Assembly: GCF_021246445.1 (NCBI RefSeq)
Contig: NZ_JAJQXW010000005.1
Span: forward strand, 186,001 to 250,000
Reading direction: 5' to 3'
Origin: Rhabdothermincola salaria
GTDB lineage: Bacteria > Actinomycetota > Acidimicrobiia > Acidimicrobiales > Acidimicrobilacustridaceae
DNA length: 64,000 nucleotides
The notes beneath the pieces are model-generated. The model saw nothing but the letters and a program-made list of their open reading frames with translations. It did not search any database and was not told where the DNA came from. The position numbers and the translations under genes are program-made. Of this stretch, positions 1 through 64,000 are shown in pieces. How positions within the stretch are numbered: position 1 is the stretch's first letter; each line of letters starts with the position of its first letter.

Positions 1-737
1 TCGTCGTCGGTCGTCTCGGCATCGTCGGCGAAGGCGTAGCCGGGAGCTTGGTCGGCCAGCAGCACGCCCTGGTCGTCGCGTACGACGGAGGACGACATGC
101 CGAGCTGACCGAGGATCTCGGTGTCGACGACGTCGGGGAAGGGACGTCCGGTGACCGCCTCCACGATCAGGGCGAGCAGGACGTAGTTCGTGTTGGAGTA
201 CTCGAAGCGCTCGCCCGGCGCCGCGGTGGGAGCGCCGTCGTCGGAGACGACGACCTCCACGGCGTCTGCCATCGTCGTGGGTTCGTCCAGTTCGGCGTCG
301 AGCAGCGAGATGTAGTCCGGTAGGCCGCTCGTGTGGTGGAGCAGGTCTCCGACCGTGATGGTGTCGTCGAAGCGTCCGAGGTCGGGGAGGAGCTCGGTGA
401 TGTCGTCGTCGAGGGCGAGGTCGCCGTCGACGACGAGCAGCGCGATCGCGCCGGCGGTGAACTGCTTGGAGACCGAGCCGACGTCGAAGAGCGTGTCCCG
501 GTCGATCAGGACCCCTTCCTGCACGTCCGCCGCGCCGACGTGCAGGTCGAAGGTGCCCTCCGGGTGGCGGACCGCGACCGAGCACCCCGGTGATCCGGCG
601 TCGAGATCAGCGAACACCTCGGCGGTCCTCGACGGCGCCTTCGAGCGGCTGGTCTGTTCGGGATCGGACGACTCCGCTCCGCCTGCGCACGCCGTGAGCA
701 GCAGACCGGCGGCGAGGCTCCACGTCGTCCTCCCCAT
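1..737 (-). CDS. Serine hydrolase, beta-lactamase/AmpC family, lipoprotein (runs off window start)
   Basis: Not in the ORF track. My translation from ATG 737 gives MGRTTWSLAAGLLLTAC (lipobox), FDVGSVSKQF (SxxK), LLHHTSGL and FEYSNTNY (YxN). Confidence 0.85.
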   Translation of the reverse strand, partial: MGRTTWSLAAGLLLTACAGGAESSDPEQTSRSKAPSRTAEVFADLDAGSPGCSVAVRHPEGTFDLHVGAADVQEGVLIDRDTLFDVGSVSKQFTAGAIALLVVDGDLALDDDITELLPDLGRFDDTITVGDLLHHTSGLPDYISLLDAELDEPTTMADAVEVVVSDDGAPTAAPGERFEYSNTNYVLLALIVEAVTGRPFPDVVDTEILGQLGMSSSVVRDDQGVLLADQAPGYAFADDAETTDD

Positions 738-793
738 GGCCGGCGACGCTACCCGTTCCGTCGCGGCGGTGGCCTGGGCCGCCCGCTGACCCG

Positions 794-2431
794 TCAGGAG
801 GCCGGGCGGGGGCCGGGGTGGGAGGCGCGGTACTGCTCGAGCTTGCGGGGCGCGTCGACGCCGAAGAGGATCTCGGCCACGTGCTCCAGCCCGTCGGAGT
901 CGAGGTACTGCACCGCCGGCACCACGAGCTCGATCTTGGAGCGACGCCGCATGAAGTCCTCCAGACGGGTGACCATCTCCGTCGACGCGGCCAGGTGCAG
1001 CTCCACCCGCAGGTAGTCGGTGCCTCCGAGGATGTCGTCGGCCATGGTGGGGTCGGAACGGATGGCTTCGAGCATGGAGAAGGCCCGACGCCCGTACCGG
1101 CGCCAGAGACGGTCCGACAGCGGCTCGACCCCCGGCCGGTCCCGCCGGTCGTCGAGGCGCATGAGCCGGGCCTGGCGATGGAACTCGGCTCGGGTGTCCG
1201 CCGCCGGCTCGCCGTACCAGTTGCCCTGGTCGGGCTCCAGCACGAGGCCCAGCGACTCGACCGCCGCGGCCACCTCTTCGCCGACGTTGATGCAGTCGGT
1301 GAGCTTCCCGCCGAACACGGTGACCGCGCGGCGGCGCCGGTCGACCTCGATCTCGTGCTTGCGGCTGAGCGCGGTCCAGTCGACGTCGCTGGTGTCGCCG
1401 CCGTCGGTGGGGACCACCAGCGGGCGCACCCCGGAGCGCTCGGCGATCACGTCGTCGGTGGTGAGCGGCTCGGCGAGCTCGAGGCGGGCGTTGATCTGGG
1501 ACAGCAGGAAGGAGCGGTCCTCGTCGTCCACTGCGGAGTACGGGCTGTCGACCCGGGTGTCGGTGGTGCCGATCACCGACCGCACGCCCATGGGGATCAC
1601 GTAGAAGAGGCGCTGGGTGTCGTCGAAGAACGCCAGCACCCGGTCGTCGTCGCCGGTGGTGAGCCGGGGGACGACCAGGTGGATGCCCTTGGAGTAGACG
1701 ATGCGGTGCGTGGTCTGCACGCCCATGTCGGCGTTGAGCCCGTCGACGAACGGTCCGGCCGCGTTGACCACGATCCCGGCGCTGCTCTCGAACTCCTCGT
1801 CGGTCTCGAGGTCGCGCAGGCGCAACCGCCAGCCGCTCCCGCTCGGCTCGGCGGTGACCAGCTCCACGTAGTTGGCCGCCGTCGCGCCGGCCTCGATGGC
1901 CGAGCGCACGAACGAGAACACGAAACGGGCGTCGTTGTCCTTCAGGATGCAGTCGCGGTACTCGATGCCGCCCCGGACGGAGGTGGTGTCGATCACCGGC
2001 TCGGCGTCGCGGACCTTGGCGGCGCTGAGGAGCCGGGGGGCGCGGGTGCGGAAGTTCCCCAGCACCCAGTACGCCGTGGCGCCGAGGGCGCTCAGCCACG
2101 GCGGGTACGGCGACGAGGTGTCGAGCGCAGCCAGGAAGGAGATCTCCTGGACGTTGTCGGGGTAGGCCCGCATGAGCCGATTGCGCGACCGGCAGAGCTT
2201 GCGCACCAGCGGGATCTCGTAGTTCTCGAGGTACTTGAACCCGCCCCACACCAGGTTGGAGGACTCCTGGCTGGTGAACGAGGCGAAGTCGCCCCGATCG
2301 ACGACGGCGACGTCGGCGCCCCGGCCGGCGAGCGAGGCGGCGACGACGGCGCCGTTGATGCCTCCGCCGACGACGAACACGTCGAACGAGCCCTCTCGCA
2401 GGCGGTCGATGCTCGTGTCCCGCAGCGTCAT
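794..2431 (-). CDS. glpD: FAD-dependent glycerol-3-phosphate dehydrogenase/oxidase
   Basis: VVGGGING FAD motif, TSQESSNLVWGGFKYLE, GGKLT; divergent from glycerol kinase. Confidence 0.88.
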   Translation of the reverse strand: MTLRDTSIDRLREGSFDVFVVGGGINGAVVAASLAGRGADVAVVDRGDFASFTSQESSNLVWGGFKYLENYEIPLVRKLCRSRNRLMRAYPDNVQEISFLAALDTSSPYPPWLSALGATAYWVLGNFRTRAPRLLSAAKVRDAEPVIDTTSVRGGIEYRDCILKDNDARFVFSFVRSAIEAGATAANYVELVTAEPSGSGWRLRLRDLETDEEFESSAGIVVNAAGPFVDGLNADMGVQTTHRIVYSKGIHLVVPRLTTGDDDRVLAFFDDTQRLFYVIPMGVRSVIGTTDTRVDSPYSAVDDEDRSFLLSQINARLELAEPLTTDDVIAERSGVRPLVVPTDGGDTSDVDWTALSRKHEIEVDRRRRAVTVFGGKLTDCINVGEEVAAAVESLGLVLEPDQGNWYGEPAADTRAEFHRQARLMRLDDRRDRPGVEPLSDRLWRRYGRRAFSMLEAIRSDPTMADDILGGTDYLRVELHLAASTEMVTRLEDFMRRRSKIELVVPAVQYLDSDGLEHVAEILFGVDAPRKLEQYRASHPGPRPAS

Positions 2432-2618
2432 CCGGTCACGGTAGCAACGGCGAACCGCAGGCCCCGGTCCGGCAGACGGCAGCCGTCTCGACGCCTCGGT
2501 CGCCCGGTCGAGCGGCGAGGCTCACCACGCCCGGACCATCGGTGAGGTCGTCCTGGGAGGAGAATGAGCGCCCGGCGCGGGATGCACCTCCCGTGACGAC
2601 CCGATGTGAGGAGCACAG

Positions 2619-4130
2619 ATGACTCGGTATGTCGCCGCCATCGACCAGGGCACCACCAGCACCCGCTTCGTGATCTTCGACACCGACGGCCAACCGGTGG
2701 GGATGGCCCAGAAGGAGCACGAGCAGGTCTACCCCCGGCCGGGGTGGGTCGAGCATCGGCCCCAGGAGATCTGGGCCCGCACCGAGGAGGTCATCGCCGA
2801 GGCCCTCGAGTCGGCCGGGCTGACCGCGGCGGACCTCGTCGCCATCGGCGTCACCAACCAGCGTGAGACCACCGTCGTCTGGGACCGTGCGACCGGCGAA
2901 CCAGTGGGCAACGCCATCGTGTGGCAGGACACCCGCACCGATCAGATCTGCCGTGACCTGGCCGCCGACGGCGGTCGCGACCGGTTCCGCGCCTCCACCG
3001 GCCTTCCCCTCGCCACGTACTTCTCGGGCCCGAAAGCCGTCTGGATCCTCGACAACGTCCCGGGGGCCCGAGCGCGTGCCGAGGCCGGCGAGCTCCTGTT
3101 CGGGACGATCGACACCTGGATCATCTGGAACCTCACCGGCGGCGTGCACGGAGGCCTGCACATCACCGACGTCACCAACGCCAGCCGGACCCTGCTGATG
3201 GACCTGGCCACCCTCGACTGGGCACCCGACAACGTGGCCGCCCTCGGCATCCCGGCGTCGATGCTGCCGGCGATCCGGTCCTCGAGCGAGGTCTACGGCG
3301 AGGCGCGCCTGGCCGCCGTGGCGGGGGTGCCGGTGGCCGGTGACCTCGGCGACCAGCAGGCCGGGCTGTTCGGCCAGACCTGCTTCGACGTCGGCGACGC
3401 CAAGAACACCTACGGCACCGGCAACTTCCTGTTGCTCAACACGGGCACCGAGCCGGTGCGGTCCGATCACGGGCTGGTCACCACCGTCGGCTACCAGCTC
3501 GGTGACGCCCCCGCGGTGTACGCCCTCGAGGGGTCCATCGCCATCGCCGGGGCGCTCGTGCAGTGGCTGCGCGACAACCTCCGCCTCATCGACTCGGCGG
3601 CCGAGGTGGAAGAGCTGGCCCGCACCGTGGACGACAACGGTGGCTGCTACTTCGTCCCCGCCTTCTCGGGGCTGTTCGCTCCCTATTGGCGGGATGACGC
3701 CCGCGGGGTGATCGTCGGGCTGACCCGTTTCGTGGAACGGGGCCACATCGCCCGCGCCACGCTCGAGGCCACCGCGTTCCAGGGGCGCGAGATGGTCGAT
3801 GCGATGCAAGCCGACTCCGGCGTCACGCTCCACGAGCTGCGCGTCGGCGGGGGCATGGTGAAGAACGAGCTGCTCATGCAGTTCCAGGCCGACATCCTCG
3901 GCATCCCGGTCATCAGGCCGGCGCTGACCGAGACCACGGCGGTCGGTGCGGCGTACGCCGCCGGGCTGGCCGTGGGGTTCTGGCCGGGCATCGAGGTGCT
4001 GCGCGGCAAGTGGGTCGAGGACACGCGCTGGCTGCCCCGCATGGACGAAGCCACCCGAGAACGCGAGCTCGCCCAGTGGAAGAAGGCCGTGACCCGCACC
4101 TTCGACTGGGTGGACGACCAGCCCGGCTAG
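2619..4130 (+). CDS. glpK: Glycerol kinase
   Basis: [48 protein letters not shown]. Confidence 0.97.
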
Positions 4131-4209
4131 TGCTGTGTCGAGGGCCATGGACACCGAGGCCCGGCTGCCGGCCAGCCGGGATAGAGGCGGGATGGGGAAG
4201 GATCGTGGG

Positions 4210-5880
4210 GTGAGCGACCTCTCCGACCCGCGCCTGGCCGATCGGCAGCCGAGCTTCGAGCCCGACCCGACTCCGGCCCGGGCCGATGCGGTGGTGGTGG
4301 GCGCCGGGCCGAACGGGCTGGTCGCCGCCAACCTGTTGGCGTCGGCGGGGTGGGACGTGGTGGTGCTCGAAGCCGCCCCGGTGCCCGGCGGCGCGGTGCG
4401 TACCGCCGAGGTGACGGCGCCCGGGTTCCGCAACGACCTGTTCAGCGCCTTCTACCCCCTCGCCGCGGCCTCCCCGGTGGTGGGGGCGCTCGAGCTCGAG
4501 CGCCACGGTCTGTCGTGGTCTCGGGCCCCGCTCGTGTTGGCGCACCCCACCCCGGACGGACCGACGATGGTCCTGTCCACCGACCTCGACCGCACGGCCG
4601 CCTCGCTCGATCGCTTCGTCCCGGGAGACGGCGATGCGTGGCGGACCCTGTACGGCACGTGGTCGAGGGTGTCCGGGCCGCTGATCGACGCCCTCCTGGC
4701 GCCGCTACCGCCCGTGGTGCCCAGCGCCCGCCTGGCGGGCCGCCTGGGGGTGCACGGCGGGCTCGACTTCCTCCGTGATGCCCTCACCCCGGTCCGCAGC
4801 CTGGCCCGGGAGCGCTTCGCCGGTGAAGGCGGTGCGCTGCTGCTGGCCGGCAACGCCCTGCACGCCGACTTCACCCCCGAGACCGCCGGTGGAGGGTTGT
4901 TCGGCTGGTTGCTGGCCTCGCTCGGCCAACAGCTCGGCTTCCCGGTGCCGACGGGCGGGGCGGGGTGCTTCGTCGACGCCCTGGTCCACCGGCTCCGTGG
5001 TCTGGGCGGGCGGGTGGTCACCGGGGCACGGGTGGACCGCGTGGTGGTGGAGGGCGGACGGGCGATCGGGGTCACGACCGAGCAGGGGCATCGGGTGGTC
5101 GCCCGCCGGGCAGTGCTGGCCGACGTGGGCGCTCCGTCGTTGTTCCTCGACCTGGTCGGGGCCGACCACCTCGACGATCGCCTGCTGCGGCGACTGGCGC
5201 GCTTCGAGTACGACCACGCCACGGTGAAGGTCGACTGGGCCCTCGACCGTCCCATCCCCTGGTCCGACCCGGAGGTGGGCGGGGCGGGCACGGTCCACCT
5301 GGCCGACAGCCTCGACGCGCTGTCACGGTTCGCCTACGAGCTGGCCACCGGCCAGGTGCCATCGCGGCCGTTCATGCTGATGGGCCAGATGACGACGAGC
5401 GACCCCACTCGCTCGCCGGCGGGCACCGAGTCGGCGTGGGCCTACACCCACGTGCCGCAGCGGGTGCGACGCGACGCCGGGGGGGACGGCCTCACCGGGT
5501 CCTGGGACGACCACGAGACGGAGCAGATGGCGGCTCGCATGGAACGCATCGTCGAGGAGTACGCCCCCGGGTTCGGTGCTCGCGTCATCGCTCGTCACGT
5601 GGCCACACCCCGATCCATGGAACGCGTCGACGCCAACCTGGTGGGCGGAGCCATCAACGGGGGCACCGCCCAGATCCACCAGCAATTGGTGTTCCGGCCC
5701 CTCCCCGGCGGCGGGCGGGCGAGCACCCCGATCAAGGGCCTGTTCCTCGCGTCGGCGTCGGCTCACCCCGGCGGTGGCGTGCACGGGGCACCCGGCTCCA
5801 ACGCGGCACGAGCGGCGCTGGCCGCCGATCGGCGCCGCCGGGTGCTCCGGGCCGTGCGGCCGAGCCGCCCCCGGGGCTGA
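4210..5880 (+). CDS. Phytoene dehydrogenase-like NAD(P)/FAD oxidoreductase
   Basis: VVGAGPNGLVAA, GGAVRT, C-terminal LASASAHPGGGVHGAPG; start uncertain (4135-4210). Confidence 0.82.
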   Translation: MSDLSDPRLADRQPSFEPDPTPARADAVVVGAGPNGLVAANLLASAGWDVVVLEAAPVPGGAVRTAEVTAPGFRNDLFSAFYPLAAASPVVGALELERHGLSWSRAPLVLAHPTPDGPTMVLSTDLDRTAASLDRFVPGDGDAWRTLYGTWSRVSGPLIDALLAPLPPVVPSARLAGRLGVHGGLDFLRDALTPVRSLARERFAGEGGALLLAGNALHADFTPETAGGGLFGWLLASLGQQLGFPVPTGGAGCFVDALVHRLRGLGGRVVTGARVDRVVVEGGRAIGVTTEQGHRVVARRAVLADVGAPSLFLDLVGADHLDDRLLRRLARFEYDHATVKVDWALDRPIPWSDPEVGGAGTVHLADSLDALSRFAYELATGQVPSRPFMLMGQMTTSDPTRSPAGTESAWAYTHVPQRVRRDAGGDGLTGSWDDHETEQMAARMERIVEEYAPGFGARVIARHVATPRSMERVDANLVGGAINGGTAQIHQQLVFRPLPGGGRASTPIKGLFLASASAHPGGGVHGAPGSNAARAALAADRRRRVLRAVRPSRPRG

Positions 5881-5987
5881 CCTTCACCCACCCCTCGGAG
5901 GGCGAGGCCTCCGCCGATCGAGGGTCGCGCGCCGCCGAGGGCGACCGCGGCCGCCGTCGGGGCCACCACCGAACCCTGGGGGCGCCT

Positions 5988-6041
5988 GTGGCGACCACCA
6001 AGGCCGACATCTACGACCCGGACCTCCACGTCGACGGTCCG
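5988..6041 (+). pseudogene. 5' remnant of a cytochrome P450 (diverged copy of the start of 8512..9714)
   Basis: VATTKADIYDPDLHVDGP vs VASTKVDIYDPDLYVDGP, 15/18 identical; upstream DNA also similar. Confidence 0.75.
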
Positions 6042-6082
6042 GCGGTCAGGTCTCGGGCCCCGGCTCGCCCTAGCCTGCGAGC

Positions 6083-7009
6083 ATGCCCGACCTCCCCACC
6101 GACACCCTGGGCCGCACCGGCGAGGTGGTGACCAAGCTCGGCTTCGGTGCCATGGAGTTGCAGGCTCGGGTGGGCGAGGAAGCCGCTACCCGCGTCCTGA
6201 ACGCCGTGCTCGATGCCGGCATCACCATGATCGACACGTCGCCCGACTACGGGCCGTCGGAGGAGTTCATCGGGGCGGGCATCTCGCACCGGCGCTCGGA
6301 GTACTTCCTCGCCAGCAAGTGCGGCTGCCAGGTCGATCCGCCGCCCCCGGCCGACAGCTTCCCGGCGCACGCCTACGACCGCCGCACCCTGCGCGGCGGC
6401 GTCGAGCAGAGCCTGCGACGGATGCGGACCGACCATCTCGACCTCGTGCAGGTCCACATGAGCCCATCGCGAGCGACGCTCGAGCTGCACGACTCGCTCG
6501 CCGAGCTCGAGGCGCTGCGCGACGAGGGCAAGGTCCGGTTCATCGGGATGTCGGGCACGCTGCCCGACATCGCCGACCACATCGAGATGGGCGTCTTCGA
6601 CGCGTTTCAGATCCCCTACTCGGCGCTCGAACGCGAGCACGAGGACGTGATCTCCGCCGCCGCCAGTGGCGGCGCCGGCACCATCATCCGCGGTGGGGTC
6701 GCCCGTGGTGTCCCCGAAGCGCTCCCCGCCCAGTACGCCCGCCTCCCCGAGGAGATGCGGGCCCGCCTGGAGCAGTCCCTCGAGGAGCGCAAGGCCCGCT
6801 GGGCCGTCACCGAGTCCCGCCTCGACGACGTCCTCGAGGGGATGCCGCGCATGGAGTTCCTGTTGCGGTTCACCTTGTCGCACCCCGACATGGACACGAC
6901 GATCGTGGGAACCTCCAGCGTCGACCACCTGGCGGCCAACGTCGCGGCGGCGGCCAAGGGACCCTTGCCACCCGACGTCTACGACGACGCCCTCCGCCGC
7001 CTCGCGTGA
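6083..7009 (+). CDS. Aldo/keto reductase
   Basis: LGRTG..LGFGAM, IDTSPDYGPSEE, LASKCG, SLRRMRTDHLDLVQVH. Confidence 0.92.
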   Translation: MPDLPTDTLGRTGEVVTKLGFGAMELQARVGEEAATRVLNAVLDAGITMIDTSPDYGPSEEFIGAGISHRRSEYFLASKCGCQVDPPPPADSFPAHAYDRRTLRGGVEQSLRRMRTDHLDLVQVHMSPSRATLELHDSLAELEALRDEGKVRFIGMSGTLPDIADHIEMGVFDAFQIPYSALEREHEDVISAAASGGAGTIIRGGVARGVPEALPAQYARLPEEMRARLEQSLEERKARWAVTESRLDDVLEGMPRMEFLLRFTLSHPDMDTTIVGTSSVDHLAANVAAAAKGPLPPDVYDDALRRLA

Positions 7010-7018
7010 GTCGAGGAG

Positions 7019-7960
7019 TCAGCCGGTGGCCGCGTCGTGGATGGCGAACCGAACCCCGGTGAGCTCCTCGGATCGGCCCCACAGCTCCCGGGCGGCGGCG
7101 GGGTCCTTGGCCCGGGCGTTGGGGTTCACCTGGGTCGGCATGCCCCGCACCTCGAGCGGCCCGTCGGGCCCGTAGAAGCCGCCGGCGATCACGTCGGCCG
7201 ACGTGGCCGCGTGGATGGTCGGCAGGGCACCCATGGCGTCGCTCTGGGCGATGACGCGGTTGGCCAGCTCCGTGGCCTTGAGCCACGGCCCCTCGGTGAC
7301 GCCGCGCCCGCTCGTCTGCAGGTGGGTTGCCGACCAACCGGGGTGGGCGGCCACGGCGATGGTGCCCGACGCCGCCGCGGTGAGCCGACGCTGTAGCTCG
7401 AAGCTGAACAGGAGGTTGGCGAGCTTGGACTGCCCGTAGGCCGACCAACGCTCGTAGCGCCGCTCGCCCATGAGGTCGTCGAAGCGCATGCGCCCCATCT
7501 TGTGAGCGTTGCTCGAGACGTTCACGACCCGGCTGTGAGGTGTCGCCATGACCAGGTCCATCAGGTGGGCGGTGAGCGCGAAGTGGCCGAGGTGGTTCGT
7601 GGCGAACTGGGTCTCGAAGCCGTCGACGGTGACGCCTCGGGGGATGGCCATGACGCCTGCGTTGTTGATGAGCAGGTCGAGGCGGTCGTGGTCGGCTCGC
7701 ACTCTCTCGGCGGCCTCGCTGACCGAGTCGAGCGACGCCAGGTCGAGCGGCAGGGTCGTCACCGTGGCGTCGGGGGCGGCGCGGCGCACCTCGTCGAGGG
7801 CGGTCGCAGCCTTGTCCGGGTTGCGGCAGGCCATGATCACCGTCGCCCCTGCTCGGGCCAGCCTGGTGGCGGTCTGCAGACCCAGTCCGCTGTTGGCCCC
7901 GGTGACGAGGGCGGTGCGACCCGTCTGGTCGGGGACGGTGTACTCGTTCGGATCGGTCAT
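7019..7960 (-). CDS. Short-chain dehydrogenase (retinol dehydrogenase-like)
   Basis: TGANSGLG, NNAG, YGQSK (YxxxK). Confidence 0.92.
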   Translation of the reverse strand: MTDPNEYTVPDQTGRTALVTGANSGLGLQTATRLARAGATVIMACRNPDKAATALDEVRRAAPDATVTTLPLDLASLDSVSEAAERVRADHDRLDLLINNAGVMAIPRGVTVDGFETQFATNHLGHFALTAHLMDLVMATPHSRVVNVSSNAHKMGRMRFDDLMGERRYERWSAYGQSKLANLLFSFELQRRLTAAASGTIAVAAHPGWSATHLQTSGRGVTEGPWLKATELANRVIAQSDAMGALPTIHAATSADVIAGGFYGPDGPLEVRGMPTQVNPNARAKDPAAARELWGRSEELTGVRFAIHDAATG

Positions 7961-8159
7961 GGCTCTCCTCGGACGGGCACGGTGGCGTCTGGTGCCTCCG
8001 TGCAGGCTACGGAGACCGCTGCCGGGTCGCTCGGCCCGGGCCGACGGTGGCCCCGCCGCGTCGGCCGGCCCCGACCGGTCGTCGACGGTCCGCCGGCCGC
8101 TCGCATCAGAACGGGCGAGCGTTCACTTCCGCGAGTGCGGCGATGGAGAAGGTCCGGCG

Positions 8160-8429
8160 ATGGTCGAGACGCCGCTGTTGGAACGGGTCCGGGCGTTGGC
8201 CCCGATGGTCGACGCCGCCTCCGACGAGATCGAGCAGCGGGCGGCGCTGACCGACGAGGTGGCCGCCGCCGTGCGCGAGTCCGGCGCCATCCACCTGGGC
8301 ACCGACTCGCTGCGCAACCCGAGCGTCATCGGCCGCTGCTTCCGCGACATGAACGCCGCGACCCAGCACGTCATGGTCGGGCGCAAGACCCTCACCGACG
8401 CCGCCGTGGAGCTGCTGGCCGTCGGCTGA
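8160..8429 (+). pseudogene. Internally deleted acyl-CoA dehydrogenase-fold (HsaA-like) monooxygenase
   Basis: 89 aa joining a family-like N-terminus (LLERVRALAPMV..LTDEVAAAVRESG) directly to the C-terminal motif (IGRCFRDMNAATQH). Confidence 0.7.
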
Positions 8430-8511
8430 GCCACGCTCGGACACGCCCCTTGCCCTCCGGGGTCGGCGACTGCCACGATCGTGGGAACCACCGAACGCCT
8501 GGGGGGCAGTT

Positions 8512-9714
8512 GTGGCATCCACCAAGGTCGACATCTACGACCCGGACCTCTACGTCGACGGCCCGATCCACGAGATCTTCGCCGAGCTGCGGCGCACCGA
8601 GCCCGTCTACTGGCAGGAGATGCCCGACGAACCGGGCTACTGGGCGGTGCTGCGCCACGCCGATCTGTGCGCGGTGGCCAAGGACCCGGCGATCTTCTCC
8701 GCCGAGGAGATGGGCGTGGTGCTCGAGGACCCCGAGCCCGAGCAGCTCGCCCAGAGCCGCAACATGATGCTGATGATGGACCCGCCCCGTCACACCGAGC
8801 ACCGGCGACCCCTGGTGGGCAGCTTCAAGGCCAAGGCGATCGGCCAGATGGAGGAGCAGGTCCGCGGCATCTGCCGGTCGATCCTCGACCAGGTGCCCGC
8901 CGACGGTGAGGTCGAGTTCGTCCACGACGTGGCGGCCATGTTGCCCAACCAGGTCGTCGGCGAGCTGATGGGGCTGCCGCCCGAGGACGGCGAGCGGATC
9001 CGGCGCTGGGCCGAGGAGAGCACCAGCGCCCAGGACCCCGAGCTGGCTGCGGCCGACCGGCCCCGCGGCATGACCGGCATGGCCATGTACGCCATGGAGC
9101 TGGCGGCCGCCCGCCGCCAGGAACCGCCCCGCGACGACCTGACCTCGCTGATCCTCGCCGGCGACTTCGGCCACGGCCCGATGACCGACATGGAGTTCGC
9201 CAGCTTCTTCGTGCAGCTCGTCACCGCCGGCAACGACACCACCAAGACGATGTTGTCGTCGGGCCTGCACGCCCTGCTCGACCACCCCGACCAGCTGGCC
9301 GAGCTGCGTGCCGACCGCTCGCTCATCCCCGGCGCCGTCGAGGAGATCCTCCGCTACGCCAACCCCCTGCACTACTTCCGTCGCACCGCCCTCGCCGACA
9401 CCGAGATCGGCGGCCAGGCCATCGCCGCGGGCGACAAGATCGCCATGATGTACACGTCGGCGAACCGCGACGAGGACGTCTTCGAGAACCCGCAGTCGTT
9501 CGACATCCACCGTTCGCCGAATCCGCATCTGTCGTTCGGCATCGCCTCTCACTTCTGCCTGGGCGTGCACCTCGCCCGCCTCGAGGGCCGGGTCTTCTTC
9601 GAAGAGCTCCTCGACCGGTTCCCCACCATCACCCAGACCGGCCCGGCGCGGCGCATCCGGTCCAACCTGAACAACGGCCTCAAGGAGCTCCCCGTCCGGC
9701 TCGAGCGCGCCTAG
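8512..9714 (+). CDS. Cytochrome P450 (CYP125/CYP142-like)
   Basis: AGNDTT I-helix, EEILR (ExxR), HLSFGIASHFCLG heme motif. Confidence 0.93.
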   Translation: MASTKVDIYDPDLYVDGPIHEIFAELRRTEPVYWQEMPDEPGYWAVLRHADLCAVAKDPAIFSAEEMGVVLEDPEPEQLAQSRNMMLMMDPPRHTEHRRPLVGSFKAKAIGQMEEQVRGICRSILDQVPADGEVEFVHDVAAMLPNQVVGELMGLPPEDGERIRRWAEESTSAQDPELAAADRPRGMTGMAMYAMELAAARRQEPPRDDLTSLILAGDFGHGPMTDMEFASFFVQLVTAGNDTTKTMLSSGLHALLDHPDQLAELRADRSLIPGAVEEILRYANPLHYFRRTALADTEIGGQAIAAGDKIAMMYTSANRDEDVFENPQSFDIHRSPNPHLSFGIASHFCLGVHLARLEGRVFFEELLDRFPTITQTGPARRIRSNLNNGLKELPVRLERA

Positions 9715-9754
9715 ACATCCCACGGCCGGGACGGGCGCAGGAGGTCGGGGCGGG

Positions 9755-10915
9755 TCAGCCGAACGGCTGGAGGCTGCTCGCCACCACCCACATGCTGAAG
9801 TACTGGGAGTTGGCGCCGTAGGCCTGGGCCAGCGCAGTGCGGGCCCCCTCGACCTGGCGTTCGCCGGCGGCGCCGCGCACCTGCAGGGCGGCCTCGGCGA
9901 AGCGGAGCAGGCCCGACGCGCCGATGGGGTTGGTGGAGAGCACCCCGCCGGAGCAGTTGATGGGCATGGACCCGCCGATCTCGGTCTCGCCCGCGTCGGT
10001 GAGCTTCCAGCCCTCGCCCTCGTCGGCGAGGTGGTGGGCCTCGAGCCACATCGGCTCGTGCCACGAGAACGGCACGTAGAGCTCGGCCATGTCGATCTGC
10101 TCGCGGGGGCGGGTGATGCCGGCCTGGCGGTAGACGTCGTCGGCGCAGGTGAGGCAGGCCTGGGGGCGCACCGGATCGCGGCGGGGGAACGCCGGGGGCT
10201 CCGAGCGCGAGGAGGCACCGAGGATCCACGCCGGCGGGCGCCCGTCGGCCGCGGCGGCCTTGCCGCCGTCCTCGTCGGTGATGACCACTGCGCAGGCACC
10301 GTCGGAGGAGGGGCAGGACTCGAGGAAGCGGATGGGCTCCCACATCATCGGGCTGGCCTTCACCTTCTCGATCGAGATGTCCTCGAGGCGGAGGTGGGCA
10401 TACGGGTTCTTCAGGGCGTTCTGGCGGTCCTTGACCGCCACCTTCCAGCCGATGTGCTCGGGGGCGCCGCTGCGGTGGATGTAGGAGCGGATGAACGGGG
10501 CGAAGGAGCCGCCGGCGCCGAGCGAGGCGCCCTTGCCGCTGCCGAGGGCGAACTGGGCGTTGCCCTCCGACTGCTTCTCGAAGGCCACCGCCAGCACCGT
10601 CTTGTGCTTGCCGGCCTGCACGTGGGAGGCGGCGACCACGCCGGTGGTGCCGCCGACCGAACCGGCGGTGTGCACCCGGAACATGGGCTTGCCCACCGCG
10701 CCCAGCGCGTCGGACAGGTAGAGCTCGGGCTTCATGACGCCCTCGAACAGGTCGGGGGCCTTGCCGAGCACGACGGCGTCGATGTCGGCCATCGTCATGT
10801 GGGCGTCGTCGAGGGCCCGGAACACGGCCTCACGGACGAGGCCACCGAAGGAGACGTCGCGGCGCTTGCTCTTGTGGTGGGTTTGGCCGACCCCGACGAC
10901 GGCTGCGGGGATCAC
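9755..10915 (-). CDS. ltp3: SCP2-type thiolase-domain protein, Ltp3-like
   Basis: GTG 10915 overlaps upstream stop (GTGA); RVHTAGSVGG, CPSSDGACA, GGVLSTNPIGASG. Confidence 0.8.
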   Translation of the reverse strand: MIPAAVVGVGQTHHKSKRRDVSFGGLVREAVFRALDDAHMTMADIDAVVLGKAPDLFEGVMKPELYLSDALGAVGKPMFRVHTAGSVGGTTGVVAASHVQAGKHKTVLAVAFEKQSEGNAQFALGSGKGASLGAGGSFAPFIRSYIHRSGAPEHIGWKVAVKDRQNALKNPYAHLRLEDISIEKVKASPMMWEPIRFLESCPSSDGACAVVITDEDGGKAAAADGRPPAWILGASSRSEPPAFPRRDPVRPQACLTCADDVYRQAGITRPREQIDMAELYVPFSWHEPMWLEAHHLADEGEGWKLTDAGETEIGGSMPINCSGGVLSTNPIGASGLLRFAEAALQVRGAAGERQVEGARTALAQAYGANSQYFSMWVVASSLQPFG

Positions 10916-11937
10916 GACCGGCCCTCCATGATGCAGACGAGGTTCTGTTGCAGGCAGGGGCCGCTGGTCGAGTGGGCCAGCGCCCGGTTGCCGCCGCCGA
11001 AGATGTGGTCGGCGGCGTGGCCGATGCGGACGAGGCCGGTGGCCATGATGGGGTTCTCCTTCAGGGCGCCGCCGGAGGCGTTGACCGTGACGTCGTCGCC
11101 GAAGCCGAGCACCGATCGCAACAGCAGCTCTTCGTGGGTGAAGGCCGCCTGCAGCTCGGCGACCTCGACGGGGGCCGAGCCCAGGCCGGCGGCCTCGGCC
11201 GCGATGCGGGTGGAGGGGGAGTCGTCGAGGGCCCGGAATGACGGGTTGTGGCACTCGGTGCGGTGGTCGAAGCCGGTGATGTAGGCCGGGCGGTCGACCA
11301 GTTCGCGGGCCCGGTCGCCCCGGGCCAGCACCATGGCGGCGGCGCCGTCGGTGATGGGGGGCAGGTCGTGGCGGCGCAGCGGCTGGCGCACGTAGTCGTC
11401 GGCGAGGAGCTCGTCGACGGTGCCCTTGCCCCGGGCTCGCACCGCCGTCTCGGCCATCGAGCGCTCGTCGGCGATGCCCGACGCGATGACGGCCCGGGCC
11501 TGGAGGGCGGCGAAGGTGACAGGGTCGGCGCCGATGGGGGCCAGGAAGTACGGGTCCATCTCCATCGGGTAGATCAGCGCCGGGTTGCCGGTGGACGAGC
11601 GTCCCGACCCGGTCACCACGGCGATGTCGATGTCGCCCTCCTGCAGGCGCAGCCACGCCTCGTAGAGCGCCCAGGCGCCGTCCATCTCCACGTGGGAGTC
11701 GCGCTTGGGGGGCCAGGCGCCGATGGCGTCGAGGTTGCCGACGAAGGAGAACGCCTGGCCGGTGATGTAGTCGCACGAGCCGAGGCAGGTGAAGTCGATG
11801 TCGGCCCGGGTGAGGCCGAGCGGCTCGATGGCGTCGGTGATGACGCTCATGAGCAGCTGGACCTCGCTCTTGTCGGTGTGGCGGACCATGGGCGTCTGGG
11901 CCCAGCCCACCACGGCGATGTCGTCGGAGGTGCTCAT
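10912..11937 (-). CDS. ltp4: Thiolase-domain protein, Ltp4-like
   Basis: GSCDYITGQAFSF, HVEMDGAWALYEAW, AHSTSGPCLQQN. Confidence 0.8.
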   Translation of the reverse strand: MSTSDDIAVVGWAQTPMVRHTDKSEVQLLMSVITDAIEPLGLTRADIDFTCLGSCDYITGQAFSFVGNLDAIGAWPPKRDSHVEMDGAWALYEAWLRLQEGDIDIAVVTGSGRSSTGNPALIYPMEMDPYFLAPIGADPVTFAALQARAVIASGIADERSMAETAVRARGKGTVDELLADDYVRQPLRRHDLPPITDGAAAMVLARGDRARELVDRPAYITGFDHRTECHNPSFRALDDSPSTRIAAEAAGLGSAPVEVAELQAAFTHEELLLRSVLGFGDDVTVNASGGALKENPIMATGLVRIGHAADHIFGGGNRALAHSTSGPCLQQNLVCIMEGRS

Positions 11938-12933
11938 CTAGAAGATCCTGTTCGTGAGATCGAGGTCGTCGACGGCCGGCTCCCCCGAGGGCTCCCAGCC
12001 GATGAGCGCACCGAACGCGCCGCCCATGGTGCCGCCCTCGTCGATCTCCTCGCCGGGCGGCGTCCACACCGCCTTGACCCGGACGCCGACGGCGACGTCC
12101 TCCACGGGGAGGTTGAACACCGGCTGGTAGCCCAGCACCACGTCGACGCCGTCGAGCAGCACGAAGACCCGAGCGAAGGGGTCGGTCTCGGTCTGGCCCG
12201 GGTAGGCCACCGGCGTGATCACCACGTGGTTGGTGATGGTGCCGGTGTGGGGGAGGTCGACGGCGTGCTCCTCGGTGAACTCGAGGGAGTCGATGGGGCA
12301 GACGCCCCGGCCGCCGGCGTAGACCCGGCCGCACACCGGGCACTCGAAGCCGATGAGGCGGTGGTCGGCCGACGCGCCCACCACGAAGTCGAACGCCGGC
12401 GGGACCGGGTTCTTGTAGGTGATGGAGGCGAGGTAGTCCATCATCGTCACCGGCTCGGCGGCCGGGCCGAGGTCGTCGCCCTCCACCTCGGGTTCCTCGC
12501 CGGGCACGAAGGCGGCGATGTCGGTGATGTGGCCCACCCGTTCGCCCTTCCAACGCGGCGCCACCCGCATGCCGTTGGCCATGACCTGCGGCGAACCGGC
12601 GTCGACGGCGTAGAGCAGCGGGGTCGAGGCCCCGTCGAGGGTGATGAAGGCGAAGGCGAAGGGCCGGTCGAGCGGATGCTGCTCGGTCGGTTCGGGTACC
12701 CAGGTCCACGAGGCGACCGTGCCGGCCGGTCCGACGTCGACGAAGTCGTGGGCCAGCTCGGCGCCGGTGGCCGGGTCCCATTCCATCGGGGGGACGAGCA
12801 CGCCGTCGCCGCAGCGGATCCCGAGGATCCGCTTCTCGGTCAGGGCGGTCATGAACGCGCCCGTCACCGGCCCGAGCGACCGGGTGTAGGGGAACGTGAT
12901 GGTGCTCTCGACGAACCGGACCACGTGGGACAT
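11938..12933 (-). CDS. Double Zn-ribbon/OB-fold (DUF35) protein, Rv3521-like
   Basis: YTRSLGPV, two OB-fold repeats, CPVC..C Zn motif; directly precedes the thiolase pair. Confidence 0.85.
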   Translation of the reverse strand: MSHVVRFVESTITFPYTRSLGPVTGAFMTALTEKRILGIRCGDGVLVPPMEWDPATGAELAHDFVDVGPAGTVASWTWVPEPTEQHPLDRPFAFAFITLDGASTPLLYAVDAGSPQVMANGMRVAPRWKGERVGHITDIAAFVPGEEPEVEGDDLGPAAEPVTMMDYLASITYKNPVPPAFDFVVGASADHRLIGFECPVCGRVYAGGRGVCPIDSLEFTEEHAVDLPHTGTITNHVVITPVAYPGQTETDPFARVFVLLDGVDVVLGYQPVFNLPVEDVAVGVRVKAVWTPPGEEIDEGGTMGGAFGALIGWEPSGEPAVDDLDLTNRIF

Positions 12934-13074
12934 CCCTCCTCGACGGCTCGGTCCAGCACGGCCGAGACCTCGACGGGACCAGGGCTGGCCCGTCAGCGAC
13001 GCCAGCGTAGGTTCACCGCCGATCCGCCGCTCGCCGAACGGGGGTCACGTCGAGGCCACCGGCTCGAAGCGGCG

Positions 13075-16000
13075 TCATCCGAGGTCGAGCAGGCCTCGGA
13101 TGTCGTCCTCGGTGAGCGCGCCGGCCAGGGCGCCCTCGCCGTCCATGACGCTGGCGAACAGGTCCGCCTTGCGGGCCTTGAGCTCCATGACCTTCTCCTC
13201 GATGGTGCCGCTGGAGACGTAGCGGTACACCATCACCGGGTTCTGCTGGCCGATGCGGTGGGTGCGGTCGACGGCCTGGTTCTCGGTGGCGGGGTTCCAC
13301 CACGGGTCGAGGACGAAGCAGTAGTCGGCCTCGGTGAGGTTGAGGCCGAACCCGCCGGCCTTGAGGCTGATGACGAACACCGGGGCGTCGCCGTCCTTGA
13401 ACCGGGCGATGGCCTCGTGGCGCTTGCGGGTGCGGCCGTCGAGGTAGGTGTGGTCGATGCCGGCGGCGTCGAGGCGGGCCCGGACGCGGGTCAGGTACCG
13501 GGTGAACTGGCTGAACACCAGGGCCCGGTGGCCTTCGGCGACCACCTGGGTGAGGTCGTCGAGGAGCCGGTCGAGCTTGGCCGACCCGACGTCGTCGTGC
13601 TCGTCGTCGATCAGTGCGGGGTCGAGGGCGAGCTGGCGCAGGATGGTGAGTGACTTCAGGATCTCGAAGCGGTGCTTCTGCACGTCGCCGACGAGGCCGA
13701 GGACCTTCTGGCGTTGACGTTGGAGCTGGGTCTCGTAGATCCGGGCGTGGCGGGCGCTGAGCTCGATCTCGACCGTCTGCTCGGTCTTGGGCGGGAGCTC
13801 GGTGAGCACCGCGTCCTTGGTCCGTCGCCGCATGAGCGGGGCGATGCGGCGCCGCAGGGTGGCGAGCAGCTCGGGGGCCTCACCGCTCTCGATCGGCTTG
13901 CGGTACGTCTCGCTGAACCGCTTCGGGTCGGGGTAGAGGCCCGGCGCGGTGATCGACAGCAGCGACCACAGGTCCATGAGGGTGTTCTCGAGGGGCGTGC
14001 CGGTGACGGCGATCTTGGTGGCGGCCTCGAGGCGGCGCACGCACTGGTAGGTCTTGCCCTGGTGGTTCTTGACGAACTGAGCTTCGTCGAGGAGCAGCAG
14101 CTCCCACTCCTGGTCGGCGTAGTCGTCGAACTCGAGGCGGAACAGGGCGTAGGAGGTGACGACGATCGACGCTCCGGCGGTGGCGTCGCCGAGCGACGTG
14201 CCCCGGCGGGCGGCGGTCTCGCGGATGGTGCGGACCTCGACCCCGGGCGCGAACTGGCCGGCCTCACGGGCCCAGTTCTCCACGACGCTGGTCGGGGCCA
14301 CCACGAGGAACCGGGCCTCGGGCTCCTCCGCGAGGATGTGGACGCACAAGGCGAGGGTCTGGATGGTCTTGCCCAGGCCCATGTCGTCGGCGAGGATCCC
14401 GCCGAGGCCGTTGCGGTGCAGGAACGCCAACCAGTCGAGGCCCTCCTGTTGGTAGTGGCGCAGCGTGGCCGACAGACCGGCCGGCGGGGCGACGGGCTCG
14501 GGGCTGGCGAGCGCCGCCAGGCGGTCGATGCTGTCGGCCCACCGCTGGGACTGCTCGGTCACCACGCCGAGGCCGGTGAGCTCGTCCCACCAGCTGGTCT
14601 GGAAGCGGTTGAGGCGGGCCACGGCGTCGCCGGAGGGATCGGCCAGGCCGCGGGCTTCGTCGATGAGCTCGCGCAACCGGGTGAGCTCGGGGCGGTCGAG
14701 GCGAAGCCAGGTGCCCGACGGCAGGATGAGCGCCTCGTCGCCACGGTCGAGGGCGGCGAAGAGGGCGGCGAAGTCGACCCGCTGACCGTCGACGCTCACC
14801 TCGACCGCGAGGTCGAACCAATCGGTCCCGTCCCGCCGGTCGCCGTCGGAGACCGAGAGCGAGACGCGTGGGTCCTCGATCGCCTCGCTCAGCTGAGGGT
14901 GATCGCCCACGACCTCGATCTCGACGCCTTCGGCCTCGAGCCAGGGGAGGATCTCGGTGAGCAGGCTGACGATTGCCGCGCCCGACACCGTCAGGTCGCG
15001 GAGCCGACCGTCGCGGTCGACGAGGGCGTCGAGCAGGTGGGTCGGCGGCTTCAGGTCGGCGACCGCCGCCTCCTCCTCCGCTCGATCTCGGGTGCGGCCG
15101 CCGGGACCGTGCAAGGGATGGTCGACGGTGCGGGGGCCGCGCCGGTAGCGCGCCGCCCACCGCAGGGTGGCGGCGTCGAGGGCGGTGCGGTCGACGAACG
15201 CCACGAGGCCCTCGAAGCGGCTGGTCGTGAAGGCGACGCTGCGGTCGGAGGAGGCGACGGTGGCGTGGCGGGCGAGCGCCGGCTGGTAGAGGTCGAGGAA
15301 GTCCTCGACGTCGTGGGCCGGGACGGTGAGGGCCTCACCGGCGGCCAGCCGGTGCACGGCGGGGTGCAGGGGAGCGCCGAGGCCGACGAGGTCGAGTCGG
15401 CCGCCGTCGCTGACCCACAGCCCGTGGGCCGGTGTGCCGACGAGGCCGCTGCGCCCCTCGCTGAGCGGCACCGGTTCGTCGTCGACGGTGAACGTGGCCG
15501 ACAGGGTGACGTCGCCCGTCTCGTCGGCCGAGAGGTCGACCCGGGGGGTGGCCCTGGACGCCGACAGGACGATCTCGTCGCGGTCGTGCTCGCCGATCAG
15601 CTCGACGCCCGCCTCGACCGCTCGCTCGAGGTGGTACCAGACGTCGGGTCCGAACCGAGCCAGCGACACCGTCTGGTTGTTGGCGTAGGCGAGGTCGGGC
15701 GGGCCGCTGGTCATCAGCGCCCTGAGGGCCGCCCGTTGGAGCAGGTCGACGTGGTCCTGGGAGGTGCCGGTGGTGCGGTGGGGCGAGGCGATGTCGCGCC
15801 ACGACGCACCGGTCTTGATCCACGTGCCGGCTCGGCCCCGGCGCATCGGTCGGAGGGTGACACGGGGCCCGTCGTCGGCGGCGTAGCGGCTGGGCCTCGG
15901 GTGCTGCACGGTCACCTGCAGGGCGAGGCCGGCCGCGGTCGCCTCGTGGTCGTCGTCGTCGTCGGCGCCGGCCAGTTCCGCCAGGGTCTGGCGCCAGTCG

Positions 16001-16338
16001 GGCTGCGAGGGGGTGCCGGCACCCGACGGGCTGATCGGAGAGGGGAGCCGGCGGGCGGTGAGGATGGTCGCCACGCAGTGCTTGCACGCGCCGCCGAGCG
16101 GGCAGCTGCACGTGTCATCGAGCGCGATGGAGCCCTCGCGGCGGCTCCATCGCACCCACAGCACGTAGGACTCCCGGCCCGATCCGCGACAGACCGCCTT
16201 GATGGTGCCCGGCTCGCAGCTGAGCACCCGGACGCGGTCCTCGTCGGCGTAGGCGCGGCCGCGCGCCAGTGAACCCGAGTCGTAGGAGGCGTGGAGGACG
16301 TGATCGTCGAGCTCGTCGACGGTCGGTGGTGCGGGCAC
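13075..16338 (-). CDS. SNF2-family helicase with N-terminal SWIM zinc finger
   Basis: CSCPLGGACKH (SWIM), LADDMGLGKT, DEAQ, TGTPLEN, QAVDRTHRIGQ; start approximate. Confidence 0.93.
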   Translation of the reverse strand: MPAPPTVDELDDHVLHASYDSGSLARGRAYADEDRVRVLSCEPGTIKAVCRGSGRESYVLWVRWSRREGSIALDDTCSCPLGGACKHCVATILTARRLPSPISPSGAGTPSQPDWRQTLAELAGADDDDDHEATAAGLALQVTVQHPRPSRYAADDGPRVTLRPMRRGRAGTWIKTGASWRDIASPHRTTGTSQDHVDLLQRAALRALMTSGPPDLAYANNQTVSLARFGPDVWYHLERAVEAGVELIGEHDRDEIVLSASRATPRVDLSADETGDVTLSATFTVDDEPVPLSEGRSGLVGTPAHGLWVSDGGRLDLVGLGAPLHPAVHRLAAGEALTVPAHDVEDFLDLYQPALARHATVASSDRSVAFTTSRFEGLVAFVDRTALDAATLRWAARYRRGPRTVDHPLHGPGGRTRDRAEEEAAVADLKPPTHLLDALVDRDGRLRDLTVSGAAIVSLLTEILPWLEAEGVEIEVVGDHPQLSEAIEDPRVSLSVSDGDRRDGTDWFDLAVEVSVDGQRVDFAALFAALDRGDEALILPSGTWLRLDRPELTRLRELIDEARGLADPSGDAVARLNRFQTSWWDELTGLGVVTEQSQRWADSIDRLAALASPEPVAPPAGLSATLRHYQQEGLDWLAFLHRNGLGGILADDMGLGKTIQTLALCVHILAEEPEARFLVVAPTSVVENWAREAGQFAPGVEVRTIRETAARRGTSLGDATAGASIVVTSYALFRLEFDDYADQEWELLLLDEAQFVKNHQGKTYQCVRRLEAATKIAVTGTPLENTLMDLWSLLSITAPGLYPDPKRFSETYRKPIESGEAPELLATLRRRIAPLMRRRTKDAVLTELPPKTEQTVEIELSARHARIYETQLQRQRQKVLGLVGDVQKHRFEILKSLTILRQLALDPALIDDEHDDVGSAKLDRLLDDLTQVVAEGHRALVFSQFTRYLTRVRARLDAAGIDHTYLDGRTRKRHEAIARFKDGDAPVFVISLKAGGFGLNLTEADYCFVLDPWWNPATENQAVDRTHRIGQQNPVMVYRYVSSGTIEEKVMELKARKADLFASVMDGEGALAGALTEDDIRGLLDLG

Positions 16339-16575
16339 GGTGAGATGGTCTTCCGCGAAGAGGCGTCGGCCCTGCTGGGGTGAGCCGTGACGAGAGGCCG
16401 ATCGGGGCGGATCGATCGGGGTCAACCCTACGCAGGGCGTCGGACAGGTCCTCCGCCGGTCTCCGGTGGGGCGGCCGTCGTGCGGTGGGGGACACACGTC
16501 GGTGCCCCGTGGGGGGCGGATCCGGAAGAAGGGGGTTGCGCGGCGCGGAGATCCGGGTTATGGATAGGGAGTCCA

Positions 16576-16596
16576 ATTCTTGATCGGATCCAGAAT
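16576..16596. promoter_or_regulatory. FurA operator-like inverted repeat
   Basis: ATTCTTGATCGGATCCAGAAT about 60 bp upstream of furA; resembles the mycobacterial furA box TCTTGA-N5-TCCAGA. Confidence 0.7.
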
Positions 16597-16655
16597 CGGT
16601 CGACGGGGCGGGCCGTCGCCACCACCACCATCCGTCCCGATCCTCGAGAGGCACC

Positions 16656-17105
16656 GTGGAACACGACGTCCTGACCGAGCCGGCCGACCTGCTGCGAGCT
16701 CACGGCATCCAGGTCACCGCCCAGCGCATCGCCGTGTTGCGCGCCGTCGCCGGCCGGCCCCACAGCAGCACCGACGACATCGCCGGTGTCGTGCACGCGC
16801 AGCTGGGCACCGTCTCGCGCCAGGCCGTCTACGACGCCCTCCACGTGCTCACCGAGCAGGGTCTCGTCCGCCGCATCCAGCCGGCGGGGTCGTCGGCGCG
16901 CTACGAGACCCGTGTGGGCGACAACCACCACCACATGGTGTGCCGGGGGTGCGGGCGGATGGCCGACGTCGACTGCGCCGTCGACGAGACCCCGTGCCTG
17001 ATCGCCTCCGACGACCAGGGCTTCGAGATCGACGAAGCCGAGGTCGTCTACTGGGGCCGTTGCCCCGAGTGCCGCCAGGCTGCGGCGACCCCGACCACCG
17101 GCTGA
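16656..17105 (+). CDS. furA: Fur-family peroxide regulator
   Basis: VSRQAVYDAL, RYETRVGDNHHHMVCRGC, CPEC; upstream of katG. Confidence 0.93.
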   Translation: MEHDVLTEPADLLRAHGIQVTAQRIAVLRAVAGRPHSSTDDIAGVVHAQLGTVSRQAVYDALHVLTEQGLVRRIQPAGSSARYETRVGDNHHHMVCRGCGRMADVDCAVDETPCLIASDDQGFEIDEAEVVYWGRCPECRQAAATPTTG

Positions 17106-17180
17106 ACCACCCCGCCCACCGACCACCGACCGATCACCGACCCGCCAACCGCCCAGCAGCAGCGAGCCAAGGAGACCCAC

Positions 17181-19388
17181 ATGTCCGAGAACGGCAAGAC
17201 CGCCCCCGCGTGGGGCGCACTCACCTCCAACGAGTTCCAGTCCAACGAGAAGTGGTGGCCCAACTCCCTCAACCTGCGGATCCTGCACCAGTCGCACCCG
17301 GACTCGAGCCCCTTCGGGTCCGACTACGACTACCGGGAGGCGTTGGCCGACGTCGACATCGACGAGCTGACCCGTGACGTCGACGCCTTGATGACGGACT
17401 CCCAGGACTGGTGGCCCGCCGACTGGGGCCACTACGGGCCGTTCTTCATCCGCATGAGCTGGCATGCCGCCGGCACCTACCGCGTCAACGATGGTCGGGG
17501 CGGCGCCGGCACCGGCGCCCAACGCTTCGCCCCGCTCAACTCCTGGCCCGACAACGGCAACCTCGACAAGGCCCGCCGCCTGCTGCTGCCCATCAAGCAG
17601 AAGTACGGCCAGAAGATCTCCTGGGCCGACCTGATGGTCTTCGCCGGCAACCGAGCGCTCGAGACCATGGGCTTTCGCACGGCTGGCTTCTCCTTCGGCC
17701 GCGCCGACATCTGGGCGCCCGAGGACGACATCTACTGGGGCCCCGAGAACGAGTGGCTGGCCACCCACGACGAGCGCTACACGGGCTCGTTCGAGGACGG
17801 CAGCCGCACCCTCGACAACCCGCTCGCGGCCGTGCAGATGGGCCTCATCTACGTCAACCCCGAGGGACCCAACGGCGTGCCCGACGCCATGAAGAGCGCC
17901 CAGGACATCCGTGAGACGTTCGGGCGCATGGCCATGAACGACGAAGAGACGGTGGCGCTGACCGTCGGTGGCCACACCTTCGGCAAGATGCACGGCAACG
18001 CCCCGGCCGACGCCGTGGGCGCCGAGCCGGAGTCCGGCAGCTTCGCCGACCAGGGCTTCGGGTGGGCCAACAGCCACGAGACGGGCCTCGGCGAGTACAC
18101 CATCACCTCGGGGCTCGAAGGGGCCTGGACGCCCACGCCCACCAAGTGGGACAACACCTACCTCGACACGATCTTCGTCCACGAGTGGGAGCTGGTGGAG
18201 TCGCCCGCCGGGGCCAAGCAGTGGCAGCCACGCGAGGTCAAGGACGGCTACTGGGTGCCCGACGCCCACGTCGAGGGAAAGGTGAACCCGCCCACCATGT
18301 CGACCGCCGACATGGCCATGATCACCGATCCCGCCTACCTCGAGATCTCCAAGCGCTTCCACGAGAATCCCGACCAGCTGGCCGACGCCTTCGCCAAGGC
18401 CTGGTTCAAGCTCCTCCACCGCGACATGGGCCCCGCCTCGCGCTACGTGGGCCCCCAGGTGCCCGCCGAGCGCTTCGTGTGGCAGGACAACAACCCCGCC
18501 CACGAGGGGCCCATGATCGGCGACGCCGAGATCGCCGAGCTGAAGTCCACCCTCCTCGACTCGGGCTTGTCCACCGCGCAGCTGGTGCTCACGGCCTGGG
18601 CCTCGGCCTCGACCTACCGGCGCACCGACTTCCGCGGTGGCGCCGACGGCGCCCGCATCCGCCTGTCGCCGATGATCGACTGGGACGCCAACGTCAGCTC
18701 CGGTGTGCCGGCGGTGATCGCCGAGCTCGAGAAGGTGCAGGCGTCGTTCAACGCCAAGGGCGGCGCGCAGGTGTCGATCGCCGACCTGATCGTGTTGGGT
18801 GGCTGTGCCGCCGTCGAGGCCGCCGCGAAAGCCGCGGGTCACGACATCACCGTGCCGTTCACCCCGGGGCGCACCGACGCCACCCAGGACGACACCGACA
18901 TCGACTCGTTCCAGTTCCTCGAGCCCACCGCCGACGGCTTCCGCAACTACGTCAAGAAGTTCGGCGCCGTGCCCACCGAGCACCTGCTCATCGACAAGGC
19001 GTTCCTGCTCGACCTCACCGCGCCGGAGATGACCGCCCTCGTGGGTGGGCTCCGAGTCCTCGGGGCCAACGTGGGTGACGAGGGCTACGGCGTGTTCACC
19101 GATCGCGTCGGAGCGCTCACCAACGACTTCTTCGTGAACCTGATCGACATGGGCACCAAGTGGGCGTCGATCGACGAGTCCGAGGACGTCTTCGAGGGCC
19201 GCGACCGCGCCACGGGCGAGCCCCGCTGGAAGGCGAGCCGCGTCGACCTCGTCTTCGGCGCCAACAGCCAGCTGCGGGCCATCGCCGAGGAGTACGGCGC
19301 CGCCGGTGGCGAAGCGCTCATGCTCGAGGCCTTCGTCCGTGGCTGGGTGAAGGTCATGGAGAACGACCGCTTCGACCTCCACGCCTGA
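17181..19388 (+). CDS. katG: Catalase-peroxidase
   Basis: [42 protein letters not shown]. Confidence 0.98.
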
Positions 19389-19464
19389 CCGACACCGGGT
19401 GCGTCCCGGCCGGTGGTGACCGCCACACCAGCGGACACCGCCGGCCGGTGCGCGTCGGACCCGA

Positions 19465-19764
19465 TCAGGTCCCGTCGGCCAGGTGGGCCTCGAGGACGTC
19501 GACCTTGTGGCGCAAGGCGTCCTCGTGGCCCGGGCGGTGATCGATCTTCAGCACCACGCTCACCCGCGGCGCCGTCTCGGCGACCTTCATCACGCAGGCC
19601 TTGACCAGGTCCATCACCTCATCCCACTCGCCTTCGACGTTGGTGAACATGGCGTTGGTCTCGTTCGGCAGCCCGCTGTCGCGGACGATCTGGACAGCTT
19701 CGGCGACGCTGGCGCTCACCGAGTCGCCGGTGCCGAGAGGGGTGATGGAGAAGGCAGCGATCAT
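19465..19764 (-). CDS. MTH1187/YkoF-like thiamine-binding protein
   Basis: MIAAFSITPLG, ETNAMFTNVEGEWDEVM, RVSVVLKID. Confidence 0.88.
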   Translation of the reverse strand: MIAAFSITPLGTGDSVSASVAEAVQIVRDSGLPNETNAMFTNVEGEWDEVMDLVKACVMKVAETAPRVSVVLKIDHRPGHEDALRHKVDVLEAHLADGT

Positions 19765-20050
19765 GTCGCCCATGGTCGCCCCTGGTGCGGCCAGCGGCCA
19801 GCGGTCAGCGGCTCTCGGCCCCTCGGCCCGTCGTCGTGCCGGTGTCGAGCAGGACGATGTGGAGATCTCCCCGGGCTCGTGGACGTGCCCACCTGGCTGC
19901 GCCACCCGGGGGAGGGGCCCGGTCCCAGCCGACGGGTGGAGCTGCTGCGACACTCGCAGGCGCGTGGGGCGCAGCCCGTTGTTCGGGCGGGGGATCACTC
20001 GAACAGCCGGCGGTCGGGTAGGGAAGCAGTCCTAGCAAGGAGCTGACTCG

Positions 20051-20323
20051 ATGTCGACCTTCACCACGCTCTCACCGGTCGTCGCCGACACCCACGGGTG
20101 GGGCCACATGAACGGCTGGGGCGGTGGATGGATGTGGTTCTGGGGGACGGTGATGATGTTCTCCTGGGTCGTCATCATCGCGGCCGCCGTCTGGCTCGTG
20201 ACCCGGAGTCGCGACCGGGCGGGGAATCGCCCATCGCGGGCCCGGGAGATCCTCGATGAGCGCTACGCCAGTGGCGAGCTCTCCACCGAGGAATACCGCG
20301 AACGGCTCGACCACCTCCGATGA
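20051..20323 (+). CDS. SHOCT-domain membrane protein
   Basis: G/W/M-rich N-terminus, one TM helix, AREILDERYASGELSTEEY; AAGGAG RBS. Confidence 0.85.
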   Translation: MSTFTTLSPVVADTHGWGHMNGWGGGWMWFWGTVMMFSWVVIIAAAVWLVTRSRDRAGNRPSRAREILDERYASGELSTEEYRERLDHLR

Positions 20324-20408
20324 TGTCCCGGCGACCGATCCGGCCGCCGGACCGCGGGGCGTGCCCGCAGCGGGAGGGAATGCTCCAGCATCAGTGGCGG
20401 GACCTCCT

Positions 20409-20421
20409 GTAACCACGTTAC
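20409..20421. promoter_or_regulatory. Palindromic operator candidate
   Basis: GTAAC-CAC-GTTAC just upstream of the BVMO start. Confidence 0.4.
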
Positions 20422-20446
20422 GGTCCAGACGGAAGAGGGGGACTCC

Positions 20447-21955
20447 GTGGAGGGCAGCAACGTGGGGAAGGGTTCAGCGCGCAGCAACAGGCGTCGCGTG
20501 GTGGTGATCGGAGCAGGGCCCGGGGGGATCTGCTCGGGGCACTACCTGCGCCAAGCCGGCTACGACGAGTTCACGATCTTCGAGCGCGACGGCGACGTCG
20601 GCGGGACCTGGCAGCGCAACCGCTACCCGGGTCTGGCGTGCGACGTGTGGAGCCACGTGTACTGCTTCACGTTCGCCCTCAACCCGAGTTGGAGCCGCTC
20701 CTACGCCGCCCAGCCCGAGATCCTCGAGTACATGCGCAAGACGGTCACCGACCTCGATCTGTGGCCCCACATCCGGCTGAACACGGGCATCGCCTCGGCG
20801 GCGTGGGACGACGACCACGGCGTCTGGCGGGTCACCACCCAGGCCGGCGAAGAGGTCGAGGCCGACGCGGTGATCAGCGCCCAGGGCATGTTCGGCGAGC
20901 TCAAGTACCCCGACATCGAGGGGCGCGACACCTTCGCGGGGGCGGCCATGCACACCGGGGCGTGGGACGAGTCGGTCGACCTCACCGGCCGGCGGGTCGC
21001 CGTCATCGGCAGTGCGGCGAGCGCAGTGCAGTCCATCCCCGAGATCGCCAAGGCGGCCGGGCAGCTGCACGTCTTCCAGCGCTCGGCCAACTGGGTGCTG
21101 CCCAAGGAGGACGTGGAGCACACCGACGAGCAGCTCGAGCAGTTCCTCGATCCCGAGGAGCTGCAGGCCTACCACGACGGCATCATGACGTTCCTGGGGC
21201 CGAGCGCCCCGTTCTCCAACCCGGAGATCAACGCCATTGCCGAGTGGGTGGCGGCGTGCGCCATCGAAGTGGTGGACGACCCGGTCGTGCGCCGGAAGCT
21301 CACGCCGACCACGCCCTGGGGCTGCCTACGACCGCTGTTCTCCAACGACTACTACCCGACCTTCAACCGGTCGAACGTGGAGCTGGTGACCGACCCGATC
21401 GCCCGCATCACCCCGAACGGGGTGGTCACCGCGGACGGCGTCGAGCGCGAGGTCGACGTGATCGTGTTCGCCACCGGCTACGAGGTCGACAAGTTCGCCT
21501 CGCGCATCCCGATCACGGGCCGGGGCGGGCTGACGCTCCGGGAGGCGTGGGCCGATGGCGCCCAGGCCCACCTGGGCATCACCACCTCCGGTTTCCCGAA
21601 CCTGTTCATGCTCTACGGGCCCAACACCAACCAGGGGTCGCTCATCCCGATGATCGAGTACGAGGCTCAGTACGCGGTCAAGGCCCTTCAGGCCATGGAC
21701 GCCGCCGGGGTCGACTGGGTGGACGTCAAGCCCGAGGTGATGGCCGCCTACAACGACGAGCTGCAAGCCGCCATCGACGGTGTGGAGGTGTGGAAGGGCG
21801 GCTGCAGCCACTACTACCTCAGCGAGTCCGGTCGCATGGTCACCCAGTACCCGTGGTCCATGTACACGTTCCGCGAGTCCGTGGCCGAGCCGAACCTCGA
21901 CGACTTCGAGCTCGGTCGTCGCCACCACACCTCGCCGGCCGCCGCCCCAGGCTGA
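20447..21955 (+). CDS. Baeyer-Villiger-type flavin monooxygenase
   Basis: GAGPGG, GGTWQRNRYPGLACD, FAGAAMHTGAW fingerprint, ATGY. Confidence 0.92.
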   Translation: MEGSNVGKGSARSNRRRVVVIGAGPGGICSGHYLRQAGYDEFTIFERDGDVGGTWQRNRYPGLACDVWSHVYCFTFALNPSWSRSYAAQPEILEYMRKTVTDLDLWPHIRLNTGIASAAWDDDHGVWRVTTQAGEEVEADAVISAQGMFGELKYPDIEGRDTFAGAAMHTGAWDESVDLTGRRVAVIGSAASAVQSIPEIAKAAGQLHVFQRSANWVLPKEDVEHTDEQLEQFLDPEELQAYHDGIMTFLGPSAPFSNPEINAIAEWVAACAIEVVDDPVVRRKLTPTTPWGCLRPLFSNDYYPTFNRSNVELVTDPIARITPNGVVTADGVEREVDVIVFATGYEVDKFASRIPITGRGGLTLREAWADGAQAHLGITTSGFPNLFMLYGPNTNQGSLIPMIEYEAQYAVKALQAMDAAGVDWVDVKPEVMAAYNDELQAAIDGVEVWKGGCSHYYLSESGRMVTQYPWSMYTFRESVAEPNLDDFELGRRHHTSPAAAPG

Positions 21956-22058
21956 GCGCAGGCACGCGGCTCGACCCGGGGGGCCAGGCGCCGCTGGGTA
22001 GCCTCGGACGACACATCCATCGCACGCCGCGAGTGGTTCGCGGCAGGGGGATCAGCAC

Positions 22059-22511
22059 ATGGCAGCCTTCGAGGCCTTCGACGCCGACTACGAACCCAGC
22101 CCGTGGGAGCCGATCGCGGCAGAGGTCGAGCTCTACGAGAGGTCGGGCGGCTCCGAGCCGAGCGCGGTGGTGGGTGACCACTGGATCGTGCTGTGGACCC
22201 TCGGCGCCAAGTCGGGCAAGGTGCGCAAGACCCCGCTGGTGCGTGTGGCCGACGGCGAGGGCCACTACGCGGTGATCGGTTCGCAGGGGGGCGCTCCCAC
22301 CAGCCCGCAGTGGGTGCACAACCTGCGGGCCAAGCCGATGGCGCGGCTGCAGGACGGCAGCGAGGTCCGTGACTTCACGGTGCGCGAGGTGAGCGGCGAC
22401 GAGAAGGCCACCTGGTGGGCGCGAGCGGTCGCGGTGTGGCCCGACTACGACGACTACCAGGCCGCGACCGAGCGTTCGATCCCGCTGTTCGTGCTGGCGC
22501 CCGCCGGCTGA
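22059..22511 (+). CDS. F420-dependent (Ddn-like) nitroreductase family protein
   Basis: GAKSGKVRKTPL, SQGGAPTSPQWVHNL, YDDYQAATERSIP. Confidence 0.92.
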   Translation: MAAFEAFDADYEPSPWEPIAAEVELYERSGGSEPSAVVGDHWIVLWTLGAKSGKVRKTPLVRVADGEGHYAVIGSQGGAPTSPQWVHNLRAKPMARLQDGSEVRDFTVREVSGDEKATWWARAVAVWPDYDDYQAATERSIPLFVLAPAG

Positions 22512-22650
22512 CGCCTCGGTCCTGCGAACCGGACGCCAACGCCGGTCTGAGCGGGAGGGTCGGGGCGGATCCGCCCGAATCTGAACGATCTCTGTCACGC
22601 TGGTCGCCGAGAGAGTCCCACAGAGGTATCGACCAACGGGGAGAAGTCTC

Positions 22651-23271
22651 ATGACCGCATCGACGGCATCACCACCAACTGCCCAGGCTCCATCGGAGTC
22701 GCCGAAGATCACCCGGCCCCTCGAGAGGGTGTTGGGCGATGGCCACACCAAGGGGATGTGGGCCTGGACCGTGCTCAGGATCCTGCTCGGCTGGTCGTTC
22801 CTGTGGGCCTTCCTCGACAAGATGTTCGGGCTGGGCTTCTCGACCTGCCGGGCGGCGGAGTCCTCGGCCATCGACTTCGGGTGCGACGCCGCCATGATCA
22901 ACGGCGGTTCGCCCACGTACGGGTTCTTGAACTTCGGGACCGAGGCCAGCCACACGGGCTTCCTGTTCGACTGGATGGCGCCCTCGGCCCCCGACGCCAT
23001 CAACCTCGCCGACGTGGGGTTCATGGCCGCACTGCTCCTGGCGGGCGTGGCCTTGATGCTCGGGATCGCCGTGCGCACGGCCGCCGTGGGCAGCGCCTTG
23101 TTGATGGCGTTCATGTTCCTCGCCGCCGACGTGTGGCCGGAGAACAACCCGGTGAACAGCAGCCACCTGATCGAGATGGTGGCCTACCTGGGCATCGCGA
23201 CCGTCGGCGCCGGGCGGTTCGCGCTCCAGCCGTGGTTCTCGCGGGTGCCGGTACTGGGTCGCATCCCCTAG
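22651..23271 (+). CDS. DoxX/DoxD-family membrane protein
   Basis: LRILLGWSFLWAFLDKMFGLG, GGSPTYGFL, about four TM helices. Confidence 0.82.
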   Translation: MTASTASPPTAQAPSESPKITRPLERVLGDGHTKGMWAWTVLRILLGWSFLWAFLDKMFGLGFSTCRAAESSAIDFGCDAAMINGGSPTYGFLNFGTEASHTGFLFDWMAPSAPDAINLADVGFMAALLLAGVALMLGIAVRTAAVGSALLMAFMFLAADVWPENNPVNSSHLIEMVAYLGIATVGAGRFALQPWFSRVPVLGRIP

Positions 23272-23291
23272 CCGGCGATCGGGATCGGCGC

Positions 23292-23316
23292 GACCCGGGG
23301 CCACCGGCCCCGGGTC
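23292..23316. terminator. Hairpin between convergent genes
   Basis: GACCCGGGGCC-ACC-GGCCCCGGGTC, perfect 11-bp stem. Confidence 0.65.
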
Positions 23317-24214
23317 AGCCGAGGAAGTCGTCGAGCAGCCGGGCGAGCTCGACGGGGGTGTCGCCCTGCACGCTGTGGCCGGCCTCCTCGACGTGCTCGA
23401 CCCGTGCGTCGGGTCGGCGACGAAGGAGCTCGGCCTCGTCGGCGTCGTCCACGACGGACTGCGCACGCATGCCCCGCACCAACATGAGCGGCACCGACAC
23501 CCCCGACACGGCGTCCCACAGGTCGGCGAAGTCGGGGTGGCCGCCGACCTCGCCCTCCTCCCGGAAGCGCCGGTAGCGCCACACCCAGCTGCCGTCGGCC
23601 TGCTGCTCGGCGTTGTGCAGGATCCCTCGTCGCAGCGACGACTCGGTGCGGGTGGGGTTGAACTCGATGGTGCGGGCGAGCAGGTCCTCGAAGCTCGGGA
23701 AGGTCTCGGGGCCGTCGATGAACTGCACGATGGACTGGGCCTTGGGACCGTCCACCCCTGGGGTGACGTCGACGAGCGCCAGGCTCCGCACCAGCTCGGG
23801 GCGCTGGTCGGCGAGCGCCAGCGCGGTCATGCCGCCGAGGGACATGCCGACCACGGCGAGCGCATCGGGGGCGAGAGCGGCCACGACGGCGGCGACGTCG
23901 GTGGCGTTGCGGCGCACGTCGAGGCTGCCGCCGATGCCGCCGTCGGAATGGCCGTGGCCGGGCAGGTCGATCGCCACCAGCGGCCGGCCGAGGGCGAGAG
24001 CGACGGTGTCCCAGGTGTGCGCGTTCTGGGCTCCGCCGTGGAGCAGCACGACCTCTGCAGGGGCGTCGCCCCACACCAAGGCCGACAGGTGGCGGCCCGG
24101 CTCCACCTCCACCTTCTCCCGGCGCACGGTCGGAGGGCCGTCATACGGGATCCCGAACTCGGCGGCATTGTCCGCGAAGTAGCCGAACTCGTCGTAGGCG
24201 ATGCGCTCGATCAT
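23315..24214 (-). CDS. Alpha/beta hydrolase
   Basis: LLHGGAQNAHTWD, GMSLGG nucleophile elbow, AGHSVQGD. Confidence 0.92.
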   Translation of the reverse strand: MIERIAYDEFGYFADNAAEFGIPYDGPPTVRREKVEVEPGRHLSALVWGDAPAEVVLLHGGAQNAHTWDTVALALGRPLVAIDLPGHGHSDGGIGGSLDVRRNATDVAAVVAALAPDALAVVGMSLGGMTALALADQRPELVRSLALVDVTPGVDGPKAQSIVQFIDGPETFPSFEDLLARTIEFNPTRTESSLRRGILHNAEQQADGSWVWRYRRFREEGEVGGHPDFADLWDAVSGVSVPLMLVRGMRAQSVVDDADEAELLRRRPDARVEHVEEAGHSVQGDTPVELARLLDDFLG

Positions 24215-24333
24215 GGTTGTTCGTCCTCCGGGTGCTCGCCGCCGATCGGGATGGCCCGACCGTACCGCCGATGTCCGATGCGGGGATCGGGCGGGGCCGG
24301 GGCGATCCGTGTCGACCGCTCGGAGCCGGCCCG

Positions 24334-25030
24334 TCAGGTTCCCGTGTCGACGGGCAGTGACGGCGCCTCACCGGGGGAGAGGGCCACCGACGGGACATGG
24401 CGGGCCCGCAACGTGACCGGCGTGCCGAACGCCTCGGTGAGGTCCTGCTCGAGGCTCTCGGTGTCCGGTGGTGGGTGATGCCCACCACCGGCGAACGGGG
24501 GCACCAGGGCCACGGCGATGGCCACACCCGGCAGCGAGCTCGAGGTGCGGGGGTCGACGGTGGCCCAGGCGCCTGCCGCCACCCCCATGATCGGTGCCAT
24601 GAGCGGCGCGACGAGCATGGCGCCGATGACCACTGCGGTGGAGTTCTGCACGACGGCGAAGCTGGCGATGCCGACCGACAGCAGCATCATCACCCAGAAC
24701 GACGTCAGCTTGGCCAGGCGGTCGGGTGGTTCGACGAACAAGGTCTCGGCCAACTCGACCCGACGGGTCGGTGCCAGGCGTCGATCACGCAGCCAGGTCG
24801 TCGCCACCCTCGCCATCGACGCGGAGTCGATGCCCTCGGCGGTCGATCCCGCAGCGTGCTTCCCGGGGCCGGAGGCGACGAGCACGAGGCCTATGACGAT
24901 GGCGGTCGCACCGAGTACGGCCCGTATCGCCAGCAGGATGGTGCCGGGGGCCACCAGCACGAGGACGCCGACGCCGAACAAGCGCCACCGCGACGATGAG
25001 CCGATCGCGCCGGTCCTCCACCGCATGCCA
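24334..25030 (-). pseudogene. Degraded DUF389 membrane-protein gene
   Basis: NSTAVVIGAMLVAPLM joined almost directly to SLPGVAIAVALVPP; intervening TM helices missing; no clean start. Confidence 0.65.
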
Positions 25031-25287
25031 GGCCCGGAGGGCCCTGAAGGCCCCCCGCAGGATCGGGGACTCGTCGGTGTCTGCTCGGGCTGCGCAGTGG
25101 CTGGCGTCGCGACCAGCGACATGTCGCCGCGCACTGCGACGGCGGCGAGCGGGGTGCGAGGCCGGCCCACGAATGAGCCCGAACGGACCTGGGTACGAGC
25201 CCGGCATGCATCTCGCTCCCGGCGGCGTGGAGAACGATCCCGACCTGTCGGTCGCCGCGCCCGGCTCGTCCGACGTCGACCGCTGCG

Positions 25288-26610
25288 GTGGCTGACCGAT
25301 CGACGACCGCGTCGGGCACGTCCAGCGGGAGGATCACCCTCACCGGGGCCATCTCGATGGGCACTGGCGTGATGATCGGCGCCGGCGTCTTCGCCCTCAC
25401 GGGTCAGGTGGCGGCCGCTGCCGGTCCGCTCTTCCCCGTGGCCTTCGGCATCGCTGCCGTCGTCGCCGGCACCACCGCCTACTCCTATGTGAAGCTGTCG
25501 AACACCTTCCCCTCCGCCGGTGGTATCGGCCGATTCCTCACCGAGGCCTACGGTGTCGGGCCCATCGCCGCCGTCTTCACCATGGCGATGTGGGCCTCCA
25601 TGGTCCTCAACGAGAGTCTCGTGGCGCGGACCTTCGGGACCTACTTCTCCGGTCTGGTCGGCATCGAACCCGCCACGGTGTGGGTCGCGGGCCTCGGTGT
25701 CGTCCTTCTGGTCGGCTCGTTCGCCGTCAACGCGGCCGGCAACCGGGCGGTGAACGCCACCGAGAGCATCATGGCGGTGGTCAAGATCGGTGGCCTCGTT
25801 CTCTTCGCCGGGGCCTGCCTGGTGGTCGCCGACTTCCCCAGTGGTGACGGTGGGGGGATCGAGTCACCTGCGGCGGTGTCCCTCGTCGGCGCAGTGGCCA
25901 TCGCCCTGCTGGCCTTCAAGGGGTTCACGACCATCACCAACACCGGGGCCGAGATCGAGGACCCTCACCGCAACGTGGGTCGTGCCATCGTCTGGTCCAT
26001 CGCCATCGTCACGGTGATCTATCTGGCGGTCGCGTTCGCCGTGCGGGGCAACCTCACCCTGACCGAGATCATCGCGGCTCGCGACGACTCGCTGGCCGAA
26101 GCGGCCCGCCCGGTCTTCGGTTCAGTCGGCTTCCGTCTCGTCGCCGGGCTGGCTGTCGTGGCCACGGTCACCAGCGTCATGGCCTCCATGTACTCCACGT
26201 CGAGGATGCTGGGGATGATGAGCGACATGGGCGAGGTGCCGGAGGTGACGGCCGGGCGTCGGCTCCCGTTCGGCAATCCCCCGCTGGTGGTGACCACCGC
26301 AGCGGCGATCGTCCTCACCGTCCTCTTCGACCTGACCAGGATCGCCGCGCTGGGCGCGTTCGCGTATCTGACCCTCGACCTCGTCATCCATTGGGGGCAC
26401 TGGCGCCATCTGCGCCCCGACACCGGCGCCCGGGGTTCGCTGCTGTTGGCCGCCGTCGGCCTCGATGCCGTCGTGCTGGCGGGGCTCGTCGGCTTTCAGA
26501 TCATGAACGACCCGCTGGTCGTCGGAGCGTTCGTCGTCTTCGCCGTTCTCGTCGGCGGGGGAGAGACCGTCTACATGCGGCGGTACAGCGACGCGACCGA
26601 GACCGGGTAG
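25288..26610 (+). CDS. APC-family amino acid permease
   Basis: GTGVMIGAGVFAL, PSAGG, AFKGFTTITN, about 12 TM helices. Confidence 0.9.
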   Translation: MADRSTTASGTSSGRITLTGAISMGTGVMIGAGVFALTGQVAAAAGPLFPVAFGIAAVVAGTTAYSYVKLSNTFPSAGGIGRFLTEAYGVGPIAAVFTMAMWASMVLNESLVARTFGTYFSGLVGIEPATVWVAGLGVVLLVGSFAVNAAGNRAVNATESIMAVVKIGGLVLFAGACLVVADFPSGDGGGIESPAAVSLVGAVAIALLAFKGFTTITNTGAEIEDPHRNVGRAIVWSIAIVTVIYLAVAFAVRGNLTLTEIIAARDDSLAEAARPVFGSVGFRLVAGLAVVATVTSVMASMYSTSRMLGMMSDMGEVPEVTAGRRLPFGNPPLVVTTAAAIVLTVLFDLTRIAALGAFAYLTLDLVIHWGHWRHLRPDTGARGSLLLAAVGLDAVVLAGLVGFQIMNDPLVVGAFVVFAVLVGGGETVYMRRYSDATETG

Positions 26611-26699
26611 CCCCTCCGGGTGCCGCTCCACGACGTCTGACCCCCGGCGAGTGGTCCGGTCCGGAGAGGCCGCGACGTCGTCCCCGCTAGCGTTGTCTC

Positions 26700-27932
26700 G
26701 TGACGATCACCGAGGACACCAGCACCGACACCCCCGAGCAGGCCGAGTTCCGGGCCGAGGTGAGGGCGTTCCTCGCCGCCAACGCCAAGCCGCGGCAAGA
26801 GGACAGCCCGTTCGCCATCAACGCCCACACGAGCGAGGCCGAGGCCCGGGAGGCCTTCGAGACGGGCTGTCGCTGGCAGCGCACGCTCTTCGAGAACAAC
26901 CTCGCCGGGCTCACCTACCCCGTCGAGTACGGGGGTCGGGGCGGGCACCCCTGGCACGAGACGATCTATCGCGAAGAGGCGGCCCGCTACGACGTCTCCT
27001 CGGGGTTCATCGCCGCCACGATGGCCATGTTGCTGCCCACGCTGATGAAGCACGCCAGCGACGAGCAGAAGGCGTACTACGTCCCCCGGATGCTCTCGGC
27101 CGAGATCTCCATCTGCCAGCTCTTCAGCGAGCCGGGGGCGGGCTCGGATCTGGCCAGCCTCGCCTGTCGGGCGGTGCGCGACGGCGACGAGTTCGTCGTC
27201 ACCGGCCAGAAGGTGTGGAACTCGGCGGCCCAGTTCTGCAACTGGGGGATGCTGCTCACCCGCACCGACCCCGACGCCCCCAAGCACCAGGGCATCACCT
27301 TCGTGCTGGTCGACATGTCGAGCCCCGGCATCGAGGTCCGGCCCCTGGTGCAGCCCACCGGCGCCTCCCACTTCAACGAGGTCTTCCTCAGCGAGGTGCG
27401 CGTACCCGTGGCCAACGTCGTCGGCGAGATCAACGGCGGCTGGGCCCCGGCCCGCACCGTGCTGTCCAACGAGTCGGCGTTCATCGGGGGCGGCAGCGGT
27501 CAGAGCCTCTTCGAGACGCTGCGGTTGCTGGCCGAGCGGTTCGGCGTGCTCGACGACCCGGTGATCCGCCAGGAGCTCGCCGTGGCCTACAGCCGCGAGA
27601 AGGTGCTCGGGTTCGTCGGCGACCGGATCATGTCGGCCATCCGCCGTCGGGAGGTCCCGCCGGTCGACCCGTCGATCCTCAAGCTCTTCATCGCCGAGAG
27701 CAAGGTCCACAGCGGGAACCTCGGGATGCGGATCGCCGGGCCCGCCGGTCAGGCCGGGGGGTCCGAGGAGTCCCGGTGGGTGCAGTTCGAGCTCATCAAC
27801 CGCTTCGGCATCTCCATCGGTGGTGGCACCAACGAGGTCCAGCGCAACAACCTCGCCGAACGGGCCCTCGGCCTGCCCAGGGAGCCGGGCTACGACAAGA
27901 CCAAGCCCTGGAGGGACATCCCCCGCAGCTAG
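26700..27932 (+). CDS. Acyl-CoA dehydrogenase
   Basis: CQLFSEPGAGSDLA, GQKVWNS, FNEVFL, IGGGTNEVQRN. Confidence 0.94.
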   Translation: MTITEDTSTDTPEQAEFRAEVRAFLAANAKPRQEDSPFAINAHTSEAEAREAFETGCRWQRTLFENNLAGLTYPVEYGGRGGHPWHETIYREEAARYDVSSGFIAATMAMLLPTLMKHASDEQKAYYVPRMLSAEISICQLFSEPGAGSDLASLACRAVRDGDEFVVTGQKVWNSAAQFCNWGMLLTRTDPDAPKHQGITFVLVDMSSPGIEVRPLVQPTGASHFNEVFLSEVRVPVANVVGEINGGWAPARTVLSNESAFIGGGSGQSLFETLRLLAERFGVLDDPVIRQELAVAYSREKVLGFVGDRIMSAIRRREVPPVDPSILKLFIAESKVHSGNLGMRIAGPAGQAGGSEESRWVQFELINRFGISIGGGTNEVQRNNLAERALGLPREPGYDKTKPWRDIPRS

Positions 27933-28105
27933 CGGTCTGACCAGGGGCGCTCGCGGGTCGGGACCTTCTGCCGTGGTCATCCGCCGCGCCGAGGCGGAGA
28001 GTGGAACCGAACCCAGGATCGAGCACGCCTGATGCCGATCGGTCCGCCAGAACGCGTCCGTCGGGGCGAGGTGTGCTCGACCGTGACCGGTCCGAGGAGG
28101 CTGTC

Positions 28106-28924
28106 GTGGCCGTCCGTGAGCACAGCCAACCGGGCAACGTGCAGATCGACGGCGACCCCGCGGTCACCTCCGGGCCCCACGAGCTGTCGATGGTGTACGG
28201 CGGTGGCGGCGTGTTCGGCATCGGCTACACGGCGGGGGTCGCCCAGGGCCTGATCGACGGCGGCGTCCCGGTGGCCACCGCCCCGGCGCTGGGCACCTCG
28301 GCGGGGTCCTGGACCGCGGCGGCGGTCGCCCTCGGCCTCTCCCACGACGAGGTGGCCTCGATCGAGGTGCCGTCCGTCCCGACCCGCCAGCCGGGCGTGC
28401 TCGCCGACCGGGCCCGGGCGCTGTTCGGGGAGGCCACCCACCCGCTGGTGTCGGTGTCGGCGCTGGCGGTGCGCTCGCGCCGCCGCCACATCCTCGACGG
28501 CGGCCGCTACCCCCTCGCCGACCTGGTGGCGGCCTCATCGGCGGTGCCCGGCCTCTTCCCACCCCACCGCATCGACGGACGGCTCTACGTGGACGGAGGC
28601 ATGTGGTCGGTGACGTCCATCGACGCCGCCGCCGAAGCCAGATCGGTGATCGTGGTGGCGCCCCTCGCCGGGCCCCACATCGGCCTGTTCGGCCTCACCG
28701 GCCGCGGTGCCGGGTTCCTGCTGCGACGCGAGCTCGACACCTGGCAGCGCCGCCACCCCGACCGCCTCATCACCCTCATCCGGCCCAACAAGGAGATCGC
28801 CCGCTTCGCCGGGGTGAACCCCATGAACCTCTTCGACGCCGACGCCGCCCGGGACGTCTACCCCCTCGCCCGCGAGCAGGGGTTGCGCTGGGCGAAGCGT
28901 CTGGACGAGCGCCTCCCCTCCTGA
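28106..28924 (+). CDS. Patatin-like phospholipase
   Basis: GGGGVFG, GTSAG, DGG; GAGGAGG RBS before GTG 28106. Confidence 0.88.
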   Translation: MAVREHSQPGNVQIDGDPAVTSGPHELSMVYGGGGVFGIGYTAGVAQGLIDGGVPVATAPALGTSAGSWTAAAVALGLSHDEVASIEVPSVPTRQPGVLADRARALFGEATHPLVSVSALAVRSRRRHILDGGRYPLADLVAASSAVPGLFPPHRIDGRLYVDGGMWSVTSIDAAAEARSVIVVAPLAGPHIGLFGLTGRGAGFLLRRELDTWQRRHPDRLITLIRPNKEIARFAGVNPMNLFDADAARDVYPLAREQGLRWAKRLDERLPS

Positions 28925-29081
28925 TCGGGTTCGACAGCCGCCTCGGTCAGGCGCTGCTGTCACCGCTCGGCCTGGTCAGCTTCGTGATGACCCAGAAGAT
29001 GCTCCGGGGCATCGAGGCGCGCGCCTCGACAGGCACCCGCTCGCCGGGAGATGGTTGGTAGCGGCGATCGAAGGAGGCGAC

Positions 29082-29600
29082 ATGGACGTGCCCGAGCTGT
29101 TCGAGGACCTGATGTCGAGGGTGCAGGAACACGTCCACGAGGTGTCGGCGGGGTTGTCCCCGGCGGACCTGCTCGTCGTGCCCGAGGCCGGTTCCAACCC
29201 GATCGGCTGGTTGTTGTGGCACCTCACGCGGGTCCAGGACGCGCACATGGCCGAGTTGGTCGAGCGTGAGCAGGTGTGGATGGAGGACGGCTGGGCGGCC
29301 CGTTTCGGCGTCGAGGCCGATCCGTCCGACGTCGGGTTCGGCCACACACCCGAGCAGGTGGCGCGGGTTCGTCCCGAGAGCGTCTCGGCCGTGACCGGCT
29401 ACTACGACGCTGTTGCGGAGCGCACCCGTGCGTTCGTGGCGACGCTGACCCCAGAGGCGCTCGACCGCGTCGTCGACCGCAGCTGGGATCCGCCGGTGAC
29501 GCTCGGCGTCCGGTTGGTGAGCGTCCTCGACGACGACATCCAGCACGCGGGGCAGGCGGCCTACGTCCGGGGCCTCCTCGAACGTCGATCGGAGCGATAG
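29082..29600 (+). CDS. DinB-family protein (mycothiol S-transferase-like)
   Basis: NPIGWLLWHLTRVQD, WDPPVTLGVRLVSVLDDDIQHAGQ; AAGGAGG RBS. Confidence 0.9.
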   Translation: MDVPELFEDLMSRVQEHVHEVSAGLSPADLLVVPEAGSNPIGWLLWHLTRVQDAHMAELVEREQVWMEDGWAARFGVEADPSDVGFGHTPEQVARVRPESVSAVTGYYDAVAERTRAFVATLTPEALDRVVDRSWDPPVTLGVRLVSVLDDDIQHAGQAAYVRGLLERRSER

Positions 29601-29631
29601 GCGACCGTCCGAAACGAGCGGGGCCCGGTGC

Positions 29632-30825
29632 CTACGGTGAGGCGGCGTGGTCTCGCACCACGACCGCGACGGCGGCGGCGATGGCCAACGCACCGGCGGC
29701 GGACCACCACGACGCGGTGTAGGACCAGCGAGAGGCGATCACTCCGAACAGTGCCGGGCCCACCGTCCCGCCGGTCGCCAGCCCGGTGAGCACGATCCCG
29801 GCCGCGATCGACGGGGCCTCCGGTGTGGCGCGAACGGCTCGCAGGAAGGCCAGGCCGCTCCACCCCCAACCGGCGCCGAGCACGAGGAGCGCGCCGGCCA
29901 CGACGACGGCCGGGGCGCTCGACACGGCGAGCAGCGCCGCGCCGAGCGCCCCGAGAGCGAGGGCGCCGGCGAGCATCCTGCGGATGTGCTGGGGAGCCAG
30001 GTCGCTCGACCACCCGAGTCCCAGGCGGGTGGCGATGCTGGCGATGCTGGCGATGGCCAGCAGCACGCCGGCTGCGTTCTCGGTCCACCCGGCGTCGCTC
30101 ACGGCCGGGACGAAGAGGGTGGCCGCCGCCGACGACGCACCGGCGCCGAAGGCCACGCCCACCGCGAACAGCACGAGCGTGGCCCGTCGCGTCGTCGACC
30201 GGTGGGGCGCGTCGGTATCGGGAGAGGCCGGGTGGGCTGCGTGGTCGACGTCGCCGGGCACCGGATCGGGCGGGACGAGGAACCACACCGCCGGGGCGAG
30301 TGCGGCCCCGACGACGAACGCCCACTGCCAGCCGAGCGCATCGGCGAGCACCGGGAGCGAGAGGCCGGCCAGCATCGACGCGGCCGGGACGCTGGCTTCC
30401 TTGATCCCGAACGCCAGACCTTGGCGGCCGAACCGGACGGCCTCGGAGAACGAACGCGCCCCGCCGGTGTCGACGAGCCCGATGGCGGTGCCGGCCAAGC
30501 CCAGCAGCACGACCAGCTGCCACAGCTGGGTCGCGATCGTGCCCAGGGCCAGAGTGCAGATGCCCGAGAGCACGACGCCGGCGCGCATGGCGACCTTGGC
30601 GCCCACCCGATCGGTGACCCGCCCCATGCCGACGGCCGTGAGCCCACCGGCGGCGAAGAAACCGGTGATGGCGACGCCGGTTCCGGCCGTGCCGAAGCCC
30701 AGCTCGCGGCCGATGTCGGCCGACAGCGATCCGACCAGGAAGACGGGGAGGACGGCGACGGTCAGGGTGGCACTGGCGGCGAGGGTCACCCGTCGCACCG
30801 ACGACGTGGCGACCGGGGTGGACAT
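29632..30825 (-). CDS. MFS transporter
   Basis: GRVTDRVG motif A, about 12 TM helices. Confidence 0.9.
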   Translation of the reverse strand: MSTPVATSSVRRVTLAASATLTVAVLPVFLVGSLSADIGRELGFGTAGTGVAITGFFAAGGLTAVGMGRVTDRVGAKVAMRAGVVLSGICTLALGTIATQLWQLVVLLGLAGTAIGLVDTGGARSFSEAVRFGRQGLAFGIKEASVPAASMLAGLSLPVLADALGWQWAFVVGAALAPAVWFLVPPDPVPGDVDHAAHPASPDTDAPHRSTTRRATLVLFAVGVAFGAGASSAAATLFVPAVSDAGWTENAAGVLLAIASIASIATRLGLGWSSDLAPQHIRRMLAGALALGALGAALLAVSSAPAVVVAGALLVLGAGWGWSGLAFLRAVRATPEAPSIAAGIVLTGLATGGTVGPALFGVIASRWSYTASWWSAAGALAIAAAVAVVVRDHAASP

Positions 30826-30867
30826 GGCCCCAGGATGCCAGCCCGGGACCAGGTCCCTGCCGGTGGG

Positions 30868-31299
30868 TCAGGCGGTGCTCGACTGCTGCACCCAGGCCCG
30901 AAGCTCGTGGAGGGGGTGGGCGCCGACCAACCGACCCTTCTCGGTGCCGTGGTCGAGGAGGAGGAAGGTGGGGATGCCCTGGACCCCGAACCGGGCGCTG
31001 ATCCCCGGGGCCTCGTCCACGTTCACCTTCACGAGCTTGATCGACCCGGCCAGGTCCGTCGCCAGCTCTTCGAGCAGCGGACTGACCATGCGGCACGGAC
31101 CGCACCACGGGGCCCACAGGTCGACCACGACCGGGAGGGCGCTGGTGGCGACGGCATCGTCGAACTCGCCGGCCGTGGCCTCGACGATCCAGGGGAGGGA
31201 GTGGTGGCACGTCGCACAGCGAGGCACACCGGTCGCAGTGCTCGGCACGCGGTTCTTGGTGCCACAGCTCGCACAGCGACTCACCGTCGATTCGCTCAC
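30868..31299 (-). CDS. trxC: Thioredoxin with N-terminal zinc finger
   Basis: CASC..CATC and WCGPC. Confidence 0.88.
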   Translation of the reverse strand: MSESTVSRCASCGTKNRVPSTATGVPRCATCHHSLPWIVEATAGEFDDAVATSALPVVVDLWAPWCGPCRMVSPLLEELATDLAGSIKLVKVNVDEAPGISARFGVQGIPTFLLLDHGTEKGRLVGAHPLHELRAWVQQSSTA

Positions 31300-31431
31300 G
31301 CCGGTCCTCCTTCGGGTGGGACGCCTGCGACGAGCTCGCCGACGTCACGATGCCAGGAGCATTTCCGATGGGGCGGGCCTACGCCAGTACTGGGCCCCCG
31401 GCGACGAGGTGGCGATGCTCGACCAGCGGCC

Positions 31432-32043
31432 TCACGTGTCGGATGCACGGGTCATCGCCACCACGCCGATCCGGTAGAGGACGTAGGCGGCGGCGGCCCC
31501 GAGGAGGCCGTAGGTGATGTAGGAGCTGTACTGGTCCACCAGGCCGTAGTTCTCACCGAGGATCGACCCCAGGTAGGTCAGGACGCTGATCCAGAAGACG
31601 GTCCCCACCAGGTTGAGGGCGATGAACTCCCAGTACGGCATCCGGGTGAAGCCCGCCGGGATGGCGATGAAGGACCGGATGCCGGGGATGAGGCGTCCGA
31701 CGAGCACCGCCCAATGGTCGTGGCGCCGGAAGCGGTCCTGCGCCGACTCCAGGTTCTCCCGGGTGAACCCGAGCCACCCGCCGTGGCGCTCGAGGAAGTC
31801 CTTCACCGCCGGCTCGGGCACCGAACGGGCGACCGCGAACAGCGCGACCGACCCGATCGTGCTGCCCGCGACCCCGGCGACGACGACGAGGACCGGGTCG
31901 AGATCGCCGCGAGACGCGGCGAAGCCGCTGAAGGTCATCACGATCTCGGACTGGATGATCGGGAGGGGGATCTCCAGGATCATGAGCACGACGATCCCTG
32001 GGTACCCGACCGTCTCGACGAAGCTCGTGACCCAGTCGGACAT
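31432..32043 (-). CDS. DedA-family membrane protein
   Basis: PIIQSEIVM, GRLIPGIRSFIAIPAG. Confidence 0.93.
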   Translation of the reverse strand: MSDWVTSFVETVGYPGIVVLMILEIPLPIIQSEIVMTFSGFAASRGDLDPVLVVVAGVAGSTIGSVALFAVARSVPEPAVKDFLERHGGWLGFTRENLESAQDRFRRHDHWAVLVGRLIPGIRSFIAIPAGFTRMPYWEFIALNLVGTVFWISVLTYLGSILGENYGLVDQYSSYITYGLLGAAAAYVLYRIGVVAMTRASDT

Positions 32044-32175
32044 GGCCGGGACCTACCCCACGCGGAGGGTCCGCACCTTCGCACGACCCCTGGCCCGGGC
32101 TCCTGCGCGGCGGGTCCGGCTCGACGGTTCCCGGCCGCGCCGCGGGTTAGGGTCGATCGACGTCAGGGAGGTCGG

Positions 32176-32595
32176 ATGCCGAAGTCGTTGTCGCACGTCG
32201 TCGTGTTCACCGAGGACCTCGAGGAGGTCGTCGGGTTCTGCGTGGAGGTGGCGAGGATCTCCACCGTGTCGCGCTACGAGATCCCGGAGGAGAACGTGGG
32301 GCAGCTGTTCGGCTGGAGCGGGCTGGCCGCGCCGGCACGGGCGGCGTTCATCGGCGAAGGACCGGGCAGTCTCGACGTCATCGAGATCCCCGAGCACCTG
32401 CGGGGCGACGTCTCGCCCGGAATGCGCCTCCTGGCGGTGGTGAACCGGGACATCGATCGTGCCGGCGCCGAGGCGGCGGAGGCCGGGCACGTGGTGCGGG
32501 GACCGTTCCAGGTCACCGCCGCCACCGGGGCACCGATGTCCCTCGTCGAGGTGACTGCCGGCGGTCTGCCCTTCGAGCTCGTGCAGTTCGGCTGA
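32176..32595 (+). CDS. VOC/glyoxalase-family protein
   Basis: LSHVVVFTEDLE at N-terminus, GLPFELVQF at C-terminus; GGAGG RBS. Confidence 0.75.
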   Translation: MPKSLSHVVVFTEDLEEVVGFCVEVARISTVSRYEIPEENVGQLFGWSGLAAPARAAFIGEGPGSLDVIEIPEHLRGDVSPGMRLLAVVNRDIDRAGAEAAEAGHVVRGPFQVTAATGAPMSLVEVTAGGLPFELVQFG

Positions 32596-32608
32596 CACCC
32601 GGGAGCCG

Positions 32609-33340
32609 TCAGCTGCGGTCGGCCAGCACCTCGACGAAGGCCTCCTCGGCCACCCATCGGGCGTAGTTGTCGGCGCCGATGGCCTCGATGATCGGAGCGG
32701 TCTGCGTGGCCTGGGCTCGGAGGGCCACCAGCTTGCGGTCGAGCTCCGCTCCGGAGAGGCGAAGGTGGACCGCCAGCTCGTCGTGATGACGAGGCTCCGG
32801 CTGGGCGCCGTCCATGAAGACCTCGAAGCGGTCGTGGAGCGGCTGGAACCTCTTGCAGTAGGCCTCCTCGAGCGCGGCGTGGAGCAGGCATGCACCGGGT
32901 CGGGCCAGCCGATGGGCCGCCGACGCCCACCGCCCGAGCACCTGGTGATCCTGATGGCCGGTGATGCCATCGGGGCCGAACGTGAGGATCGTGTCCGGTG
33001 CGACCTCGATGATGGTCTCGGCGAGCCGCCGGATCTGCTCGTCGGGACAGCACCGGCGGAGATCGCCGTCGGGCAACCCCATCCAGCGGTGCTCCTGCAC
33101 GCCGAGCGCGGCGAGCGCGGCGGCGGCCTCCCTGGCCCGTACGGGGCCCAACCGCTCGGGCGGCCAGGTCACAGGGTCGTCGGTGCCGTGCTCGCCGGCG
33201 GTCGCCGACACCACGACCACTCGCTGGCCGTTGTCGGCCGCAGCCGCCATGAGACCGGCCGACAGGTAGGTCTCGTCATCGGGATGCGCCCAGATGCCGA
33301 GGATCGTACCCAGACACCGGATCTCGTCGTCGCCGGTCAT
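32609..33340 (-). CDS. PIG-L/LmbE-family deacetylase
   Basis: WAHPDDE, ATAGEHG, GITGHQDH; ATGA overlap with upstream gene. Confidence 0.92.
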   Translation of the reverse strand: MTGDDEIRCLGTILGIWAHPDDETYLSAGLMAAAADNGQRVVVVSATAGEHGTDDPVTWPPERLGPVRAREAAAALAALGVQEHRWMGLPDGDLRRCCPDEQIRRLAETIIEVAPDTILTFGPDGITGHQDHQVLGRWASAAHRLARPGACLLHAALEEAYCKRFQPLHDRFEVFMDGAQPEPRHHDELAVHLRLSGAELDRKLVALRAQATQTAPIIEAIGADNYARWVAEEAFVEVLADRS

Positions 33341-34023
33341 CGGATGCCGTAGCCGTAGACGGCCGAGTTCACGGGTGTGAACAGGGACCGGCGGAATCGG
33401 GCTCGTCGGACCTGCATCTCGCGGAAACCGGCCTCCTCGACCGAGGCGACGGTGTCCCGGCACAGGTCGCACCCTTCGAACAGCCAGCTCCACGGTCGGC
33501 GGATCGCGTGCTGGAGCCAACGCCGGGGGCTCCACGCAGGTGCGGCCACGTGCTCGACGAACCGGAAGCTCCCACCCGGGCGCAGCACCCGTCGGATCTC
33601 TGCGAGCGCGGCCGCCTGGTCCTTCACGGTGCACAACACGAGCGAGCAGATCACCTCGTCCACCGACGCGTCGGGGATCGGCAGGTCCTCGGCACAGGCG
33701 CCGAGGACGGTCAGGTCCACGGCGCGGTCGGTTGCCCGGGCGACCAACTCGTCGTGCATCGCCCGGCTCGGTTCCACCGCCAGCACCCGGGCACCGGCCG
33801 GCAGATGGGCGAAGTTGGCGCCGACCCCGGCACCGAGCTCCACGATGTCGCCGGCGCGCATGCCGGCGAACGCCTCACGCTTGTGATGGCGCGCGATGTG
33901 GTTGATGTAGCGGTCGAAGACCCGGAAGAACCAGGCGTTGAAGTCGCTGCGGGTGCCGTGGTGGAAGGTCTGGTCCTCCCGGGGTTCCACCGTCGGTCGG
34001 GTGGGTTGGATGGTGGCGCTCAT
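33337..34023 (-). CDS. Class I SAM-dependent methyltransferase
   Basis: VELGAGVGAN, SLVLCTV, RVLRPGG; AGGAGG RBS. Confidence 0.92.
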   Translation of the reverse strand: MSATIQPTRPTVEPREDQTFHHGTRSDFNAWFFRVFDRYINHIARHHKREAFAGMRAGDIVELGAGVGANFAHLPAGARVLAVEPSRAMHDELVARATDRAVDLTVLGACAEDLPIPDASVDEVICSLVLCTVKDQAAALAEIRRVLRPGGSFRFVEHVAAPAWSPRRWLQHAIRRPWSWLFEGCDLCRDTVASVEEAGFREMQVRRARFRRSLFTPVNSAVYGYGIR

Positions 34024-34079
34024 GGCCGGCCTCCTCCTCGTCGTGGGGGTGGGGACGGGGGCCACGGTGGGGTGGAGCT

Positions 34080-34140
34080 CTCGCAGGGGCCTCGCGACGG
34101 CCTCGCGAGCGCTCGCGAGTGCCGCGTAAGCGGCCCGCGA
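34080..34140. promoter_or_regulatory. Phased heptamer direct repeats (candidate SARP operator)
   Basis: CTCGCAG 34080, CTCGCGA 34091/34102/34112, CCCGCGA 34134; spacing 11, 11, 10, 22 bp. Confidence 0.6.
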
Positions 34141-34188
34141 GCACACCGGATCACGGTGAGGTCCAGCACCCAGGAGAGGAGGACCGGC

Positions 34189-36360
34189 ATGCGGCCACGC
34201 CAGCCAGTCGAGGAGGGCACCGTCGACCAGGACGGGACGTCCGTGCACTATGAGGTCTTCGGCGCCGGCGAGCACACGCTGGTGCTGCTCCCGCCGTGGA
34301 TGGTCGTGCACAGCCGGATCTGGAAGGCTCAGATCGCCGGGCTCTCCGACCACTTCCGGATCGTCACCTACGACGCCCGCGGCTGCGGCCGCTCCGACCG
34401 GCCGACCGATCCCTCCGCCTACGTCCCCCACCAGCACGCGGCCGACGCCCTCGCCGTCATGAGCGCGACCCGGACCGATCAGGCGGTCCTCGTGGGCAAC
34501 TCCTACGGCGGCCTGCTGGCCCTGCTGCTGGCGGCATCGGCGACCGACCTGGTCGAGGGCGCCGTGTTCATCGGCCCGTCGGTCGACCTGGCCGGGGACG
34601 TCGACGCACCCCTCACCCGGGCCCTCGCGACCTTCGACGAGGAACTCGAGGTCGAGGAGGGTTGGGGTCGCTACAACCGTCACGCCTGGGCCCGGGACTT
34701 TCCCGGGTTCGTGCGGTGGTTCACCGAGACCGCCCTGGCCGAGCCGCACGCCACCAAGCCCCGCGAGGAGGCGTTGGCGTGGGGGCTCGACACCACCCCC
34801 GAGGTGCTCACCGCGACCGTCGCCGCCCGGGCCGCCACCCCACCGCACCAGACCGCGGCCGCGCTGCGCTCGTTGGTGGCGTCGGTGACCTGCCCCTCCC
34901 TGGTCATCCAGGGCGGACTCGACGTGATCTGCCCACCCGAGTGGGGCCGCCGCCTCGCCACCGGCCTCGGTTCGGAGCTGGTCGAGATGCCTGAGGCCGC
35001 CCACTGCCCCCAGGTCCGCTACCCGATCGAGGTGAACCGGATCATCCGATCCTTCATGGACCGCCGGGTGTCGGCCGTCCCGGAGCCTCCGGGAGCCGGC
35101 CGGATGACCGATCCCGACCCCGGGACCCCGAGTGCGGTGGCCGCCATCCGGCGTCCGAGGCCACCGCGCGTGCTGTACCTGTCCTCCCCGATCGGTCTGG
35201 GCCACGCCCGCCGTGACCTGGCGATCGCCACGGAACTGCGGACGCTGGCGCCGGACGTGCGGATCGACTGGCTGGCCCAGGACCCGGTGACACGTGTGCT
35301 CGACGCGGCTGGTGAGACCGTGCACCCGGCCAGCCTTCGCCTCGCCAGCGAGTCTGCGCACCTCGAGAGCGAGATGGGGGAGCACGACCTCCACGTGTTC
35401 GAGGCCCTGCGCCGCATGGACGAGATCCTGGTCACGAACTTCAGCGTGTTCGCCGACCTCACCGAGAGCGCCGGCTACGACCTCGTCGTCGGCGACGAGT
35501 CGTGGGAGGTGGACCACTTCCTGCACGAGCATCCGGCACTGAAGCGAGCTCGCTTCGCCTGGCTGTCCGACTTCGTCGGCATCGTCCCCATGGCGTCCGG
35601 CGGCGAACGTGAAGCCTTCGTCGCCGCCGACTGGAACCGCGAGATGATCGGCCACGTCGAACGTCGACCCCACGTCCGGGATCTGTCGATCTTCGTCGGC
35701 GATCCCGACGACGTCGTCCCGCACACCTTCGGCGCCGGACTCCCGTCCATCGCCGAGTGGACGGCCGAGCACTACGAGTTCAGCGGCTACATCACCGGTT
35801 TCGACCCGGCCGAGCTCGACCACACCCGGCTTCGGGCCGAGCTGGGCTACCGCGACGACGAGGTCGTCGTCATCGCGTCGGTCGGCGGCTCCGCCGTCGG
35901 GCTGCCGTTGCTCCGGCGGATCGTCGCCGCCCATCCGTTGGCGGCTGAGGAGATCCCCGGGCTGCGTACTGTGATCGTCACCGGTCCGAGGATCGATCCG
36001 GGCGCCCTCCCCGACGTCGCCGGGGTCGAGAAGCGGGCGTTCGTGCCCGACCTGCACCGCCACCTGGCGGCGTGCGACCTCGCCGTCGTGCAAGGCGGGC
36101 TCACGACGACGATGGAGCTCACCGCGGCCCAGCGGCCGTTCGTGTACCTGCCCCTGCTCGACCACTTCGAACAGCAGATCCACGTCCGCCATCGCCTCGA
36201 CCGCCATGGCGCCGGTCGGGCCCTCGAGTACGCCGCGGCTACGCCCGAGGCCCTCGCCGCGGCGATGGCCGATGAGCTGCGCCGTGATCGGCCGCCCTAT
36301 CGCCCCGTGCCCCGGTGCGGCGCTCGCCGCGCCGCGTCGCTGCTCGTCGAGCTGCTGTGA
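34189..36360 (+). CDS. Alpha/beta hydrolase fused to a GT-B (GT28-C-like) glycosyltransferase domain
   Basis: YDARGCGRSD, GNSYGG, then SPIGLGHARRD, QGGLTTTMEL, HFEQ; AGGAGG RBS. Confidence 0.85.
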   Translation: MRPRQPVEEGTVDQDGTSVHYEVFGAGEHTLVLLPPWMVVHSRIWKAQIAGLSDHFRIVTYDARGCGRSDRPTDPSAYVPHQHAADALAVMSATRTDQAVLVGNSYGGLLALLLAASATDLVEGAVFIGPSVDLAGDVDAPLTRALATFDEELEVEEGWGRYNRHAWARDFPGFVRWFTETALAEPHATKPREEALAWGLDTTPEVLTATVAARAATPPHQTAAALRSLVASVTCPSLVIQGGLDVICPPEWGRRLATGLGSELVEMPEAAHCPQVRYPIEVNRIIRSFMDRRVSAVPEPPGAGRMTDPDPGTPSAVAAIRRPRPPRVLYLSSPIGLGHARRDLAIATELRTLAPDVRIDWLAQDPVTRVLDAAGETVHPASLRLASESAHLESEMGEHDLHVFEALRRMDEILVTNFSVFADLTESAGYDLVVGDESWEVDHFLHEHPALKRARFAWLSDFVGIVPMASGGEREAFVAADWNREMIGHVERRPHVRDLSIFVGDPDDVVPHTFGAGLPSIAEWTAEHYEFSGYITGFDPAELDHTRLRAELGYRDDEVVVIASVGGSAVGLPLLRRIVAAHPLAAEEIPGLRTVIVTGPRIDPGALPDVAGVEKRAFVPDLHRHLAACDLAVVQGGLTTTMELTAAQRPFVYLPLLDHFEQQIHVRHRLDRHGAGRALEYAAATPEALAAAMADELRRDRPPYRPVPRCGARRAASLLVELL

Positions 36361-36415
36361 CCACGACGCCGCCCCGACTCCCCGACAACCATCCACCATC
36401 ACCCAGGAGCACACC

Positions 36416-37609
36416 ATGACCCTCATCGAAGATCCCAGCACCGACGCCACCAGGCGACTTCCGGACCACGACACGCTCGCCGGGTTCCGCGACCGGGCCC
36501 GCGTGGCCGACGAGCACAACGAGTACTTCCACGAGGACCTGGCCGTCCTGCGCGAGATCGGGTACCTCGGTGCCGCCGTCCCCGAGGAGCTCGGCGGTTG
36601 GGGATACGACCTGCGCCAGCTCGGACGCGCCCAACGTCGGTTGGCCACCTATGCCCCGGCGACCGCCCTCGCCATGACCATGCACCACTACTGGGTCGGC
36701 ATCGCCGTGGAGTACGAGAGGGCGGGCGACCCGTCACTGCGCTGGATCCTCGAGCGGGCCGTCGCCGGCGACGTGTTCGCCGCCGGTCACGCCGAGACCG
36801 GCAACGACGCCCCGGTCGTGATGTCGACCGCGACGGCGGTGAAGGTCGACGGTGGCTACGTCGTCAACGGCCACAAGATGTTCGGGTCGAACGGACCGGC
36901 ATGGGCCCACCTCGGGGTGCACGCGCTCGACACGAGCACCCCCGACCAGCCGGTCGTGGTGCACGGCTTCGTGCCCCGTGAGGCACCTGGCGTCACCGTC
37001 GTCCCCAACTGGGACACCCTCGGGATGCGGCCCTCGCAGAGCTACGACACGGTCCTCGACGACGTGTTCGTCCCCGATGACCGCATCGGAGCGATCACGC
37101 CGGCGGGCGACGAGAGCGACCTGTTCCTCTTCGCCATGAACCTGTGGTTCGTGGGCCAGGTCGGCAACGTGTACCTCGGCATCGCGGAGCGCGCCCTGGA
37201 ACTGGCGGTCCACTCGGCCACCACCAAGAGCTCGGTGGCGATCCCCCGCGGGACCTACGCCCACAACCCGATGGTGCAGCACCAGGTCGCCGAGATGTAC
37301 CTGGAGTTCGACGCCGCCGACGCGACGGTCCGGCGCTTCGTGGACGACTGCGTCGACGGGGTCGACCACGGCGACCGGTGGGGGGCCAAGATCGTCTCGG
37401 CCAAGTGGCGGGCCGTCGAGGCGGCCAAACGTGTGGTCGACGTCGCCCTGGATGTCGCCGGCGGTGCGGGCATGGTGCGAGGCCACGAGCTCGAACGCCT
37501 CTACCGCGACGTGCGGTGTGGCGGCTTCCATCCGACCAACGACGCGCTCACCCACGAGACCGCCGGCAAGGCGCTGCTGGGCATCGACCCCGCGGGTCCA
37601 CGCTGGTGA
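36416..37609 (+). CDS. Acyl-CoA dehydrogenase-family protein
   Basis: VPEELGGWG, NGHKMFGS, WDTLGMR, LERLYRDVR. Confidence 0.9.
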   Translation: MTLIEDPSTDATRRLPDHDTLAGFRDRARVADEHNEYFHEDLAVLREIGYLGAAVPEELGGWGYDLRQLGRAQRRLATYAPATALAMTMHHYWVGIAVEYERAGDPSLRWILERAVAGDVFAAGHAETGNDAPVVMSTATAVKVDGGYVVNGHKMFGSNGPAWAHLGVHALDTSTPDQPVVVHGFVPREAPGVTVVPNWDTLGMRPSQSYDTVLDDVFVPDDRIGAITPAGDESDLFLFAMNLWFVGQVGNVYLGIAERALELAVHSATTKSSVAIPRGTYAHNPMVQHQVAEMYLEFDAADATVRRFVDDCVDGVDHGDRWGAKIVSAKWRAVEAAKRVVDVALDVAGGAGMVRGHELERLYRDVRCGGFHPTNDALTHETAGKALLGIDPAGPRW

Positions 37610-37622
37610 GTCCGAGGGGCGA

Positions 37623-40562
37623 TCAGGCCATCTGGTCGAACGCGGCCGTCGCCTCCTGGGCGGCGGCCGCGTCGTCGAGGGCGCGGCCCTCTTCGAGCCG
37701 GATCTCGAGCTGCGCCCGTCCCATCCTGCGCTCGAGCGTGGCCCTCACGGTCCGGAGCCGGACGTCGTCGTCGCCCACCACCTCGTGCCCGGCACCGGGT
37801 GCGGTGACCACGCCGAGGAGCCGGGCCGCGGCGTCGTCGAAGCCCTGCTGGCAGAGCAGCTCGGTGACGGTGCGCAACATCGTCCTCAACGGTGAGCGCA
37901 CGCCGGCGCGCAGCCAGAGGGGCAGCAACCACCGGTAGTGCCCGACGGCGGCAGTCGTGTCCCCGGAACGGGCGTCCAGCGAGGCCAGCGATGCCCCGGC
38001 CACGCCCTCGACGAAGGTGGCCCCGCCGGCCCGGGCCAGCTCCACCGCCCGCTGCAGGTGACCACGAGCGACCATCGGTTCTGCGTCGAGCAGGCACTCG
38101 CCGGCGGCGTACCAGCACCACGAGGCGGGGACGGCACCCGCGCGAGGAGCCACGTCGGTGAGGAGGCGCTCGGCGTGGGTGCACGCCTCGGCCCGGTGGG
38201 CATAGGCCTCGCAGATGACGAGCGTGGCGCCGCCTTCGGCCTGGCGCAGCACGTCGTCCACGGCTTCCGGGCACTCGAGCGCGCGACGCAGGGGCGCCAC
38301 GGCGTCGTCGAGCGCGCCGTGGGCCAGTGCCTCGGTGCCCAGGGCTCCTTGGTGTTCGTAGCGGTCGCGCTCCCCACCTCGCGCCAAGGTCTCTCCGGCC
38401 CGCTGGAGGAGCCGACGCATGGCGTCGAGGTCGCCGGCCTTCCACGCGGCGAGTGCGGCGATCGAGAAGGCGTCGGCGGCGAGTGGGTGCGCGACGGCGT
38501 CGCCGAGCTCTCCGGCCGGCTCTCCCCATGCCATGAGCTCCGGGAGCATGGCGTGCATGGCCGCATCGCGGACGGCCACGACCAACCGCACGGCGAGATC
38601 GGCGTCGCCCGACGAGAGAGCGGCGGTCATGGCCTGTCGCAGGTCGGGGACCAAGGCCCGCACGTCGGCGATGGGTGTGTCGTCCAGCGCCGTGCGCAGG
38701 ACCCGGTTGGCCGTTTCGGCTCGCTCGGCCACCCTGTTCGCGTGCCGGAGCGACAGCCGGGTCAGGTCGGCCCGGTCCTCGGTGCGCTCGTTCACGAAGA
38801 GGCGGACCACCTGGAGCAGCGAGAAGCGGCCGCCGACCCGGTGGACGAGTGAGCGCTCGACCAGATCAGCCAGGACGTCGCGAACGTCGGCCGTGGGCCG
38901 TTCGGCCACGGCGGCCACGTCGGCGACGTCGAAGGGTTGGAGGAAGCTCGCCGCCGCGGCCAGCACGTCACGTTCGTCGTCGTCGAGCAGTCGATACGAC
39001 CAGGTGAGGGCGGCGTCGAGGGAGCGGTGCCGAGGCACCGTGCGGCGGCCACCCCGGAGCACCGAGGTGCTGGACTCCAGACCCTCGGTGATCTCTTCGA
39101 GGGTGAGCGATCGCAGCCGTGACGCCGCCAGTTCGATGGCCAGCGGGAGCCCGTCCAGCCGCTCGCAGAGCCGGACGACCCGGATCCGGCTGGCCTCGTC
39201 GAGCTCGAACGTCGAGGAGGCGGCGCGCGCCCGGTCGACGAACAGCTCGAAGGCGGGGCTGGTCTCGCCACCCACCCCGAGTGGGTCCACGGCGAAGATC
39301 CGTTCGCCTTCCACGGCCAGGCGTTCCCGGCTGGTGGTGATCACGACGAGGTGTTCGGTGGACCGTACGAGGTCCTCGACGAGACCGGCGACCTCGTCGA
39401 GGACGTGTTCGCAGTTGTCGAGGACGAGCAGCGCGTGCTCCCGACGGACCACCTCGGCGATCCGCTCGGCCGGTGCCACGCCCGCCCGGGGCTCGATGCC
39501 GAAGGCCGACGCCACGGCCGCGGCGACGCCGGCACCGTCCACCGGGGTGAGGTCGCAGAAGGGGCGACCGTCGGGAAAGTCGTCGACGATCCGGTGCACC
39601 AACTCGGTGACCAGGCGTGTCTTGCCGACGCCGCCCGGCCCCACCAACGTGAGCAGGCGGTTGTGGGTCGCCTGGGCCGCCAGGGCGCCGAGCAACTCGT
39701 CGCGCCCGACGAACGACGAGACGGGCCGTGGCAGCGAGGCCTCTTCGAACCCGGTGGCCTCGTGCCGATCGGCCGGAGGGACATCCTCCCTTGGGGCCGG
39801 TCGCCGTGGTCCACCGTCGGCCGGCTCGACCGCGTCGAGGAGCTGCTCGTGACGACGACGCAGATGGGCCGACGGGTCCACCCCCAGCTCCTCGGCCAAC
39901 TGCCGCCGGTACGAGTCGTAGACCCGCAGCGCATCGGCACGCCGGCCGGACGCGGTCAACGCGTCCATGAGGAGCTCCCGAGGCCGTTCCCGCAAGGGCT
40001 CACGGCGGACGAAGGCCTCGAGATCGGGGAGGGCCTCGTCGGCGAGGCCCAGGTGAAGAGCGGTCGTGAAGCGCTCCTCGGTCGCCAACAGCCGGAGCTC
40101 GCTGAGCCGGGTGGCCTCGATGCGTCCGGCATCGGTGTCGGCGAGGTCGGCGAAGGCCTCGCCGCGCCAGGACCCGAGGGCCTCGTCGAGGAGGACCAGG
40201 GCCCCGTCGGGGTCGTCGGGGCGGATCATGCACGCCCTCGACACGGCCTGCTCGAACCGCCACGCGTCGATCGCCGCGCCCGGCACGTCGAGCTGGTAGC
40301 CGTGTGGTCGAGCCTCGATGTCGAGCTCCGGGAGCTGCTGGCGCAGGCGGAACACGTGCGAGTGCAGCAGAGCCGGCGCCCGTTGCGGAAGGCGGTCCCC
40401 CCAGAGGACCTCGGCCAGCCGGTCGGTGGAGACGACTTTGCCGTGCTCGAGCAGGAGAGCACCGAGGAGCCGCCGCTGAAGGGGCCCCCGGGGGCTCAGG
40501 TCGTCCCCGGACGGGCCCGTGACACGGAGGGGCCCGAGCACCTCGAATGCATGTTGACCCAT
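37623..40562 (-). CDS. AfsR/SARP-family regulator (wHTH-BTAD-ATPase-TPR)
   Basis: VLGPLRV, EPLRERP, LAEELGVDPS, GPGGVGKT, LDNCEHV, LDGLPLAIELAA. Confidence 0.93.
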   Translation of the reverse strand: MGQHAFEVLGPLRVTGPSGDDLSPRGPLQRRLLGALLLEHGKVVSTDRLAEVLWGDRLPQRAPALLHSHVFRLRQQLPELDIEARPHGYQLDVPGAAIDAWRFEQAVSRACMIRPDDPDGALVLLDEALGSWRGEAFADLADTDAGRIEATRLSELRLLATEERFTTALHLGLADEALPDLEAFVRREPLRERPRELLMDALTASGRRADALRVYDSYRRQLAEELGVDPSAHLRRRHEQLLDAVEPADGGPRRPAPREDVPPADRHEATGFEEASLPRPVSSFVGRDELLGALAAQATHNRLLTLVGPGGVGKTRLVTELVHRIVDDFPDGRPFCDLTPVDGAGVAAAVASAFGIEPRAGVAPAERIAEVVRREHALLVLDNCEHVLDEVAGLVEDLVRSTEHLVVITTSRERLAVEGERIFAVDPLGVGGETSPAFELFVDRARAASSTFELDEASRIRVVRLCERLDGLPLAIELAASRLRSLTLEEITEGLESSTSVLRGGRRTVPRHRSLDAALTWSYRLLDDDERDVLAAAASFLQPFDVADVAAVAERPTADVRDVLADLVERSLVHRVGGRFSLLQVVRLFVNERTEDRADLTRLSLRHANRVAERAETANRVLRTALDDTPIADVRALVPDLRQAMTAALSSGDADLAVRLVVAVRDAAMHAMLPELMAWGEPAGELGDAVAHPLAADAFSIAALAAWKAGDLDAMRRLLQRAGETLARGGERDRYEHQGALGTEALAHGALDDAVAPLRRALECPEAVDDVLRQAEGGATLVICEAYAHRAEACTHAERLLTDVAPRAGAVPASWCWYAAGECLLDAEPMVARGHLQRAVELARAGGATFVEGVAGASLASLDARSGDTTAAVGHYRWLLPLWLRAGVRSPLRTMLRTVTELLCQQGFDDAAARLLGVVTAPGAGHEVVGDDDVRLRTVRATLERRMGRAQLEIRLEEGRALDDAAAAQEATAAFDQMA

Positions 40563-40671
40563 CGCGCACCGCCTCGGGACGTCCCCATGAGGCTAATGGA
40601 TCAGCTGTTCGAGCCAGTCGGTGTGCAGACCCCTCCTTGTCGGGCCGTTGGGGCCGGTTCATACTCGGCGG

Positions 40672-41037
40672 ATGCAACCCCTCGGTGTCCACCACGTCTC
40701 GATCAACGTCTCCGATCCCGCGCGGAGCCTGGTCTTCTACACCGGCGTGCTGGGCGCCCGGGTCCGAGACGATCGGCCCGACTTCTCCATCGGCGGGGCC
40801 TGGCTCGACATGGGATCCACCCAGGTCCACCTCATCGAGGCCTCCGTTCCTCCCGCACAGGGCCAGCACTTCGCCCTCCTCCTCGACGACCTCGATGCCG
40901 TGGTCGACGAGCTCCGGGCCAAGGGGATCGAGGTCGACGACCCGAAGGTCGTCGGGCCCGACCGCCAGACCTTCGTGCACGACCCCGACGGCAACGCCAT
41001 CGAGCTGCACCAGATCGGCACCGCAGGTCGTAGCTGA
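40672..41037 (+). CDS. VOC/glyoxalase-family protein
   Basis: VHHVSINV, HFAL, DPDGNAIEL. Confidence 0.9.
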   Translation: MQPLGVHHVSINVSDPARSLVFYTGVLGARVRDDRPDFSIGGAWLDMGSTQVHLIEASVPPAQGQHFALLLDDLDAVVDELRAKGIEVDDPKVVGPDRQTFVHDPDGNAIELHQIGTAGRS

Positions 41038-41183
41038 CCGGTGCCGATCCCGAGGAGAGCCGATCCTCCTCACCCGGGAGCGGAATCACCAGGGCTCGGC
41101 CCGGGTTCCGGTGGCATGCGACGGGGTGTGGACGACGGTGATGGACCCGCGGACGTGACCGGCCTCCGGCGCCTCACCGGCCG

Positions 41184-42281
41184 TTGAGCGCCACGGTCAT
41201 CGTCGGTGCGGGTGCCGCGGGCCTGGCCGTAGCCCGGCAGCTCCAGCGTCGATCGATCGGAGCCGTGCTCCTGGAGCAAGGGGCGACCGGCCACGTGTGG
41301 GGTGAGCACTACGAGGGCCTCCGCCTCCACACCCTCAAGCAGGTCTCGGCGTTGCCCTGCCTCCGGATGCCGGCGGGCCTGCCCGACTTCCCCCCTGGTG
41401 AGGACGTGCGTGACTACCTGGCCGACTACCGCGCGCACTTCGGTCTCGACGTCCGCGAAGGGGTGCGGGTGCAGTCGGCGACCTGGGCCGCTGGCGAGTG
41501 GCAGATCCGCACGACGAGCGGCGACCTCACGGCGCGCACCCTCGTCGCCGCCACCGGCATCTGGAGCCGCCCCGTGCGCCCCGCCATCGAGGGCCTGTCC
41601 GCGTTCGCCGGGCCCGTGATCCACTCCGCCGAGTACCGCCGGGCCGGGCCCTTCGCCGGCCGACGGGTCCTGGTGGTCGGCGCCGGCAACTCCGGCAGCG
41701 AGATCGCCGTCGATCTGGCGGCGGCGGGTGCGGCGGTCGCCATCTCGGTGCGCAGCGGCGTGCTCTTCGTTCCCCGCCCCCGGTCGGCGTGGCGCTCTGC
41801 GCTCAGCGCGTTCGTGCTGCGCCACGTCCCCGACCGCCTCGCCAGCGCGCTGATCGACTCGGTGCGACCGGACTTCTCCGATCTCGGTCTCCCCCCGCCG
41901 GAAGGGCTCAGCGCCCGGGCCTATCCCGTGGTGGGCTACGAGCTTCCCGAGGCCGTGCGGACCGGTCGCGTCGACGTGGTCGGCGCCATCGACCGCTTCG
42001 AGACCGAGGCTGTGATCTTCAGTGACGGGTCCCGTCGTCCGATCGACGCGGTGGTGCTGGCCACCGGGTTCCGGCCGGCGCTCGACTGGTTGGACGACTC
42101 GGTGGTCCGGTACTCCGACGCCGGCACGCCGGTGGTGGACGACCGGTGGCGGTCCGTGGCGCAGCCCACCCTCTCGTGCGTCGGGTTCGACTACCCGAAC
42201 ACCGAGGGCTGGTTCCAGGCGCTCGGTCGGGTGTCGAAGCAGGCGGCGGCAGGTGTCGAGGAGAACCTCGACGCCGTCTGA
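41184..42281 (+). CDS. Flavin-containing monooxygenase (FMO/YUCCA-like)
   Basis: GAGAAG, FAGPVIHSAEY, GAGNSG, ATGF. Confidence 0.9.
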   Translation: MSATVIVGAGAAGLAVARQLQRRSIGAVLLEQGATGHVWGEHYEGLRLHTLKQVSALPCLRMPAGLPDFPPGEDVRDYLADYRAHFGLDVREGVRVQSATWAAGEWQIRTTSGDLTARTLVAATGIWSRPVRPAIEGLSAFAGPVIHSAEYRRAGPFAGRRVLVVGAGNSGSEIAVDLAAAGAAVAISVRSGVLFVPRPRSAWRSALSAFVLRHVPDRLASALIDSVRPDFSDLGLPPPEGLSARAYPVVGYELPEAVRTGRVDVVGAIDRFETEAVIFSDGSRRPIDAVVLATGFRPALDWLDDSVVRYSDAGTPVVDDRWRSVAQPTLSCVGFDYPNTEGWFQALGRVSKQAAAGVEENLDAV

Positions 42282-42375
42282 TCCCGTGCCGGCGGCGGCC
42301 GCCCATCGCGTCGGCGACTCCCGTGGGCGGTCGGGCCGGGTGCGGCGTGGCACCCGGCCCGAACGAGCAGGACGG

Positions 42376-43002
42376 CTACGGCTGGTCGGCGAAGCGCAGG
42401 TAGGGCTTGAACTCCTCGACGTTCTTGAACTTCTCCTTGGCGTCGTCGGTGGAGACCCCGAGGCCGACGATGACGCGGTCGCCGGGCTTCCAGTCCGCCG
42501 GGGTGGCGATGGGGTTGGCATCGGTGGCCTGGAGGGCGTCGACGACGCGGACGATCTCGTCGAAGTTGCGGCCCACCGACTTGGGATAGGTGAGCATGAG
42601 GCGGATCTTGCCGGCGGGGTCGATGATGAAGACGGACCGCACGGTGGACGTGTCACCCTCACCGGGGTGGATCATGTCGTAGAGCTCGGCGACCTTGTGG
42701 TCGGGGTCGGCCACGATCGGGAAGTTGAGCGGGGTGCCGGTGATCTCACCGATGTCCGGGGCCCACTTGTGGTGGTCCTCGATCGGGTCGATGGAGAGGG
42801 CCATGGCCTTGGTGTTGCGCGTGGCGAACTCCTCCTCGAGGGCGGCGGTGCGGCCCAACTCGGTGGTGCACACCGGGGTGAAGTCGGCCGGATGGCTGAA
42901 GAAGACGACCCACGAGTCGCCCTTCCAGTCGTGGAAGGAGACCTCGCCGTCGGTGGTCATGGCGGTGAAGTCGGGGGCGGTGTCGCCCAGGTGGAGGCCC
43001 AT
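42376..43002 (-). CDS. 1-Cys peroxiredoxin (Prx6 type)
   Basis: FSHPADFTPVCTTELG, YPKSVGRNFDE. Confidence 0.95.
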   Translation of the reverse strand: MGLHLGDTAPDFTAMTTDGEVSFHDWKGDSWVVFFSHPADFTPVCTTELGRTAALEEEFATRNTKAMALSIDPIEDHHKWAPDIGEITGTPLNFPIVADPDHKVAELYDMIHPGEGDTSTVRSVFIIDPAGKIRLMLTYPKSVGRNFDEIVRVVDALQATDANPIATPADWKPGDRVIVGLGVSTDDAKEKFKNVEEFKPYLRFADQP

Positions 43003-43252
43003 GCGGGTTCCCTTCGTCGTCGGATCGTGTCGTTCGATGCCGAGGCGACCGGTCTGGTCGACCCGCTCCGCCTCGTCCTCCCATGATGGTCGTCGGATCC
43101 TGGCCGGTCTAGGGGCGCCCGCCCCACCCGGTCGGGCAGAGCGGCCCCGGGTCCTCCGGGCCGGGGACGGTGGGACCTTCGGCCGTGGTCGGGCCGGCCG
43201 GGGGAGAGCAAGGTCGACGGATCGACCCCGACCCCACGAGAGGCAGACACCG

Positions 43253-43453
43253 ATGAGCGACGCTGCAGCCATCACCCCGATCGGGCGGGTCACCGCCGTC
43301 TTCGAGCCGGACACGGACCCGAACCTGCGGTGCTCGCACTGCGATTCCGTGATGACCGACGACGATGCGCAGTGCCCCACGTGCGACTCGCCGATCGACT
43401 GGGGGGCGTCTCACGCCGCCCTGCGCGACTGGACGAAGAGCACCACCGGCTAG
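43253..43453 (+). CDS. Small zinc-ribbon protein (66 aa)
   Basis: CSHC-x10-CPTC; GAGAGG RBS; strong third-position GC. Confidence 0.65.
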   Translation: MSDAAAITPIGRVTAVFEPDTDPNLRCSHCDSVMTDDDAQCPTCDSPIDWGASHAALRDWTKSTTG

Positions 43454-43607
43454 GCACCCGCGGCCCGGTCGGCGCTGATCCGTGCTGCCGCCCCGGATCA
43501 TCGTGCCGCGCGGTCTCGTCGGAGCACGGGCCGGGTAGAAAGGGCGCACGAGAGGCATCGGTTTCGACACCCGTCGGGAAGCTGCCTCCCACGGGAAGTG
43601 CGTCGTC

Positions 43608-44741
43608 GTGTCAGAAACCATGGAACGGGTGGCTCCGTCCACCGTGAGCCCGGCTGTGACGGTCGAGAGCTCGCCGGGTCCGGACCATCGCCGGTTCGGC
43701 TCCGACCTGCGGACGGCCGTCGACCAGCGTCTCTCCGAAGGGGTCCTGCGGCGGGCCCACCGCCAGCTGCAGTCCAAGGCCGTGGTGATCGGCGCCTGGT
43801 ACCTCGCCTCCTACGCGCTGTTGCTCGTGGCCGGCTCCTGGTGGCTGGGCATCCTGGCGTGCGCCTCCCTGGCCCTCGCCATGGCGGGCGTGGGCTTCAA
43901 CGTCCAACACGACGCCAACCACAACGCCTTGTTCCGGACCAAGGGCTCCAAGCGGCTCACAGGCGCCAACCGGGCGGCCGGATGGTCGATGTACGCCCTC
44001 GGGGGCAGCTCGAAGCGCTGGATCGACGGCCACGTCTACGTCCACCACGCAGCGACCAACGTCGTCGGTCGTGACGACGACATCGAGCTGGCCCCGTTCG
44101 GCCGCTTCGCCCCCCAACAGGCCCGTCGTCCGTGGCACCGCTTCCAGCACCTCTACCTGTGGGCCGTCTACTGCTTCACGGCACTGGCGATCATGGTCGC
44201 CGACGTGGCGTCGACGGTGACGGAGTCCATCACCGGCGACCGTCACGGCCGACGCCCGACCGTGCTGGAGTACGTGGAGCTCCTGGCCACCAAGGCAGTC
44301 TTCGTGTTCCTCATGGTGGGCGTTCCGCTGCTCATGCACCCCTGGTGGATCGTCCTGCTCGGCATCGCCCTGACCCTGTCCGTCGCCGGGCTGCTGCTGG
44401 GCGTGGTGTTCCAGCTGGCGCACGTGGTCGAGGAGGCCGAGTTCCGCCAGGACGGCGCCGAGAACGCGATCCGGTGGCACGAGTGGCAGGTCCGCTCGAC
44501 GGTGGACTTCTGCCAGGGCTCGGGCCCGGTGGATCGCCTCGTCACCTGGTACACGGGCGGCCTGAACCACCAGACCGAGCACCATCTCTTCCCCCAGGTC
44601 CCGCACACGGCCTACCCGGTGATCGCACCGGCGGTCCGCGAGGTCTGCGACGCCTTCGAGATCCCCTACCGGGTGCAGCCCACGCTCCGCCAGGCGATCG
44701 CCTCCCACTACCGCCACCTGCGCCACCTCGGCCGGGCCTAG
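43608..44741 (+). CDS. Membrane fatty acid desaturase
   Basis: His boxes HDANH, HVYVHH, QTEHH. Confidence 0.92.
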   Translation: MSETMERVAPSTVSPAVTVESSPGPDHRRFGSDLRTAVDQRLSEGVLRRAHRQLQSKAVVIGAWYLASYALLLVAGSWWLGILACASLALAMAGVGFNVQHDANHNALFRTKGSKRLTGANRAAGWSMYALGGSSKRWIDGHVYVHHAATNVVGRDDDIELAPFGRFAPQQARRPWHRFQHLYLWAVYCFTALAIMVADVASTVTESITGDRHGRRPTVLEYVELLATKAVFVFLMVGVPLLMHPWWIVLLGIALTLSVAGLLLGVVFQLAHVVEEAEFRQDGAENAIRWHEWQVRSTVDFCQGSGPVDRLVTWYTGGLNHQTEHHLFPQVPHTAYPVIAPAVREVCDAFEIPYRVQPTLRQAIASHYRHLRHLGRA

Positions 44742-44829
44742 GCCACTGGCGGAGCTGGTTGCCGTGAGGACCTGTCCTCGTTGACGTTCGGCCCTGGTGG
44801 CGGCGGCGCGGTGGTGTCTCGATGAAGCC

Positions 44830-45699
44830 ATGCGCACTCGACTCGGGATCCTCACGGTGTTCGTCTTGGTGGTGGCGCTCGGCGCCTGCGGGGGCGACGA
44901 CCAGGCCGACGAGTCGGCGTCGACGTCGACGACGGCGGGGGTCGGCACCACCGCCTCGACGACCACCACGACGTCCGACGAGGGCGACGGGCCCATGATC
45001 GACGTGCGGGTCTACTTCACCCGTGACGAGGCCGTGGCCACCGCCGGCCGGACGGTCGAAGGGCCGGAAGTGGGACGGGGTGCGATGGACGCGCTGCTCG
45101 ACGGGCCCGAGGGCATCGAGACCGAGATCGGCTTCTTCACCGCCATCCCCGAGGGCACCGAGCTGCTCGACCTCGATATCGCCGACGGGGTGGCCACCGT
45201 CGATCTCAGCAGCGAGTTCGAGTCCGGTGGCGGGAGCCTGTCCATGCAGGCGCGGGTGGCCCAGGTCGTGTTCACCCTCACCCAGTTCGACACCGTCGAC
45301 ACCGTGCAGTTCCGTCTCGACGGCCAGCCCGTCGAGGCCATCGGCGGTGAGGGCGTGCTGGTCGACGGTGTCGACCGCTCGGACTTCGCCAACGTGACAC
45401 CGATGGTGCTCGTCGAGTCACCCGTGCCGGGCGACGCGGTGGCGTCGCCGCTGGAGATCACCGGCATGGCCAACACGTTCGAAGGCACCGTCCAGTACGT
45501 CGTGACCGACGGTGACGGCCTGATCGTGGCCGAGGGGTTCACCACCGCCACCGCGGGGATGGGGACCTTCGGAACCTTCTCGGTCACCGCCACCTTCGAG
45601 GTCCCGACCCCCGGGATCGGCTCGGTGATCGGCTTCGAGACGTCGGCTCGGGACGGCTCGCAGATCAACGTCTACGAGGTTCCCGTCGAGATCGGGTGA
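44830..45699 (+). CDS. GerMN + Gmad2 Ig-like domain lipoprotein
   Basis: Lipobox LGAC, Thr-rich linker, VDLSSEFESGGGS, AQVVFTLTQF, GMANTFEG. Confidence 0.88.
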   Translation: MRTRLGILTVFVLVVALGACGGDDQADESASTSTTAGVGTTASTTTTTSDEGDGPMIDVRVYFTRDEAVATAGRTVEGPEVGRGAMDALLDGPEGIETEIGFFTAIPEGTELLDLDIADGVATVDLSSEFESGGGSLSMQARVAQVVFTLTQFDTVDTVQFRLDGQPVEAIGGEGVLVDGVDRSDFANVTPMVLVESPVPGDAVASPLEITGMANTFEGTVQYVVTDGDGLIVAEGFTTATAGMGTFGTFSVTATFEVPTPGIGSVIGFETSARDGSQINVYEVPVEIG

Positions 45700-45705
45700 C
45701 GGACC

Positions 45706-46302
45706 TCAGGGGCTGGCCTCGAACTCGGGGACGGCCCGCTGCGCGGCTTCTTCCTCGGTCTCGGCGACCCCGTTCTCGCCGATGTCCTCGATGAGCCAGT
45801 CCATCTCGTCGATCTCGCGTCGCTGGGCCTCGATGATCTCGTCGGCCAGCTCCCGGACCCGTACGTCCCGGATGCCGGCGTTCTCGCTCGTCAGGATGGC
45901 GATGGAGTGGTGCGGGATCATGGCCCGCATGTACGAGCGGTCCTCTACCGTCGTCTGGCTGCGGACCAGCCAGAGCGACCCGGCGAACACGAGTGCGGCG
46001 CCGATGAGGATGGCCAGGTTCACCTTGGAGCTCTTGTACATGCCCAGCATGAAGCTGAGCATGATCACCGCCATGGCCGCGCCCATCACGAAGGTCATGT
46101 AGAAGCGGGTCTCGCTCCACCTGACGTGGGCCATCTCGTAGGTGTTCAGGTACATGATGACGAACATCACGACCATCGACGTGGCGATCATGGCGGCGAA
46201 GCGCAGATAGGTGCGCTGCTGGTCGGTGAGCGACGCGAGGGGTCCGGCTCGGCCCTCCTCCGACGGTCGTGTCGTCGTGTCGTCGGTGTGCTCCTCGGCC
46301 AT
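45706..46302 (-). CDS. DUF305-domain membrane protein
   Basis: Three Met-rich TM helices then YMRAMIPHHSIAI..AQRREI. Confidence 0.85.
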   Translation of the reverse strand: MAEEHTDDTTTRPSEEGRAGPLASLTDQQRTYLRFAAMIATSMVVMFVIMYLNTYEMAHVRWSETRFYMTFVMGAAMAVIMLSFMLGMYKSSKVNLAILIGAALVFAGSLWLVRSQTTVEDRSYMRAMIPHHSIAILTSENAGIRDVRVRELADEIIEAQRREIDEMDWLIEDIGENGVAETEEEAAQRAVPEFEASP

Positions 46303-46391
46303 CTCGGGGCTCCTTGTCGTCGTTGCCGGCGACGGGCCCCTACCCGATGTGCCTGCGGTCGTTCACCGGGCTGGGCGGCCCACGGCGCTGG

Positions 46392-46832
46392 TCACCCCAC
46401 CACACGGCCGGCGTCGTCGGACAACTGGGCGACGATCGCAGCATGGTCGAGCCAGACGTTCTCGCGGGTGATGCGGCCGTCGTCGTCGAAGGCCATGACG
46501 TGCAGGATCCGGAACTGCAGGGGCCGGCCGTGCCCCGGCAAGCCGAACGGGTTGCCGACGGCGCGGCCGATCCAGAGGCTCTCGTCGGTCAGCGAGTTCA
46601 CGCCGTAGTAGCGGTGCCGCGTCTCCACCCGCTCCCCGGCGAGGTCGCCGAAGAGCTGCTCGTAGGTGGGGCGGGTGGCGTCCGGGCCGATGGTGGCTCC
46701 GCCGGGCGCGCCGACGATGTCGTGCTCGGCTTCCGGGGCGAGGGTCGCCAGCACGCCGTCGACGTCGTCGTCCATCTCGAACGCGAAGTGGCCTTGCATG
46801 AGCTCGTCCATCTGGGCGGGGGTGAGGGTCAT
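46392..46832 (-). CDS. SnoaL-like/NTF2-fold ester cyclase family protein
   Basis: HFAFEMDDDVDGVLATL, GRITRENVWLD. Confidence 0.85.
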   Translation of the reverse strand: MTLTPAQMDELMQGHFAFEMDDDVDGVLATLAPEAEHDIVGAPGGATIGPDATRPTYEQLFGDLAGERVETRHRYYGVNSLTDESLWIGRAVGNPFGLPGHGRPLQFRILHVMAFDDDGRITRENVWLDHAAIVAQLSDDAGRVVG

Positions 46833-46849
46833 CGTGGGGTCCTTCCTGA

Positions 46850-47304
46850 TCAGCCGGCGAAGGCGATCAGCTCGAGTTGGATGCCGTCGGGATCGGTGAA
46901 GCTCAACAGCGAGATCGGCATCCCTGGCATGGGGCGGACGCCGGAATGGGTCACTCCCTGGTCCTCCAGGTGCACGGCCCACTCCCCGAGCGCCTCGACG
47001 CTCACCACCTGGAAGCAGAGGTGGTCGAGCCCGGTGCGGGTGGGATCGAACGTCGAGCCGGCGTTGGTCGGATGGTGGTCGAGACCCACGTTGAGGGACA
47101 TGGCCGGGGTGCCCAGCACGACGGCATGGCCCCCGGCGTCGCTCTCGTGGTGAGGCTCGTCGAACTGGCGCTGCAGGCCGAGCACCCGCCCGTACCACGC
47201 CTCGCTGGCCCGATGTCCCGCACCGTCAGGCCGACGTGTTGGATGCCGGTGAGCCCTGGTGTGGTCGGGCCCGCTGCCTTCGGTCGGGTGGATGTGTCGC
47301 TCAC
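46850..47304 (-). pseudogene. VOC-family gene with a 1-nt deletion frameshift at about 47210
   Basis: GIQHVGLTVRDI in one frame and ASEAWYGRVLG..GLDHLCF..DPDGIQLEL in another; 455 nt; GAGGAG RBS. Confidence 0.8.
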
Positions 47305-47455
47305 GGTCGGCTCCTCCTCGTCGGTGAGGCGGACGCTACGGAGCTGGCTCGTCGCCGTGAATCCCGCGATCGGGTGGATCCCTGTCGACCGTGGGGGGGC
47401 GGGACCCCTCGATCGGGGGATGGAGCACCTGATCGACACCCCGTACCCTCGTCGC

Positions 47456-48523
47456 ATGGGGGTCGGAGATCTGACTGGGGCTCGGGACCGTCTGCGCGAT
47501 CTGGCGGACCGGCCCCCCGACCTCACCGCGGCGTTGGAGGGCGTCCAGACCGCCCTTCACGACATCACCACGTTCACGTGGAGCGCGCTGATGACGGTCG
47601 ACCCGGAGACGCTGCTCCCGACGGGCGGGCTGGTCGAGGGGTTCTCCGCCGATGCGTGTGCGCCGTTCTGGGACAGCGAGCTGCTCGGCCCCGGCTACAA
47701 CAAGTTCACCGACCTGGCCCGACGTACCGACACCGTGGCCACCCTCCACGACGCGACCGACGGCGATCTCGACCGGGCTCCCGTTCACACGAGGCTGTAC
47801 GCCGGGCTGGGAGTGGCGGACGAGCTCAGGGCCGCGTTCGTGGTGGGCTCGACCTGTTGGGGGGTCGTGAGCCTGCTGCGAGCCACCGTCGACGGTCCGT
47901 TCCCGGATGACGAGATCCGGGCCGTGTCGAGCCTCGTCCCGCTCGTCGGCAAGGTGCTGCGCAGGGGCGTGGTCGCCCTCGACATGGAAGCGCACTCCAC
48001 CGCCGCGATGTGCGTCGTCGACGAGCGCGACGAGGTCCTGCACCAGACCGTCGAGGCGCAGCGCATGCTCGACGACCTGCGCACCGTCGGGGTGGAGGAG
48101 ATGGGGATGCCCGCCATCGTGCGCAACGTGGTGACCAGGGCCCGGGCGAGCCGGTCCGCCAGCCACGTCGCCACACGGGTCCACGGGACCTCCGGGACGT
48201 GGCGGCGGGTCAGTGCCAGCCCCATGGAGGGGTCGGGGATGGTGGCGGTGATGATCGAACCGGCACGGGCGGCCGACCTCACCCCCATCTTGTTGGAGGG
48301 CTACGGGCTCACCGAGCGGGAGATCGAGATCGTGGTGCACCTGGCCCGGGGCCTGGCGACGAAGGAGATCGCGGCCGAGCTCAGCATCTCGGCGCACACC
48401 GTACGTGACCACGTGAAGGCCATCTTCACCAAGACCGGGTTCACCACGAGGGGCGAGCTGGTGGCCCGCGTCTTCTCCGAGCACCTCCTCGACGGGTTCC
48501 ACGCTGCCGTCCACCGGGTCTGA
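47456..48523 (+). CDS. LuxR-type HTH regulator with GAF-like N-terminal region
   Basis: GLTEREIEIV..GLATKEIAAELSISAHTVRDHVKAIF; TACCCT 6 nt before the ATG. Confidence 0.9.
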   Translation: MGVGDLTGARDRLRDLADRPPDLTAALEGVQTALHDITTFTWSALMTVDPETLLPTGGLVEGFSADACAPFWDSELLGPGYNKFTDLARRTDTVATLHDATDGDLDRAPVHTRLYAGLGVADELRAAFVVGSTCWGVVSLLRATVDGPFPDDEIRAVSSLVPLVGKVLRRGVVALDMEAHSTAAMCVVDERDEVLHQTVEAQRMLDDLRTVGVEEMGMPAIVRNVVTRARASRSASHVATRVHGTSGTWRRVSASPMEGSGMVAVMIEPARAADLTPILLEGYGLTEREIEIVVHLARGLATKEIAAELSISAHTVRDHVKAIFTKTGFTTRGELVARVFSEHLLDGFHAAVHRV

Positions 48524-48538
48524 CGGCCGTCGTCTCGC

Positions 48539-49759
48539 TCAGGTCGGGCAGGTGCCGGCGGGGGAGCGGGCGGCGAGGACACGATCGGCGGCCTCGGTCA
48601 GCCGGGCCTCGGTGAGGCGTCCGTCGTCGACGGCGGCGCTGATGGCTGCGGCCACGGCGGGGAACGACGACGTCGGCACCAGCACCATGTCGGCCCCGGC
48701 CGCCAGCGCCAGCACGGCGGCGTCCTCGGTCGTGTAGCGGTCCTGGATGGCCCGCATCCCGGCCAGGTCGTCGGTGACGACCAGACCGTCGAACCCGAGA
48801 TCGCCGCGCAGGAGCCCGTCGATCGCGGCCGGGGAGAGCGACGAGGGCACCCCGTTGGTGAGCCCGGGCACCTCCATGTGGCCGATCATGATCGCGACCG
48901 GCACCTCGGTCGGGATCGTCCTGAACGGCTCGAGGTCCGGGCCCATCTGGTCGATCGGTGGGGTGCTGACCGCCTCGTCGTGAGAGTCGCCGCTGGCCCG
49001 ACCATGTCCCGGGAAGTGCTTGAGGGTGGGCAGGACGCCGGCCTCGTCGAGGCCGGCGGCGAAGGCCCCGGCGGCCGCGACGACCGACTCCGGGTCGGCA
49101 CCGAAGCTGCGATCGCCGATCGGGCCATCGTCGGGTTCGTCGCTGACGTCGACGACCGGGGCGAAGTCGACGGTGATCCCGAGCTCGGCGAGCTGGGCGC
49201 CGTGGGTGGCCGCGGTGGTCCGGATCTCCGACGGGTCCATGGTGCGAGCCATGACCCGGCCGCTGGGCAGGCGGCCCACCACGTCGCGCAGACGTTGGAC
49301 GCGCCCGCCCTCCTCGTCGATGGCCACGAGGGGCGGGAGCTCGGTGGCCGCGGTGCGCTCGGCGATGGTGCCGTCGGCCACCAGCGGGACCGCGGCGGTG
49401 CTCACGAAGATCCCGCCGGCGCCGGTTGCCAGGGCCTGGTCGAGGCCCTCGATGGAGCCATCGGCCAGCGAGGCGAACACCGTCGCCGCGACGCGCTCCT
49501 CCCGGCTCCACGACGCGGTGGAGCAGGGCGACGGCTCGGGCCGGGCCGTGGTGGTCGTCGTGGCCGTGCTGGAGGGGGAGGACTCGGAACCGGGGTCGGT
49601 GCTCGCCGGGCCGGGGTCGGCCGACCCGCCCCCGGCGCAGGCCCCGGCGATGAGCACGACACCCATCGCCACGGCGAGCAGGCCCCAGCCCCGTCGCCTC
49701 GGGACGGCGAGGCGGGTTCGGTGGGGGGACGTCGGGTCGTGTGCGGTCGTGCCCTGCAT
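48539..49759 (-). CDS. GH3 beta-N-acetylhexosaminidase-like lipoprotein
   Basis: Lipobox AGAC, IDEEGGRVQR, KHFPGHG..DSH, VTDDL. Confidence 0.9.
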   Translation of the reverse strand: MQGTTAHDPTSPHRTRLAVPRRRGWGLLAVAMGVVLIAGACAGGGSADPGPASTDPGSESSPSSTATTTTTARPEPSPCSTASWSREERVAATVFASLADGSIEGLDQALATGAGGIFVSTAAVPLVADGTIAERTAATELPPLVAIDEEGGRVQRLRDVVGRLPSGRVMARTMDPSEIRTTAATHGAQLAELGITVDFAPVVDVSDEPDDGPIGDRSFGADPESVVAAAGAFAAGLDEAGVLPTLKHFPGHGRASGDSHDEAVSTPPIDQMGPDLEPFRTIPTEVPVAIMIGHMEVPGLTNGVPSSLSPAAIDGLLRGDLGFDGLVVTDDLAGMRAIQDRYTTEDAAVLALAAGADMVLVPTSSFPAVAAAISAAVDDGRLTEARLTEAADRVLAARSPAGTCPT

Positions 49760-49827
49760 CGTCCGGGAGGGTAGATCCACCGTGACGGGGAACCCGAGCC
49801 GGCCGGCGACCGGGGCGGGCGCGGCGG

Positions 49828-50439
49828 TCAGCGGGCCTCGAAGGCCGTCTCGCAGAAGGCGTCGAAGTGCTCCACGTCGAAGCGCACCCGTAGGGAGCCC
49901 TCGGGCTTGGAGACGTCGAGGCTGGGGCAGAACACGTCGCGGCCTTCGACGAAGTAGTGCGGCGATCCGACCACCCCCCGGCGGCGACCCTCGGCCAGGT
50001 CGTCGTGCACGGGGCCGAACTGGCCGAGGACCTCGCGGGGGAGGCCGTGGCGGTCGGCCACCGAGGCCAGCACGGCGGGGTCGGCGACGTCGACCCCCTG
50101 CTCGAAGAGCAGCTCGCGCAGTTCGAAGGCGATGCGCTCACCCACGACGAGGTCGGCCGCGTACCCCGCGGCGGTGAGGGCGAGGGCCGGCATCGAGCTG
50201 GACGGGTACGCCGCCGGGTCGAACCCGGTGAAGAGGTCCGGGGCCACGCTGTCGCGCAGCACGTCGATCTCCTCGGCGATCTTGTCGGCCTCGAACGGCT
50301 CGCCGTTGACGATCTCGAGCGGCCAGGCCCGCACGACGATGCCGACGTCCTGTCGACCGTCGGTCTCGCGGCGGGTGGCCAGGCGGCAGAGGCTGACGTG
50401 GGCGAAGGGGCAGATGACGTCGGCGAAGAGTTCGATCAT
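49828..50439 (-). CDS. DsbA/FrnE-like thioredoxin-fold protein
   Basis: FADVICPFAH, GVVGSPHY. Confidence 0.85.
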   Translation of the reverse strand: MIELFADVICPFAHVSLCRLATRRETDGRQDVGIVVRAWPLEIVNGEPFEADKIAEEIDVLRDSVAPDLFTGFDPAAYPSSSMPALALTAAGYAADLVVGERIAFELRELLFEQGVDVADPAVLASVADRHGLPREVLGQFGPVHDDLAEGRRRGVVGSPHYFVEGRDVFCPSLDVSKPEGSLRVRFDVEHFDAFCETAFEAR

Positions 50440-50449
50440 GGGGATTCTC

Positions 50450-51775
50450 CTACCCGACGGCGCGGGCTCGGGCAACGAGGGGGACGAGGACCTCCGCCAA
50501 CTCGGGCGAGCCGACCTCGCGCAGCTCGTAGCTGGCTCGACGGACGGGCGCGTCGACCCGCACCACGCGGGTCAGGTCGATCGGGGTGCCCGAGACGACG
50601 ACATCGCAGCGGGCGGCTGCGATCGTCGCCTCGAGGTCGGTCCGTTGGGCGACGTCGTAGCCCATGGCGGGCAGCACCGGTCCGATGTGGGGGAATCGGG
50701 CATAGGTGTCGACCAGGGAACCCACGGCGAAGGGGCGGGGCTCGACGACATCGGTCGCACCGGCGGCGCGGGCCGCCACCAGCCCGGCCCCCGACGGCAT
50801 GCCGCCGTGGGTGATCGTGGGTCCGTCCTCGACGACGAGCACCCGGCGCCCGGCCAGCTCCGGTCCCTCACCGAGGGTGACCGGTGAGCCGGCCCGGATG
50901 ACCGTGGCGGCAGGGTTGACGGCCTCCACGTGAGCCAGGACCGTCGTGACGTCGTCCGGGGTGGCCACGTCGATCTTGTTCACCACCACGACGTCGGCCA
51001 TCACCAGGTTGGCCTCTCCGGGGTGGAAGGCGAGCTCGTCGCCGGCCCGCAAGGGATCGACGACCGTGACGAGCAGATCGGGTCGCACGAAGGGCAGGTC
51101 GTTGTTGCCGCCGTCCCACACGATGACGTCGGCCTCCTCCTCGGCGCCCCGCAGGATCGCCTCGTAGTCCACCCCCGCCCACATCACCAGACCCTCGCGG
51201 ACCGGGGCCTCGTACTCCTCACGCTCCTCGATCGTCGGGTCGGCGGCGTCGATGTCGGCCAGGGTGGCGAAACGCTGCACGGCCATCTGTTCGAGAGCGC
51301 CGTAGGGCATGGGGTGGCGGACCAACACCGTCCGGAGGCCCGCGGCCTCGAGCAGGTGAGCCACCCGGCGGCTCACCGGGCTCTTGCCGCTCCCCGTGCG
51401 CACGGCACACACGGCGACGACCGGGACCCGAGCCTGCAGCATGGTGCGACGGGGCCCGTGCAGCCGGAATCCGGCGCCCGTGGCGAGGACGCGTGAGGCC
51501 AGGTGCATCACGTCGACGTGGGCCACGTCGGAGTAGCAGAAGGCCACCTCGTCGACCGCCTCGCGCTCGATGATGTCGCGCAGTTCGGCTTCCGGTCGGA
51601 TGGGGATCCCGTGCGGGTAGCGGGGACCGGCCAGCGCAGCGGGATACCGGCGGTCGTCGATGCCCGGGATCTGGGTGGCGGTGAAGGCGACCACCTCCAC
51701 ATCGGGGTCGTCGCGGTAGAGGACGTTGAAGTCGTGGAAGTCCCGGCCTCCGGCACCCATGATCACCAGTCGCAC
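50450..51775 (-). CDS. Cyclic 2,3-diphosphoglycerate synthetase-like P-loop protein
   Basis: GAGGRDFHDFN, AVRTGSGKS, RHPMPYG, WDGGNND, VEDGPT. Confidence 0.85.
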   Translation of the reverse strand: MRLVIMGAGGRDFHDFNVLYRDDPDVEVVAFTATQIPGIDDRRYPAALAGPRYPHGIPIRPEAELRDIIEREAVDEVAFCYSDVAHVDVMHLASRVLATGAGFRLHGPRRTMLQARVPVVAVCAVRTGSGKSPVSRRVAHLLEAAGLRTVLVRHPMPYGALEQMAVQRFATLADIDAADPTIEEREEYEAPVREGLVMWAGVDYEAILRGAEEEADVIVWDGGNNDLPFVRPDLLVTVVDPLRAGDELAFHPGEANLVMADVVVVNKIDVATPDDVTTVLAHVEAVNPAATVIRAGSPVTLGEGPELAGRRVLVVEDGPTITHGGMPSGAGLVAARAAGATDVVEPRPFAVGSLVDTYARFPHIGPVLPAMGYDVAQRTDLEATIAAARCDVVVSGTPIDLTRVVRVDAPVRRASYELREVGSPELAEVLVPLVARARAVG

Positions 51776-51877
51776 GGGCTCACTCCACCATGCCCGAGGT
51801 GTGTGTCGACAGAGGCCGTCGGCCGACCGCGCCCGCCGATGGTCCCTGACGGGTGGCGGGCCGCAGCCGTCGGGCGT

Positions 51878-52885
51878 TCAGGCGCCGGCGCCGGCGCCGA
51901 CGCCGGCCAGCCCCCACACCTCGGCCAGCAGGCGGACCGAGTGGAGCCGGGCGTCGAGCGTCGGGGCCTGGTGGACGACCATGAGCTCGTCGGCCCGGGC
52001 GTGCTCGGTGAAGGCCTCGAGCTGCTCCTTGACCTGGGCGGGGGTCCCCACCGCCGTGTAGCGCATCATCTCCTGCAGCTGGCGGCCCTGCGGGGAGGCC
52101 AGGATGGCGTCGGCTTCGTCGTCGGTGAAGGTGCGTCCGCGACCGAAGAACAGCGAGAGACGGCTGCGGGCGACCACCTGGCGCTGGGCCGCGGCCTCGG
52201 CCTCGCTGTCGGCGCAGAAGACGTTGATGCCGGCGATCACATGGGGCTCGGCCAGCTGGTCGGAGGGCCGGAAGTCGCGGCGGTAGACGGCGACCGCCTC
52301 CTCCAGGGCCGCAGGCGCGAAGTGCGACGCGAAGCCGTACGGCAGCCCGAGGGCGGCCGCCAGGGTGGCCCCGAACAGCGAGGACCCGAGGATGTAGATG
52401 GGGACCTTGGTGCCCTGGCCGGGGACGGCCTCGACGCCCGGCACCCGGCTCTCGTCGCCGAGGTACCCCTGCAGCTCCTGGACGTCGCGGGGGAAGGAGT
52501 CGGCCGACGTATGGTCGCGGCGTAGGGCCCGCATGGTCACCTGGTCGGTGCCGGGGGCCCGACCGAGCCCCAGGTCGATACGGCCGGGGTGCAGGGTCTC
52601 GAGGGTGCCGAACTGCTCGGCGATGGTGAGCGGTGAGTGGTTCGGCAGCATGATCCCGCCCGAACCCAGCCGGATCCGCTCGGTGTGGGCGGCCACGTGG
52701 GCGATCACCACGCTGGTGGCCGACGAGGCGATGGCCTTCATGTTGTGGTGCTCGGCGTACCAGACCCGCTCGTAGCCGCAGCGTTCGGCCTCCTGGGCCA
52801 GGGCCACGCTGCCGGCCAACCCGTCTCTCGGGGTCTGGCCCTTGCCGACGAAGGCCAGGTCGAGGAGGGAGAGGGGGACTGCCAC
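51878..52885 (-). CDS. LLM-class flavin-dependent oxidoreductase
   Basis: [29 protein letters not shown]. Confidence 0.93.
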
Positions 52886-53119
52886 GGGAAGGACCTCTGC
52901 GTAGTGGTGGTCGGGTTCGACGCGCGCTCGGGGGTGCGGATCCGAGGCTACCGGCGGCCGTTGCGGCATCCGCCGGTCGCCTCGATCGCCATGAGCCGGC
53001 GGCGGCGAGGGGCCAGCCGTCGGTGGGAGCTTGTGCTCCTCTCGCCTGACCCGGCCGGTCATCCGCACGGATGCAGCCTGCCAGGCCACGACCGGGGGCG
53101 GGTCCCTCGGACGGGGGGG

Positions 53120-53872
53120 TCAGAGGTCGCGTCCCAGCAAGCTGAAGGTCTGGCCGCTGGGGCCGTCGTCGGGGAGGCCGGCCAGGAAGAGGGCCAGGGG
53201 GACCACGTCGTCGGGCGTCTTGTGCCAGTCGAGGCGGACCCCGGCGGGGAGGCCGGGTGCATCGGTGATGCCGGCGGCCATGGTGGTGTGGACCGGCCCG
53301 GGCACGAGCTCGTTGACGGCGATGCGCGCCTCGCGCCACTCGACGGCGAGGCACCGCACGAGCATGGCGGCCGCCGCCTTGGACACCGAGTAGCCCGCCG
53401 CGCCCGGGAAGGGCTGGCGCCCGGCCCCCGATCCCATGACCACGAACTTCCCTCCCCGTTCGCCCAGGTGGGGTTCGGCGAGGCGGGCCAGGGCGTGCAC
53501 GCTCACGAGGTTCACGGCGAGCACGTCGGCGAAGTCGTCGATGGGGGAGCCGGGCCGTCGGGCCGTGACGGTGCCGGCGTTGGCGACCACCAGATCGAGA
53601 CGGGACCAGGTCTCGACGGTGGTGTCGACCAGGGCCGCCAGGGCCTCGGGGTCGGCGACGTCGGTCGGCACCGCCCGGGCCGTGCCCCCCGAGGCCTCGA
53701 TCTCGGCCACGACGCCGTCGATCTCCGACCGGGTGCGGGCCGCCACGACCACGGAGGCCCCGGCGGCCGCGTAGGCCTGGGCGATGGCTCGGCCGATGCC
53801 GCGACCGGAGCCGGTCACGATGGCCACCTTGCCGCTGAGGTCCACGTCGATGCCGGGCTGGGCGAGGGTCAT
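53120..53872 (-). CDS. Short-chain dehydrogenase/reductase
   Basis: TGSGRGIG, ANAG, YSVSK. Confidence 0.92.
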   Translation of the reverse strand: MTLAQPGIDVDLSGKVAIVTGSGRGIGRAIAQAYAAAGASVVVAARTRSEIDGVVAEIEASGGTARAVPTDVADPEALAALVDTTVETWSRLDLVVANAGTVTARRPGSPIDDFADVLAVNLVSVHALARLAEPHLGERGGKFVVMGSGAGRQPFPGAAGYSVSKAAAAMLVRCLAVEWREARIAVNELVPGPVHTTMAAGITDAPGLPAGVRLDWHKTPDDVVPLALFLAGLPDDGPSGQTFSLLGRDL

Positions 53873-53972
53873 GGTCGCTCCTCCTCGACGGCGCCGGTCG
53901 CCGTCACCGGGGGCACGCTCCCACACACGGCGCGGTCACCGGCGGCCAGGCCCGGCCGGGCGGCTGCGCTGC

Positions 53973-55601
53973 TCAGCAGGTGGCGGTGGTGCCGGGTGCC
54001 GTGGCGGTCGCCGCCGACACGCCGTCGACGTAGAGATCGACCCGGTACTCCACCGGCGCGCAGGCACGTGGCGTGCTCAAGGTGATGCCCTGCCCGTCGG
54101 TGGGCAGGCCCACGTAGAAGAGCTCGGAGGGCTGGATCCACGATGCGCCGGGAGCGGGCCGCTCGTAGATGGCGATGATGACCTGGTCGTCGTCCCCGAC
54201 GCCGGCGATGTCGAGCTCGACGGTGGTGCGGTCGTCGGCGAAGGCGAGGGTCTCGATCGTGACCGATGCGTCGGGCGGCGGTGTTCCGGCCGGCGCGAGG
54301 TCGACGCCGGGGGTCTGGTCGGCTCGGGCTTCGGCGACGAAGCGCATGCTGCGGGCCCGGAACTCCTCGACGAGGTCGGTCTGCTCGGGTGCGCGGTCCT
54401 CGACCCACTCGAGGGCGGTGAGGTACTGGGCCGCCAGAGCACGATCGACGTCGGAACCGGCGAGGGGTGCCATGAACTCGAGGGCTCGGCGGAGCCATTC
54501 TTCGGCCGTGGCCGCATCGCCCTCGGCGATGGCCACCGCCGAGCGGGTGAGGGCCAGGCCGGGTGTGCGCTGGTTCTCCCCGATGGCCAGCTCGAGCAGC
54601 TCCGCGGTGCGGGCCCAGTCGGCGCCGACGAGGGTGGCGAGGGCGGCGGTGGCCACGGTCGTGGGGTCCTCGTCGCCGCCTTCGCGAAGCGCCACCTCGA
54701 GCTGGGCGGCCGTGGTCCGCAGCAGGTCGGGGTCGTTGTCGGTGATGGCGAACGTGCGAAGGAGGTCCGGATTGGCCTCCACCAGCGTGGACAGGCCGAG
54801 GCCCCGGTGGGCGATCTGGTAGCCGTCGTCGGCGGTCACGGCGTCGGCGAACGCCGCCACGGCATCCGTCGCCCGGCCCTCGTCGAGCGCGACCTGGCCC
54901 GTGGCGCTGGAGGTGATGGCCTCGGGGGCGACGTCGGGGATGGGCTTGAGGTAGATCTGGATCGCCCAGCCGAAGCAGAACACCGCCAGGATCATGCCGG
55001 GCACCACGAACGGGGGTCGCAGGCCCCGCGACACCACCATGGTGAAGCCGACGAGGAAGATGGCCACCGCCAGCGTCGTCAGCACCGTCTCGTACTGCGA
55101 GGCCCGGTTGTTCCAGGTGATCCGTTCGGCGACCAGCTGCTTGTGCTCGAGGGCGAGAGCACGAGCCTCCTCGCTGATCTCGGTGGCGCGGACGGCGTCG
55201 CCGGTGAGCGCGCGCTCGACGACGGCGGTGGCCTCCTCGACCCGGCCTTGCTCGGCGTCGGGGTCGAGGGTGATGGCCCCCTCCTCGGCGGCGATCTCGG
55301 GCAGGCGGAAGCCGGGCCGGGACGCGAAGACCTTCATCTCGGCCTCTGTCTGATCGATGCCGGCCTTCACGCCCTGGTCGACGACGGCGGCCGTCTGGGA
55401 CTCCGAGGCGAGGCGGGTGGCTTGGCGCGTCGTGCGCGACTCGTTGGTCCCCGCGTCGGTGGCCAGCACCGCGATCCACCCACCGAGCAGGGCGAGGACG
55501 GCGAGGGTGATGCCCACCCCGCGCCGGTAGCGCGCCTCGGTGCGGTCGTGGACCTCGGGCTCCTGGGCCGCCGAGTCGGTGGGGTCCGGTGGCGTCGCCA
55601 T
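53973..55601 (-). CDS. Hypothetical membrane protein with TPR-like helical region and C-terminal beta-rich domain
   Basis: TM, helical loop, two TM, TPR-like repeats, then RACAPVEYRVDLYVDG..ATC. Confidence 0.7.
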   Translation of the reverse strand: MATPPDPTDSAAQEPEVHDRTEARYRRGVGITLAVLALLGGWIAVLATDAGTNESRTTRQATRLASESQTAAVVDQGVKAGIDQTEAEMKVFASRPGFRLPEIAAEEGAITLDPDAEQGRVEEATAVVERALTGDAVRATEISEEARALALEHKQLVAERITWNNRASQYETVLTTLAVAIFLVGFTMVVSRGLRPPFVVPGMILAVFCFGWAIQIYLKPIPDVAPEAITSSATGQVALDEGRATDAVAAFADAVTADDGYQIAHRGLGLSTLVEANPDLLRTFAITDNDPDLLRTTAAQLEVALREGGDEDPTTVATAALATLVGADWARTAELLELAIGENQRTPGLALTRSAVAIAEGDAATAEEWLRRALEFMAPLAGSDVDRALAAQYLTALEWVEDRAPEQTDLVEEFRARSMRFVAEARADQTPGVDLAPAGTPPPDASVTIETLAFADDRTTVELDIAGVGDDDQVIIAIYERPAPGASWIQPSELFYVGLPTDGQGITLSTPRACAPVEYRVDLYVDGVSAATATAPGTTATC

Positions 55602-55602
55602 G

Positions 55603-56337
55603 TCAGAAGACCGTGACCACCGTGGTCACGACGACCGTCAGGGCCAGGGTGGAACCCAGGGCGGTGCCCACGCGGCGGGTGAGCACGCGATCGGTGAGCT
55701 GGGCCGCGGTGTAGAAGACCACCGCGACCAGCAGCAGCAGCGTGGCCCAGCGAAGGTTGCGAACCCGGTCGCGGGTGTCGTCGGCTCGCTCCGCCCAATC
55801 GTCGGGGTTGGGGACGCCCGGCGAGGCGAGCCCGGTGGTCACCTCGGCCTGGAGCACCTCGATCTGTGCGTCGAGGTCGAACGACAGGGGATCGTCCGGA
55901 GCGGCCACGAGTTGGGTCAACAACGTCTGCTCGCCGAACAGCCCGGACGCGTACGCCAGGTCCGAGGCGGCGACCCTCTGCTCGTCGGCCTGGGTGGCGA
56001 AGGTGTCGGCGAGATCGTCGGCGCCCTGGTCCCGGAGGGTCGGGAGCAGCGCGTCGATGGCGTCGGCCTCGGCGTAGGCGGCCACGTAGCGGACGTAGGC
56101 CACGGCATCGGTGATGGCCGCCAGGGCGACCTCGGTCGCCTGCTGTTGCTGGACGATCGTCTGGCCCACCGACTGACGATCCTCGTACGCAGCCGTCGAG
56201 CCGAGCTGGCCGGCCCGCCACGTGAAGATGCCGGCGATGATCGTGATGACCCCGATCAGCAGCGGTAGGAGCCAGATCGGGATGTACCGGCGCGGAGGAT
56301 CCGCCGGGCGGTCCTGTCCTGGGTCGTCCGCGGTCAT
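55603..56337 (-). CDS. Hypothetical 3-TM membrane protein (DUF4337-like layout)
   Basis: TM, about 130-aa helical loop, two TM; stop 1 nt before the next start. Confidence 0.7.
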   Translation of the reverse strand: MTADDPGQDRPADPPRRYIPIWLLPLLIGVITIIAGIFTWRAGQLGSTAAYEDRQSVGQTIVQQQQATEVALAAITDAVAYVRYVAAYAEADAIDALLPTLRDQGADDLADTFATQADEQRVAASDLAYASGLFGEQTLLTQLVAAPDDPLSFDLDAQIEVLQAEVTTGLASPGVPNPDDWAERADDTRDRVRNLRWATLLLLVAVVFYTAAQLTDRVLTRRVGTALGSTLALTVVVTTVVTVF

Positions 56338-56482
56338 CTGGGGTGGGGGGAGCCTTCCTCGTGCCGACCGGGCGCGCGGCGCCGGCCGTCTCGGCGGGGA
56401 GCACCCAGCACGATACGTGGTGCACGCCCCGGGGTCCGGCCATCGGCTCGTCGTGGCGGTCGGGTGTGCCCCGACGGATTCG

Positions 56483-58573
56483 TCACGGCTGGGGCGGGCG
56501 CGGCGGTGCGCTGGCCGCGAGGCGGACCGGGACCCCCGACTGCAGCACCATGCCGGTGAGGGGGTCGACGGCCTCGTCGGCGCTGGTCAGCGAGCTCACG
56601 TTCGGATCGTCCCAGCCGTGGGCCACCGTCACCGCGTCGGGATGGAGACGACCGTCGGCTCGGAGGGTGCCGGTCAGCTGGCCCCATGGCGAGGTCACCG
56701 TCACGCCGGTGCCGTCGGGTCCGATCGGGGTGGCGGCGCTCGGGTGAGCCATGACGAGCACCACCTCGGTGCGACCACCCGGGGCCGCCACGTCACGCAG
56801 CTGCGAGTTCATGGTGCGCAGCTGGCGGTGGGGCACGAGGACGAGCCCGGGGGCGTGATGGGAGCGGGCCTCGGCCAGAGCCTCCTGGAGCTGGCCGAGC
56901 AGCACCTCGGGGGCCAGACGCCACCTCCCGTCGGGGAGGACCTTCTCGTGGACCCAACCGAACACGGCCCCCGAGGCGACGATGCCCGAGCGGGCACCCC
57001 GCATCGCCTCGGCCCCCACGGCGCTGCGGGCGAGCAACGGCTCGAGCAGGTCCTCGTCGGTCGCGTCCGCCACCGTCAGCCCCCGGGGGAGGGCGCTGAA
57101 CCCGAGGTGTTCGGCCACCGTCCCCAGCGACCACCACACGGGCCGGCGCTCTGAGGTCGGTGCGACCACCGCCTCGGTGAACTGGCCGGCGACCGCGAGC
57201 TGGTAGGTGTCGAGCAGCCAGGTGGCGTCGGCCCGTTCGAGCTGGTCGACCGCAGGCAGGACGTGCGTGGCCAGCTCGGTGGTCTCCGTGGCCACCACGT
57301 CGAGCACGGCGAGGGTGGGCAGCGAGGCCAGCGCCCGGCGGGTGCGGGCGACGTCGGGGAAGGCCGTCACCGGGTTCCCGCCCACGACGATCAGTGCGCC
57401 CACGTGGCCCGCTTCGATCTCGCTCACCAGCCCGGCGCAGGGCCATTCGCCGAAGCGATGGGGGAGCTCGGGCCGTGACGGCGGGCCGGGGCCCGGCGCG
57501 CCGCTCGACGCCTCCCACTGCCGGGTGTCCAACCGGGAGAGCAGCCCGGGGTTGAACCACATGCCGCCGGGTCGGTCGTAGGAGTCGGTGACCACGTGGA
57601 GGGCCCAGAGGAGGTGCTCGGTCACGTTGGCCGTGGCCGCCATCGAGGTGCCGGTGCCCGTGAGCGCGCTCACCCGCCCCGCCTCTCGCACGGCGGCCAG
57701 GAGCCCGGCGAGATCCTCCGCGGCCAGGCCGGTGGCCCCGGAGACCAGCCCGTCCTCGAAGCCGACGAGCGCAGCGGCGAGCTCGGCGATGCCCGCGGCC
57801 CGGCGTTCCGCGTCCGCCCGCACCTCCGCGTCGTCCAGGAGCCTCCGCACCAGCCACCCCAGGACGAGCCAGTCGGTGCCGGGTCGCACCTGCAGGTGGT
57901 GGTCGGCCTGTGCCGCGGTCTCCGTGCGGCGGGGGTCCACCACCCACAGCCGGCCCCCGCGCGATCGGTGCTCCCGCAAGCGGTTCACCGGGTCGGGGAT
58001 GGCGTTGGAGTGGCCGTGGGAGACGATCGGGTTGCTGCCGAAGAGCACCAGGAGCCGGCTGCGCTCGTGGTCCCACACGGGGGTCAGCCCGCTCCATCCA
58101 CCGACCAGCTCGGCCACGAGGGGCTTGCATGGCGTGTCGATGGTGGTGGCGGTGTACTTCTGGCGCGAACCGAGGGCGCCGAGGAAGCGTTCGGCGGCCC
58201 GCCGCCCGGCGCTGTCGAAGGCCGACCCGCTGGCCAGGTACATGGCCACGCCGTCGGGGCCGTGCTCGTCCACGGTGGCGGTGATGCGGGCGGTCAGGTC
58301 GTCGAGGAGCGCGTCCCAGCCGACCGCCTGGCGGGCGGAGCCCCTGCCCACCTCGGGGCGGTCGAGCCGCTGCGGGCTGTGGTGCAGCGCCGGGAGGGCC
58401 CGGCCCTTGGGGCAGCTGTAGCCGCGTGAGAGGGCGTGCTCGGGGTCGCCTCGCACCTCGAGCACGCGGTCGCCCTCGGTGCGCACGACGACACCGCACA
58501 TGGCGTTGCAGATCCGACAGAACGTGCGGTGTTCGTCGGGGGCCACGTCGCCGTCGCCATCGTCGACCGTCAT
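56483..58573 (-). CDS. Molybdopterin-dependent oxidoreductase
   Basis: CRICNAMCG..CPKG Fe-S motif, GSNPIVSHG, VDPRRTETA, C-terminal dinucleotide-binding domain. Confidence 0.92.
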   Translation of the reverse strand: MTVDDGDGDVAPDEHRTFCRICNAMCGVVVRTEGDRVLEVRGDPEHALSRGYSCPKGRALPALHHSPQRLDRPEVGRGSARQAVGWDALLDDLTARITATVDEHGPDGVAMYLASGSAFDSAGRRAAERFLGALGSRQKYTATTIDTPCKPLVAELVGGWSGLTPVWDHERSRLLVLFGSNPIVSHGHSNAIPDPVNRLREHRSRGGRLWVVDPRRTETAAQADHHLQVRPGTDWLVLGWLVRRLLDDAEVRADAERRAAGIAELAAALVGFEDGLVSGATGLAAEDLAGLLAAVREAGRVSALTGTGTSMAATANVTEHLLWALHVVTDSYDRPGGMWFNPGLLSRLDTRQWEASSGAPGPGPPSRPELPHRFGEWPCAGLVSEIEAGHVGALIVVGGNPVTAFPDVARTRRALASLPTLAVLDVVATETTELATHVLPAVDQLERADATWLLDTYQLAVAGQFTEAVVAPTSERRPVWWSLGTVAEHLGFSALPRGLTVADATDEDLLEPLLARSAVGAEAMRGARSGIVASGAVFGWVHEKVLPDGRWRLAPEVLLGQLQEALAEARSHHAPGLVLVPHRQLRTMNSQLRDVAAPGGRTEVVLVMAHPSAATPIGPDGTGVTVTSPWGQLTGTLRADGRLHPDAVTVAHGWDDPNVSSLTSADEAVDPLTGMVLQSGVPVRLAASAPPRPPQP

Positions 58574-58622
58574 CCGGGCAGTGTCGCGCGAGGCGGCTCC
58601 TGGGCCCGCTCGTGACGTGCGC

Positions 58623-60017
58623 TCAGGTGCTGTCGTTGACCTCGAGCGCCACGGGGTGCCGGACCACGAGGCGGAAGCGGCCGCGCCCGGTCTTCTCGAT
58701 GCGCACCGGCGCCGAGCGCTCGTCGAGGCGGCGCTTCAACAAGATGAGCCGACTCTCGAGGTTGTCGCGGAGCTCGGGGAGCTCGAGCGACGGGTCGAGG
58801 CGCACCTCCTTGTTGGTGAACTCGGTGCGCCCGTCGCGTTCGTGGCTGCGCAGCAGAGAGCACAGGACGCGTCCGGCAACGCCCTTGATGAGGTACTCGC
58901 CGTCCACGAACACGCTGCCGTCGGCGGCGTAGGTCCGGACCACCGAGACGGGGGTGCCCGAGGCGCCCGGGGCCGGTCGGTTCGCGGCGGAGGGGCGACT
59001 CGGGGACTCCGGGTGGTCCCGGGCCTCCGCTCGGGCGGCCTCGATGCCGGCGGCGACCACGGCGGCAACGACCGCCAGGGCGGCCTCGTCGGCCGGACCG
59101 AACGCCACCTTGTCGCGGCTCTCGACGGCCAGCACCCCGACGAGCTGGCCGAGCACCTGCAGCGGGACGGCCAGCTGGCTCTCGGCGTCGTCGAGCACGG
59201 GCAGGGGCACGATCGGTCCGCTCAGGTCCTCACCCTTCGCCTCGAAGGAGCGTCGGACCGTGCGGGCGTACTTGCCCATCTGCCCCAGGTTCCCGATGCG
59301 GACCGGTGCGCATCGTTGACCGGCCAGGCCGATGGTGCCCTCCCCCAGGGCCAGCTCCGAACCCACGCCTTCGTCGGGGTAGCCGTGGCTGGCGATGGTG
59401 TAGAGCTGCTCGCCTTCTTCGTCGTGGAGGGCCAGGACGACGTGGTCGTAGCCGAGCACCGCCGACAGGCCTCCCACGGTGGCGTCGACCAGCGCATCGA
59501 GGTCGCCACACCGGGCCAGCCGCCCGGTGAGCTCGGCGACGGCGCCGAGCTCGACCTCGGCGAGCGGCGCGGGTTCGGGGCAGGCGCCCTCGACCAGGTG
59601 CACGGCGGCGGGCACGTGCTCCACGGCGACCACCCGGTAGATGTCGGCCGCACGGAGACGGAACACGTCCTGCATGCCGCTGAGCGCGGCGATGGTGTCG
59701 ACGTCCTCCCGGAGCCGGTCGAACACCGGTCCCCGCCGGTCGGTTCGCTCGTAGACGAGGGCGAGGCGGTACTCGTCGTAGTTGCGGGGGTCGAGCACCA
59801 GCACGCTGGCATGGGGGTTCTCGGCCAGGTTGCGGGCGGTCTTGGAGAGGAACTGGTTGGACAGCGCCACCCGCTCGCCGTCGACCATCCGCACCCGCGA
59901 CAGGTAGGTGACGTTCGGTGTCCCGTCGGCCGCGGCGGTAGCGATCACTGCGGGGACCCCGCCCTCGAAGCAGATCGCCAGATCGGCGAGGGAGACGTCT
60001 CTCGACGGGGTGCTCAC
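58623..60017 (-). CDS. PNPOx-like + GAF + winged-HTH putative transcriptional regulator
   Basis: IATAAADGTPNVTYLS..NQFLSKTARNL; GEGTIGLAG..SQLAVPL..GVLAVES; DNLESRLILLKRRL..TGRGRFRL; GTGA overlap. Confidence 0.82.
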   Translation of the reverse strand: MSTPSRDVSLADLAICFEGGVPAVIATAAADGTPNVTYLSRVRMVDGERVALSNQFLSKTARNLAENPHASVLVLDPRNYDEYRLALVYERTDRRGPVFDRLREDVDTIAALSGMQDVFRLRAADIYRVVAVEHVPAAVHLVEGACPEPAPLAEVELGAVAELTGRLARCGDLDALVDATVGGLSAVLGYDHVVLALHDEEGEQLYTIASHGYPDEGVGSELALGEGTIGLAGQRCAPVRIGNLGQMGKYARTVRRSFEAKGEDLSGPIVPLPVLDDAESQLAVPLQVLGQLVGVLAVESRDKVAFGPADEAALAVVAAVVAAGIEAARAEARDHPESPSRPSAANRPAPGASGTPVSVVRTYAADGSVFVDGEYLIKGVAGRVLCSLLRSHERDGRTEFTNKEVRLDPSLELPELRDNLESRLILLKRRLDERSAPVRIEKTGRGRFRLVVRHPVALEVNDST

Positions 60018-60487
60018 GAGCGCACCGGGGACAGCGGCGAACCGGCGTCGGGACCCGGGGTCTGGTCGAAGCGATCCTCGACCGCGACCGTGCAGGCGAC
60101 GATCGCTCGTGGGCGCCAACGCTCGAGGATCGGCCGAGCGGCTCCGTCGGCGGTCTCGATGTCGGCGAACAGCGCGTCGATGTAGGCCTCCGCCGTGGTG
60201 AAGTCGGCCGGCCCGGCGGGTTCGATGCCGAGCGAGCGACCCTTGAGCTGCACCGACCGGAGCGTGGGGACGTCGGCCGCGGTCACCGCGACGGCTCCAC
60301 CATCGCCCAGCTGCCGGCACAACGCGTGGTCGTCGCCGCTCACCAGGAGCCGCAGGCGGTCGGGGTCGTCGTCGAGCACGACGAGGCCCCAGCCGCGGCC
60401 CGCGTGGGGAAGGCCGTCGGGGCCGACCGTGGCCACGATGAGCGCTGCGCCGCCCTCGAGCAACGCCCTGGTGTCGGGGTCGAACAC
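60014..60487 (-). CDS. Pyridoxamine 5'-phosphate oxidase-family (split-barrel) protein
   Basis: VATVGPDGLPHAGRGWG, SVQLKG, FDQTPGPDAG. Confidence 0.85.
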   Translation of the reverse strand: MFDPDTRALLEGGAALIVATVGPDGLPHAGRGWGLVVLDDDPDRLRLLVSGDDHALCRQLGDGGAVAVTAADVPTLRSVQLKGRSLGIEPAGPADFTTAEAYIDALFADIETADGAARPILERWRPRAIVACTVAVEDRFDQTPGPDAGSPLSPVRS

Positions 60488-60661
60488 GGCGCGTCGGGCC
60501 TTTCGTCGGTTGAGTGAGCGACCGAGTAGCGATCGTGGGCTTTTCTTAGCATTTCGCGCCGGATCTCTGAGCAACGCCGCACGCGCCGAACCCTCACGAT
60601 GGCTCCGACGAACCCCGGCACCGGCCACCCCGGCGGTGTCGACACCTCGAAGGAGACCACC

Positions 60662-61384
60662 ATGACCATCACCGCATCCCCGTCGGCGACCGCCGTCCCC
60701 GCCCCGTCGGACCTGGCGCCGATCGTCGTCGACCTGTACCGCGACATCCACAAGGGGATCCGTGCCGAGCTGTTCGCGGCCACCCTCGACGCCGGTCGGG
60801 CCGATCCCGCCGACGACGCCGGCCGGACCGCACTCGATGCCCAGGTGAACGACCTCGTGCGCTTCCTCGGGCAACACGCCGAGCACGAGGACGGCGCCAT
60901 CCAGCCGGTGCTCGAGATCGAGCTCCCGGACCTGGCCGAGCGGGTGGCGCGAGAGCACGTCGGCCTCGAGGGCCGCATGGTTCGCCTGGCCGAGATCGCC
61001 CAGGTGGCCCGGGTGGCCCCCGACCACCACCAGCGCCTCCGGGTGCACCAGCTCCACGTGGAGCTGGCCGCCTTCACCTCCGAGTACCTGGCCCACCAGG
61101 ACCTCGAGGAGCGGGTCGTCATGCCGGCCCTCGAGCAGGCCGTCGGGGCGGAGGCGGTGGTGGCCATCCACGCGGCCATCGTGGGCCCGATGCCCCCCGA
61201 GGAGCTCATGGCCAGCCTGGCGGTGATGGTCCCGGCGATGAACGTCGAGGACCGCGTGGAGCTGCTGACCGGCATGCGGGAGAGCGCACCCCCCGAGGCG
61301 TTCGAGGCGGTGCTCGGCCTCGTGCGCAGCGTCCTCGAACCGGCCGGGGCTCGTGCCGTCTCCCGCCGTCTCGGCGTCGCTTGA
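60662..61384 (+). CDS. Hemerythrin-domain protein
   Basis: LYRDIHKGIR, HAEHED, REH, HQDLEE; AAGGAG RBS. Confidence 0.88.
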   Translation: MTITASPSATAVPAPSDLAPIVVDLYRDIHKGIRAELFAATLDAGRADPADDAGRTALDAQVNDLVRFLGQHAEHEDGAIQPVLEIELPDLAERVAREHVGLEGRMVRLAEIAQVARVAPDHHQRLRVHQLHVELAAFTSEYLAHQDLEERVVMPALEQAVGAEAVVAIHAAIVGPMPPEELMASLAVMVPAMNVEDRVELLTGMRESAPPEAFEAVLGLVRSVLEPAGARAVSRRLGVA

Positions 61385-61425
61385 TCCTCGCCGGCAGCGT
61401 CCGGTGACCCCCGGCCAGGCCGGAC

Positions 61426-61455
61426 GGGAACTCCCCAGGGAACTGGGATGTCCCC
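61426..61455. promoter_or_regulatory. Repeated GGGA-N3-CCCC boxes upstream of the cupredoxin gene
   Basis: GGGAACTCCCC, GGGAACT, GGGATGTCCCC, then TACCGT at 61472. Confidence 0.45.
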
Positions 61456-61517
61456 GTGTCCGACCGCTTCGTACCGTCACTTCGACACCCCACCCTTCCC
61501 CCACCGAGGAGATCCTC

Positions 61518-62123
61518 ATGTCCACGACCATCGCTCCCTCTCGTCGCCCCTCTCGCACCCTCTCGGCCCTGGCTGTCGTGGTCCTGCTCGGCCTCGGCGC
61601 CGTGGCGTGCGGTGACGACACGTCCGACGAGGTCGGGGCCGAACCCAGCGGCGAAGCTGCGACCTCGACGACCACCAGCACCGACGGGCGGACCGTCGAG
61701 GTCGTCGCCACCGACTTCGCCTTCGACGGGCTGCCCGAGGAGGTGCCCGTCGGCACCCAGGTCACGCTCGTCAACGACGCGGGCCGTGAGCTCCACGAGT
61801 TGGTGGCGTTCCGCCTCCCCGACGACGAGACCCGCACCGCCGAGGAGCTCATGGCCGATCCCTCGGCCCTGGGCGGTCTGCTCGCCGGGGCCGAGCCGAC
61901 CATGGTGCTGCTGGCCGAGGCCGGCGCGCCCCAGATCGCTGCGGTCGGCGACGGGACCTTCACCGAGCCCGGTCGCTACCTCGTGATCTGCGCCATCCCC
62001 ACCGGCGCCGACCCGGCCGAGTACCTGGCCGCCGCCGCCACCTCCGACGGGCCGCCCCAGGTGGAGGGTGGCGCTCCGCACTTCGCCCACGGGATGTGGG
62101 GCGAGGTCGAGGTCGTGGCCTGA
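61518..62123 (+). CDS. Cupredoxin-like lipoprotein
   Basis: Lipobox AVAC, HEL, PGRYLVIC, PHFAHGM (His/Cys/His/Met). Confidence 0.82.
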   Translation: MSTTIAPSRRPSRTLSALAVVVLLGLGAVACGDDTSDEVGAEPSGEAATSTTTSTDGRTVEVVATDFAFDGLPEEVPVGTQVTLVNDAGRELHELVAFRLPDDETRTAEELMADPSALGGLLAGAEPTMVLLAEAGAPQIAAVGDGTFTEPGRYLVICAIPTGADPAEYLAAAATSDGPPQVEGGAPHFAHGMWGEVEVVA

Positions 62124-62159
62124 CGCTGCTCGTGCGCGGACGGCCGCCGCGCCGACGAG

Positions 62160-62186
62160 GAGGCCCGGGGCGACGCCCCGGGCCTC
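62160..62186 (+). terminator. Hairpin downstream of the cupredoxin gene
   Basis: GAGGCCCGGGGC-GAC-GCCCCGGGCCTC, 12-bp stem. Confidence 0.65.
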
Positions 62187-62367
62187 GTCGCGTGGACCGA
62201 GAGATCGACGACCGGGCATCGCCCTGGCGGTGAGGTACGGATGCATGTCGCGGCGCGCCGCGACATCGCGAGAAGAAAGCCGCGAGCGCGCGTAAGGACC
62301 TCGGCGTTCGACGGTCAGGAGGGGTGACGGGCCGGAGACGCCGGCCCTCACCCAGAGGAGAGATCCG

Positions 62368-62718
62368 ATGACCAGCATCCGCACCCGCACCCTCCGCATC
62401 GTCGCCGCCACCGCCCTCACCGTGGGCCTCGCCGGCTCCAGCACGGCCGTCTACGCCCTCACCCCCGCGCCGGATCCCGGGCCGACCGACCTGGCCCCGG
62501 GCGGCAACGGGCCGGACGATCCCGGCTTCGGTGGTCCCGACGACCTCACCACCCCGACGACCGAGCCCGAGTGCCACCCGTTCCTCGCCACCTGCGACCT
62601 CGCCCCGAACCCGGAGGACCCCGGCGACCCCGGCGACCCCGAGGTCGACGACGGTGGCCCCGAGGTCGACGACGGTGCCGCCGTCCCGGTCGTGGTGCGT
62701 CCCACCTTCACCGGCTGA
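62368..62718 (+). CDS. Small secreted Pro/Asp/Gly-rich protein ending in PTFTG
   Basis: GAGGAG RBS, signal peptide, strong third-position GC. Confidence 0.8.
   Translation: MTSIRTRTLRIVAATALTVGLAGSSTAVYALTPAPDPGPTDLAPGGNGPDDPGFGGPDDLTTPTTEPECHPFLATCDLAPNPEDPGDPGDPEVDDGGPEVDDGAAVPVVVRPTFTG
62617..62677 (+). repeat. In-frame tandem repeats (9-bp and 21-bp period)
   Basis: GACCCCGGC x2.7; CCCGAGGTCGACGACGGTG at 62638 and 62659. Confidence 0.85.
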
Positions 62719-62767
62719 ACGTGGACCCCCTCCCCCTGCTCGCCGGTCCGTGTGATGCTGGCTGACG

Positions 62768-64000
62768 ATGGCTCGACGCTTCGACGACGACCCGGACTTG
62801 GTGCTCGCCGCTCGCTTCGGCGACGAGCAGGCCTTCACCACCCTCTTTCGACGGTGGTTCGCCCCCTGCGTCGACGTGGCTCGCCGGATCGTGCGCGACG
62901 ACGACACGGCCGCCGAGGTCGCCCAGGAGACGTTCCTGGTGGCCTGGCGTCAGCTGGGCACGCTCCGCGACCCGTCGGCCTTCGGGGGGTGGGTGCTGCG
63001 CACCAGTCGCAACAAGGCGCTCAACCGCCTCGAACGGGAGCGGCGCAGCATCGCCGTCGACCAGGACGAGTCACCGGTGCTGGCCGAGCTCGAGGCGGGT
63101 GGCGACGTGGCCGCTGACGTCGCCGCCCGCGACCAGCAGCAGCTGGTGTGGGCGGCGGCGGCGGCCCTGGGCGAGCGAGATGCCAGCATCCTCGACCTCC
63201 ACCTGCGCCACGAGCTCGATGCCGGTGAGATCGCCGAGGCCCTGGGCGTCACCCCCAACAACGCCCACCAGTTGCTCTTCCGCATGAAGGGTCGCCTGGC
63301 CTCGGGGATACGCGCCTGGGTGCTGTTCAAGGGCGGCGACCCCGCCTGCCCGGAGTTGGCGGCCGATCTGCGTCGGTCCGATGCCCTGCGCTTCTCGGCG
63401 GCCACCGTGAAGGTGGTCGGCCGGCACGTGCAGCGCTGCGACGACTGTGCCGACCGACAGGCCGCGGTGCTCGCCCCCGAGGCGCTGTTCGCCTCGGTGC
63501 CGCTGCTGCCGATCGGGGTCGGGCTGCGCGAGCAGGTGGCCGAGGGTCTGCGCCAGGCCGGTGTGCCTCTCGGCCCCGACGCCGCCGTCCCCGTGGAGCC
63601 GGCGGCCACGGAAGGCGCCGGCGCCCCCGACGCCGACCTCTCGGTCGACGGCGACCACGGCGCGGGCGAGGGGCACCCCGGTCCGGTCGCCGAGGCGCCG
63701 GCGCCGGACCGCGACAGCACCACCGCCCTCGCCTCTCCCGCCACCGTCGGGGTCGAGCCATCGGTCGGTGTCGGAGACCCGCCGTCGGGCGAACCGAGAT
63801 CGTCCCGGGCCGCCATCGCCGTCGTGGCGCTGCTGTTGGTGCTGGCCGGCGGTGTGCTCTGGGCGCTGCGCTCCGGCGGCGACGACGAGGTCGAGGTGGT
63901 CGCGGCCTCCGAGCCCGGGTCCACGTCGACGGCTTCCCAGCCATCGAGCACCGCCCCACCCGCGCGGGAGCCCGAGCTGGTGATCGAGTTCGACCCGACG
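62768..64000 (+). CDS. ECF sigma factor with fused zinc-binding anti-sigma motif, linker and TM helix (runs off window end)
   Basis: Not in the ORF track. My translation gives GDEQAFTTLF..AEVAQETFLVAWRQL..FGGWVLR, EIAEALGVT, HVQRCDDC, then IAVVALLLVLAGGVLWAL. Confidence 0.9.
   Translation, partial: MARRFDDDPDLVLAARFGDEQAFTTLFRRWFAPCVDVARRIVRDDDTAAEVAQETFLVAWRQLGTLRDPSAFGGWVLRTSRNKALNRLERERRSIAVDQDESPVLAELEAGGDVAADVAARDQQQLVWAAAAALGERDASILDLHLRHELDAGEIAEALGVTPNNAHQLLFRMKGRLASGIRAWVLFKGGDPACPELAADLRRSDALRFSAATVKVVGRHVQRCDDCADRQAAVLAPEALFASVPLLPIGVGLREQVAEGLRQAGVPLGPDAAVPVEPAATEGAGAPDADLSVDGDHGAGEGHPGPVAEAPAPDRDSTTALASPATVGVEPSVGVGDPPSGEPRSSRAAIAVVALLLVLAGGVLWALRSGGDDEVEVVAASEPGSTSTASQPSSTAPPAREPELVIEFDPT

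Follow-up and report, generated by a model that had tools for sequence, protein, structure and literature searches.

Within the 64,000 nucleotides analysed from Rhabdothermincola salaria (the window), a small split-barrel gene runs into the gene for a three-domain protein, and a hemerythrin gene is transcribed away from both (Table 1). The question raised by this locus is whether the three genes form one regulatory system and, if so, what it would sense and what it would control. The original prediction had described a flavin and di-iron sensing module, in which a small PNPOx protein pairs with a PNPOx-GAF-winged-helix regulator of the hemerythrin gene.

The gene pair and its neighbourhood

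The open reading frames, the GTGA overlap, and the divergent hemerythrin gene are all confirmed. Among 41 related genomes, all eight full-length loci have the identical layout, so the three-gene arrangement is not due to chance. The sequence AAGGAG at 60650 lies ahead of the hemerythrin start at 60662. A longer version of this gene, starting at 60599, was rejected, as that start falls within the -10 box and has no ribosome-binding site.

Table 1. Features of the locus, in coordinates of the window
Feature	Position	Strand	Description
Regulator gene	60017 to 58623	-	464 aa, GTG start; split barrel, GAF, and OmpR/PhoB-type winged helix
Small split-barrel partner gene	60487 to 60014	-	157 aa
GTGA stop/start overlap of small barrel gene and regulator gene	60014..60017	-
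Hemerythrin gene	60662 to 61384	+	240 aa, FBXL5-like, predicted target; PF01814 E 2e-7
Regulator split-barrel domain	59604..59996	-	aa ~8-138; structural matches 3in6, HupZ, YviC
GAF domain	59016..59564	-	aa ~152-334; closest is PtsP GAF (3trc, Z 19.8)
Winged-helix DNA-binding-type domain	58635..58949	-	aa ~357-461; mean column identity 66 %, 65 loci
Predicted operator	60534..60579	+	four 11-bp repeats, (T)TAG(C/G)A-like; motif discovery, matrix scans
Predicted sigma-70-type -10 box	60595..60600	+	CACGAT; invariant A and T (55 of 55 sites)

The regulator family is a large one, with 5,196 members among 8,000 scored candidates, and most of its more than 5,000 proteins are misnamed 'adenylate cyclase' or 'GAF domain protein'. 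The nearest homologues of the regulator are from Acidimicrobiales. Its distribution is patchy: a full-length copy is present in 7 of the 41 relatives, and a scan of another 300 well-assembled genomes from the phylum, with five candidates scored in each, turned up no member. The best 80 of at least 592 GTDB loci come from Actinomycetota, Pseudomonadota, Acidobacteriota, Chloroflexota, Myxococcota, and Gemmatimonadota. Three of these 80 begin inside the regulator gene; in all 77 with upstream DNA the small gene is directly upstream of the regulator gene, 59 of them with a -4 in-frame overlap. Metagenome loci show the same (64 of 65 with upstream DNA). Across 251 genomes of the class, the small gene is present in 14 and the winged helix in 16, the small gene never without the winged helix; the two genomes with the winged helix alone hold truncated remnants that lack the operator.

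The two barrels are also found joined or rearranged. Eight proteins fuse the small barrel to the regulator, some of which may be sequencing artefacts. In 19 three-gene loci, eight of them close kin, the regulator is split at the border of barrel and GAF with both barrels kept and a -4 overlap at 17 of the 19 junctions; loci broken at other positions were left out of this count. A subfamily of GAF-winged-helix proteins lacking the barrel was considered and rejected, as on the contigs seen the barrel is encoded by the gene immediately upstream. The conserved core of the module is the pair of small barrel and regulator, and the co-conservation across phyla that had been named as a check on the original prediction holds for this pair.

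Other genes in the window were also noted. A molybdopterin oxidoreductase gene (56483-58573, - strand), 49 bp downstream of the regulator gene, is not conserved, and was rejected as a member of the module with one weak match in 172 related loci. Further downstream of it, two unannotated membrane proteins of 542 aa (weak TPR and DUF4337 matches) and 244 aa are encoded at 53973-56337 (- strand), and a fragment like the latter sits near the barrel-regulator system in locus L033. Directly after the hemerythrin gene there is a lipoprotein gene (61518-62123, + strand) with weak similarity to CopI (cupredoxin-like); a homologue also follows the hemerythrin in L039 and L051, and a paralogue is at G000 C3:395138. 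By eye, a GGAACT..GTC pattern near 61428 resembles an ECF promoter. Next are genes for a short secreted Pro/Asp-rich protein with two Cys (62368-62718, + strand) and for an ECF sigma factor whose long C-terminal extension has a Cys-rich motif and a transmembrane segment (62768-64000, + strand).

Domains of the regulator and the partition of motifs between two barrels

Matches to PNPOx_N and GAF (both E 1.5e-10) were obtained in Pfam for the regulator, and its AF2 model is confident (pLDDT 91.3, pTM 0.89). For the C-terminal domain, Pfam and other sequence profile searches gave no known family and no match to Trans_reg_C. Foldseek searches with the full-length protein were dominated by GAF. For the C-terminal 113 aa, folded separately (pLDDT 92), the top five structural matches were all OmpR/PhoB effector domains. 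The winged-helix fold is the same as in BaeR (4b09), GlnR (8hml), AdeR (5x5l), and PhoB (1gxp) (Z 10.5, 8.7, and 8.7; for BaeR, Z 10.5, rmsd 2.5, and 96 residues aligned). The C-terminal winged helix is thus an OmpR/PhoB-type DNA-binding fold, as confirmed by structure prediction only. The regulator is not, however, a response regulator: identity to OmpR/PhoB proteins is 11-17 %, it has no cognate kinase, no receiver domain was found in Pfam, NCBIfam, or structural matches, and its input consists of the barrel pair and the GAF domain. An OmpR-type domain that works in the absence of phosphorylation is shared with ToxR, TcpP, and CadC (8b4b, 9gdr, 5ju7; Z 6.4-7.8). ToxR and TcpP each work together with a small protein whose gene is coupled to theirs. 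All three are located in the membrane and carry the DNA-binding domain at the N-terminus, whereas the regulator here is predicted to be soluble and has the winged helix at its C-terminus.

The GAF fold is common to PtsP (Z 19.8), fRMsr (18.7), and DevS GAF-B (15.6), and NifA also has a GAF sensor; the output of the regulator differs from that of PtsP, NifA, DosS/DevS, and fRMsr. No conserved Cys was found among the GAF columns (C236 is present in 16 of 83), and the activity class of fRMsr was rejected, since its conserved catalytic cysteines are missing. Y250 and R255 are strongly conserved. One protein (P0247) has the barrel and GAF fused to a Ser/Thr kinase in place of the winged helix, which suggests that barrel-GAF is a portable sensor.

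The regulator barrel belongs to the split barrels by fold, its structural matches being 3in6 (Z 15.6), HupZ (13.8), and YviC (13.5), whereas the small barrel is assigned to this superfamily by profile only: its PNPOx_N match in Pfam (E 4.9e-4) is under the cut-off, its family profile matches PDB 2htd (E 2.7e-4), and it bears only a weak resemblance to the regulator barrel (hhalign probability 50 %). The fold and the KTxxN helix motif of the regulator barrel are found in Swol_0183 (3in6), YviC (7eg5), the D. vulgaris FMN-binding protein (1axj), HupZ, and LDB0262 (2htd), and the alignment to FMN-binding 3in6 includes KT..N. Those FMN-binding split barrels are stand-alone homodimers, whereas here the motifs are divided over two divergent barrels, one of which is fused to a transcription factor. 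The regulator barrel retains N35, S40, Q55, F56, K59, T60, N63, and C16 but not the QxKG and QTP motifs; the small barrel retains R31, Q80, K82, and the C-terminal Q142-T-P-G-P but not KTxxN. In 151 pairs, a KTxxN-type motif is present in 143 regulator barrels versus three small proteins, QxKG in five versus 148, and Q[TS]P in one versus 148. From the homodimeric relatives, QxKG and the C-terminal QT presumably make up the side of the FMN site that the partner contributes.

Based on the fusions, the three-gene splits, and the complementary motifs, the two barrels probably form a heterodimer, and one with a single complete cofactor site is the simplest reading. Inter-protein covariation over the 151 pairs (effective number 115) gave a top z of 4.2 and no interpretable contacts. 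FMN or FAD is a reasonably likely cofactor of the pair. FMN binding does not follow from a PF01243 match by itself (PMC4556617), and within the family several members bind heme or nothing (PMC4556617, PMC11602992).

Neither barrel is a pyridoxamine-phosphate oxidase. According to PMC4556617, PdxH is distinguished by a PF10590 domain and the motif EFWxxxxxRxHxR; only PNPOx_N was found here, and the motif is in neither translation. F420-dependent PPOX oxidoreductases (TIGR03618) were also considered, with scores of 33.7 and 18.4 bits against a cut-off of 79. Obligate use of F420 was rejected, as of 15 regulator-positive genomes, a few of them incomplete, 3 have CofG/FbiC above the cut-off; it is unlikely that the module requires F420. 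The genomes with CofG/FbiC above the cut-off include a Variovorax and a Thauera (G339 and G340).

Predicted operator, promoter, and target genes

Motif discovery with 88 upstream regions gave an operator motif with near-invariant A at positions 4, 15, 26, and 37. Beyond the training window of the motif, A63 and T67 are invariant in all 55 sites, out of 58, that have enough downstream DNA, and because of this invariance they are read as part of a sigma-70 -10 box. The predicted transcription start is at about 60607, with no consensus -35, and a scan for consensus promoters and terminators found nothing. At this locus repeats 2 and 4 are intact (A60548, A60570), the first and third being degenerate, and a further repeat pair upstream (A60517, A60528) is out of phase, as if 9 bp had been inserted; given the degenerate repeats and the displaced pair, this copy of the operator may be a weaker one. 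No other site in the genome scores as high: it reaches 28.4 bits, against 4.2 for the next, with the locus left out of training.

In cross-validation, for which site registers were taken from the joint fit, a matrix from 30 actinobacterial sites gave scores above 15 bits in 32 of the 53 other loci but in none of 265 Markov-resampled controls, and 28 of the 32 sites precede a hemerythrin or cytochrome gene; the reverse test with a non-actinobacterial matrix gave 22 of 40 versus 0 of 200. The operator was likewise found in 47 of 80 loci of a separate metagenome set (0 of 240 controls), 40 of the 47 having the -10 A and T. A model built without the relatives finds sites in exactly 7 of the 41 genomes, those with the regulator, a co-occurrence that is largely linkage and kinship. 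The interval 60488-60661, where binding by the regulator had been proposed, thus contains an operator pointing at the hemerythrin promoter, as predicted by motif discovery and cross-validated scans.

Two hemerythrin genes away from the regulator locus carry the operator, one on another contig (G341) and one in G349; it was absent at all 25 other hemerythrin loci, 21 of them weaker-matching (a few being contig fragments) and four others. In G356 and G358, sites that lie on contigs of their own (L239 and L244) are probably from the same operon, broken in assembly, and were not counted as distant. Regulator-positive genomes have operator sites in 18 of 24 cases and none were found in the other six; with one or two sites in each genome, the regulon is small. 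The predicted operator follows the target gene wherever this is located. Alphaproteobacterial sites have low scores and altered spacing. Repeats with altered spacing precede a cupin-NAT-YceI or an FMO-like gene in five alphaproteobacterial and Cupriavidus plasmid loci (L014-L016, L018, L180). A strong second operator (E 3.4e-8) in L245 (G358:C228:905-972) precedes an open reading frame that by eye resembles an ECF sigma factor.

The hemerythrin family has its best PDB match in the FBXL5 hemerythrin domain (3v5x, 3u9j; E 1.2e-9). Its conserved residues are H30, H72, H75, E76, H99, H145, E149, and E150; five His/Glu positions are in register with FBXL5, H99 is out of register, and one FBXL5 Glu, presumably the bridging Glu, is replaced by Ala. 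In contrast to FBXL5, the bacterial protein is stand-alone and has a 70-aa C-terminal extension and the additional conserved residues H75 and Y26. Identity as an iron-sulfur repair protein of the RIC/YtfE/DnrN kind was rejected on NCBIfam scores of 15.4 versus 204.7 and 14.9 versus 300 bits.

Within the best 80 of at least 592 GTDB loci, a hemerythrin gene is near the pair in 46, a single-heme cytochrome c gene in 22, TPP-dependent E1 alpha/beta genes in 12, and an SO2930-like diheme cytochrome gene in six; 68 of the loci have at least one of hemerythrin, cytochrome c, or E1. The divergent layout is typical only of the Acidimicrobiia, where the hemerythrin gene is divergent in 27 of 27 hemerythrin-bearing loci (four of the five loci without it are contig ends); in other phyla it is near the pair in 19 of 48 loci of the same set and convergent in 16 of those. 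The hemerythrin is therefore an output of the module rather than, as had been proposed, a constant di-iron component of its sensor; elsewhere the operator precedes genes for c-type cytochromes or other proteins. Six loci (L073, L097, L050, L143, L167, L170) have a cytochrome c, E1 alpha, E1 beta operon under the operator, and no adjoining E2 gene was seen in these. In four more (L049, L060, L069, L078), where E1 alpha/beta comes first in its unit, the operator lies 72-91 nt ahead of E1 alpha in inverted orientation, scoring 20-36 bits on the reverse strand, and a TAGACT-like -10 still follows.

Proposed activation mechanism and competing explanations

It is very likely that the regulator binds the repeats and activates. 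If the conserved A and T are taken to be -11 and -7, the adenines of the repeats come at -70, -59, -48, and -37 and share one helix face. In the proposed mechanism, the small barrel would pair with the barrel of the regulator, holding a flavin near the conserved C16, and the redox state of the flavin would be relayed via GAF to the winged helix. Winged helices would bind the four 11-bp repeats head-to-tail, from about -70 to -33, replace the -35 box, recruit polymerase, and so switch the hemerythrin gene on. PhoB at pho boxes replaces the -35 box; binding of 11-bp direct repeats in its place is the predicted likeness here, from sequence alone. The signal might be redox, O2, or NO stress, a reading preferred on the ground that iron or heme proteins make up most of the targets, although the case for it is evenly balanced. 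Taken as a whole, a phosphorylation-free activator with a barrel-pair flavin sensor that switches on the hemerythrin gene through the repeats is slightly favoured.

Repression followed by release from the repeats on a signal is barely credible as an alternative: autorepression would be plausible in divergent loci, where the repeats are just upstream of the start of the pair, and the operator is inverted before E1 alpha in four loci, but a repeat array reaching to about -33, with constant spacing to an intact -10 box and no consensus -35, has the geometry of an activator-dependent promoter. With activation retained, the main rival concerns the signal, because genes for efflux, acetyltransferase, and monooxygenase proteins are also fronted by the repeats. 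The same activator and operator would then respond to an organic effector bound in the pocket of the GAF domain or the barrel, namely a redox-active or N-containing aromatic (for instance a quinone, an arylamine, or a nitroso compound), and the barrel pair may also convert this effector enzymatically. Operator-like repeats before genes for an MFS (DHA2) efflux pump, a cupin/arylamine N-acetyltransferase/YceI operon, and FMO-like and FAD-oxidase-like genes fit this, as do the resemblance of the GAF domain to the small-ligand GAFs of PtsP/NifA type and its conserved Y250 and R255. The efflux pump and the products of the cupin operon are not redox proteins, which also speaks against the redox reading. 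Such targets are a minority, however, beside the 68 of the best 80 loci noted above, and an organic effector is unlikely.

The remaining alternatives concern the barrels. If the pair bound heme and the system reported iron or heme status, the hemerythrin and cytochromes would be iron sinks made when the cofactor is available. The regulator barrel also resembles HupZ and HutZ, the nearest solved relative of the target is FBXL5, itself an iron sensor, and candidate ligands exist in C16 (62 of 65), M115 (invariant in A3), and Tyr/His at position 102 of the small protein (52 of 65). Yet neither barrel has an invariant His, the best structural and profile match is FMN-binding 3in6, and no iron-uptake genes are among the recurrent neighbours of the pair, which makes this reading quite improbable. 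A role of the small barrel as anti-activator or separate enzyme, beside a homodimerizing regulator barrel, is very unlikely; split barrels are normally homodimers (PMC4556617), and the covariation gave no clear contacts, but covalent fusions, 1:1 translational coupling, and mutually exclusive motifs better fit a permanent partner.

A literature search, largely of open-access sources, found no description of the architecture or the gene trio, in agreement with the original prediction that it had no functional characterization. The module is a real, widespread, and apparently uncharacterized one-component regulator with a new type of input. The most specific form of the proposal, rather doubtful in its entirety, is an obligate heterodimer of two divergent barrels with one cofactor site beside a conserved Cys, gating a GAF-winged-helix activator that needs no phosphorylation, portable in that barrel-GAF also occurs on a Ser/Thr kinase, and controlling FBXL5-like hemerythrins and periplasmic cytochromes in six phyla. 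Split barrels have known roles as enzymes and carriers, and transcription factors that sense by means of flavin usually do so with PAS, LOV, or BLUF domains; if the proposal is true, a split-barrel heterodimer as the input of a widespread regulator would be a new sensor type. As the operator and promoter are predicted to base level, binding, activation, and signal are testable, and the module offers a handle on the role of bacterial FBXL5-like hemerythrins.
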